Assembly (NCBI GenBank): GCA_951406725.2
Contig: OX597815.1
Location: 19,902,001 to 19,966,000, forward strand
Direction of reading: 5' to 3'
From: Octopus vulgaris
Taxonomy: Eukaryota
Length of the DNA: 64,000 nt
Under the pieces are notes generated by a model. The model saw nothing but the letters and a program-made list of their open reading frames with translations. It was not told where the DNA came from and searched no databases. Below are positions 1 through 64,000 of the stretch, piece by piece. Positions within the stretch are counted from its first letter, which is position 1. Each line of letters starts with the position of its first letter. Both the position numbers and the translations under genes were made by a program.

Positions 1-154
1 TATTAGCGTTATTAATGCTAATAAGGTTATAATAAGGTGGGTAGCAAATTAGGAACAAGGATGTCCAGGTATCTGTGCCACCTAACTTCGAGTTGTGCAG
101 ACCTGCTTGGGGCCTCAACTTAAGTACTTAATTCAAATGAATCTTAATTATTTC

Positions 155-158
<4 letters not shown>

Positions 159-232
<74 letters not shown>

Positions 233-266
233 TGTATGTATGTATGTATGTATGTATGTATGTATA
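159..266. repeat. (TA)n + (TATG)n compound microsatellite
   Basis: Directly visible tandem repeats. Confidence 0.95.
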
Positions 267-980
267 CAGACACAGGCACATCCACATATATACATATAGC
301 ATATATGAGATGAGAAGGAGACACAATAAGAGAGAGAGAGAGAGACTATTGTCTTAATATTAGAAATGCTCTTATTTTGCCGAGGTCGACTTGTCCTTAC
401 ATCTCGTTCATTGTCACACACAGATTGGATCTGTCATGTCAACTTTGATTTGCATGTGTATTGGTCTGTGACGTCACAGTCTTACGTAATCTCTTAGATA
501 GAGATCACCGCTAAACGATATAGCCACGAACGGTTTGTCATATTTGACCAGCATCATTAACACTTTGATATCAATACTGTCTTGCAGAACAGTGTCATTG
601 CAGGATGTCTTTATGGTTGAGTGATGCTAGAATTGAATCAGAAGCCTCGGTGATAATTGTTATTATTGCCCAATGTTAATAAGGACCGGCTTTATTGACC
701 AAACATGTAATATCTTAATTAATAACGATTATCACTGATTAATGTCATATTTCAGCAATATTACTGTCGGCTTGTATTGTATTGGACCAGTATTATCACT
801 GTTTGATAAGTTGTTTTAATCTATCTTACAGCGGATTGGTTAAATAAATTGAGCAACATCATAAATGATTGTCATCCTTACTTTATTAGCATCATAATTA
901 ATCAACAGTATAATTGATTCATATTTTAACTGACCGCTAACGATCAAAACATTAAACGATAAAAAAATCATCAACATCAA

Positions 981-981
<1 letters not shown>

Positions 982-1041
<60 letters not shown>

Positions 1042-1091
1042 ATAAGACTGCCATCTGACCAAAGTACGCAAAGGCCTGAAGATACAAGAAA

Positions 1092-1152
<61 letters not shown>

Positions 1153-1197
1153 TATTATAATTATTATTATTATTATTATTTATTATTATTATTATTA

Positions 1198-1251
<54 letters not shown>

Positions 1252-1281
1252 TATTATTATTATTATTATTATTTATTATTA

Positions 1282-1346
<65 letters not shown>

Positions 1347-1357
1347 CATTATTATTG
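982..1357. repeat. Long (ATT)n microsatellite with a ~50-bp unique insert at ~1043-1093
   Basis: Directly visible. Confidence 0.95.
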
Positions 1358-1361
1358 TTAA

Positions 1362-2042
1362 AACGGCGGGCTGGCAGGATCGTTAGCATGCTAGACTTAA
1401 TGCTTAGTAGTATTTCGCTCGTCGCTACGTTCTGAGTTCAAATTTCGCCGAGGTCAGCTTTACCTTTCATCTTTTCGCGGTCGATAAAATAAGTACCAGT
1501 GAAACACTGGGGTCGATGTAATTGATTCATTCCCTCCCCTAAAATTGTTGCCCTTGTGGCAAAATTTGAAACCATTACTATTATCATTATTATTATTAAG
1601 GCGGCGTGCTAGCAGAAAAGCAAAATGCTTAGCAGTAATTGGTGTCTTCCCGTTCTAAGTTCAAATTCTGCTGAGGTCGATTTTGCCTTTCATCCTTTCG
1701 GGGTCGATAAAATAAGTACCAGTTGAGTACTGGAGCCAATGTAATCGAATATTCCCCAACTCCCAAATTCCAGGCCCTGTGCCTTTAGTAGAAGGAATTA
1801 TTATTATTGTTATTATTGTTGTTGTTGTTATTAAGGCTGCGAGCTGGCAGAATCGTTACTGTGCCGGACAAAATGCTTAACATTTCTTCGGACTTTACGT
1901 TCCGATTTCAAATGCCACCGGGGTTGACTTTGCCTGTCATCTTTTCGGGGTCAATAAAATAAATACCATTTGAGTATTGGGATCAATGTAATCGATTAGC
2001 CCCTCTCCTCAACTAGCTGGATTTGTGCTAAAATTTGAAACC

Positions 2043-2101
<59 letters not shown>

Positions 2102-2293
2102 CGTTGCGCATCGGATAAAATACTTAGTGACATTTCTTCTGGCTTTATGCTCTGAGTGCAAAATCCGCCGAGGTTGACTTTGCTTGTGACCTTTTCGGGA
2201 TCGATGAAACAAGTACCAAGTGAGCATTGAGGTCGTTGTTATCGACTAGTCCCTTCCTCCAAAATTCCAGGCCTTGTGCCTATAGTACGAAGG
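1362..2293 (+). mobile_element. Tandem cluster of four tRNA-derived SINE copies (Meta-domain-like centre) separated by (ATT)n
   Basis: Copies at ~1362-1573, 1600-1797, 1834-2042 and 2100-2293. They share a B-box-like GAGTTCAAAT and the core GTCGACTTTGCCTTTCATCCTTTCGGGGTCGATAAAATAAGTACCAG; the first three also have the head GGCGGCGAGCTGGCAGAA-like (A-box-like). Family name is from recall. Confidence 0.85.
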
Positions 2294-2656
2294 TTTACTA
2301 CTAATACTAATACTAATACTTATTGGTTTTAACAGTCACTTCCCAAAGTCAGGCAAATGACGCGTCATTTTAATTTAAATCAATCTCGTCAATAAGAAAA
2401 AGGCTTATGGTTCATTTTCATCAACGAATAATAGATTTCAGTGTAAATCAATCAAAATTATGATCCATTATCATCAAAGGTCGTTCTCAGTTTTTTCGAG
2501 TGATGTCATTGACCACTGCTTCAATAGTGTTAACACTAAACATTATTTTCCCGTATTTAGGTGGGCCTTGATTGAGCAGCACAATAATTAGCATCCTGTC
2601 CTTTGATTTTCAGATATGATGTACCTTAATCTATATTATCCAAGTCAATATATAGA

Positions 2657-3076
2657 ATACCTATTTCTTTACTACTCACAAGGGGCTAAACACAGAGGGG
2701 ACAAACAAGGACAGACACACGGATTAAGTCGATTATATCGACCCCAGTGCGTAACTGGTACTTATTTAATCGACCCTGAAAGGATGAAAGGCAAAGTCGA
2801 CCTCGGCGTAATTTGAACTCAGAACGTAGCGGCAGGCGAAATACCTATTTCTTTACTACCCACAAGGGGCTAAACACAGAGGGGACAAATAAGGACAGAT
2901 ACACGGATTAAGTCGATTATATCGACCCCAGTGCGTAACTGGTACTTAATTTATCGACCCCGAAAGGATGACAGGCAAAGTCGACCTCGGCGGAATTTGA
3001 ACTCAGAAAGTAGCGGCAGACGAAATACTGCTAAGTATTTCGCCCGGCGTGCTAACGATTCTGCAAGCTCGCCGCC
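2657..3076 (-). mobile_element. Young SINE (same core family) with a tandemly duplicated 3' two-thirds; 16-bp TSD
   Basis: Full copy ~2841-3076 plus partial copy ~2657-2843; direct repeat AATATATAGAATACCT at 2647-2662 and 3080-3095. Confidence 0.9.
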
Positions 3077-5479
3077 TTTAATATATAGAATACCTCGCTG
3101 GTTTGATGTTACTAAAATCGTTTCAGATAAGTATCCATACTCATCATCCAGTCAGGCGAGTTGCCCGGTTCAATAAGCCATATTGATTTTTCGGTAGCTC
3201 AGTGTCACATCTGCTCATGACTAAAGATGATGGCAGTAGTTCGCTCACCGCTCACCCGCTCAACATCCACTGATATTCGCCATTGACTTGATAAGTTCAT
3301 CAACCGAAGCAGTTCACGCCCACAATGTTGCATCTTGCAATTTCATCGTAACCTTAGCTCAGATAATTACCTGGTGCTAGGTCTTGCCAAGAAGCCACCC
3401 GCAGTTCAGTCAAGAGCTGTTTATTCCCATATTCACAGTTGCCTTCTATTTACATGTTAATTAGCCTAAGCTAATCAATGATATCATTCATTAACTTCAT
3501 CTCAAACAGAAATCATATTCCACCAATATATTTACTGGCGACCCCTTCAGTCATCTATGGCTTGCACGCCAGAACTATTTCCAAATATTATAAAATATTT
3601 CTTCCCTATTTTATGAGCAATCCTGCTATTTTCTTCATAATTTTTTGTTGATTATTTTTAGGTGTATGTGCATATCTGTATGAATATGTATGTATATATA
3701 TTTGCTTACATATATATTGAATACAGTTTTAAAATGTCTAAAGCGTGTGTATAAGGTAGAAATATCTACAGCTATTTAGTTAAAAGTAATTAAGTTGTAA
3801 AAATACTCACGATAAGGAAGCATAGTTATATTCTCTCAAACAAACAAAGAAATAACAGGGAAACTTCTTACAGGCCTAATTTGGAGGTAATTATCTCATC
3901 TCTTCGTAGTACTAGTAATTTAATTTGCTATGTGTAGCAGTAACTCAACAAGAAGTTATATAAACGTCTGTCCTTATTTGTACATAATGCGTGAGTCGGA
4001 TACGTATTTAATTAAACAGTATATATTTGCATTGAACACAGCTTAAATCATAATACCTGAATCATATATAATGCAGAAATACCTGTAATTATTTATTTGA
4101 AAGACTTTTAGCAGCGAGCTCAGAGGCGTTGTGAAAATATCTTGTTACTGATATAGTTGTCTCCGCTTCAGAGAAAATGGATCCCCTTTTTTTTTTTCTC
4201 AGGCACAATTCACACAGGACCGTATAATCCAATGGGTCACACTCTAAGGGAATAAGATGCGATTCGAAGCAGATTTGATCTAGTCTAAAAGCTGATTCTT
4301 TTAGATTAGGTCACCACAAAGCGCTCTCTCGTTGTTAGTTATTTTCAATAATAGATTTCAGAATTTAATCCCTTCAAACTTTGAACTTGGAATTTGAATC
4401 TTTAATACATTCATTGTCTGCATTAGACTGTTGTCCCGAGGATCAAAACTTAAGGAACATTTATGTTTGTATGAACCATTCACTCATAAAAATCAGCATC
4501 GGCAGTTTAAGCTCAAGTGATCACCCTTTACATACACGTTATAATTCTTCCTTTGTTCGATCGACCCTGAAGTTGGTGTTCAAGTTTATTTATTATAGCA
4601 ATCTTAAAATATTTCTTAATTATCTCAAAACCCTTACAACTCTTTTTCAATATTCTTTATCTCCACATCCTAGTTGTGAAAACAATGACACGGTGTATGA
4701 CATAACCAGAGGAGTAATAATGTAAATATTTTTGCTTCTCTAACGTACGTTTACGTCTAAAAAGGAAATTTACCCCGTACCAGTACTTTATTCAATCTAA
4801 AGTAGTCTATAACGCTAAAAAGCTATTTCAAAATAAATCCATCTTAATTTTACTTTAATATACTTACAATATCATGTATCATTCATTGATTATTTTAAAA
4901 ATTATATCTACTCTGATATAACTGAATTAACGTTGATATCTTATTATTCTTAACGATAAAATCCCAACCAACCGAATGTACATTTTGGTTTTGCTAACAT
5001 TGAGAAACAAATATTTTTATATTTTGCTCCTTTTAAAATATCGCGCGTGGTGCATTTATAATATATCAGTATTATCTTTAGCTGTAAGATGTATGAAGTA
5101 GCTGACATATTGTCACAATACATGCAAGTTTGAAGAGTAATGGATTGAAAGAGTCGGTAGATCGCTCGGTTAAAATGCCAGCAGTACTCAGTTAGGTTCT
5201 TCGCTTTGTTTCAATCCCACCAAAGTTAAATTTATTCTTAATCTATTTGATATTCCTCTGAAGCAACTGATATGTGAATGGAATTATTATAGTTTTTTTA
5301 AAAGAATACAGACAGCAGTCAGATGCGGACGAGTATCTCTGAGCAACATATACTATGCTTTTGGTAATAGTTTTCGTTGTCTCTATACTCACGGGTAGAC
5401 ATAGATACTAATTCGGGCCTCTTACTTTTGACACAGCTAAATTCCAAAGAGTAAAATCTAGAGAATGAGAGAGCTACAT

Positions 5480-5639
5480 CAGCATCGAACTGATACTCTT
5501 TACAATTGAGTACAAACAGAACAATGAAAAATGAAGTGCTTTACCCAAAAGTGCAGTATGACACCCACTCAAGGAACTGAATCCACAACCTTTTGATCGT
5601 GAGCTGAAAATTCCTAACCGCTAGGTCACGCGCCTTCAC
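5480..5639 (-). mobile_element. Diverged tRNA-derived SINE
   Basis: Minus strand GTGAAGGCGCGTGACCTAGCGGTTAGG (A-box-like) ... GGATTCAGTTCC (B-box-like) ... TTGGGTAAAGCACTT. Confidence 0.55.
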
Positions 5640-5954
5640 GACTTCAGCTTAATACTTATCGATTATTTCTTGTTCCGTCCATTGTCTTCTCCTCTTTACA
5701 AACGGCCGACTTTCGAATGTTGAAGTATATATTGTCTATACTACTACTTGGACAAAATTTGTTAAAAATGATTATAAAACCATTTAAGTTGTCCTGTCAT
5801 CACACACTGAGTCAGACATATTGAAGAGCTTTACTTTGATCCCATTACTAAAAACCATGTCGAGCTGACGGATGCTCTATTGTCTGAACAGTCCTAAACA
5901 GAGATTATACTTCGTCTGTCTACAGATTCTTTAGTGCCCGTGTGCTCGTGTGCT

Positions 5955-5980
5955 TGTGTGTGTGTCTGTGTGTGCGTGTT

Positions 5981-6020
<40 letters not shown>

Positions 6021-6079
6021 CGTGTATGTGTGTGCGTGTCTGTCTCTGTGTGTGTGCGTGTGTGTGTGTGTCTGTGTGT

Positions 6080-6116
<37 letters not shown>

Positions 6117-6140
6117 TGTGTGTGTGAGCGTGTGTGTGTA
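5955..6140. repeat. Degenerate (TG)n microsatellite
   Basis: Directly visible. Confidence 0.9.
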
Positions 6141-7179
6141 TGTTGGTGCATATATTTCTAAGTGTGCTTCTGTGTGTGTATGTGCGTGTACAGCCTCTAT
6201 GAAATATTTAAATGCAGGAATATATTTTGTCGACTCCAAACTTAACACCTCAACCTCCAATCCCAGGATCGCCTGTATAAGAACCAAACACATTTAAGTA
6301 AAAAAGATGCCATATGTATGCCCACACGCATACATTCAGATAGATAGATACATACATACAGAAATACACACACACACGTACGTACATACATACATACAGA
6401 CAGACCAGATATATGTATGTACGTACGTATACATTTGAAACAATAACGATTAAATAAAATATTATTTTCTTTGTATAATGTTCCTTGTTAAATGAGAAAT
6501 TGCTTTGTTCGTTCTTTCCTGCTTTCTTTTCTTTCTTTTCTTTCACCATCACAACTGCGATCTGTCGATCCAATCACTATTATCTTATCTTATATAATGC
6601 ATACTCGTCTTCCCTTCAGGCTCGGATCAATATTGCTAGCCACATAAGCCTCTTTACTAATATCTCCCACCAACACATACAAAAACCATGACTTCTTCCG
6701 GAATGTTTCTCTTTTAAATTTCAAACCTATATCTACTAAGTGTGATTTCGGAAAGAGTCGGCAAGAAAAGACCATTATATGATCCTGGAAGTGCGAAAAT
6801 ATAAAATCAGAGAGAAAAAAAGAGTAAAAGCGGAAAGGGAGGTAAGAAGAAGAGAGGAAAGGAGAAGTGAAAAATAAGATGGATGCTATAAGCCGATGAA
6901 TACAAAACTACTTATTTATTATTGGCAGTGAGGGAAAGGTCAAATAGATAGAAGTAGTCGCTCTCATTTTTCTCTGACACTCACATGAGGCTTTCTTCAT
7001 CTAATCTCATAATTTGTCGGTTTACTATCGATCACAATAATGATTTTTTTTTATAAATGTAAAGAGAGTCTGTGGAATACTCAATATTAATATATTTTAT
7101 TCTTATGGAAGAGTCAAAAAAATAATTCTATCTTTTATTATTTGCTACCAGGATAGCGTTCATATGCACGACGATATGT

Positions 7180-7220
<41 letters not shown>

Positions 7221-7429
7221 TGTGTTAGAAAAATATGTGGGGATGTAGATTCTAAGTTATGGAAAAATGAGAAGTGAGCCGAAAGACGTGAAACAATATA
7301 TTAAGACGCGTTCAGTTTTATTAATCGCACATATTAATAAGTGAATGCAGGCACAAACGCACACACACGCGCGCACGTACGGTCACGCACGCACGTACAC
7401 ATACATACACACATCATAATACATGAATA

Positions 7430-7476
7430 CACACACATATATACATATATATATATATACATATACATATACATAT

Positions 7477-7548
<72 letters not shown>

Positions 7549-7638
7549 ACACATATATATATTTATATATACATATATATATATACATATATACATATAT
7601 ATATACGCATATATATATATGCATATACGCACACGCAT

Positions 7639-7715
<77 letters not shown>

Positions 7716-7745
7716 CTTATATATATCATCTCTCAAAATGAAGCA

Positions 7746-7780
<35 letters not shown>

Positions 7781-7871
7781 ATAAAAATGGTAAGACAACA
7801 AAAGAAAGAAAGAGACCTCGATATTATGTAAATAGAGGAATTTATTTGTAAATGTAATACGTGACAATTAC

Positions 7872-7920
<49 letters not shown>
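7430..7920. repeat. (TA)n/(CA)n microsatellite complex with a short element-tail insert at ~7780-7870
   Basis: Directly visible; the minus strand of the insert (AATTGTCACGT...AATAAATTC...pyrimidine tract into TA repeat) resembles the tail at 30525-30575. Confidence 0.8.
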
Positions 7921-7921
<1 letters not shown>

Positions 7922-8157
7922 GCAAACACATGAGTGTATGAAAAAGTAAAAGCATCTCGATACAGTTGGTGTTATTAGCATTTCATAACAGTCTGACACT
8001 GCTCTGCGTCACTGAAAGTTTCGTGGGCGAAGAACACGTCCACACTCATCAAACGTTCGGAGTTACAGTCATAAGAAATCAAAAAAGTGAATAGATCCTC
8101 ACAGAGAACTTCAACGTAATACCTGTGTATTGTATAACAAATATTTCATACGTGTGT

Positions 8158-8285
8158 GAGAGACCGATAGAATAAGTACTAGGCTTACAACGAATAAGTC
8201 CTGGGGGTCGATTTGATCGACTAAGGGCGGTGCCCCAACATAGCCGCAGTCAAATGACTGAAATAAGTAAAAGAGTAAAAAAAAG
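8158..8285 (+). mobile_element. 3' fragment of CORE-type SINE
   Basis: Matches 34197-34328 (GAGACCGATAGAATAAGTACT...GGCGGTGC.CCA.CAT.GCCGCAGTCAAATGA.TGAAA.AAGTAAAAGAG). Confidence 0.85.
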
Positions 8286-8400
8286 AGAGAGGTGAATTTC
8301 TGGTGAATTAGAGTAAAACACGTAACGTTTAGAATTAATTGTCCTGTCCCGAAGCAAAACAAATGCATAGAAGTCGATGTGATCTCATGATTTTTAATTT

Positions 8401-8530
<130 letters not shown>

Positions 8531-11500
8531 ATACATACATGCTTACATAATGCACACATACGTATGTACGTATGTATGTATATATGATTTGAGAGAAACT
8601 TGGCTATATTTTTATCAGGTCGAATTAATTATGATCAGGCTCACTCGTTGGTTTCAACAAAATTTACATGATTAGTAAAGAAATTAAAGTTTATGATACA
8701 GTTTTTAATTTTCTATTTAATTACAGAAAGTTATTCTTCTCAAATTGCTAATTACTGCTTGAATTTTAGTAGAGTTAACCTTCGCTGTTTCACTGATTTG
8801 GTAGAAACAGGACCACATGCCATTGAGGGTATTTTGTTACGTCCCTGTATATTCTGTCTTAAAATCCTGTAGATATCAGCTAATTCTTTCATCGTTCCTA
8901 GGTCGATAGCACAGTTACCAGTAATATACTGAGTTGATTCAATATATCAAACTATCTTTTCCAATAAAAGTTGGCGTTGTGCCTAGCCAATTCTGCTAAT
9001 CAACTGTTATACTTTAAATTCATTATAACTATTTTATGTGCATTTCTAAAGATTATTGAACAGAAATATTTGGCAACACTGATTATAACACTTGCCCAAA
9101 ATTAGCCATTGATTTTTTTTTTCTCTATTTTTCTCTTTTAATTAAATTGTTTTTTGAAAAGCATTCATTCCAGAACACCATGTGGTATTGGAAGGCACCT
9201 TGCCACAATTTTGTCTTCTATTTTCATACGTCATCTTGAAAACTCTTCAAACAGGGATGCTTTCCACGAAATTGTACATAAGTAGCTAATTTTCACAGCA
9301 GGTTGGATTTTTTGTCCATTTATCTTCAATCTAAATGCAGCTGGCATTTACAACAACCCTTACTCATTTTAATCGGACTGGGTATTTGCAGCGACTTACA
9401 AGAAATATTTCTAAATATAATACGTTGCAACTAGAAAAACAACTCTTCATATTTAACAGCTTGCTTTTTTTTTAACATAGTTCGGTCAGGAATCAGCACA
9501 GTTTTTAGGCGATATTTTTTTCTTGACATTTTTGAAAATGTGGGTAGAACGTTTTCAATAATTGCAAATATATATGAATATTTCATAATTGATTGTTTGC
9601 TCTATATTTTCCTATTCTCCTATTCAAAATAAAAGGGCTTAAAAGATGTTTTGCTGACACTAAAATAAAATAACTTATAGATACACATTGCTATGTGGCA
9701 ATGGATATCGCTTCACAATCCCTATGTTAGGGGTTCCGTTTCATTGTTATGATCCCGGGGCTATCAAAACATCCATAAAATACGTACATTTTTTTAAAAA
9801 AAACTTGTTTATAAAAAGATATTAAATTAAGTGAAAAGGAAGGCATTTCTCTTCCACATTTTATATGTTTTCCACATATGTTCAATCTATATACATATTT
9901 ATATATGTATACTATCTTTATTATTAGTATAGCAACTTTCCAACCGAAGAGATATCTGTTCGATTCCTATAACAGTGTGTTTTGACCAAAGACAATTAAT
10001 TTTATGTGATCGAAGCCTCCTGGTTGTAATAGTACCACGAGAAATTACAACTCGGTGTTGTAGTAATACGTCAGTGATTTGACCAGGTTCAAATGGGTTC
10101 ATTTAATGAGATTACTAGCTTGAGATAACTCTAAGCTCATAATACTTGGAAGAGTGGGATTCACTACACTTTGAGTATTAAGGGACCAATGGATATCGTG
10201 TAGGTTTAGTTTGAATCCAGGACCAGGAATTAAAAATTCACTTCATTAAGCTTCCACTCTATTCTCCGCCGAATAAATTTTGAATATAAGTGAAGAGAGA
10301 TATTACAATCTTTTGCTCCCCTCTTAATGAATACTATATCTGACACTGAACGGCCAATTTGACAAGATACTATAATGTCGATAGTTTAAAAAGCTTTGAC
10401 ATAGCCAATAGGATAAATTTCGACCTACTTGCTTTGTGAGTCTATCCACACGAAACCATTTCGACCCAGAAACATTTCCGTTCAATCAATATTTATTCGA
10501 GACCAAAATCGATAAGACCAATTGCAAGATGCCTCTAGTGTTGACTTCCTGTGAACTTATCAAATCTTAGGCCGCCATATATATTCGCTCAACAACAGCA
10601 TATGGTTACTTATTTTATCGAGTTCAGAGAATACTGGTTGAGCAAACTTTCGCTTAAGTATAAAAACATCAAGTCAGTCACTTCATAAAGTGCTTCAGCA
10701 CGAAAATAGGATAATGTTGGCTTCTAGAGGGAATGTAGTGATGGTGCTCGATGAATAATCATAATAAACGTAACATAAAAATAAAGAGAAATCAATAAAT
10801 ATTAAGCAACAACATGATATCTATTTCGATTAAGTTAGAGAGTTTAACCTTATAAACCCATTCATTCACTAATTTCAGTGTGTTGTATTATAAATATGTA
10901 AGTCAGGCAGAATAATTTGAGGAAACTACAGATGGTTCATACACAAATATAGAGTGAATTCAATACAGGTGAACTTGTAATGACAATTCCTTGAGGATAA
11001 TTTGGCGTCCAATAAATTACTTCATGAATACATACATACATACATTGTCGCAGAAGCAATAAACAATGCCATTCGGAAAAAATCTGTCCTGGAATAAATG
11101 TACAGAATCCCCGTGTTATAGAATGCATTCACGAAGAATACTAGTGGAACATTCCCAGTAAAACATCTATCTAGTGTAAACATAACAGGCTAGTTATTGC
11201 TGTTTGGGATAGAGAAGAAAAGTATGTACTGTCATAGAAGTTAGCTATCCTGCTGTCGTGAATATCTCTTTGAGACTCAAACAGAAAGAGGAAAGCTATG
11301 AACAATTGCTCCGAAACCACCGGCTTCTACATCCAGAAATGGAACAGTAAAAATATGCGAAACTTTTCTCAAGTTTAAAATGTGACATTGTTTTTGTTAC
11401 ATTCCAAAGATGAAGCTTTGTATCTTTATTAGAATCAGCTCCTTCCTCAGAGGAAGAATTTAAATAATTAAAAGCAGAATAGAACATACATGCATACGCA

Positions 11501-13887
11501 CACACATATATACATACATACGCATATGAAATTACATTTGATGGTGGAAACAGTACTGTACCGCATAAAACTTAGCCAGAATTGATTTGTGTCCCTTTAT
11601 GCTTTGACTTCAAAAACTTTCATAACTATTTTCGCTTGTTGCTTTGCTTTGATGAAGAGAAATCTACCATTTCAGGGATAACCCTTCATCAGAAGTGCTG
11701 GAACTTTCATATAGTATTTATTAAATTGTTCGCCCTCTCATTAAAAAAAAAATCAAACATGGTTTATAATTCAAACACCTAATTAATATATTGATATGGT
11801 TTTATGGCTTTTATATCGCATGATTCTATTATTGTGCTGGTAATTTAATCGGAAAAGAACTTGGCAATTTACTCGGATATTGCATTAAGGAGTTTGGAAA
11901 ATTCCTTGTATTTCTTTTTTTTTGTGTGTGTGTGTGTGGAAAGAGAGAAACGATATTGAGATATAATTCTAAGGATCAATTTCTAATGGAAATAATAATG
12001 TTCAAATTAATTTACAGAGAGAAAATTATTCAAATCTCTTTTAACATGCATAACATAATACGGTTAAGTTGCGTATTGTCAAAACTCATTAGTAATTATC
12101 ATTAATCATCAGTCATGGGAAGAATTCAGATCTGAAACATATGAAGCTTGTATTGCTTCTTTTCCTAGGCTTAGAAACAGTAAATGCATCTTTAATGCTC
12201 GAAGAGCTGTGAATATTTTTCCATAAAACTATCCAGAGCAAAGATTAATTCTGCTTTCCACGCTACAGAAATACATTCATTTTGTTATCAATCAGTGAAC
12301 TCCTCACTGAACGATTAGCAAAATAATCTGAATTACTAGCACATTAATACATCCTACAAATACACACTTAGGTATAAGCTTATCGTCGTAAATAGCCACA
12401 TAAACATTCTGTTGTATGCACATGCTTACATACAGAGATACACGTGCAAACCCGATTAGAGAAACTGCTTCCGGTGTAATTGCAGCCATTTGATTTCCTG
12501 ATGTCTCCGACACTGGACATCTCGTCGATGTCTCTGTAATGCATGTTTATTTTAGTGTTCCTACAAACAACAATTCCAAGAAGAAACGTAAAAAGAGTTG
12601 GCAATGGGAGAGTTTTACATCGAATAGTTTCGGTAATAATTTTGGGTGAGTGACACACTTAGTTCTCTTTTTTTTTTTTTAAGCGCCATGTTATTAAGTA
12701 ACATCCTAACAATGTATTTAGATCTGATTAATAAGTAGGCTTCTCCCAGTCGATAAGCATGCTATGCAACACGTGACAGCTGAACATTTTAATGTTTAGC
12801 TTTAAACTTATTTAAATATAAATATATTTAAACTTTTATTTCTAAAACACCTGAAAAAAATTACAAATATCAACTACATTTTAAGTTTATATCTCATCAA
12901 ATGTTGTTTATGCTGTTGTTTAAGATCCAGATCAAACCATTTAAATTTGCATTTCAATAATGTTACTGCTGTGTTTTTAGCCCTAGGTCACACTCTCTAC
13001 TTAAAAATCTTCATGGCATGACCTGTTTGTAATTCTGTATATCTAAGACTAGTTTGTTTTCAATGTATCCATCCTCTTTTTTAAAGAAAGTATTGAGGGG
13101 TTTAGGCCGCCATTTCTAACATATTGAACAACCGCCTAGGAGTTACCTCGTTTGCTCCTGCAACATATAACACATCGCCCTGTTTAACACTATTATCTAG
13201 CCCTTGTTGCTCTTAACTGAATCTACATGGATGCAAACATTTGACCACAAGAAAACTTCCTCTCTTCATCCCACCTGAAAATGGCTATGAACACTGCCAT
13301 AACCCTTGACACAACTATTAAAAATATTTCCATTAGATCGTCATCATTTCCATTAAATCGTTTTTTTTCATACTTCAGAAATAACGACACAATGTGTTTT
13401 TGAAAACATGTTCATTTTATTCTAGATATTTGATTCTAAATATGCTTATGCTATTTATTATAATTATAAGTCACAGATGATGTCGATAAAATCCCCTTGT
13501 ATGTTTTCTGTGATTATCAATGTTTAAGTAAAAATCATACAATGCGTTTCATCATAATCACACGGATTTCAACGTGTCAAAACTGACAGGATTTAACTAT
13601 CACAACATTTCAAAGGTGTATTAGATATAAGAGTGTGTATGTATCCTTGCGTGTCTGTGTGTCTGTATGATGCCTGCATGCGTTTATTTGAGTACTTGTG
13701 TGCTTTTGCATGTGTATGTATTTCTGCGTGCATATATGTTTGCGTGCCTATATGTGTATATGTACGAGTGTTGACTTTTATGGAAATATGTGTGTGGTTG
13801 TTTCAGTGTATGTGTGGGTTTATGTGTTTGTGTACAAGTGTGAATGTCTGTTTCTGAAAAATTGTCTTTTCATATTCATATACTTTT

Positions 13888-13897
13888 CTATCAATCC

Positions 13898-13945
<48 letters not shown>

Positions 13946-13946
13946 G

Positions 13947-14000
<54 letters not shown>

Positions 14001-14145
14001 AATCCCTCTATCTATCGACCTACCTATCTATCTATCTATCTATCCATCCATCTATCTATCTATCCATCTATCTATATATCTGCCTATCAATCTATCTTTC
14101 TATCTACCTATCTATCTATCTATCCATCTACCTATCCATCCATCG

Positions 14146-14192
<47 letters not shown>

Positions 14193-14250
14193 AATCTCTA
14201 TCTATTTACCTACCTATCTATCTATCTGTCTGTATGTCTATCTGTCTACC
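13888..14250. repeat. (TCTA)n microsatellite decaying into low-complexity flank
   Basis: Directly visible; source of the spurious YLSI ORF. Confidence 0.9.
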
Positions 14251-14621
14251 TGTCTATTTGCATATCTAATTATCTATTCTTCAGTATATCTATTTATCTA
14301 TCGACCTATATATCTGTCTATTTATTTAACAACTTACCAGCTAATATATATCTAAATAGCTGTTTCTCTCTTTATCTACCTGCCTACCGTTTTAGCTATG
14401 TAACTACCCATTCTCTGTCTGTCTATTTAACTCTCTACCTTTCACTTTTAGACCTGCCTATCTTTCTATCTATCTACATAAGCATTACTCACCATTTAGT
14501 TATCTATACGATTATTGAGCTATCCATTTATTCATTTATGTATCTATTCTGTGTCTGTATATGAATATGTGCCCATGTATCCATTCATTCATCCATACAT
14601 CCATACAAATACCTCCTACAT

Positions 14622-14682
<61 letters not shown>

Positions 14683-15151
14683 CATATATATATACACACA
14701 CAGACAGACAGATAGAGACTGTGAGAATGAGTTATAATTGGATACATTAATAATTAGTGAATTCATACGCAAGGTTATATGTGTGTGTACGTATGTATGT
14801 ATGTATGTATGTATGTATGTATGTATGTATGTATGTATGTATATCATCATCATCATCATCATCATATATATATATATATATATTAAGAGACCGCGAGGGA
14901 GATATTGACAGACAAGCAAATAATTCCGCTAGGTGGCAGGACAATCAAGCAAGATACTTTGCCATGTTGAGTTAAGTCCCTTTGCGTTCGGCTTTGAAAT
15001 ACTTCCAGGCCTGATTTTTGCTTATTAAGATTCAGGATTAGATTATAATTGTTACTAGTCATATTCTCCTATGAATTTAATTCTCAAAACTTGTCGTATA
15101 ATACCCACGATAGAAATTCTTATTAACAAGATGAAAATAAGAATAAAATTT

Positions 15152-15382
15152 GTTCCAAATTTTGGCGGAAGGCCAGTAATTTTATGGGAGAAAATAAGTC
15201 GATTGCATCCTATACTCAAGTGGTGCTTACTTTATAGAAACTGAATGGATCAGGGACAAAGTTGACCTCGCAGTGTTTGACCTCAGAATTTAATAAGTCC
15301 GAAGGAATACCATAAAATATTGTTTTCCGTAACATCATAAAGCATTGTCTAAACTCAGAACGTCTTACGATTTTGCCTGCTT
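15152..15382 (-). mobile_element. Diverged Meta-domain-like SINE
   Basis: Reverse complement of the core (AAAGTTGACCTCG...TTTGACCTCAGAA) and tail (TTCCAAATTTTGGC). Confidence 0.55.
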
Positions 15383-15395
15383 TTATCAGCTTACC

Positions 15396-15451
<56 letters not shown>

Positions 15452-15629
15452 GTCCTATGATGATTTTTTGAATTTACTATTATTATAAATAAAACCTCTG
15501 CGATAAGACTCCATATGTACATCCAAAGTAACATCGACTCGATGAGACAACTGGTAAGACATGAATGGGGTATGAAACAGTACTCACTCTCGAAAGAGGT
15601 ATATAAATACAGATGAGAGCTTAACCTCC

Positions 15630-15970
15630 CTGATGATGATATAGATATGAGAAGAACCCATCAGTGGCTGTAGAGCAATGGTTTGTAAGCCCAAATAGGA
15701 TTTTATCCTAGTGACACAAGATCATAATCTCCTCACCCGAAACTATTAAGCTAATGTCTTGCACAATGGGGCAGACACAAAGCATAGACTCTGCAATGAC
15801 AAACTTCAAAGAATTGACAACATTGTTTCCCGTCGCTCAATCCTTGCTCTTCCAGAATATAAAACCAGACCTGATCGAGTTGACCGATACTAGCACTGGA
15901 GCACATGCCGTCACTATTATATCCCGCCCCTTAAGAACTGGTATGAACACCATCTACAGCCAATCACTTA
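15630..15970 (+). mobile_element. Degenerate R4/Dong-like non-LTR retrotransposon fragment (post-RT zinc-knuckle region)
   Basis: Manual translation DIDMRRTHQWL*SNGL..GFILVTQDHNLLTRNY*ANVLHNGADTKHRLCND...IDNIVS..SILA..EYKTRPDRVDRY*HW..CRHY...NWYEHH, with stops and frameshifts. Confidence 0.75.
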
Positions 15971-16064
15971 GTGAGAGAATGTTTTGTCTCAGTGTAAAAG
16001 GTGGGCTACAGCAAATATTCTGCACAATACCACAGATTTTCTTGTCAGTAACTTGATCTTAACC

Positions 16065-16463
16065 AGTTGATTAAGGCCCTTATTGGCTAACGATATGTGC
16101 ATCTCTGATCACGAGCAGGAGTAGTTGGTGGGGTATCATAGCCATGTTTTGAAAGGGATTTTTTAGGGTCTGAATAAATCTCTCCTGGAAATATTGGTGC
16201 TTCGTTCATCATTCTTAAACAACTCTTATTCAAGGACCTTTAGACTGGAATGGGTTACTCGACCCGAAGAAAATTTTAACCGGGCCCTACCTGCAAGGTC
16301 GTGAGCTGTTTATCTTGATATGAGATCACCATGTGGCATAAATATTGCTGTAAGGCATATGCCTGGTGTACCCTTACGAGACGAATAGTCATGATAGGTA
16401 TATCGGGTTCTATATATTTTGTAGCTCAGTGTCACTTTGATGGTGTATACTGCTCTCTCACTC
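16065..16463 (+). mobile_element. Unclassified retroposon 3' region ending in a (TAA)n tail
   Basis: Homologous to 53607-53785 (CCTGCAAGGTC.TG.GCTGTTTATCTTGATATGA.ATCACCATG...CTGCTCTCTCACTCA + TAA repeats). Confidence 0.7.
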
Positions 16464-16479
16464 AGTAATAATAACAAAT

Positions 16480-18372
16480 ATTATCATGTGATGAAAGCTC
16501 ACAGCTTATTTTGCTGGGTATGATGGAAAGTGTCGGTTGTTCACAGCCAGCAGACTAATGTGACACGTGTTTACTGGTCATACTTCAAGAATCCTGCAAA
16601 GAATTCTTGCTGTTCCAAGCAATGCTGATTTTTTGTAGGTGTTCTGCCTTCACACTTGCACCAATCTTTTTCAGACATGTTGGTAGTTGAGTGTTGATAC
16701 GCCCAAGTGCACTAGTTACTATTGGTATCACGTCTACTCTCTTCATTGACCACAACCTTCGTATTTCCCACTTCAAATCGTCATAGTTGTTTATTTTTTC
16801 TTCTTCTTTCACATTGATCCTGTTGTAACCAGGACAGGCTATGCCGATTATCATGCATGTTCTTTCTTTTTATTCACCACAACAATGTCCGGTTTCCGAT
16901 GTCTTGATTTTCCAATTCTCATTCTCAGTGACTCCTCCTGGGGTTCGTTCAAACCACATCTTTGCTCTTTGTAGGCCGTGATTTCCACAGAGCCCCGAAT
17001 GGATCATTCTTGTCACATTGTCATGGCGTCTTTTCTATTCGCAGTGCGCCAATTTCAGGCATTCGCAAACGATGCGCCATACCGTTTCACCCCTCTCACA
17101 TACCGAAGTGATGCTATCGCCCACATATTAACTGCTTGTATTTTATTCCTTCCAGTCAGTTTTGAGCGCAACACCAACCTTACTCTTCGGAAATATTCCA
17201 TCCTCAATTACTCCTTCATTTCCTTCTCCATTATCTCGTTGAACTCTAGTACACCAAGGTATTTGTAGCCTTCTGTTTTGATGTGTTTAATAAAGTCTAT
17301 ATTCGGTATTTCTATCCCTGCTACAGACTGTACCTTGCCTCTTTTTAGGTAGATTATTCCGCACTTCTTGAGTTAAAATTCCATTCTAATATCAATACTA
17401 AAACAGTGGACTGTTCAAGGAACTCACTTGAGTCACATCCTTGCCATACAGTTTCAAATCATCCATAAAGATGAGGCGGTTGATTGTTTGGGATTTTTCC
17501 TTCAGTTAGTACCCCAGGTTCATTTTCCTAATTACCAAGTTCAGGGGTGGTCATGCAGAGAACAAAAATCAACGGAGATAGGCTATCACCCTGGAAAATT
17601 CCTCTCTCTTAATACCCAGGGTGCCCAAGATTTTTCCGTGAGATGTCAATTCAGTTTTCCATCCTACCATACTTCTTTTCAGGAAACACATTACATTCTT
17701 TGCAATTCCAAACAGACATAAGCACTCGATGATCCACAAATGTCGAATCATATCATGAGCTTTGCGAAAGTCAATCCAGGCCATTCTCAGATTTGCTCTC
17801 CTTCGTTTACAATCTTGCATTTCTATCAATAGTTTATATTTGATGCCACTGAATCTCCTTCTACAGCCTTTTTGTTACGTCGGTAATATATCGTTTTCAT
17901 CAAAAAATGTATACAGCTCTTCTTGCAATTCCTCCTGGCAGTAACTCCCACATTAATGGGAGGCAGGGAATTGGTCTGTAATTGCCAGCGGCATTTCCCT
18001 TTGATCCATCTTTCAGACACAACACCGTTCGTCCTTTTGTCAACCAGCGCGGGATTTCTTTTTCTCCATTGATCAATGATTTAAATTGCCCTGCGATCAA
18101 TTTATGGCAATTACTGAACTATTTTTTTTTATCCTAAATCCCTGTACCCCATCAGGTCCTGCTGCTTTTCAGTTATTCATCTTTTTTACTCATATTTCTG
18201 ATACTGTCTTCTGTGAAATGCATAGTCTCTTGCTGAGGATAAGAATCTGCTTGCTTCAGGCTGTGGAGTCATTCAGCTGTTCTTGCTTACTCCATATCTA
18301 ACCCCAGAAAAGTCGACTTCCATCAGCATCAGGGACTAATCTTTCACGTTTTTTATCATCATTAATCTCTTG
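16480..18372 (-). mobile_element. 5'-truncated, frameshifted R4/Dong-like LINE (RT + zinc knuckle + restriction-like endonuclease)
   Basis: Motifs [67 protein letters not shown]...RHDNV, KEEEKINNYDDLKWEIRRLW..VIPIVTSALG..LGTARILCRIL*; abuts (TAA/TTA)n at 18375-18497. Confidence 0.88.
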
Positions 18373-18407
18373 GTTATAATAATAATAATAATATTTATTA
18401 TTTTTAA

Positions 18408-18497
<90 letters not shown>

Positions 18498-19750
18498 CTT
18501 CATCATCCTTCATAAAAGTAAAAAGTAAAAGCTGTTTTTCTTCCCATTGTTGTTATTGCTGTTCAGTACAAATTCTTTTCAAAAAGGATAAAATAAGAAG
18601 ATGTTGGTATTTTTCATAATTGCATTTATTAAACTATCAATATTGCTGATTTTCATACTAAATACTCACAATAAATGGCGGTGCCCCAGCATGGCCACAG
18701 CTCGTGAGCTGAAACTAGATGAAATAAATTTTTTTTTTTAAATATCTGTTGTTATATAACTAATGAGGGAATAACCATTAGGAATTGTTCTTGGAGATTA
18801 TAGAAACACTCTTAGAAATTTATTTCTTGAAAACCTCAAGTAGATACGACGCCTACACACACGTGTGTGTGTGTATGTGCATGTACATATGTGTATGCTT
18901 GTATGCGTCTATGTGTGAGTCTGTGTGTGTACCTGTATACGTATGTGTGTGCGTGTTAAATCCAGGTGGCACTACGAGACATTCCCTTAGTCAGCTGTCA
19001 TTGGATCACAATAATTCTTGCATCTTCTGATTGCACCGTACCCTCCAATGGTGCTGAACAGCTTTAATGCTAACAGAGCAATTCCTGTGGAGCGCTTTTC
19101 CCTTCGTTATCCACCACAGCAACCTATGTACAGCTGCAAATATATATATTTATATAGAAAATATATTTTTTAAATTTTGCTGAAGATTTACTCTTCACTG
19201 TCCGCCTTGGTTTATCTATCACATGCCTCTGCCATATCCATGATAAAGCATTTTCTGCTTGTCTTTCCAATTCGTAAAATCAGTGCTATTGTATACTTCT
19301 TCAATTAAAAGCTAACCAGGTATTATGAATCTAGCTCCAAATCTATATATCCCACATCTACTCTACTCAAAACACACTACATTCACATTTTCGTGCTTCA
19401 CGCAATTTTCTCAAAGTCCTTCCTATGTATTTTAGTCCTTTCCTTCTGTGTCTCTTCTTCCGATGTTTCATTCCTAGTGTACTGTCACTTCAAGAAACCA
19501 GGACGATTTTATCAAACCAGGCCATGCGTTCAGCTCAAGGCGCTGCTTTGATTTTATAGATTAGTTGGCGAACAAGAGTACTTCCTTCTCGTCCATCTTC
19601 CGAATGCAACGAGTCTTGGCTACTGTTAGTGCATTAACGTGGCTGCATTACTATTCTCCTATTCTCTTATTCTCTTACGTCAACAAGGATATTCGAGACT
19701 TGGTGATGCTTCCAGATATAATCTGTAAATATATATGCTTATATATATAT

Positions 19751-19813
<63 letters not shown>

Positions 19814-19960
19814 CATATATTGATTTTATATACATATATATATATATGTATATGTGTGTGTATAATATTGTATTATTATATCATATTACATTACATTGCA
19901 TATTACATTTTATATATATATATATAAAATTTGTACAAATATATGTGCGTGTATACATAC

Positions 19961-20016
<56 letters not shown>

Positions 20017-20111
20017 TATATATATATATTTATCTGTAATATACATAAATACACATATGTGAATACATATATATACTAAACATGCAGATAGAGAGAGAGA
20101 CACACACACAT

Positions 20112-20166
<55 letters not shown>

Positions 20167-20539
20167 AACATATATATATATATATTTAACATTCCAAAGA
20201 ATTCATAGGCTACTCTGAATTTTGCTCCGAGCTGTTCCCGAAAGTGAATAAATTAATTTGTTTATAGTTACTATTGTGAAGGTAGATTGACATTGAAGAG
20301 TGGCAAGTCGGTCTGGAAAATGGATTTAGATATGTAGGGATTATATTATAAATTTACTGTTGTCCTCAGTACCATTTAGCTTGTATGTGTGAACGTATTT
20401 ATTAATGTATGTACATATGTATACATAGTTATCTTATATATATATATATATTCACTTGACTGTTCCTCTGCCACAATATTGCGTACTCTTTAACTTTTGT
20501 TGTTTCCGTGTGCATTTTACATTTATGTGTGCATACATG

Positions 20540-20608
<69 letters not shown>

Positions 20609-21601
20609 ATGTATGTTTGTATGTATGTATGTATGTATGTATGACGAAAGAGTGTACGATTTAGGCAAGATTTGACTTCTCTTCTAGCAGGTTAGTTGAC
20701 CATGTAGACAAAACTTTTGTCAGCGGTTTTTAAACTCTTAAGTAGTTTGATATGATATTGGACATTTTTCATAATTCATCATTTATCTGGAAGTAGACAA
20801 AATATATACATATATGAAATTCATGTATATCATAGAATCCAGTTTGTTCTATAAGTTATATTCGTGGATCAAAATAATCAGGAATCAATTTTTTAAGCGA
20901 TATTCCGTTCCTATTGTAAGTAGGTCAAAGCCCAAATAGACTACCTATCTCATATATATATAAATACACACACGGGGTGCAGTGAATATATTGTCGTCTG
21001 AATTACGCAAAAATGAATATAACACTGACATCTCATTTTAATAGATATATTATCTATATTATCTATGAAAACCAAATATGCCCGAATAAGAACGAACTTA
21101 TTCTAAAGCTTGGTCAAGCTGCAATTAGATAATATCACACGAAGCAGTATTCCAGAAAAATGTACCCCAGCTGCTATTTCTGAAATATTTAAGATGAAAT
21201 TATAGGATGCCACTGGCGTCACTTCTGGTCACTTTCATTTTCCTTTTAAACCTAAAGTACATATTAACCTTGTAAATAATATCTTTGATTATTGAGATTA
21301 ATTAAACTGGCTTAATTACCGTTCTATAGCATATTTTACAAACAATAAAACACCACACTTTAGAATTTAGAACAGTTTAGCCGAAGACAGAAGTGGAAGT
21401 GAGATTATCACGTGACTTTAAGAGCAACCGATATACTGTTATAGCTTGTAAAATTTTATCAATTGCTGCACAATGAACAAGAAAAATAGGAATAACAATA
21501 CTTGTAAACATTCTATCCAGGTTTTTCCATTTTTTTTTTTTATTAAAAAGTATTACTATTCTATTAACAATTAAAAAGTTTTCCTAAAAGACATTAATAT
21601 C

Positions 21602-21968
21602 TTACTCTTTTACTTGTTTTAGCCATTTGACTGTGGCCATGCTGGAACACCACCTAGTATTTATTCTAGTACTTCTTCTATCGGTCTCTTTTGCCGAACC
21701 GCTAAGTTACAGGGACGTAAGCACACCAACATCGGTTGTCAAGCGATGTTGGGGGGGGGGACAAACATAAACACACACTCACATATATATATACATACAT
21801 ATATACGACGGGCTTCTTTCAGTTTCCGTCTACCAAATCCACTCACAAGGCTTTGGTCGGCCCGAGGCTATAGTAGAAGACACTTGCCCAAGGTGCAACG
21901 TAGAGGGACTGAATCCGGAACCATGTGGTTCGTAAGCAAGCTACTTACCACACAGCCACTCCTACGCC
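21602..21968 (-). mobile_element. CORE-type tRNA-derived SINE (octopus OR-like), internally deleted
   Basis: Reverse complement of 33916-34328; CORE-like ACCTTGGGCAAGT; head GGCGTAGGAGTGGCTGTGTGGTAAG. Confidence 0.9.
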
Positions 21969-22736
21969 TCTTAAGTACCATTTCTAAATAAGCACATCAT
22001 ATTTTCAGTGTTTAGATCATATTACTGAGTGAAACGAACGTCACAATTGTTTGTGTAAAGTTTTTTCAGTTATTTTATGAAACCTAAACTTAAAATAAAC
22101 TAAGCAAGGAAGGCAATGAAGATTAGCACGAGAAAGAAAAGAAGGCAAATAAAACAGCTAATTTAATAAAATTTTAAACTATGATTATTTTATGTATGCA
22201 ATGTTTCTTAATATTACTCATAATGGCAAAAGTATACTTCCAAAATTACATTTCATATGACCGGTAACACTAGGGCGCACATACACACACACACATATAT
22301 ATATATATGAAGATGTGTATGTGCGTATGTATGTACCTATGTATGTATGACGCTTGTACACTAGCTATCGTCATCATTCATATAACATAATTATTCGAGC
22401 AGGTTTATTGTATATATATATATATATGCTCCGCTGATGAAAACTTAGGTTAATCAACGTAACTCATCTTCTGAGCCAGCTTGCATTATTTTAAACTTCC
22501 ATCATTTCCAATTAACACTAAATTACGTTCATGTCCAATGTTGTAACGTAGGCGATATTTCAAAAAGAGAAATTTCTTCAGTGCTACAAATATTTATATT
22601 CTTTTTGCGCCAAAAGAAAAAAAGAGGGAGGAAAATACTTTAATTTTCTGAAAACCATAAGCGGCATCTCTAAACCTATTTTCCTATCATTTATATATAT
22701 AAACATATGTAGATAAATACATATATCTCTTATCCA

Positions 22737-22906
22737 CAAGATTTTTTTTTATTCTCCCTCTGTTTATTTTCTTTTATTCCTTTCTGTTGAAGAGCGTAGG
22801 CTCGAAACGTAAACGACTTTCTCACTTTCCCGAGCGTCAAAATGAATACATCTGCTCGTTGTTCATACCCGTCTTCGTCTTTTAATTTTGTGCATGTTTC
22901 AACTAC
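22737..22906 (+). mobile_element. Penelope-like terminal-repeat fragment with minimal hammerhead motif (family A, copy 1)
   Basis: CTGTTGA-A-GAG(CGTAGG)CTC-GAAA-CGTA at 22784-22811; homologous to 26897-27100 and 30180-30365; ends in (TA)n. Confidence 0.6.
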
Positions 22907-22981
22907 TTATATATATATCCTATGTGTGTGTGTGTGTGCATGTATGCATATGTATATATATAAATAGATAAAATTTTTGTT

Positions 22982-23055
<74 letters not shown>

Positions 23056-23324
23056 TGTGTGTGCTTGTGTAGGCATGTTGATGTAAATAGGATAAATAGA
23101 ACTCAAAATATGAGTATATGTATATTTGTTTTATGTATGAGTATATATATATATATATATTGATCCAGTCAGTATCTTGCTACTCTGAGTTTCGTCTGTG
23201 AGTACACGTGGTCTTCAGGAAAGTTACGACTGACACGACCGAAATAAAACTAAAAGTATATCTTATTTCTGCGAAACCAGTGGTCATCTTCTGACTGGCC
23301 ATAACAATCAGACTGATATATATT

Positions 23325-23740
23325 TTTTACTTGTTTCAGTCGGTTTGACTGTGGCCAAACTGGGGCACCGCCTTCAAGGGTTTCAATCAAACAAATCGAC
23401 CCCAGGTCTAACGTTTTAAAAGCCTAGTACTTATTCTATCCATCTCTTTTGTCGAATTGTTAAGTTACAGGGACGTAAACACACCAACACCGATTGTCAA
23501 CCAGCAGTGGTGGGGAGACAAAAGACAGACACAAAGACGCAAACACATAGATACACACACACACACATATATATATATAAGACGGTATTCTTTCAGTTTC
23601 CGTCTACCAAATCCACTCACAGAGCTTTGGTCGGCCCGAAGCTATAGTAGATGACACTTGCCCAAAGAATCATGCAGTGGGACTGAACTTAGAACTATGT
23701 GGTTGAGAAGCAAGATTCTTACCACACAGCCAAGCCTGCA
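23325..23740 (-). mobile_element. CORE-type SINE
   Basis: Reverse complement of 33916-34328. Confidence 0.9.
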
Positions 23741-24209
23741 TATATTACATATAATATTAGACACCAAATTTAATTTCACTGCACTTGTCCTGAGATCAAC
23801 ATATCATCTGATCATGCTAAAGATCATCACAAATAGCATGTTTCGTATGGTTTGTTTGTGTGTTTGTTTGTTTTTTTTCTTTTTTTTATTTTTCCTTTTC
23901 CCTTTTTGCACCACAGGAAATAATTATGGTCCAAGTTGAAACCAACACTTTATAAGTAACAAGAGTTATTTCCCTTTCATATAAGCTAACTGTCTATTGT
24001 CTCCCGTATTTCCGTTACAATTTTAGTTGATTTTCTGGGATGTTATCAGTTGATATAAAGAAATGTTACTGTCACTTCAAAATTAAGACACAAAATCAAA
24101 CACAAACATACACACACACACACACACAGATACGAGTGCACGAACACTGACACGCACACATATGCGTGTGGGGTTGGGGGCGTATACATAATAATAATAA
24201 TAATAATAA

Positions 24210-24269
<60 letters not shown>

Positions 24270-24296
24270 CGTGTCTCTAAAATATTAATAATAATA

Positions 24297-24347
<51 letters not shown>

Positions 24348-24352
<5 letters not shown>

Positions 24353-24690
24353 CGTGTCTCTAAAAGAAATGGAGAAACTTTCAAAATACAAAGACCTGGA
24401 AATAGAGGTAACCAGAATGGGGAATCTGAAAACAGAAACAATTCCTATCATAGTAGGTGCATTAGGTATGATAAAAAAATATTCAGACAAATACATAACA
24501 AAAACACCAGGACTTACAAACACATATAACATACAGAAAATTGCACTACTAGGCACTGCACACATCCTACGAAGAACACTTTCCATACAATAACCATCAG
24601 AGCATCACAACAAATCACAGCACATACCCAAGGCACACAGAGCTGCGCTCGGTAGTGAAGTGAAAGCACGCTATAAAAATAAAACTACTG
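24348..24690 (+). mobile_element. 5'-truncated R4/Dong-like LINE 3' end (RLE C-terminus + 3'UTR) within (TAA)n
   Basis: Open frame SLKEMEKLSKYKDLEIEVTRM..KTETIPIIVGALG...IQKIALLGTAHILRRTL*; (TAA)n on both sides. Confidence 0.88.
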
Positions 24691-24744
24691 AATAATAATA
24701 ATAATAATAACAACAACAGCAACAATAATAATAATAATAATAAT

Positions 24745-24863
24745 GATCCTTTCTACTATAGGCACAAGGCCTGGAATTTGAGGGTTGGGGATAGTAGATC
24801 ACATCGACCCCAATACTTGACTCGTACTCAATCTATCGACCCCGAAAGGATGAAAGGCAAAGT
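24745..24863 (-). mobile_element. 3' fragment of Meta-domain-like SINE
   Basis: ATCGACCCCGAAAGGATGAAAGGCAAAGT and the tail CCTTTCTACTATAGGCACAAGGCCTGGAATTT. Confidence 0.85.
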
Positions 24864-24925
24864 GTATATATTAGAGTGAATGTGTGTGAGTGTATGTGGT
24901 GAGAATGTATATATATATATATATA

Positions 24926-25315
24926 CTAGCAGCATCACCCAGCGTTGCTCGGGTTCGTTTCGACCCTTTAAAATTGGAATTTTTTAAAAGTAAAAATCTT
25001 GCATTGTGTAGCTTGTTATTCTCTTTAAGTGAACATTTTTCTGGTTGAAATACACCGAAAAATAGTGACACAGCAGTAAAAAAAATCGTAAAAAATAGGG
25101 ATTTTCATAGAAAAAAAGCACCTTTTTATGTAAATAATTTTAAGTGTTAACATGGTCCGATTTGAATTTTTTCTTCTACGGATGGAAGAGTAAGCCTTCT
25201 TCTATCATAGTCTCAATTTTGGTCAACTTGCGCCGCAGGGTCTCGGAGGAGATAGTGTTAGTTGAAGGCTACCAAACCTGCCATACACAGACAACTTTAG
25301 CTTTATATATAAAGA
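24926..25315 (-). mobile_element. Non-autonomous Helitron, copy 1
   Basis: Minus strand: A|TCTTTATATATAAAG ... subterminal hairpin CCCGAGCAACGCTGGG ... CTAG|T; no TSD; homologous to 32304-32694. Confidence 0.85.
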
Positions 25316-25664
25316 TATATTGACATAATAGAACTTAAATGTATCACCCTTTTCTGAGGTTCTTGAGCGTCTTTACGTAAAGAGTACTTTTTATCGAACT
25401 TACTCTCGTGTTAAAGTACTCAATATAGATATCCTTGGCATTTATGAAGTAGCTACTTCATCTGAATACCACTTCCAGCACAAAACTCGGAGTAGCAACT
25501 AAGTTCGGTTGGATCTCTCCGCATATGATATGCTGAATAGCTTCATATTTGTTTGTACGGCAGGTGTTCTTTAACAGTTAGTGACTGGAGATCAGACAGC
25601 ACTTATAGGTTTTCCAGAATCTTCCAGATAGTAGCATTGATGCGATTGGTATCCGACTTAAACA

Positions 25665-25866
25665 AGGCGGCGAGCTGGCAGAATCGTTAGCACGCCGGGC
25701 GAAATGCTTAGCCGTATTTCGTCTGCCCTTATGTTGTGAGTTCTAATTCCGCCGATTAAATAAGTACCAGTTACGCACAGGGGTCGATGTAATCGACTTA
25801 ATACCTACGTCTGTCCGTGTTTGTCCCCTCTATGTTTAGCCGCTTGTGGGTAATAAAGAAATAGGT
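25665..25866 (+). mobile_element. Young SINE (Meta-domain-like family) with central deletion and 17-bp TSD
   Basis: Intact head GGCGGCGAGCTGGCAGAATCGTTAGC; TSD GGTATCCGACTTAAACA at 25648-25664 and 25864-25880. Confidence 0.9.
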
Positions 25867-26452
25867 ATCCGACTTAAACATAAACCAAAGCTTGCAAGGA
25901 AAATTTAGGGCACGGAAGGAAGAAATTTTAGAGTTTTGGATTTATAAGGAGATAATATCGTTTGTAGCTAGTATCTGTTTGGTGAGGTGAGAGAGAGAGA
26001 GAGAGAAGCAGACACAGAGCGAGGGAGTGCGTGTGTGTACGTGTATGCAACATAATGGAAACTGCCATAACTGGCAAGATTTCTCAAAACTCAATAAACT
26101 CAATATCAAAAACTAAATCTTCGTGCCTGTTTAAAAAGTCATTAATCTGGGACAAAAGAAAGGTTGCTTGCTTTCTTCTTTTTAGTAAAACCCCCCGCTG
26201 CTCGATGCAGAACGTAACTCAAAAACTATATATCAGTATAAATATATTGATTAACGGATTATTTACGAAGTGCATGTATGTATTATATGTATGTGTGTGT
26301 ACATGTGTGTGTGTGTGTGTGCTTGCGAGAGAGAGAGAGAGAGAAAGAGAGAGAAAGAGAGAAAGAGGAACAGAGAGAGATAGAGAGAGGGCATATATTT
26401 GTATATATGTATGTACAACTAAATCATATGAATGTGAACATCAGACACACAC

Positions 26453-26493
<41 letters not shown>

Positions 26494-26522
26494 TATATAT
26501 ATATATTGTATATATATATATG

Positions 26523-26565
<43 letters not shown>

Positions 26566-26597
26566 ATATATATGTATTATATATATATATATGTATG

Positions 26598-26678
<81 letters not shown>

Positions 26679-26896
26679 CATAGAAGACTTTCTGCCAGAT
26701 AAGATCACGCTTATTCCCTTTATATCATCTCTCAGAAGTTAATTCTTTCCGTCTATTCTTACACACCAGCCGGAAATAATCTTCAGTTTGTATAAATTTT
26801 TATTAACCACAATTGGTGAAAAATATCTCGCTATAGCAAATTGCTACTCCCTGTGGAAGACGTATGTTTCTCATTCTACATATATATATATACATA

Positions 26897-27099
26897 GGGA
26901 GAGTTTCCGAAAAAAAAAACAAAAGACGAAGATAGGTGGTGTACAAAACAAATAGTTGTATTAATATAACGCTCAGGAATAGAAAAAATCCTTTACATTA
27001 CGAGCCTACGCTCTTCTTACAGAAAGGGACACAGAAAAAAAACAAGGAGAGAAACAAGGAGAGAAAAAAATGTGTGTAGTGGCTAACGATCTATCATGG

Positions 27100-27100
<1 letters not shown>
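26897..27100 (-). mobile_element. Penelope-like terminal-repeat fragment (family A, copy 2; hammerhead mutated)
   Basis: Reverse complement of 30180-30365; motif reads CTGTAAGAAGAGCGTAGGCTCGTAATGTA. Confidence 0.6.
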
Positions 27101-27146
<46 letters not shown>

Positions 27147-28741
27147 ATATATATGTGTGTGTGTGTGTATATATATATATGTGTGTATGTATGTATGTAT
27201 GTATGTATGTATGTATGTATGTATGTATGTATGTATGTATGTATGTATGTATGTATGTATTTCTAAATGCGTGTGTGTGTCATGATACATTTTGTCTGGG
27301 CATTTATATGAGTAAACAGTGACTTGATGAGCTTTGTTTCAGAATGTCAGACAGCAAAGCAATTGGATTTATGCGGTTGAGGATCAGAGAATGAAATGAT
27401 GTGACGCTAAGTCTCTAACTGAAGCCCTGTGTTAGTCTAATTAAAGCTGAAAGTACATTTCACTAATCTTTAATAATTTCAATAATGATTGGTTATCTCA
27501 TTCGACCAAGTAGCTTATGCACCTGAAAAATCAGCGTCATTTCCGTTGATAACTTTGCTCATATGTATGGTTAGCTCACTACTGTCAAATTATTTCCTTT
27601 CCTTTTTTTCTCCCTCGTTTTTAATGTTAAATTATTTACATTTGTACCTGAGTTAAATACAAAATAAGGACAGAAAAATGGGCAGGAAAATACGAAAGTT
27701 TAATGAAATGTCAAACAGAGGAGAGAGAAATTTTATAACCAAAAAGAGGAATAACAGACCATTCAGAATACAACCAACACATACTGCACCTTTACTGTGT
27801 GTTGTATATGCATTAGACATGTCACTATAAAATACTGACTGTCAACTGACGTTCTGACATTGACTATGCAACAGATAGATATTTCAAGGAAGGTCTAGTG
27901 TCAAACCCTTACTTCTGGGGTATAGTTATGGAAAGGCCGAATGAATTCCTTGATACCAAACGGGCGTCAAAATGCTCTAAAGAAAAAGACAGAATGGCCA
28001 AATTTGTCGGCACTGAAGTCATTGAAGGAACTCAATTTAAAATTGCCCTCACCTGAAGGGGATGCTAAAAAGGGGTATGTTTTCTTTTATTGCATCGATT
28101 CTTGCAGAATAATTACAAAAATGATATTTCATATTTTTTTTCAATCACGATTTGAAAACCAAGTTTTGTTTATTAGTTTTCTCTATGTTCACCGACTCAA
28201 TCACTATTTCGTTAATTATAGAAATTTTATGAAATTGATCCATCATAACTTCTTACGAAGCTACAATCATCATGTCTTACAATTCCTACAGTCACTGATT
28301 CTATCGTAAATTAAACATTCCAGTAATTTAACTTTTTACCACCTTCTAATAAAAAAAATATACAGTACAAAGTGCTTAGCAAATATTCAGTCAGTTGAGT
28401 ATTTCTATACCAAGTGTTTCTTTCCGGAGCCTTTTATGTGTTGTATCTAAAGATTCACTTCTTAATACACGGCAATAGCCTAAGAATGAATATGTTAGCT
28501 TCTTATAAATTCTGGAAACTTTCGATTGAAAAATACAGTCTAATGATCTAAAAACTATTAATGAGTTTTTCTGTAATATCGCCCGGAAGCTAACATAGTT
28601 TGAGTATAATATTTGTTTCTACAAATGCAATCTATATAAATATTACCTAAACATTTTGTACCGTTTATATTTGCAAAACTTAGTATACAAATAGATAGAT
28701 ATACACACAGAAAAGCGCATTCGCACGTACATACATACCTA

Positions 28742-28772
<31 letters not shown>

Positions 28773-28773
28773 C

Positions 28774-28776
<3 letters not shown>

Positions 28777-28828
<52 letters not shown>

Positions 28829-28904
28829 GTATATATATATATGTTATATATATATATGTGTATATATATATGTATGTATATATATATATGTATATATATG
28901 TATA

Positions 28905-28990
<86 letters not shown>
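28777..28990. repeat. (TA)n microsatellite
   Basis: Directly visible. Confidence 0.95.
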
Positions 28991-28993
<3 letters not shown>

Positions 28994-30179
28994 GTAATGT
29001 CCAGTAAATTTTAATTAAAGCAGTTCAATTAGGTGCAATTTAAGTACCATAGAGTATATTATCATTTTCCTATTAACTAATCTTCAAAAATATAATTTTC
29101 CAAAATGTTTTTGCAAATTGCCCATTAGTAAATAAAACATATATTAGTGTCAGTGTCAATGTTAGCTTTAATACCTGTCACATGATCTACTTAGCGGATA
29201 GAGAGAGAGAGAGCGAGGGAGGGAGAGAAAGAGAAAGAAAGAGAGAGAGAGAAAGAACTGAAAAATTTCTAAACACAAAACAAATCAAATCTTTGGAGAC
29301 CTATAAAGTTCAATTTATTGTTTTATTATATCTAACATAGAACGGAATACATCGTTTTCATAAAAACTTATTTTGTGCCTTCCTGTGTTCATTTCATTCA
29401 TTTATCTATGATTAATCAATACAGCCATTATGTGTAAATAAGTAAAAAAAAAAAAACAACAAAACAACTAATCTTTCATATGAGAGAAAACAGATTTCGT
29501 TAAACCATCTGAGAAATTGAATTAATCTGTCGATGGGCGTCAACTTTAAACCAGATAGACAGATTGAGAGAGAGAGAGAGAGAGAGAGGAAGGAGCAGAA
29601 AGAGAGAGAGAAACAAAGAGAAACAGAGAGAATGAGTGGTGAAATGCACTTTGCCATAATGTTGGCGCTTAGCGCCATTTTAATAAACCCTCCAATACAG
29701 TTTTGATTTGACGTTATCAAAATTGTACTTAGACGCCATTTTAGGTGAACATCAGTATAGAAATTAATGATATCCAACAGCAAGTAAATACATAAAAACA
29801 TTTTGAGTATGACGCGTTCAACACGATTATAAAAATCACATTCTACGTATTAAATAAATAGTATTATTTCAATATTTACTTTAACTAATGCCACATAAGA
29901 GTATCCTTCAGTGAATATACATCATTGTATTTCTGATTTTATTAAATGTCAGTGGAGCAAATAATAGAAAAAGTATGCTTCGAGAAGATAGACTGGCTGA
30001 ATAGCGACACCACAATACCACAATTGGCAATGACGACAGTTAATGACTTGTGTATGTCAATCGTATACTTACTTCCTCGTCCCTGTATTCATTTCTCCTA
30101 CTGAAACAAAGACACTAAATTGTATATACGTAAATACTTATGAATTAATGCGCGCACACATGCACACGCAGCACTAGTC

Positions 30180-30365
30180 GCCATGATAGATCGTTAGCCA
30201 CTACACATATTTTTATCTCCTTGTTTTTTTTCTGTGTCCCTTTCTGTAGAAGAGCGTAGGCTCGAAAGGTAAAAGACTTTTTCTATTCCTGAGCGTTATA
30301 CTAATACATCTGTTTGTTTTGTACACCACCTGTCTTCGTCTTTTGTTTTTTTCGTAAACTCCCTA
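30180..30365 (+). mobile_element. Penelope-like terminal-repeat fragment (family A, copy 3) with minimal hammerhead motif
   Basis: CTTT-CTGTAGA-A-GAG(CGTAGG)CTC-GAAA-GGTA-AAAG at 30240-30275; 3' end runs into (TA)n. Confidence 0.6.
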
Positions 30366-30381
30366 TATATATATGTATATG

Positions 30382-30510
<129 letters not shown>

Positions 30511-30563
30511 GCATAAATATATATGCCAAATGAAAGACAGAAGATGGAATATACGAGAATTTA

Positions 30564-30681
30564 TTATTAATCACGACAACTGTTTCGACACATTTAGCAT
30601 CGATTCCTCTTGGGTGGGACACTCAGCAACTGGTTCAGGGGCATCCGGTGGTGCAGATGTATCTCGTCGGGTGATAAATAA
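30564..30681 (-). ncRNA. Type I hammerhead ribozyme-like motif (U4C variant) in a Penelope-like terminus spanning roughly 30525-30900
   Basis: Minus strand: stem I TTATTTATCAC/GTGATTAATAA (10/11), core CCGACGA, stem II GATACAT/ATGTGTC, GAAA, near-palindromic ACAGTTGT, GUC cleavage triplet. Confidence 0.65.
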
Positions 30682-32303
30682 ATACAACTCGTTAAAATTA
30701 CTGTTCCGCAATGTTAACTTTCCGTTTTGTAGAGAGAAAAGCAGCCAGACGGAGGAAATATCTTCATTTATATAGAAGATCAAATATAAAATCACAGATG
30801 ACAAAACGAGACACGAACTAGCAATCCAGTGAGAAAAGTATTAAAAATAACCGTTAATAGTTATGGATGTATAAACGTCCTCGGGCAAGCTGCATGGCTC
30901 GAGTACTCTCACTCATGCAAGCATCCGCAAAAATGTGAACATACACACACATGTGAGGTTTGATGCACTCATGATCACAAAGCGAGTTAGTTATTTAGTT
31001 GGTGTGTAGAAGAACAGGGAGGTTAAAAGTAAATTTAAGTCATCCATACCTTAAAGTAAATTAAGTTAACGCTTACTCAAATTTCATTCTCACTGCATTG
31101 TGCAAAAGTACATTTATATGCGTGTAGGCATCTCGAGAGTCGTTGAGAAATTCTATTAATTATCTTCCCGTTAGTCCACAGAATATACAGGGATTCCTTT
31201 GAGCAGAGACGGCATCTCCTGGAAATTATATTGTATGGTTTCGCATACCTTACTACGGACCAATTAATGCTGTACTTCGTTTTATCCTCCTTCAGTCGCC
31301 ATACAAAATCCCAAAGATGTTGAATTCTCGTTCTCTCAGGTTCGTGTCCTTGGCTGCCATTCCTGCGGCAGAGCCCTTCGACCTCAAAGACCCTCTCTGG
31401 GGGGCAAAATATATTTCACAATGTCCGAGAATGCGACAATCAATTTTAGAGTGGTTTTAGTAAGACTTCTCTAGCAAGACAAACCTTAACTCCATGAGCT
31501 AATGCTTTAGAAAGACACATGCTCTTCAGAGGGTAGAGAAATGAATTAACAAAGAGAGGAGTTTTGAATGTTCATACCAGCACGTTTTCTTCCGCTGGCA
31601 GCGTTGTTGATGATACCGTAACTCACTTTAAGTCTATTTCTATTAAATATCTTATTATATCTATGGTCAACGTGAAAATGTTTATATATAAGGTTTAGGA
31701 AAATCCCGATATCATTGAAACGATCATTTGAATTAGATGTAGGTTTATACCATAAAATATTTCATTTCCTATTTTCACGACATTTTTTTTAATGTTAGTA
31801 CATTTGTGTATGTAGTGTATTCTAGCTTGGAAACTACTATTTTTGAATGCCTTTGTAATAATAAGTAGCATGGTTAAATGATTTTCCATCAAAGAATAAG
31901 CTAGATATGCGTTCACTAATATTATTCATTAAATTTTTAGGCATAATTGCAGGATGGTTTTAACGTCTCGTTAGAATTAGTATAGAAGCGATATTTTCCA
32001 GTATCTAAATCTAAAATCATATCTAAGAAATTAACTCTTCCTAAATTCATATCTACTGGGATCTTTAAATATTTTTGATTATGCTAATGAACTCCTTTCA
32101 TTGCTTGACCATTCATAACTCAAAAACTATCGGTTCATCATCACAGTAAATAGGAAAACAGAATTTTTTTAGAAGAGGTACAATCCTCTCAATTCATAAT
32201 CATCATTCCCGTCGTAAAATTGCATGTTCCAAACAATCGTTGGCTAATACAATTAGCCCAAAACAATTAGTGTAAAATAACAGAGCTTTCCTTGCTTGCA
32301 TAA

Positions 32304-32694
32304 TCTCTCTATATATAAAACTGAAGTTGTTTGTGTATGGCAGGTTTGGTACCCTTCAACTAACACTATCTCCTCCGAGACCCTGCGGCGCAAGTTGACC
32401 AAAATTGAGAGTATGATAGAGGAAGGCTTGCTCTTCCATCCGTAGAAGATAAAATTCAAATTGGACCATGTTAACACCTAAAATTATTTACATCAAGAAG
32501 GTGCTTTTTTTCTATGAAAATCCCTATTTTTACGATTTTTTTACTGCTGTGTCGCCATTTTTCGGTGTATTTCAACCAGAAAAATGTTCACTTAAAGAGA
32601 ATAACAAGCTACATAATGCAAAACTTTTACTTTTCAAAAATTCCAATTCTAAAGAGTCGAAACAAACCCGAGCAACGCCAGGCGAAACTGCTAG
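32304..32694 (+). mobile_element. Non-autonomous Helitron, copy 2
   Basis: A|TCTCTCTATATATAAAA ... CCCGAGCAACGCCAGG ... CTAG|T; inverted homolog of 24926-25315. Confidence 0.85.
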
Positions 32695-33865
32695 TATTAA
32701 TAATGTCAGACTTAGGATATTCTAAAGTTTAAATTTGTTCAAGAAAAATGGTTTAATTATAGTCGAATATAACTTTATTACATCGAACTGTATAAATTTA
32801 TAAATGAGATTATTCTCCAAGTTGCTGAATATCATTCCATAACTGTAGAAAACTGAACTGTTTAGTGTTAAAAATAACGACTCTCGCGTTTTTCCTGGAT
32901 TCACAGGGAGCTACGAATCAGAGCTAAAGTGTAACTTGGCGAGATGTATAAAGTGAACTGCACTATACGGAAAGCTACACAACCTGGGAAATTATACGAC
33001 ATAGGGAGCTCCACTATGATATGGGACTCTATAAGACGTTCGGAAGTGTAGTATGATAGATGTAGCTACAAAATGAGAAAGGAAAGAAGAGTGTACCCAC
33101 GAGGAAATATAGTTCACGTAATAAGCCCAAGTACTACAATTTCTATTAGGATACCACATGCAGTGAAATTCTTCTGTGGTATTCCAAAGAGAAAATCTTT
33201 ACCAAGCTTTCTTTAACTGTAGATCACTTGCAGGAAAGGGTATGATGGATTGAGTTCGTGGGGCGAAGGCGACTGATTTACTTTACTCGAGACTAAATAA
33301 TGCCAGATTCTGGCAGCGTGTCGTTCTTACACTCACCAACTGATCATAATGTCAAATGTCACTCATAATCTTATACTACTGCTTTCTTGAAAAACATACG
33401 GTCTTATCTTTTAAAAAGAATTATAAAGCCGATATATATTACTGATGAAGCTTTAGTATTTAAAAGTTCATTGATTTTAGGACTGTTCGAATAAGGTTGG
33501 AAAGGAAAACTCGTGCTGTTGTTGTTTTCTCTCTAATGGATGGCATATCTATTTTAGAGAATTCAAGAAAATTGCAATGTTTTATAGAGTTGTATCAATG
33601 AAAGAAATCAATTATTTCTCTTCTTGATATCACAGTGTATTTTTAAGTTCTTGCTTTAGTAATTATATTTGCACAGTCATGGTTTCTTGTTAGATCACTA
33701 TATATAAACATAAATGCTTCAGACTCACAGGCTTTTATTCACACTCGCTTTCATACACCTCTATGCATATAAATATGTATGTGTTCGCAGTATAAAAAAT
33801 GCGTCTGTGTGTATGAGCAAATATAATAAATGTCTGTGTGCATTTGTGCTTATTTTTGCATATGT

Positions 33866-33915
<50 letters not shown>

Positions 33916-33916
<1 letters not shown>

Positions 33917-34328
33917 GCGCAGGAGTGGCTGTGTGGTAAGTAGCTTGCTTACCAACCACATGATTCCGGGTTCAGTCCCACTGCGTGGCACCTTGGGCAA
34001 GTGTCTTCTACTATAGCCTTGGGCCGACCAAAGCCTTGTGAGTGGATTTGGTAGACGGAAACTGAAAGAAGCCCGTCGTATATATGTATATATATGTGTG
34101 TGCGTGTATGTTTGTGTGTCTGTGTTTGTCCCCCTAGCATTGCTTGACAACCGATCCTGGTGTGTTTATTTCCCCGTTATCTAGCGGTTCGGCAAAAGAG
34201 ACTTATAGAATAAGTACTGGGCTTACAAAGAATAAGTCCCGGGGTCGAGATGCTCGATTAAAGGCGGTGCTCCAGCATGGCCGCAGTCAAATGAGTGAAA
34301 CAAGTAAAAGAGTAAAAGAGAGTAAAGA
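33916..34328 (+). mobile_element. Full-length CORE-type tRNA-derived SINE
   Basis: A-box TGGCTGTGTGG, B-box GGTTCAGTCCC, CORE-like ACCTTGGGCAAGTG, internal TA/TG repeat, tail (AGTAAAAG)n. Confidence 0.92.
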
Positions 34329-34566
34329 GAGATAGATACCAAGACAGACAGATAGACAGACAGACAGGGGAACAAGCAGGCAGACAGATAGATGCAGATA
34401 TAAAAGCGTATATTACAACACATTTATGTAAGTTTATAAATGGTAGAATAACGCGTTATCAAATGCATTATGGTGTTTGTTTCCTTGTGGTTCTGCCTAT
34501 TTATGTGATGTGGTGACGTATATCATTAACTCTGAGCGTGATCTTGAATGCCGAATAACTTTTATC

Positions 34567-34614
<48 letters not shown>

Positions 34615-34621
34615 CTATGTA

Positions 34622-34691
<70 letters not shown>

Positions 34692-34701
34692 CATACATAT
34701 G

Positions 34702-34761
<60 letters not shown>

Positions 34762-34795
34762 TATAATATATATATATAAATATAAATATATATAT

Positions 34796-35426
34796 ATCCT
34801 TCTCTTCTCCACTTTTGCCCGACCCCACCTTGAATACTGCTGTCCACTGTGGTCTCCCTACACAAAACAAAATATTATGAGAATTGAAGCTCCCCAAAGG
34901 TCAATCACAAAAAAGATAGATGGCATGTCAGACCTTGACTACTGGGGTAGACTAGAGAAGCTGAAATTGTATTCACTCCAACGACGCCGTGAACGCTACA
35001 TTATCTGTATGATGTGGAAAATATTCCATCAGCACTGTCCGAATGATGTTGGCATCACCTTCAAAATGCATCCAAGGCTTGGACCACGTGCCATCCGTCC
35101 ACAACAAAAATCTAAATCGCATCACATAACGACAATACGGCACAACTATTTCACCTCAATTGGACCCGCTCTCTTCAACATTACACCAGGACACGTCAAA
35201 AAAGAAACTGACCACACAAAATTCAAGAAGTCTTTGGACAAATTCCTTCAAACAGTACCGGACAAACCACCCACACCCGGATATGTCTCCGCAAACAATA
35301 ACTCTCTGCTCGAATGGGCCTTGGTGCCCAAATCCTGAACTGAAAGACTTCGCCAGGTGGTGCTATTAAGTTAGACATGGCCTGGGCCAATACTGGCCAA
35401 AAACCTTTCTAAGTTATTCTAAGTTA
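34796..35426 (+). mobile_element. 5'-truncated CR1-group LINE 3' end with intact reading frame, inserted in (TA)n
   Basis: [13 protein letters not shown]...YWGRLEKLKLYSLQRRRERY...FKKSLDKFL..PDKP..PGY, stop at 35338; short 3'UTR; tandem tail (TTCTAAGTTA)2. Confidence 0.88.
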
Positions 35427-35577
35427 TATATATATATATAATATGTATATATATAATATATATGTATATATATATATGTATATATATAAATATATATATA
35501 TATATATAATATATGTATATATATAATATATATGTATATATATATATATATATAATATGTGTATATATATATATATA

Positions 35578-35723
<146 letters not shown>

Positions 35724-35763
35724 TACATATATATAATATATATACATATATATATTTAATGTA

Positions 35764-35810
<47 letters not shown>

Positions 35811-36114
35811 AACACACACACACACAACATGCAAGTACCTTTCGACCCACATTTTAATGAATGAGAAGTCTGGCTCTTCATCTTTTCCTTTCATCCCCCG
35901 TTTTCTACTTACTCTCCGAGCATACATTCTGACAGTTATATAGGCGCTGATAGTTAAAGTCTCTATAAGCATCAGTGTAGGTGTTCTTTGCTGACATATT
36001 TTATTGTATTTATTTCTTGTTTTGTCTGTGTTTTTTACTCTCTCTCTCTTTCTCTCGTTCTCTCTCTCTCTATATATATATATGTGTGTGTATATATCAC
36101 TCTTTCATTCTCTT

Positions 36115-36190
<76 letters not shown>

Positions 36191-36682
36191 TTTTTGAAAC
36201 GTGTCGGTCAGATATGACATTATCACCCGACACAATTAAGTACAGTAAATCCGCTTACGTGTTAATTATATAGGCGACTAATTATGACAGCATAGTATAT
36301 CAAATAAAGACTTTTCAGTGAGCATTTATAAACATGGGAAATGGATAAATAAATTATGAATATCTGATTTTTAAATCAAGCTTTCTTTACTTTGAAGCCA
36401 TGTTTCCAAGTCGTAGCATGACATTTGTGGAGAGCATATGCAGTTAAGATAGCAAACATTGTCGAGGGTAAAAAATAAAAAATTTGGGGGAGAATTCTTT
36501 CTGATTTTTTCTTCCTTATTTTCTACTGTTAACATTAGACACTGGCTAATTAAATGATTAACTGATTATGATGTTTCATTTGGTGTTACACTAATTATGA
36601 GAAATAAGATCATTGATATCTTCAGTCAGGCAACAGAAAAAACTATTTAACACATACTCTAGAAATATACATTACTATCGCA

Positions 36683-36744
<62 letters not shown>

Positions 36745-37274
36745 AAGTTCAGCAAAATTTAGATTCAAATGAGTATGGTACTTAAGTTAGATGCACCAGA
36801 ACTTTGTATGGTGTTATCCATATAAATCCATTAGGTGATTATAATCAAAATAATATTTACAATACAATATTTACAATATCTAATAAAATGATGCAGCGTG
36901 AAACGATCGTACCAAATTACCGAAGATATTCTTGTTGCTTATTTTGATTATATATATATATATATATATATCATTGATAATCATTCATCGATTACATTTT
37001 TTAAAAAATTGAATGAGTTTTTTAGAGAAATGTGTTAACGATTGGAGAATACCAACATTAACGAGGTGCATTTAAAAATCGAAATAAAAAATATAGATTA
37101 CAGGAGAAAAAAATATTGCTGATGCAGAAAGTAAGTAAACAACGCTATTGTTGTCATCTTGGCTAGATCGGCTCCAGATCAGCAATCATCCGACAGATAA
37201 CTTCTGGTCGTGAGAATTTTGTCTTTTATTCACGCATAGTACACATGTACACATACACACTCACATTTCATATA

Positions 37275-37839
37275 CATACATACATACATGGTGGCTGCCC
37301 CCTCGTTATCGAGTATGGTCATTGCACAAAGCTTAATCAATGTTGTTATCGTGCAATGCCTGTGCAAGAAGATTTTTTTTAAGTGAGGAAAGGCTGTGCA
37401 CTGAGTCAATCCCACTCACTAAGCAACAGCAGCCATAATCCGAAAAGAAGAACAAGTCAACATCATCGGTAACCACTGAGCCGCAGGTTTTATGTCGGAG
37501 TTGTCCCAGTTACCTGAGTTACCTTCTCCTAGAAGGATGCCGTAACAAAGGCTAGGAGTCCTTCACTCCCAATGGTTTAACCGCGCGATCGGGTATTCAG
37601 TCCGATTATTTCTATGTCCCCGCGCATCATACAGCCTTAAGACATATATTGGATGGCCGTTGACTCTCAAGAGTTCCTCCGCCCTTTGACGGGTTTTGTT
37701 TTTCATCCCGCAGGGTGTCCAATAAACACCCTCCTCACCAAGCAAGCTTGGTGGGGTTGCCGGTTTAGTCGCCGACGGCCCGACCATCCAATAGGTTGCA
37801 CTGGGTTACATGTTACCAGTAGCACTCGAAAGTGACCTG
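37275..37839 (-). mobile_element. Non-autonomous RTE-derived (bipartite-like) retroposon with TSD
   Basis: GC-rich, hairpin-rich 5' part; RTE-like CTAGGAGAAGG block (from recall); 3' end CCATACTCGATAACGAGGGGGCAGCC + (ATGT)n; direct repeat CACATTTCATATA at 37262-37274 and 37845-37857. Confidence 0.6.
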
Positions 37840-37963
37840 ACACACACATTTCATATATATAAATACATACATACATACATACATACATACATACATACAT
37901 ACATACATACATACATACATACATGTATGCATGCATACATGCATACATACATACATACATACA

Positions 37964-37994
<31 letters not shown>

Positions 37995-38454
37995 TTCTTT
38001 GACTTGTTTCTATCATTCGACTGCGGCCATATCGGAGCGCAATATTTCTACCATGACTAGCAACCACATAGAGGTATTTTCCGTTGGCTAGTGGTGGCAT
38101 GCGTGCACGCACGTGTGTGTATGAATGTGTGTGTGTGTGTGTGTGTGGTTGGGTGGGTGGGTGTTATAACCATCTTAAATCCGGTTTAACCTGGGACGTC
38201 GGTCTCTGTCTCGTTATTAACACATTTACATACCCCCTCGACTGGTTGGGCAACGATTTTTGAGGTCTATCATTGTAAACTTGTCTTCAACCCTGCCAAA
38301 ATTTCGGTTATTATATTATTCATTGTTCTTATTTTTACTCATAAAAAAAAAGGTTATTTATTCAATCAGTCTTTTTATCTCTCTATTTACTCTATTGATT
38401 CCAGTAAATGCTGAAAATATCGATTGCATGTTCTTTTTACTACAGCTACTGTCT

Positions 38455-38553
38455 TTGTTGTTGTTGTTGTTGGTGGTGATGGTGGTGGTGGTGGTGGTGG
38501 TGGTGGCGGCGGCGGCGGCGGCGGCGGTTGTCGTCGTCGTAGTCTTCGTCGTC
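38455..38553. repeat. Compound trinucleotide repeat (GTT)n-(GGT)n-(GGC)n-(GTC)n
   Basis: Directly visible. Confidence 0.9.
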
Positions 38554-40173
38554 CTTTTGATGAAGGGCATTCTATCCGTGAACAACCCGTCTATTTTTTT
38601 TTCTGGGATAGTGTATCAAGGGCCAGTGACGTATGGAATTTTTAAATTTCTTCAGTAGTAGTTTTCTTGCAGTGCTACTTTCGTGAAAACATGTATTTTA
38701 GTTTTAGACAAATTCTTATAAATAAACTATAAAACGATATTGGAGAGAGAACGTTTTCACAAAGTATATATCGTAGGCTACCAAAATACACGTGGTTTGT
38801 CACAGCTGTCATTATAAACTTTATCATCAGTGGTCCCGGACAAAATTGTCTAGATTGCTGTCTTTATTCGTCTTTTTTTAAGACTGTAGGACATGACTGC
38901 AATTTATAGCATTTGCATAAATATTCTCTCATCTTGATGGTTTTCCTTCCTGTGCTGCAAAGTTTTTCCCGGTGTCTAACATCCGATTATCTGTGAATGC
39001 TTAGTTTTTAATCGTTGAGTTTGAAGAAAGAGACATTGGCCATTATTTTTGGCTCCCCGAGACTGGGAGACTTGATGGATTAATATCCCGTTTGAACAGT
39101 TGGCCTGTCGACACCTGTAGAAAAGACATGAACAGTGAGAATATTCTAGAGGGCTAATGTTCTATGGTGAAGGGACTTGGTATAATGGTTAAGGCGAGGT
39201 TGGTCGGGGCTGGACATATCAAGAGTGATGATATCTGGAAAGACGAGTAGGATTAAAGTGCCCGAAAGTTGCGAGTACGAAACTAGTAAGCTCCGATGAA
39301 TAGAGACCATTGTAACCGTGATAGAAAAGGGTCAGTCAGAAGCTGAAGCGTGATTGAAACCACTTAGTCGGGTAGCCCTTCGTCTACTCGACTAACTGCT
39401 TTCAATCACAAACTGGATGCGATTCAAGATGTGTAGCAATAGTACCATCCCAAATGTAGAAGCAGTACTCCACTGTAAGCCTTACTTGACTCTTGTAAAA
39501 TGTCAGCAGCTGCTAATGGCTGAAATATTTTCTGGTCCCTGTCCCTGAAGAGAAGGACCAGAATTCGGGATGTGATCGCAGTTATTGTAAGGATGTGCTT
39601 TCGCTAGAGGCGATAATAAAAGATAGTTTCGTCATGGCTGAAACGTCTTTGGGAGCAGGATCAAACCAGACCTGGAGCTAAAGAGTAATAATAAAAATAA
39701 TTTACAAGAAAATGTGATAGTAACGGCCAAGTATGATTCGATCAAGTATGGCATCAAAGATTGTAAAATCACTCCTGATCTGGAGCTAAGCAGTGACAGA
39801 ATCCAAAACGGCAGAAGGGTGACAGGACAGCGACGTCTAAAATATCGATCGAGAGATTTGTTGATCGCCTATTTCTATGTCTTTGGTCAAACCTAAAAAG
39901 AGTTGGCCAACTCTCAACAAGAATCTCAACAACAACTTCAACAGCAACAACCTCAACAATAAAACAACAGTAGCAATAACAACAACAACGACACAGCAGC
40001 CTTTAAATATTGTTGTTGTTACATTTTATAGTCTGGGTTTTAAGTGTTCCAAATGTTCTATCGAATCTGTGAATCAATAGGACTAGTTTTTTCAACTTCT
40101 TTTTGTCCTCCCAATTTTGTTTTCTAGTTGCTGTTTTTTTTGTCCTTGTATAAATGTTTATTATTGTTGTTAG

Positions 40174-40235
<62 letters not shown>

Positions 40236-41421
40236 TATATACTTAATGTTTTTTTTTTGTCTGGTTTTGCTAATGTAATTATGTGACTAGAAGAAAAAAA
40301 AGCGGGGGGAATGTGAAAACGTGATTGAAAGCAACTAGAAGAAACTGATCAATTAAAAGAAAGTGAGATGTTGAGAGAGAAAAAAAAGCTTATAATATCG
40401 GATACATATAACAAAATTATCAATTGAAAGCAAAGACGGGAAAGATAATGAAAACAAAAGTAAAGAATAAAAGGTGAATGAAATCAGATATCTAAATAGT
40501 GAGAAGAGTGATTCGGTTTCTTTAAATTCTAGTTTATTCTTATCAAATTTCTTATTTAAAATGATCTCCTGAAGACTACCTATAAAATCATAACACACAC
40601 ACATGTATGTATGTATGTATGTATGCATGCATGCATGTATGTATGTATGTATGTATGTATGTATGTATGTATGTATGTATGTATGTGTGTGTATGTGTGT
40701 GTCTGTGTGCATGCTAAACTATATATTCTAAGCGATTTAAACCCGACACAATTATTCCAATTGATAGTAAATTGAGTCTGATTGTATTTCAAATTTAGTT
40801 CCGAAAACAGTTTTCTGTAGCAGATGTACAAAAATAAAGAATTGATCAAAATTATTAATGAATTCTTTTCTTCTTATATTTTTTTCTTCTCTCTTTTGGT
40901 CTGTCCTTTTTTTATAATTTTTCATTTTTTTTTCCATTTCATCATTCTTCTCCTACTCTTCATCCTTCTCAACCTCCTTTACTTGCCATTTTATAAGACA
41001 ATGAATTCTTAGTAGACGTGAATCAAAGACCATGTATTGGTTCGGTGAGAAAGCGTGTGATTCTTAAAACCACTTTCATAAACAAAAGATGCCAAAACCA
41101 GACCTGATCAATACTTATAGTGTTTGTGGTATCTATCTATAATTATATGTCAATAATTCTGTACTTGAGTGTGTGTATTCTTATATATATATATATATAT
41201 TGGGTGTATGTAGATATATGAATGTGTGCGTGTATATATATGTGTATTTGTGAGTGTGCGTATATGTGTATGTGAATTCATGCATGTGTGTGTCTAATTG
41301 TATGTGTATATATCTATATCTATATATATCTATATATATATTTATATATAGAATGGGTGTATGTAGATATATGACTGTGTGCGTGCATATGTGTGTTTGT
41401 GTGTGCCTGTCTGTACGTATC

Positions 41422-41473
<52 letters not shown>

Positions 41474-41490
41474 TATATATATATATATGC

Positions 41491-41528
<38 letters not shown>

Positions 41529-41541
41529 GCATATATATATA

Positions 41542-41616
<75 letters not shown>

Positions 41617-42763
41617 CGTGTGTGCGTACCCAGCACCTGCTTACATTCAGAAATATGAATAGATGTAAATTCACCTCATTATCTGCATTTAGAAGCTGAA
41701 AAACGAAAATGAGTAATATTATATAAAACGGATTATCCTCTCGAGACCTGAGTCATAAAATGGAAATATAAGAAAAGCTATATAACTTATGTGGCGTATA
41801 TGTTATATTAGCATAACTCGTGCACAGCAGAAATAACGAAATTCTTTTGCCAAGAAAATAGACAGTTGAGAAAAACTTCTTCATTCAGACATGAAATTTA
41901 TAAACCCCTCTTTAACCTTTTAATGTACACCGATAACGAAATACTTTTAATAGCACGCATTGTTATCTGTTTTACACTTTAGTGTATTTCTAGATATTTT
42001 AAGAAAAACTCCACCTTCTCAAATAAACCATATTATTTTGTCTACACCATCCTTCAGAAAATCCATGAATATAAATTAATCAAACCTTCAGTGACGCGAC
42101 GACGTGATATTGACAAACCGTGATAACGGCGAAGTGCACATCTGTCGTTCTTGCAATCACTTCCTAGACGATTTCGTTTCGAGTAGCTCTGAAGAATATT
42201 TTGCTTTATTAACTATGTCTATAGGGAGATTATTTTTTTTTGTCTCGGACGAATACTTTAGCTTCTGGTTCTTCAACGACACACATACATTAAATATGTC
42301 ATATAGATAAAGTTTTACTCTAGAGCCACTTCTATTGCATAATAGAATATTTTTAAATATTTTTCAAAATGTCATGCATACATACCATCAGACCCACTCG
42401 TGCATGTTGGCATATTTAGACTTACACATATGGAAATCGTGAGCATCAGTACTTGAGACTGAGCAGATAGTTTGAGAGTGAACCTGAATGTATTCTTATG
42501 GTAGAAACGAGCAAAGACTCACTGAGTTCGCCTTCCGAAATTTGCTTTCAATCTCTATATATTCAAACAATTTCGTTATCTGAATTTGTTGTTCCGTTAA
42601 CATTTTAATGTAATTTAATACTACTCCCAATATAATTTCAATATCATACATACCAATTACATTCTGTTTAATAGACACGTGAAACTATATATATATCTCT
42701 TCGTTGTCTAAGAATCCATAAATCAGAAAATATAGGCACTCATATATTTGGCAACAGAGTTGG

Positions 42764-43003
42764 TATATTAGTCAAAGTATATAGTATTATAGATTCATTA
42801 CAGCTGAGCTTACCAAGCGATTTCGCACGGGTTATTGGATAATCGGGCGGTTATCAAATAACCAAGAATCGTGGGATTTTTTCCATACTTGCCGCCTCTG
42901 AAGAGAACGTGTATTAGATACCTACCTGTCCAGTTATTTAATATCCAGTGCGAAACTGATCGGCTGTAATGGATCTCTAATACTGCATAGTTTGATTAAT
43001 ATA
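42764..43003. mobile_element. MITE with ~44-bp imperfect terminal inverted repeats, TA-flanked
   Basis: 42764-42807 versus reverse complement of 42960-43003 match 37/44; inner IR TTTCGCAC/GTGCGAAA. Confidence 0.7.
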
Positions 43004-43120
43004 TTTATGTATTTGTTCCTCAACTGATATTATGTACGTATTTTGTTTAAATGTTCTTGCATGTGATTTTTACGAACAATAATTGTAATGAAGAAATAAG
43101 TGTACATCTTTAATATATCA

Positions 43121-43456
43121 CGGAGATGTACTCGCATAGCAAGTAATTTGATCTGAGATCGTGTGCTGAAACGAAAACAATTGCAGCGTGGAAGGTGTTT
43201 ATAAGCCATTTAAGAAACACACAAAAGCCGTTCGATTCACTTCAACATTTAAGTTTAATTTGTCAAAATATTTTCGTCGCTAAAATCCGCGACCTGTTCA
43301 CTGACAAAGTCCGTGCAGCACGGACTTTGTCAGTGAACAGGTCGCGGATTTTAGCGACGAAAATATTTTGACAAATTAAACTTAAATGTTGAAGTGAATC
43401 GAACGGCTTTTGTGTGTTTCTTAAATGGCTTATAAACACCTTCCACGCTGCAATTG
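43121..43456. mobile_element. Recent Penelope-like insertion with inverted terminal duplication (perfect palindrome 43175-43459) and 12-bp TSD
   Basis: Arms 43175-43316 and 43318-43459 are exact reverse complements; TTTAATATATCA at 43109-43120 and 43457-43468; contains hammerhead motif. Confidence 0.75.
43326..43375 (+). ncRNA. Minimal type I hammerhead ribozyme, G3-C8 variant (mirror copy on minus strand 43259-43308)
   Basis: Stem I TTTGTCA/TGACAAA, core GTGAACA+G, stem II GTCGC/GCGAC, GAAA, palindromic AATATT stem III, predicted cut after 43368. Confidence 0.7.
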
Positions 43457-43530
43457 TTTAATATATCATTTTTATTTTAATATTTTTTTAAATTGTGTAA
43501 TATATGTGGAAATCCAGTAAGACATAGAAA

Positions 43531-43559
43531 ACTAATATCTCTTTTTTTTTCTTTTCCAG
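43531..43559 (+). promoter_or_regulatory. Branch point, polypyrimidine tract and 3' splice site of the innexin coding exon
   Basis: ACTAAT (43531-43536), CTCTTTTTTTTTCTTTTCCAG|G; in-frame TAG at 43525 upstream and no ATG. Confidence 0.9.
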
Positions 43560-44763
43560 GCTGGACAGTGTGTTGGGAAGTTTTGCAACTTATGCTCGCT
43601 TGAAAGGGCGCTACGACGATGACTGGATCGACCGGTTAAATCACCTTTACACGACAATAATATTTATTATTTTCACAATTGTTGTGAGCACCAAGCAGTA
43701 TGTTGGGGAACCGATTCACTGCTGGTGTCCTGCACAGTTTACTTCCGGACACAGGGATTATGCCAATAACGTGTGTTGGATATCAAACACGTACTACGTT
43801 CCTTTCGAGGAGCGAATACCTTTGCACCGGGAGGGAAAACAGCAAAAGGAGATCGGATATTATCAATGGGTTCCCATGATCCTTCTCTTCCAAGCCTTGT
43901 TATTTAAAGTTCCTTGTATATTGTGGAGGATCCTTGGTGCTTCCGGAGGCGTAAACCTGGATAAGATTGTTACGTTAGCAGCCGACACCCAATTTGTGGC
44001 TCCTGAAGATCGAGAGAGAACTATCAAACATATAGTCCGATATATGGACCGCTGGCTTGAAAACGCCAGGGAATATCGATCGGGCTGCCTCATACGAATG
44101 CGCCAGACTCTATCGAAATACTGTTGCATTGTGTGGGGGAAACGCTATGGAAATTACCTCTTTATTATCTACATGGTTATCAAGATTTTTTACATGGGAA
44201 ATGCTGTAGGCCAGCTTTTCATTTTGAATGAATTTTTAGGCACAAACTATAATCTGTACGGATTTGAAGTCCTGAGTCACTTAGCCAATGGAGATGACTG
44301 GACGGAGTCTCCTAGATTCCCACGTGTGACGATGTGTGACTTTGAAATTCGCCAGATGCAAAATGTTCATAAATACACTGTACAGTGTGTGCTACCCATC
44401 AACCTATTCAATGAGAAGATTTTTATTTTCATTTGGTTCTGGTTAGTGTTTGTTTCAACCTTTAGTGCCGGCAATTTTCTGATATGGTTTTATGCAATGG
44501 TATTCCGCCAACACCGTATTAGATATCTGAAAAAGTTCCTGAGAGTGAACGAATGTTACAAGACAGAACTGGATAAAAAAATGGCGGTGAAATTCGCGGA
44601 TCAATACTTAAGGCATGATGGGATATTTGTTTTGAGACTTGTAGGCAAAAACGCCAATGACGTGCTGGTATCCGAGCTTGTTCTTCAACTGTGGAACCAT
44701 TACCGGAACAAGCCACTTTTTCGGCACGCCAACCCCATTAGCGACGACAACAGTAACGTCTGA
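43560..44763 (+). CDS. inx: Innexin (invertebrate gap-junction protein, unc-9-like); main coding exon, start supplied by an upstream exon
   Basis: 400 open codons from 43561 (LDSVLGS...); DDDWIDRLNH N-terminal motif, GEPIHCWCP, CWISNTY, signature YYQWV, FPRVTMCDF, QCVLPINLFNEKIF; four hydrophobic TM segments. Confidence 0.97.
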
Positions 44764-44988
44764 CTAGCCGTCAGGCACCTTATCAAATTTCTTCAACTCA
44801 AACAACACTCACGTTTGTTACGCCTGCTATGGCCCGTGGAGGCCGAACACGGTGTCCTTTTATCAGGAAGGGCACTCAAAGGACAGCGACAACAACAGAT
44901 ATGTCGCGAGTCAAACGAAATTCGGCTGGGGTATTGCCAAGGCAACACAACTAGCTGCGGACAGCCCAAAAAAACTATACCAAAATAA
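44764..44988 (+). other. Candidate stop-codon readthrough extension of innexin (74 codons after TGA-CTAG)
   Basis: TGA CTA G context; in-frame LAVRHLIKFLQLKQHSRLLRLLWPVEAEHGVLLSGRALKGQRQQQICRESNEIRLGYCQGNTTSCGQPKKTIPK* ending TAA at 44986-44988. Confidence 0.45.
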
Positions 44989-44989
44989 A
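44984..44989 (+). terminator. Possible proximal poly(A) signal AATAAA
   Basis: First AATAAA after the CDS; weak because the hexamer is common in AT-rich DNA. Confidence 0.25.
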
Positions 44990-46226
44990 TTTAAAAAAAC
45001 ATCCAAAGTGTTTTAAACTAACAGATTAATAGAATGAAAGTTAAATTTTTGTTTATTAACTTTAGTCATAGGATTAAGAAACCATTTCAAATAAATAAGG
45101 CTGGGTGAGTCTTCATTCCATAAAGATACTGGCAACTGAAGCTACGTAAACACTTTTCTCCTCTTTATACATACATAAACAAAACAGATTAGGAAAAAAA
45201 ATCTAGAGTTGATTTGCTTCACTGGATTGATTAAACCATAAACGTAGAATATTATTCTTGTAATAAAAACATCATCAAGTAAAAATTCTGCCAAATATTT
45301 GGTTGGTTACTCAGGACAAGAATGTTAAGGTCTAGAGAAAGAGAATATATAATAGGCAAGTGAAATGGAAAGGAAGTTAATAGGCATTAAATGAACAGTA
45401 AAATATATCAGATTAATATCAGATTAACACTGTGACTGAGACATAAGCAAACATGAACACACACATACACTGATAGAACATTAGGTCTTAAAGAGAAACT
45501 TCCTATCTGTAATGACGGTCAGTATAGTACACTATAAGGACACCAATTGCACAAATAGTACAAGACCAAACATAAGTGTTGAAGAGAAGTCACAACAGAA
45601 AGATCATGTTTTTTTACATGTTTCTGACTCAATCAATAATGGGGCAATGTAGGGAAATTATAAATAATGCAAACAACTACTACTACTACTATTACTACCA
45701 CTACCACTATTACTACCACTACCACTATTACATACCAGCACCATACATACAACAACTATTCTTACTACTATTACTACTGCTACTACTACTACTACTACTA
45801 GTATTGCTGCTGCTGCTACAACAAACAACAACATTATTAGCGATCTTAAAGGATATCTTAATTGCAATTTTGAAGTTAATTTCATAATTGAATTAAGACT
45901 ATTTTTTTTTTCTTTGTCTTAGTTTAAGATTTGGTTTCAACTGTCTCACTCCCAAATAAACTCATACAAATGCACACACATTCATATATACATATTGCGT
46001 GTGTGTATGTGTGTATATACATATATATTAGACATATATATGTATACATTATAAAGAAATGCATGCAAATATGCATAATGAATAACAAATTCCTATTATT
46101 AATGATCATCTGTTACTAAACGCTATCTCAGTAGATATGAACATGTAGCCATTGCATGTATATAGATATATTTCACTTCAGTTAAAAACATAAATACAAA
46201 AAAAAACCACAAAAAACACACACAGA

Positions 46227-46277
<51 letters not shown>

Positions 46278-46374
46278 ACACACACACACACGTATATATC
46301 CATATACAAACACACAAATATATATATACACACATATATAATATATGCATATATATGTATGTGGTGTATACCTC

Positions 46375-46413
<39 letters not shown>

Positions 46414-46767
46414 GTAGTTTTCTGCAAGCATGTCTAACTGGCACCCAAAATAAAGAATTATATTTTATAACCTTATTAATGAGAATTATAAATTTTTATT
46501 GACAAAATATTTAAGAATATTAATAATAGTTACAATAAAATTACTAATAATAAATATCTACACAACATACACATACATTCACCCATATTTATATATTCCT
46601 TTATACATACATGCATATTTATATATACCATACATTTATCATGTGTGTGTATGCATAGATGTGTGCATATGTATGAGTTAACAAATATATATATATGTAT
46701 ATATATATACATACATATATACATACATACATAAATACATACATACATACATACATAAATACATACA

Positions 46768-46798
<31 letters not shown>

Positions 46799-48188
46799 TA
46801 CTTCAACATATATAGATATACGTGTAGATAGTTATGTGTATGTTTATATTACATATATATGTGATAATGCACATATATTTACTTCAGATTTAGCCATACA
46901 TATATCTATGTATATAAACTATTTGTATATATTGTTCTATAATTATGCACATGTATCTAATACTGTAAATACATACATATATATGTATATATATAAATAT
47001 GCATATGTGTGTGAGTGTATGTGCATGAATGTATGTGTATATTTATATGAAAAAGCAAGGGTGTGTATATAAATATAAATGACTTAGGTAATTGAATATT
47101 TAAGTTTGTGGCAGTGGCAGTATGTTTTTACGAATTTCAATAACATACAACATTAATGCATTCATTTACTATTTTCCCCTACATTTTTTTAAAAAAAAAG
47201 TTTTTTTAATGTATCAAAAAGAAGCCAATTATAGTTACAATTGGTTGTTGTTTTGTTGCTGTTGTTGTTTTATTTTTAGTCTTTTTCCCCCCATCCACTA
47301 CAAAAAAAAAAAAAGAATATTAATTTTCTTCCATGAAAAAAATTAGAACAATATTTGATTAAATTAAATCTTTTACAATATGAAACTATGAAAGTTAGAA
47401 GAGAATATATTTCTAGGCCGTCCATTCTTCCAGCTCAGTCTGCTCACATACACACAAAACACAGAGATATACTCCCTCACACACAAATTCACATAATCAC
47501 ATACTCACATAATTACATAGTCACATAACCACCTTACTCACGTAATCAAACACAAACACACATCTTGAATGTGTAAACTAGCAGCAAATATTCTGTATCA
47601 TTTAAATAAGAATACATCTTAACTGAGCACCATAAAATATACCAAAGCTTCAAGGCTTTTTTTTCTTTTTTTTTTTATAATTAGTGATACATGTGATTGC
47701 AGCATCTCACCTGCTTTATATCACAGCAGCCCCATCTGACTAGCAATAAGATTCTGCCCTAAATTTACTTCTCCTTGTGCTTGTTTATTTGAACAATGAC
47801 AAGAGGTCTTCACTGATCCACATTCTCTGAGGCTCTATACGTCAGAATCATGGGGATTGTATATGGTTGTAATCTTACTATATGGTACAATACTCACTTT
47901 TACAATCCAGTAATAATAATTTAAATAAATTAAAAATAATAATAATTATTATTATTATAAAAATAAACCCAGCAGCAATAATCCTACTTATACTTAGCTA
48001 TAGAATTAATTATTATAACTGAAAATTATCATTATAATATGCTAACTAATATTAACTAATATCCAAGCACAATTTATAGAGCACCAACATTGAATTTTCT
48101 TTTTCTTGAAACCTAGCGTGATGTAATCTTAACAGATAAAGTTCTATATCTATATTCACATACATCACGTTCATGTAAATAAACTTAG

Positions 48189-48232
<44 letters not shown>

Positions 48233-48405
48233 CACACACAGTCTTACAAATATACATACAATGTGCATGTATATGCATCAAATATACACACATATATGCA
48301 TATAAGAATATATATGTAAGCATGTATACAAATATATGTACATATATTTATGTACATATGGATATATATGTATGTAAATATGTATATATATATGTACACA
48401 TATAT

Positions 48406-48441
<36 letters not shown>

Positions 48442-50112
48442 TTATATATATATATACACACATGCATATATATATGTATGTCTGTATATATATATATGTG
48501 TGTAATTGTGTATATGTATATGTATATGAATAGTCATGCATGTATATATAAATATAAAGGATATATACAGAGTTATATATAGTTATATGTATATAATGTA
48601 TATGTATATAAAATCATTCAGACAAAAACAAGCATTTTGCTTATATCTATGAACAATTATATTCTTATTTATATATGCGTGTATATGTGTGTTTGTGTGT
48701 ATGTTTACATGTGAATGTTTATGTGTGTGTATGTGTATATGCATGTACATATATGTATGTATATATACACACTCACACACACATATGCATATACATGCAC
48801 ATACACACATGTATGTATACATACATATATATACACACACATGCACACATACACACACCACATATATACACTTAGATTTAGAATGTATCCTTTAAGTTCA
48901 TGTTTTCAATTATAACTTTTTTAATTGTTTATTATATTTCATAAATTCAAACATCTCTTTAGGAAGTAAATTTAAACTTCTCCACCTCTTTTAATACTAA
49001 TTAATACTTATTAATTAAGTTAAATGATTCTTCCCTGTTCCAACTAATTAAATTCATTTACAAACAACACACATTCACAGTGATATACATCTATATATAT
49101 ATATACACTCTCACACTGTAATATACAGTTATATACATGCATGTTTGCATTAATACATACATATATATATACATATATACATATATATATATATGCATGT
49201 ATGGCTGTATGTATGCGTGTATGTACTTGTATATATAAGCACACAATGTATTTGTATATACATATACACCCAAACATCGTAATGCATACACAGACATACA
49301 CCCACCTTAAGTACTACTTCCCATCAATCTAGAAAATGTTCAGATTTTTTAATTTTTTTCAGTAGCAGAAACCAAAGCCCAGAAAATATCTGTGTTATAC
49401 AAGAAATATTTTTCTTTACATTGAAATTATGTAAAAAGAAAAAAACATTATGTTAATATGTTGAAATTATTCTTCATTAATTGTTTATGTTTTTGCGTGG
49501 TGAAATCTGTTAACATTCTTGTTGATGTTATGTTGATATCTATGTTGTTATTTTATTCATATATCATAAAACAGATCTTCCGAGAGAAAACTTCAATATT
49601 TCACATAGAAACACACATACACAGACACACATATCATATCATATATATATATATATATATATATCTATGTATATATATATATATATATACATATATGGAT
49701 ATACATATGGTGTGTCTGTGTGTGTGTGTGTGTGTGAGTGTGTGCGTGTATGAAAGACATATTTCTGTGAAATGAGATGTATATGTTACTGAATAAGGTA
49801 TAAGGTAGGTATACATAATGCCACTACTATAATAAAAATAGTAACCGTGTAATAAAGTACCTATGAAAAAACTAATTGCATCTTGTGGACATGATGAGAA
49901 TTATACATGCTATAGAATAAATATCAACAGTAATGATGAAGAATCTACTATGGTACATGGAACAGGTGGATATCAGGTATATCTTACAGTGACTAGATTG
50001 AGGTACATGTTACTGTAATTTGCCACTAAGTAGAGGTACATATTCTGAAACTGAATTTGTAATATACACACTAGAATAATATTGATACAGTATAGAATGG
50101 GAGATACTTACT

Positions 50113-50185
<73 letters not shown>

Positions 50186-50493
50186 GACATATACAGCCCC
50201 CTTAAATACAAGGTAGCTAGACAGTGGAAAATAAAGAAAGTGAAGATAGCACCAGTTATTGTTGGATCCTTGGGGACAATATCAGAAGGCATTAAGAGAA
50301 ATATAAAGGAAATCGGAATAGAGTGCCCAGTAGAACTGTTACAAAATGTTTGCCTCTATGGCACAGCCTGAATAATCAGGAAATTATTAGATAGTTGAAA
50401 CGGACAGATAGTATGGTACCATAGGCTGCAGGTAGCAAGCCCACTAAGCAAGCAAGACTCCAGAAGTTCCCACAAAATTCGAGTTTTTGTTGG
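50186..50493 (+). mobile_element. R4/Dong-like LINE 3' fragment within (TAA)n
   Basis: Manual translation YSPLKYKVARQWKIKKVKIAPVIVGSLGTI...VELLQNVCLYGTA*IIRKLL*; (TAA)n on both sides. Confidence 0.8.
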
Positions 50494-50509
50494 AATAATA
50501 AAAATAATG

Positions 50510-50561
<52 letters not shown>

Positions 50562-51347
50562 AGTGTGGCTCATTAGCATAAGGAATTTCATAGGGTTTGA
50601 AATTAATAAAGAGGCATATTTGAAGTTTGTAGCGGTTCATCATTGAATAGTTTGGAAGAGAGAAAGGTATTTGCAGTGCTATTATTTGAATAGGTGAACA
50701 AGTGCAACCAAAGTGGAAGAAATTGACCAAAGATTTTTTAAACAAAATTCAAAAAGACTGTGATAAGAGAAAATACCAATAAAATTAAACAACCTAAGTA
50801 CTGTATTCACTGATTTGTCCAAACCTCAAGAAACATTTGTGATATATCATAGACATATAAATAGATTTTAGAATGATCTCTCGTGTATTTTGCATGTAGC
50901 ATAGAGTTTCTTTTTGATGATGATAATAATGCTTGATGATGAAGATGACAGTATTAGTCTGAGTGTGTGGAATTGGTGAGGGTAACATTATTGGCAGTAA
51001 TAATGATGATGATAAGCATTGACTGATAAATATATATATATGTATATATATATGTATATATATAACTGAAAAATTGTGATTCCCTCAATCATGACTAAAT
51101 ACTGCACTATAGGTATTTTATGCATTATTGTCAGAAGTTGTCAGAAGCTTTGGTAAGTAAGTGTAAAGTTACCAAAAGAGTGTGTGAGGTCTGAGATTCC
51201 AACTTACCCACCCGCCAACCATCATATTTGTTGACACTGCCACTATATACATAGATGCAGAGTTACACACTCTTGGGTGGACTTAGAAAGATTCACTGAT
51301 TCAGAAAAATATCTTGTAACAGGGTAGACACATTAAAAATAATGATG

Positions 51348-51411
<64 letters not shown>

Positions 51412-51424
51412 TGATAATAATAAT

Positions 51425-51590
51425 ATTCCCATGGTGACTGGTGTATTTGGTACAACACCTAAAATGCTACCTATAAGACTATATTCTGCATGAATCCTGA
51501 GAAAGATTCTTAAGATTTGAGGAGACTTGTTGCCACTAAAACTCACAATAACACTCTGGCTAATTAAATTATTATGCAGAAGCCTGATAA
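51425..51590 (+). mobile_element. Short degenerate R4/Dong-like 3' fragment after (TAA)n
   Basis: IPMVTGVFGTTPK...SA*ILRKIL* followed by GGAGACTTGTTGCCACT UTR. Confidence 0.55.
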
Positions 51591-53426
51591 TAAAATGATG
51601 ATGTGGCTGGTGTTGAAAATGATGGTGTATATAGCTACAACACAAAATGCAATATTTCTTGTTTATTAGTGACCCTAATATTATCATCCTTCCAAATTGA
51701 CATGCCATTATGATTACAAAACGGTATATAGTCAAAGTAATCCCATTATTGTTACAACTACTGCCACATGAATTCCTGTCTTGGAATGTTAAACTGTTAC
51801 CATTAGCAATATTAAAACATATTACTGTCTCGATCAATAAACATTTACAAGCATTTGAAACATGACAAAAATTAGTCTCTTTCCATATCTTCAAGAAAGA
51901 AAAAAACACAAACACACACAACTGTATTTAGTAAAAGTATAAAATTATATATATGACCAGAGGAATAATAATAGCTACAGACACCATTCACACACACATA
52001 GTTATTAACAGAATTACAAATATTTGCAATTCTAGTAATAACAGTTAGTATATCTATGAGCGTAGCCAAACAATAGTTATATCTAACAAGTTCAGTGACA
52101 CTTTGCTGATGACGATGATGATTATGATGATGATGAATTTAGATAGTACATGCATTCTACACAAGAAATAGAGTAAAGTTTAGAGAAACACCAGAAGCAA
52201 TAAAACAAAAACTCAGACTAAAGCAAACAAGATGTACTGTACAAACAAAATTCTATGCTTATTAATACAGTAAATGTATTAGAAATATAGTGATGAATAA
52301 TAATAATGAAATTATTGTATACAGTGCTCAGGTGCACCACAACTAGAAACTCACATGAAACCGTTGGATTGTGATGATGGTAGTAATAATAGTTATTATA
52401 GTTTATTGTTGTAGGATACAAACAAATAGGAGATAACATTTCCAGCCCAATGAAATTAGTTACAACTGTAGTAAACAAAATAGAGGTGAATGGCCAAGTA
52501 GATTATTTACATAAGATCAGTAAGTTCAGTTGCACTGCTGGTTTTTCTTGTGAGTTTGAGTGGAAGCGGGGATATATTAATGCCTAAGTTCACCTAGTCA
52601 AAAGTAATGACAATTTTACTTCCAGTAAATTAGTGTTATTAAGGGAGAGGTGCAATTTATGTCATGTACATTTAACAACAGAGAAGCAAGAGATAAGAGT
52701 GGACTTAAATTAGTCTTAGGAGTCCTATAAGAGGGTTACAGTTTAGGTCAAAGAGATCCTGGACAGTTTGGTCCCAGCTCAAGTAGGGCCTAATGAATCT
52801 GATAATATGACTGGATTAATACCTATCCCATAGTCATGTACATCACTAAGTTTTATATTTTTTACATTTATACCCAGTAACTTTACCAGTAATACCAATG
52901 GCAACAACAATATTAATAGTACTAACAATTTAAAAAGATATAACAAAAATAACAATACTCCATTGCCTCAATAATAAGAGTAAGATTAAACTATATAACA
53001 CACTACTACTAAACATTAATGGTAACATCACCAACATTAAAAACAACAACAATAACACTATCGCTAACAACAACAGCATCACCCAAGCAACTAACAGTAA
53101 CACGATGGCCACCACCACTCTTGATAACCGAATCTTCTTCAAATCACTTCCCCCATGTTGAAACAAAGAATACATTAGACAATGTAGTCTATGTGAAATG
53201 ATGGCCGTTCAATGCTAGAAAATACTTGATTACAGGTCGACTCATTCAGAGTTGACCTGGGCTAAACAACAACAGTGTACAGCTACACTGCTAACAGCTA
53301 GTATTTTCACTATTGATCCACACTCTCCACACATTCACACACACACACACACACACACATGCTGCTGCACCTCTCTTCTCCGCCTCCGCCTCCAACTACT
53401 TCTGTCACCATCACCATTACTACCTC

Positions 53427-53606
<180 letters not shown>

Positions 53607-53785
53607 GGCCCCACCTGCAAGGTCATGCGCTGTTTATCTTGATATGAAATCACCATGCCGCACACATGTGGTTGTGATGCATGTGCCTAGTGTACCCTTA
53701 TCAGACAAATAGTTATGATGGGTATACTGGGCTTCGTATATTTCACCCCAGTGTCACTTTGATGGCATGCACTGCTCTCTCACTC
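53607..53785 (+). mobile_element. Unclassified retroposon 3' fragment embedded in (TAA)n
   Basis: Homologous to 16283-16463; TAA repeats on both sides. Confidence 0.7.
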
Positions 53786-53789
53786 AATA

Positions 53790-53832
<43 letters not shown>

Positions 53833-54283
53833 CACCTGTCATTTGCCTGCCTTATATTGATAAAATGGCCAGAGGCTGTCAGGTTGATATAAGCTAAAAA
53901 AAACATCCCTAAATTTCATGTGGAATGATCATACATAAAGTATAACTATCTTTTCACAAAGAAGCTATGTGCAAGATCTCGTAGTAAATGTAAGTTAATA
54001 AACCTAATAAACATAAATTAAGGACTGATGCTCTGAATGACACATGCAAGAAATTCTTCATTACTGAAATTTCCTTTGGGAATTTTTTTTTTTTGTCTAT
54101 TTGTATTCAGTACATTATCTAATAATTCCTCACCCCAAATTTATGCCATTGGTAAATTTCAGTTTTTTTCGCTAGTTTTGGGGGTTTTTCTTTTTAAATA
54201 ATATATTAGTCAATATTATCACTGCCAGTGTGAAAAATATACGTGAGGATGCATTTCAGGTCAAAAGATAGAGTAAAGTGTAC

Positions 54284-54319
<36 letters not shown>

Positions 54320-54630
54320 AAGCCCTTTAGTTTGTTTGAATTCATCATGACTAAGACCATGCTGGAGCACTGCTTTTAGATATGAACTTGTTTAAAAAGA
54401 AATTTATTGTTCTAGAATATATTATTTATTATTTATTATAAATGAGTTACTTGAAATTGACCCTAGCCAAATATTTTTCATCTTTCAATGATGATGATGA
54501 TGATGATAATAAAGGATACTGCTTACATTATTTACCACAAAACAACATATATACAAAGATTTAAATATATATATATATATCAAGGACATGCATTTTGAGA
54601 TGTGTGTGTATATAAATCAAATTATACATG

Positions 54631-54661
<31 letters not shown>

Positions 54662-55821
54662 ACTGTATGTGACAATATATAGAATTTGGCTAGCTAGAAC
54701 CCAAACTTTCTGAAATTAGAAGTTTCATCAAACAAGGGTTCATTTGAAGCTTTTAGGGGCTATTTAGGTTATGTATATAGATACATATTAGTAAAATGGC
54801 AAAATGGTTGTCTGAAGATCCTAAGGTTTGTCAATAACTTATGTGAGGAAACCCTGAGCAAAGACAATACTAGTCTTAAAGACTACATTGCAAGTGTTAT
54901 CATGAACAAAATATGAGCTCTCAATTTAAAGCAAATAATGGAAGGAAATATTAAGTTTTAGCTGTTGTCAACTTGTACTTCTAGGACTTCATGGCAGAGG
55001 GTTCTGCTATAGCATTTGAAACAGACAAGGAAAAACATTAGCACTAGTAAAATCATTTATGATTGTGCACTAGTAGTAACAGTAGTAGTACCAGCTAACT
55101 GATTTCCTTTATTGACTGAAATCATCAGTTTTTATTAATTTTTCTTAAAATTTATTTTTGATTTTTCGGAAGAGAATAATGATTACATGACACATGCTTA
55201 TCTAATAGGCATTTGTGATTCATGTGATACACCTCTCTTAGACTCATTTTGAGAACTAAAGATGAGCAAATCCTTGCTGGGTTAACTTCTTTTGGCCCAC
55301 TGCATACTACTACTACTACTAAAGCATAATAGTTGCAGCGTTTGTGATGGTGAGACTAATGACTCTGACTTCAAAATTTGACACAAAGTTTTAGAAGAAT
55401 GGTGAAAATTGATTTGAATCAATATGAATAAGTGTTTTATTGCTCCAGTAACATGAATGATAAAGTTCACTACTAGAGGGATTTGAACTCTGAACATAAA
55501 TATAGCATTACAAAAAATTATAATCATACTAATAATGATGAAGGTAATTACACAAATTACATTACTGGCTTTAACATATCTAACATCTTCAGACAATAAA
55601 CATATGCAATTATGCATCAATTGTATATCATTTAAACAGTTATATATGACTCTGTGTGTGGGTGTGTGTGTGTGTTGGTAGATAGATAGAGAGAGAGATA
55701 GATAGATAGATAAGATTTTAGCATAAGGGGTGCTAGTCAATACCCTCTATCATCTTTGTGACCCTAATTAATTTTGCCTTTATGTTCTAATTGTTAATTA
55801 GCCACCCTTTTTAATTTGCTT

Positions 55822-55884
<63 letters not shown>

Positions 55885-56662
55885 CTATGTATCTTTATGT
55901 GAATGGAGGTAGGTAGGTATACTCGGAGTCATAATGTTTTCAGTTGTAAGGTGTAAGGGCTGGCTCATGTATAGTAATTTACTCCTTTAGTACACTTAAT
56001 GCAACAGGAGATTCCAGTGGTGCTCCAACAGTGAAGACAGAAGATAGTTATACATTCCATGTGTGTGTATATGTACATATACATGCGCGTGTATGTGTGA
56101 GTGTGCATCTTAATATGAATATGTTTTTCTATGTATACATATATGCATTTATAAATATCTATATGTATATATATATAATCACTGGAGTTTCAAAGAATAT
56201 ACCTTCTGGCATTCAGTTATGACTCATAACATTTTGAGTTCAAATTCTACTCAGGTAGACCTCTTTCTGAGGGTAATATCAGAACTAGCTGTCAAGTGCT
56301 GCAGTGAATATCATTGGCTGTACCCTTGGGATGATGCCAAAGAATAGCTGAAGTCTAGTGATTGAAACTAGCGAAAGAATATGTGTATGTGTATATATAT
56401 ATATCAATGTATATATAAGTGTGTATTCATACATGTGTAGTATCTATATATGCATGTGTGATGGAAAGCATTTTTAAATTACTATAGAAGTAAGCAAAAA
56501 AAGAGTACAATTTATCTAAGCTTAAGGTTATTTTATAGAATTTTGATCGATATAGCAAATGCTATAAAGCAAATTCGGAATTTACTGTGATTATTAACAT
56601 TAAAATTATTCCCATTATCACTTAAATATTATTAGTATTAGTAATAGCTATTATTAGTAGTA

Positions 56663-56857
56663 AGGTGCTGATGTGGCATAATTGGTAGCCAAGAAGAATT
56701 TTGTTACATCTCTTTACTGAGTTTTAATCCTGCCGAGGTCAATTTTGCCTCTCGTTTCTCTCAAGGAAGGGTAAAAAAAATATAATACCAGACAAGTACA
56801 GGAGGTTGACTTTGTCTTTCATCCTTTCAGGCTTTGTGCCTATAGCAGAAAGGATTA
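56663..56857 (+). mobile_element. Old, CpG-decayed Meta-domain-like SINE
   Basis: GGTGCTGATGTGGCATAATTGGTAGC head; GCCGAGGTCAATTTTGCCT; GACTTTGTCTTTCATCCTTTC; tail GTGCCTATAGCAGAAAGG + ATT repeats. Confidence 0.6.
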
Positions 56858-57669
56858 TTAATATTCTTATTCTTATTATTATTATCATTATTAGTATTAC
56901 TATTATGATTATTATTATTAATTTTTACTATTAGAAGATCAAGAAGGGGCAATGAGCAAACAAATAAGTTAGCTTGGATACAAATTTGCAGCCTAGCTGT
57001 AGATATGTGTTACCTCATTAGACAAGAAACTTAACTCTACTTGCTTTGCTAAAAAGCTTTATGACTAATTTAAAACTTGTCGATATCACAAGAATTTTGT
57101 GGAAGGTTACATGGTGGCATAACACTAGATCGTGAGTAAACAGATGAGAGTTTTTTGGTTAGAATCTGTGAAATAATATTTAGGACAGGATAAACATCTC
57201 AACCACTCTCTGTTTCTCTGTTATGACTGAATAAGAAGTTTTCTTTATCATCATCTACCACCCTCATCACCTCATCAAAATCCTCATCTCCATCACTATC
57301 AATGTTGTTGTCATCACCATCATGATCACCACCATAAACATCATCCTTATCCTCATCTTTATCTTTATCGTTATTGTTGTTGTTGATGTTGTTGTTGGTT
57401 TTTCTTCATACTACACCTAAACAAATAATTATAAGTATTTAGTAAGTATTACAGAAGAATTACATGCATTTTATCCAATAATAAAAATGATCATTCTAAC
57501 AACAGTAATAATTTCTGACTTAGGCACACATGATAATAAAGTACAAATCCTTTTCTTCATAACTGAAATAAGTTACTGTATTTACTTAGAAACAATTTTT
57601 CTCTTACACAAAATGCTAACACTTGAAAAATACTAATTTTGTAATATCTTATACAAAACAAACAGTAAT

Positions 57670-57965
57670 AACTTACATGAGGACCCTCAATAAGACAAAC
57701 CTTCAAATCGTTATACTATGTAGAAGACAATTGCCAGAACAAATATGAAGATCATAGCACCTTGAATAGAAGACGAGTGATAGGACAAATAATACTATCA
57801 TAAAAACATAAATACATATAGAGGACCCGTAGTAGAACAATCATATTAAATTACATAGAGGAATATTGCCAGAATAAACACTAATATTATAATACTTTAC
57901 ATAGAGAACCATAAATATGCCAAACATTGAAACAATACCCTATACAGGAGACTATATGTAGGACG
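57670..57965. repeat. Degenerate ~45-bp minisatellite (about 7 units)
   Basis: Recurring TA(C/T)ATAGA(G/A)GAC...AG(G/A)ACAAA; e.g. TAGAAGACAATTGCCAGAAC versus TAGAGGAATATTGCCAGAAT. Confidence 0.5.
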
Positions 57966-58211
57966 TAACATAGTGACACATTTCTATTATAAAGCATGAA
58001 GCAACATATTATCTACATGATGTCACATAATGATCATAATAATAATAATAACAATAATAACAATAATAATAATAATAATAACAATTTTAAAAAAGCAAAA
58101 ATAAAACAATATTCCAATATCAGCATGTAACATTATAAATATTCTTCACATATAAAACCAATCCTTACATATTCATGTATATATAAGTTCTTATTTATGC
58201 ATATGCATGTA

Positions 58212-58301
<90 letters not shown>

Positions 58302-58636
58302 AAATTTAAATTAAAACCTACATTTACATACATTTACATTTTCTTTATTTTTTTTTTTATTTTTTTCTTTAAGGGAAACTGACAATTTTCTTTTATGTTG
58401 CCCCTTTGATTTCAAATGAAAATTTGAGATGTTATAAATATATAGCATGTAGACAAAACCATGCTGGTAAGCAGAAGTAAAGTTGATACTTACTTTTGGC
58501 GTAAAAGCAGAACAATTATCAAACAAAACTACTAAACTATATTATGATATATCATATTTAAAATTTTATTTAATACATAGGGGTAGAGGAAACAAAGCTG
58601 TTTATCATCTATAAGAAGCAGAAAGAGTATGCAAAT

Positions 58637-58683
<47 letters not shown>

Positions 58684-58736
58684 CGTATATATATACATAT
58701 ATATATACACATACATATATATACATATATGTGTAC

Positions 58737-58792
<56 letters not shown>

Positions 58793-59052
58793 TAAAATTG
58801 CATTTACCCATGAATCAAGAAACTTTTATTTAGTTTTCAAGTGTGGTTCATTTCTGTTGCATATAATTTAATTACATTTAATTGTAAAACATTTTTTTTC
58901 TTTTTTGTTTTATTCTATTAAATATATTTAATGATAGTCCGTTAAAATCATTAACAGAATTATTTAAGGAGTTAAAATTTGGCATACTAATTCTACATGT
59001 GATTTGGACAATATATATACATATATACACACACTTACACGCATACACACAT

Positions 59053-59095
<43 letters not shown>

Positions 59096-59790
59096 GTACG
59101 TACGTATTATAAGAAAGTATATATATATATGCAGCATATGTATTTAAACAAAAACAAATACATATGTAATTATATATTTATAATATTTACATACACACAC
59201 ATATATTTGCATATATCTGAATATACATATAATTTGTGAGAATTGATAGGATACCTTGATCCAAAATACGGCTTCATGAATGAATGCTCACGTAATGAAA
59301 CAAAGAAAATTGTTCAACAGAACATTTTGAAAATAATTTAAAACATTGCAAACAAGTCTGTACTGTTTCAATCTACAAATGAATTGTTTTAATGTTTGTT
59401 ATTTGAAGATTAATTTGGACTATGACAATAGAACGTATCTTCAATAAAAGTGGTTTCTGAATAGAAAGAATCGCAGACATAAATACATACATCGTATAAC
59501 ATTAGTTATCAGCAAATAAATCTGACATAAATATTAAAAAGGCTTGTAAAAAATTTTTTTTTTAAACTTAAGATAAGAAATAAATTTAAAATTCTCTTCC
59601 CCTCTTCATTCCTGACAGCTGATATCTTGCTATAAAGAAAATCAGCTTAATTTACTAATAATTGCAAAATGATTGTAGAAAACTTAATAGTTGATATTAG
59701 TTATTACTACTACTACTACTACAACTAGTACAATACTACTACTACATCAACTACTGGGGCAGTACTACTACTACAACAATTATAAGGTGC

Positions 59791-59826
<36 letters not shown>

Positions 59827-59874
59827 AGGGAAATATATATAAAACTATATGGATCAAACTATAGCTGTTCATTA

Positions 59875-59939
<65 letters not shown>

Positions 59940-60013
59940 TATATACACACATACACATATATTTATGTAGATATATACATTTATATACACATATACATAC
60001 TTATATACATAAA

Positions 60014-60057
<44 letters not shown>

Positions 60058-60891
60058 TATCAGTATACATATGTACAAATGTATGTGTATGCATATATAT
60101 ATATATATATGAGTGTGTGAGTGATTGTGGTAAATGCTTATTAAAATATATATTTACACATACCATTATACCAAATGTCTTGCATATTAAAAACCTTTAT
60201 AAAAAAAACATAATGTATACATATACACATGCATATGTTTGTGTTGTGTGTGTGTGTGTAAAAAGTGAACACATACACATGATGAGAAGCAAATATATAC
60301 ATAAATATATATATATAAGTAGTTGTTTATACACACATCACTCCACCCATACTAATAAATATATATATACCTCGTTATATATAGATATTTGCATACATTC
60401 CCATGTAGGTATTTACAATCATGCATACATGTATACTAGTATATCCACTGTATATCTGTACATTAGTATATGCAGTGGTATGTCATTACATGCTGATTAT
60501 TGTATGAATATATATATATATATATAAAATTATATAACTACAAATCCTCAAATATGTGCATGTGTATATACATATATATGCACATATAAGTATTCATATA
60601 CTCATATAAGTTTACTATATACGTGTGTGTATCTGTGTGTCTATACGTCTATGAATATGTACGTCTATATATATATATATATATATATAAATATACATAT
60701 ATATATACATATATATATATATATACACATACACATATATATCTACATATATACATATAGTCATAAACAACGTTGTTGATGATGATGATGATGTGTGGGC
60801 ACATGTATATATATATTTACACATATACATGTATGTGTGTTTTATATATATATATACACATATATATACATATATATATATATATACATAT

Positions 60892-60952
<61 letters not shown>

Positions 60953-62644
60953 TATATATCTACATGTATGTATATATGTATATCTTATTTATGTAAATTC
61001 AAGTTTCCATATATATGCATGTATATACTTACATTAGAGCTGACAGTGAAAGCAAAACCAAAATGATGCGAAACATGTGGAATTATACTTATAGAATTCT
61101 GCATTCTTGCAAACAGATATACAAATAACATAATGCTGATTTTCTTTACACAATAATGGGAAATTCAGTCAAAATTAATTCCATAACCTAATCTATATTT
61201 AGTACAATAAGAAATTAAGTAATCACATTTTTTTTTAAATCCTTTATTGATGCAATCTTATAGATGACTTCATGTGTACCTTACCTTGCAGTTAGAGTCA
61301 GATACCTTATTATAAAGTAGATAGCATCTAAATACATTTCGCTCTATACATTCCTCTATTAAAATACCAACAGTGTGAATCTTAAGTATTCACTTTTATT
61401 TTCATCAATTATAATAATAAACAAATAGATTACAAATGGATTCTTTTCTGCTTTTGAATTTTTTATTTTTATTTTATTTATTTTTTTGTTTTGTTTTTTT
61501 TTTCTCTTTTTTTTGTATAATTTTTATTATGAGACCTTATGGGAAACTTAACAGATTTTAGTCAATATCAACAACTTGATACCCTGACTATTATAAGCTA
61601 AAACATTACCAATACAACCTGCTGTATAGCTTCTAATAAAACTTTTCTTTTTATATCAGGGTCCATTATTAAAACTTTTATGTGTAAATTTAACTCTTTT
61701 TCTTTTTTTTTTTCCTCCTGCAAGAATTTTATCTTTTATAGTCTTTCTTTTAATTACATTCCTACTCCTTTCTCCTCCCAAATCTACATTCTCTCAAAGG
61801 TTAGTCACCTTGTGTGTGTTTCAATTCTTAACACTTAACCACAGTTACACAAAATATAGCTTTATTTCTTGTTTAAATTTTCTCTTTTATTATTCTTATT
61901 ATTTTTATATTTTCAATTTTTCAATAACATTCCATGCAATATTTGTTTGTTTCTATTGAAAGCTTTCCCAATACTGTTATTACTTTTTTCTATTTCCCTT
62001 ACATTGTAACTATGCTAGAGAAAAATGAAAAAGAATTTGAAACAATTTAAAAGGATTTGTTATTTTTCTTTTTGAATAGCAAAGAAAAAAAGAACAAAAG
62101 AAACACAAAAAATCTCCAAATTATTTTTTTCTAAGAAACCATTTCTTTGTTTTCATGACTTTTTTTCTTAAGAAAAGGGTCTAATATTTTCATTGATGCA
62201 AAACCAATGTAAACTTTCTTATTTAAACATTATTGTTAATCATATGTACAAGTTCTACCACTTTTGTATTAGTTTATATATAATTATGCATAAATTTCTA
62301 CCAGTAAGTGCCCTCAGAAACAGTAAACTAAAACCTTTATGGAAAAAAAAAAAAAAAACGGAGTGCAAGTGAATAGAGAAAAATATGATTACAAATGAAA
62401 TTTTAAAAAAGAAAAAAGGAAAAAAAAATTAAGTTGAAGTCTACAAATATTGGTGAGATAAAATATAGACTACTTCAGAAAATGACAGTAATATTACTCA
62501 AAAATCTGTTTTGAAATTCCATGAGGAAGCTAATGAAATCAACCTATCGGAAGTTGTCTAACAACTGTAGGTAAAACATGTTGGTTGACATGAAAGATCC
62601 TACTATTTGGTATATTATTGCAAAGCATTATATATATATATACT

Positions 62645-62711
<67 letters not shown>

Positions 62712-63420
62712 GTATATATATATATATGTATGTATGTTTGTATATGTATACATTTATGTATATATATGTATATACATGTATGCATACATGTATATATGTC
62801 TACGTATATATATTTATATGTATATACAGATACATGTATGTGTATATACGCAGGTAAATATACTTTTCATAAATATACCAGTCAAATGAGCTGTGCACAA
62901 ACACACAAACACACACACACAAACACACACACACACACACATATGCACATAGATACATACACAACATACATACATGTACTGAGAGAATGCGTGTGTGGTT
63001 TTATACACATAAAAACATACAAATTAAAATATGCATCGATGTATATGCGGGAAATAGAATTATTCGCAGAATGAAACATTTACGATATGCATGTGGCAAT
63101 ATATCATCTTACACATAACAATTCTTTTTCAGCAGTTAGAATTAACAATGGCTTTATTAATTTTAAATACATACATTGATGGCTCCTTTGAAGTTATATA
63201 CACGACTGTGTGTATAAATGACCGCATGTTTCATTTAAGCAATCAATGTTGGTACACATATGCAAATATATGTTCAGGAGATTTATATATACCCATGTGT
63301 CTGTGCATACATATGTGTGTGTATATATATGTGTGTATACATAGAGATGTATGTATGTATGTATGTATGTATGTATGTCTACAAGTTTGTATAAATATAC
63401 ATGCATATTTATATATATAT

Positions 63421-63489
<69 letters not shown>

Positions 63490-63533
63490 CATAATATACA
63501 CACATACTCACATATATATATACATATTTATTT

Positions 63534-63570
<37 letters not shown>

Positions 63571-63648
63571 TATGCATGTATATATATAAACACATACACA
63601 CATATATCTATCAATATTCATATATGTGTCTTCCTGGGTATATAAGGC

Positions 63649-63688
<40 letters not shown>

Positions 63689-64000
63689 TGAATGCATTTA
63701 TGTCTACATCTATAGTTATACACACATACATTACAAGTACATATGTATGCATACAAATATGCCTGTTCATGTACTTATATATACAAATGTGTTTGTATGT
63801 GTTTATATCAAGTAACATTTGTTTTTGCAATTTTGTTCTCAAAATAGAAACTGGCAAATACTCAAGTTCTGAAGCTCCCTTTAGTGAAATAATTAACAAA
63901 ATATGTTAATTACTTTTAAGCTTTTACAATGTTTTGCCTATTCTGACAGACCTACTCAGAGTTTGAATATGTAACCTCAGACCCAATTCATCTTTGGGAT

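What the first reader, a model, noticed from the sequence alone, without database searches (positions are those of the whole stretch)
43109..43468. Perfect 285-bp palindrome, TSD-flanked, 100 nt upstream of the innexin splice acceptor
Seen: 142-bp arms with zero mismatches and a 1-nt spacer (centre 43317), a 54-nt unpaired tail (43121-43174), a 12-bp TSD, and an 8-bp inverted match (GTACATCT/AGATGTAC) across the left TSD. Known: Penelope-like insertions often have an inverted 5' terminal duplication plus a tail; long perfect dsRNA is a prime ADAR/Dicer substrate; spacerless palindromes extrude cruciforms and are unstable. Inference: a very young insertion creating a 142-bp hairpin in innexin pre-mRNA ~70 nt before the branch point, possibly inducing editing or altering splicing of the coding exon.
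Basis: partly seen in the sequence, partly recalled or inferred. Interest (0 to 1): 0.75.

Follow-up and report, generated by a model that had tools for sequence, protein, structure and literature searches.

The report
Mirror-image Penelope retrotransposon stub, innexin intron
This perfect DNA palindrome in an innexin intron is one of hundreds of similar mirror-image stubs of a young Penelope-like jumping gene, likely made by copying the start of the element's RNA onto both ends of a DNA cut; the layout is known, and no effect on the innexin gene is shown.

Summary
The palindrome (142+1+142 bp), 54-nt tail and 12-bp duplication are exact. It is not unique: 712 loci share its head-to-head core. 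The unit is the pseudo-LTR (pLTR) of a young RT + GIY-YIG Penelope-like element: it lies downstream of the ORF in 30 of 30 loci and runs into the ORF start in tandem copies. Long arm plus tail, short arm, a 12-13 bp TSD and (TA)n targets match published PLE anatomy. Each arm holds a hammerhead-like motif with a G3-C8 core. Perfect arms are common (31 of 57). The insertion is not private: contigs of five samples from four other studies, three organism labels, carry its junctions with no empty allele seen, and one probable-RNA contig is spliced at the expected acceptor. Editing of the hairpin is plausible but untested. Most useful detail: short copies begin at one site, often with an extra G that likely copies the RNA cap. 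The scan found this kind of element before on other DNA. Verdict: new member of a known kind; low interest.

The parts
43109..43120 (.). left target-site duplication (12 bp)
   Evidence: informative non-TA family sites give 12-13 bp (L004, L011, L016, L077)
43121..43317 (-). long arm: sense pLTR of the Penelope-like element including the tail; carries the first 29 codons of the element's ORF (ATG at 43209-43207)
   Evidence: 97-100% match to the unit downstream of the RT-EN ORF in 30 of 30 loci; unit runs into the ORF in L146/L147
43121..43174 (-). 54-nt unpaired tail: sequence between the two family 3' ends (about 143 and about 201)
   Evidence: tail as in PMC8557442 and PMC11167929
43259..43308 (-). 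type I hammerhead-like motif (G3-C8 core), minus-strand copy
   Evidence: own descriptor; activity untested
43314..43320 (.). head-to-head junction with 1-nt spacer (A at 43317); TGC microhomology between the two 5' ends
   Evidence: same junction type in about 14 of the first 50 loci listed (counted by eye), in several subfamily backgrounds
43318..43459 (+). short arm: inverted pLTR copy ending at the short family 3' end; ORF ATG at 43425-43427
43326..43375 (+). type I hammerhead-like motif: helix I 7 bp, core G3...C8, one bulged base, helix II 5 bp, GAA, palindromic AATATT, predicted cut after 43368
   Evidence: motif family-wide (5123 matches); not an Rfam hit; activity untested
43457..43468 (.). 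right target-site duplication (12 bp; first 3 nt shared with the arm)
43102..43109 (.). 8-bp flank match, inverted to 43124-43131; private to this copy, likely chance
   Evidence: 1 of 55 palindromes
43532..43559 (+). host branch-like CTAAT, pyrimidine tract and acceptor AG
   Evidence: contig X10 joined here to 96 nt of other sequence
43560..44763 (+). innexin coding exon (host gene)
   Evidence: Pfam PF00876 E 4.4e-105; ORF list

Best explanation
The palindrome is two head-to-head copies of the pLTR of a young Penelope-like retrotransposon, flanked by a 12-bp duplication, and it was likely made in one event in which the element's enzyme cut both target strands and copied the 5' end of the element's RNA onto each cut end. 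Shown: the identity of the unit, the parent RT + GIY-YIG ORF, two preferred 3' ends, one preferred 5' start, a frequent extra G at that start, and two arms from one source sequence. Inferred: an RNA starting (likely capped) at the start of the pLTR is bound near its ORF start. One DNA end primes at the tail site (about +201) and the other at the short site (about +143). Both cDNAs run to the RNA 5' end and join through a TGC microhomology. Gap filling across a 12-nt stagger gives the TSD. In innexin pre-mRNA the stub would form a 142-bp hairpin that is a likely ADAR substrate and would hide its own hammerhead, but it is most likely a near-neutral intronic passenger. Odds: PLE stub 0.95; double priming from a capped RNA about 0.55; near-neutral about 0.8.
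For: Family: 1278 candidates, 40 scored at 95-100%; 797 exact 32-mer matches; 712 head-to-head cores. Parent: 30 of 30 loci picked by the RT-EN protein have the unit about 1.1 kb downstream on the same strand. [quoted passage not shown] Ends: of 112 arms in 80 loci taken in genome order, 42 end at 138-145 and 65 at 197-201; 82 start within -10 to +2. 23 of 27 palindromes pair a long with a short end. The short end is also used by single-arm and ORF-adjacent direct copies, so it behaves as a priming site. Extra G before AGATG: 32 of 42 distinct non-templated contexts; 206 genome-wide, against C 8 and A 4 among the first 100 of 362 non-G matches. Four adjacent pairs in the listing carry it on both arms. 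Arms agree at two family SNPs in 54 of 57 and 57 of 57. 48 of 55 tail ends abut (TA)5+. Papers: PMC3846280 (passages), PMC8557442 (passages), PMC11167929 (parts 1-2 of 4), PMC4209133 (parts 1-2 of 4).
Against: SNP agreement between arms fits fold-back self-copying or later arm-to-arm conversion just as well; 9 non-majority letters are shared by both arms, against 50 on one arm. The 5' start coincides with a 3' splice-site-like sequence in the parent element, so the extra G could come from a tiny spliced exon or a template switch. The window copy's own centre lacks the AGATG start, so the G evidence comes from other copies. Pfam found no RT domain in the ORF; RT motifs were read by eye. Rfam found no hammerhead. 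The 80-locus set was chosen by an exact 32-mer and favours young copies. No RNA reads were available for cap, editing or cleavage.
Confidence: 0.8

Rival explanations
1. Same element, but the mirror arm was made by self-priming: one cDNA (or an antisense RNA) folded back and copied itself, as proposed for Adineta Penelope.
For: Arms almost always share family variants. The commonest centre uses a self-complementary TGCA-based microhomology. PMC3846280 argues for self-priming from palindromes at inverted junctions (passage).
Against: The short arm stops at a site that is also the 3' end of direct and single-arm copies. Some palindromes keep the extra-G start on both arms. Three of 57 palindromes differ between arms at family SNP 78, more than the roughly 0.2-0.4 expected from the one-arm mutation rate (my arithmetic).
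Confidence: 0.3
2. The palindrome moves as a unit, as a MITE-like or Crypton-like non-autonomous DNA element.
For: Short, non-coding, palindromic, high copy number; the same 1-nt-spacer centre recurs.
Against: The unit is the end of an RT-EN ORF element. Single arms and kilobase-long inverted copies exist. Centres differ from copy to copy, and the common centre recurs in different subfamily backgrounds. The direct repeats differ per site, so they are TSDs and not element ends.
Confidence: 0.03
3. The stub has become a regulatory element: the hairpin, edited or not, changes splicing or level of the innexin RNA.
For: Very stable hairpin 100 nt from the acceptor. Most copies sit in TA arrays, this one does not. 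It is retained unchanged across three organism labels. Palindromic repeats are heavily edited in frog, and octopus has a strong hyper-editing signal (PMC5625713, passages).
Against: A spliced contig at the expected acceptor exists. Branch point and pyrimidine tract are outside the hairpin. Zero divergence is shared by 64 of 110 arms, so it is no sign of selection. There are hundreds of equivalent hairpins.
Confidence: 0.12
4. Fold-back chimera or assembly artefact.
For: No listed contig spans the whole element; polishing could have made the arms identical.
Against: Independent short-read contigs show both junctions in opposite element orientation. The TSD and the long/short asymmetry follow the family rule.
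Confidence: 0.03

Closest known systems
EN+ Penelope-like insertions with inverted pLTR, tail and TSD (Pen2a_Av and others, PMC3846280; overview PMC8557442)
   Same: Head-to-head inverted pLTR, optional tail on one arm, pLTR holding the first ORF codons, TSD near 10 bp, microsatellite target, C-terminal GIY-YIG.
   Different: Here the whole insertion is only two pLTRs. The tail is 54-58 nt (30-40 reported), the TSD 12-13 bp (8-10 reported in Adineta), and hundreds of such stubs exist.
Poseidon element PAc of Anolis (PMC11167929)
   Same: Two internal reverse-transcription start sites shortly after the ORF start define the tail; AT-rich target; both strands cut and extended in vitro; hammerhead in the pLTR.
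   Different: This ORF has a CX3CXXC linker (Neptune/Nematis type, absent in Poseidon). The ORF starts about 50 nt after the hammerhead, not inside it. The core is naturally G3-C8, the double mutant that only partly rescues PAc cleavage.
Minimal type I hammerheads of metazoan PLE pLTRs (PMC4209133)
   Same: Bulged base between positions 9 and 10.1, G10.1-C11.1 pair, short palindromic helix III, motifs on opposite strands close together.
   Different: G3-C8 core (that paper's text reports U3-A8 as variant); helix II 5 bp and helix I 7 bp; no cleavage test here.
Metazoan non-LTR retrozymes (PMC7229834, search listing only; bioRxiv 10.64898/2026.07.22.740005, part 1 of 5)
   Same: Short non-coding hammerhead-bearing derivative of a PLE pLTR.
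   Different: Not a tandem array of hammerhead monomers; the stub is 97-100% identical to the end of a coding element, so it is not a separate non-autonomous lineage.

Membership tests
EN+ Penelope-like element | Single ORF with RT and GIY-YIG endonuclease | tested here: met
   1025-aa open frame; GIY-YIG PF01541 E 1.8e-5 over cut-off. RT motifs read by eye; Pfam RVT_1 not hit, homologues labelled reverse transcriptase. Met by the parent element, not by the stub.
EN+ Penelope-like element | pLTR from partial tandem: same unit upstream and downstream of the ORF | tested here: met
   Downstream in 30 of 30; upstream and continuous with the ORF in L146, L147; both in L135/L136.
EN+ Penelope-like element | Inverted 5' copy and optional tail | tested here: met
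   27 of 80 loci flagged head-to-head (one, L188, is a mis-pairing with a microsatellite hit); 23 long+short.
EN+ Penelope-like element | Variable target-site duplication | tested here: met
   12-13 bp at five non-TA sites including this one; most of the 55 examined lie in TA arrays and are uninformative.
EN+ Penelope-like element | Hammerhead motif in pLTR | tested here: inconclusive
   Own descriptor finds it only in the two arms in the whole window; helix fold z -3.3; subfamily changes cluster in loop 2 (but the search pattern fixed core and helix II); no Rfam hit; no compensatory pair change found.
EN+ Penelope-like element | Self-cleavage of the hammerhead | not testable with these tools
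   Needs an in vitro assay.
Neptune/Nematis clades | C-terminal EN with CX2-5CxxC linker and CCHH motif | tested here: met
   CX3CXXC linker, two Cys between the GIY- and YIG-like motifs and two downstream His, read; definitions from PMC8557442 passages.
Neptune/Nematis clades | RT phylogeny with reference clades | not tested
Non-LTR retrozyme | Tandem hammerhead monomers independent of a coding element | tested here: not met
   Copies are single arms, inverted pairs or ends of coding elements.
MITE / Crypton non-autonomous DNA element | Fixed ends and fixed internal sequence, no RT parent | tested here: not met
   Variable centres, two 3' ends, RT-EN parent.

The most novel reading that the evidence does not exclude
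These stubs are not random 5' truncations but complete copies of the capped 5' end of the element's mRNA, made by internal priming at the first pLTR on both strands of one cut. The extra G marks the cap, and hundreds of copies give an in vivo record that Penelope-like enzymes prime twice on a sense, capped RNA. That would argue against the antisense self-priming model. The family also carries a natural G3-C8 hammerhead core in over 5000 matches.
Probability: 0.45. Interest if true: 0.45.

Novelty: new member of a known kind. Interest (0 to 1): 0.25.

Why it matters
As a single locus it matters little: a common retrotransposon footprint in an intron. The family is a good test bed for an open question, how Penelope-like elements build their inverted arms, because it is young, has near-identical coding copies, two sharp 3' ends and one sharp 5' start. 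At least 712 self-folding hairpins are also a candidate source of non-coding A-to-I editing in an animal known for heavy editing.

Tried and rejected
Crypton/MITE reading: first idea; one paper search gave nothing useful and the RT-EN parent rejected it. Rfam: only generic hairpin hits below gathering scores, no hammerhead. Family PF26215 is not in the library. GIY-YIG family search: the top 30 loci belong to other Penelope families; only L059 held part of the unit. 'Flip-flop' centres (L020 against L026): explained by which arm kept the 5' start. Two unrelated RNA templates as the rule: rejected by SNP agreement. Extra G copied from the tail's GGAGATG: the base before it is G in only 1 of 32. 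Ancestral C3-G8 core: none among the first 100 of 131 non-G3 matches listed. Sister family P0002: my descriptor found no hammerhead within 1.5 kb of the matched protein part in 30 of 30 loci; not evidence of absence. Sequencing runs: no RNA holder listed; X9 and X10 are guessed RNA and are contigs, so editing could not be examined. A>G rows also appear in DNA runs and come from other copies. Summed depth was not used as copy number. 8 of 24 listed runs were laid; the joint tables were cut (188 and 35 rows not shown). Paper searches for a cap-derived G in Penelope and for natural G3-C8 hammerheads listed no paper whose title or abstract start reports either. I read none of those hits beyond the listing, except the two PLE papers cited, and no supplements were read, so both may be in print. 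The upstream innexin exon was not located.

Full report
Observation. The downstream exon is an innexin, starting at 43560, 100 nt after the arm. The host is likely an octopus: the closest named relative of the element's protein is annotated from Octopus vulgaris and matches G000 at 100%.

It is a dispersed family. A search of the window's genome gave 1278 candidates, with 40 scored at 95-100% identity. An exact 32-mer occurs 797 times, the hammerhead-like core 5123 times including older subfamilies, and the head-to-head centre at 712 loci. The flanking direct repeats differ from site to site. They are 12-13 bp where readable (L001, L004, L011, L016, L077), and 48 of 55 tail ends abut a TA array. 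So they are true target-site duplications, and this copy is unusual only in lying outside a TA array.

Parent element. Some copies share upstream sequence leading to an ORF. All 30 loci then picked by that protein have the unit about 1.1 kb downstream on the same strand. [quoted passage not shown] That is the Neptune/Nematis arrangement in PMC8557442 (passages); no tree was built. In L146 and L147 the unit runs directly into the ORF's 5' end, with the start codon inside the unit, so the unit is the pLTR. Many protein copies are 97-99% identical, so the family is young.

Anatomy of the stubs. I examined 80 loci taken in genome order from the exact-match list (82 fetched, 2 overlapping duplicates dropped). 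Of their 112 arms, 42 end at positions 138-145 and 65 at 197-201; 82 start within -10 to +2 of one site. 27 loci were flagged head to head, one wrongly; 23 pair a long with a short end. This matches the two reverse-transcription start sites that define the tail in the Anolis element, whose protein cuts and extends both strands (PMC11167929, parts 1-2 read). It also matches the inverted pLTR, tail and TSD in Adineta (PMC3846280, passages).

How the arms relate. In 57 palindromes (20 from the genome-order set, 37 from the best hits), arms agree at two family SNPs in 54 and 57 cases. 31 have no substitution between arms over positions 12-135 (indels not counted). 50 differences are on one arm and 9 are shared. 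So both arms come from one source sequence, and perfection is ordinary. The window's centre joins the two 5' ends through a TGC overlap; this junction recurs in about 14 of the first 50 loci listed, in several subfamily backgrounds (counted by eye), so it forms repeatedly.

The 5' start. In the parent element a T precedes AGATG. In short copies a G precedes it in 32 of 42 distinct contexts, with a variable base before the G. Genome-wide there are 206 G matches, against 8 C and 4 A among the first 100 of 362 others. Copying of the m7G cap as an extra G is known for other reverse transcriptases (recalled, from no call). I infer that the stubs copy the capped 5' end of the element's RNA after priming inside the first pLTR. 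A rival is a very short spliced exon, since the site also looks like a branch point plus 3' splice site. Double priming is favoured over fold-back because the short end is also used by direct copies and because some palindromes keep the G on both arms. It is not proven.

Hammerhead. Each arm holds a type I motif with the features of PLE hammerheads in PMC4209133 (parts 1-2 read): bulged base, G10.1-C11.1 pair, palindromic helix III. The core is G3-C8. My descriptor finds it only in the two arms in the whole window; Rfam does not. In a transcript of either strand the antisense arm is made first, so the long hairpin would likely hide the motif (inference).

Age and host effect. Unique-flank contigs run 22-29 nt into the element on the left and start 20-23 nt inside it on the right in X1 (possible source), X2, X4 and X6. 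X5 shows the right junction and X8 the left. An empty allele would be expected to break these contigs at the TSD (inference). These runs carry three organism labels, and X4 and X6 differ from the window at 9 of about 370 flank bases, mostly in one cluster. The insertion is therefore shared, probably fixed in this group, although the copy has 0 differences from the family majority (family mean 0.5-0.6%). Contig X10, guessed RNA, joins 96 nt of other sequence to the exon at the expected acceptor. The predicted hairpin leaves the branch point and pyrimidine tract outside. Editing is plausible from PMC5625713 (passages) but could not be examined. The 8-bp flank match occurs in 1 of 55 copies and is likely chance.

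Comparison and verdict. It is a member of the endonuclease-positive Penelope-like elements by ORF, pLTR, inverted copy, tail and TSD; clade and ribozyme activity are untested. Recently active Penelope families are already reported in O. vulgaris (PMC13282606, passages). Earlier notes of this scan describe the same architecture in this and other genomes, including double priming and RNA-start marks. I reached the PLE identity, the end rules and the cap idea before those look-ups; I had weighed both priming models, and the notes agree with double priming. New member of a known kind; interest 0.25.

Noticed in passing
G000, loci L225-L254: A sister young Penelope-like family (P0002, 57% identical to this one) has many copies with open frames of about 1310 aa at 99% identity; no hammerhead found nearby by my descriptor.
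   Followed up: partly
G000, L037, L042 and others: Another young Penelope-type family with many 781-aa RT + GIY-YIG open frames.
   Followed up: no
L005/L022 (G000:C7:5204561-5204966): Fully symmetric palindrome with the tail on both arms; its arms differ at family SNP 78.
   Followed up: partly
L133:1980-2970 (minus strand): The element's 3' region of about 1 kb holds (TACA)n arrays and ends in a branch-point and 3' splice-site-like sequence exactly at the pLTR start.
   Followed up: partly
L272, L273: Much older relatives keep helix II and the C8 base but have diverged elsewhere, so the unusual core is old.
   Followed up: partly
window 34673-35338 (+): 221-aa frame that looks like the C-terminal end of a LINE reverse transcriptase (recalled motif); no Pfam hit.
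   Followed up: partly
window 25079-25318 / 32303-32542 and 21761-21969 / 33915-34123: Two pairs of inverted dispersed repeats (88% and 91%), 7 and 12 kb apart; possible further dsRNA if they lie in one transcript.
   Followed up: no
window 42805-42846: Cluster of differences in runs X4 and X6 against the window, upstream of the insertion.
   Followed up: no
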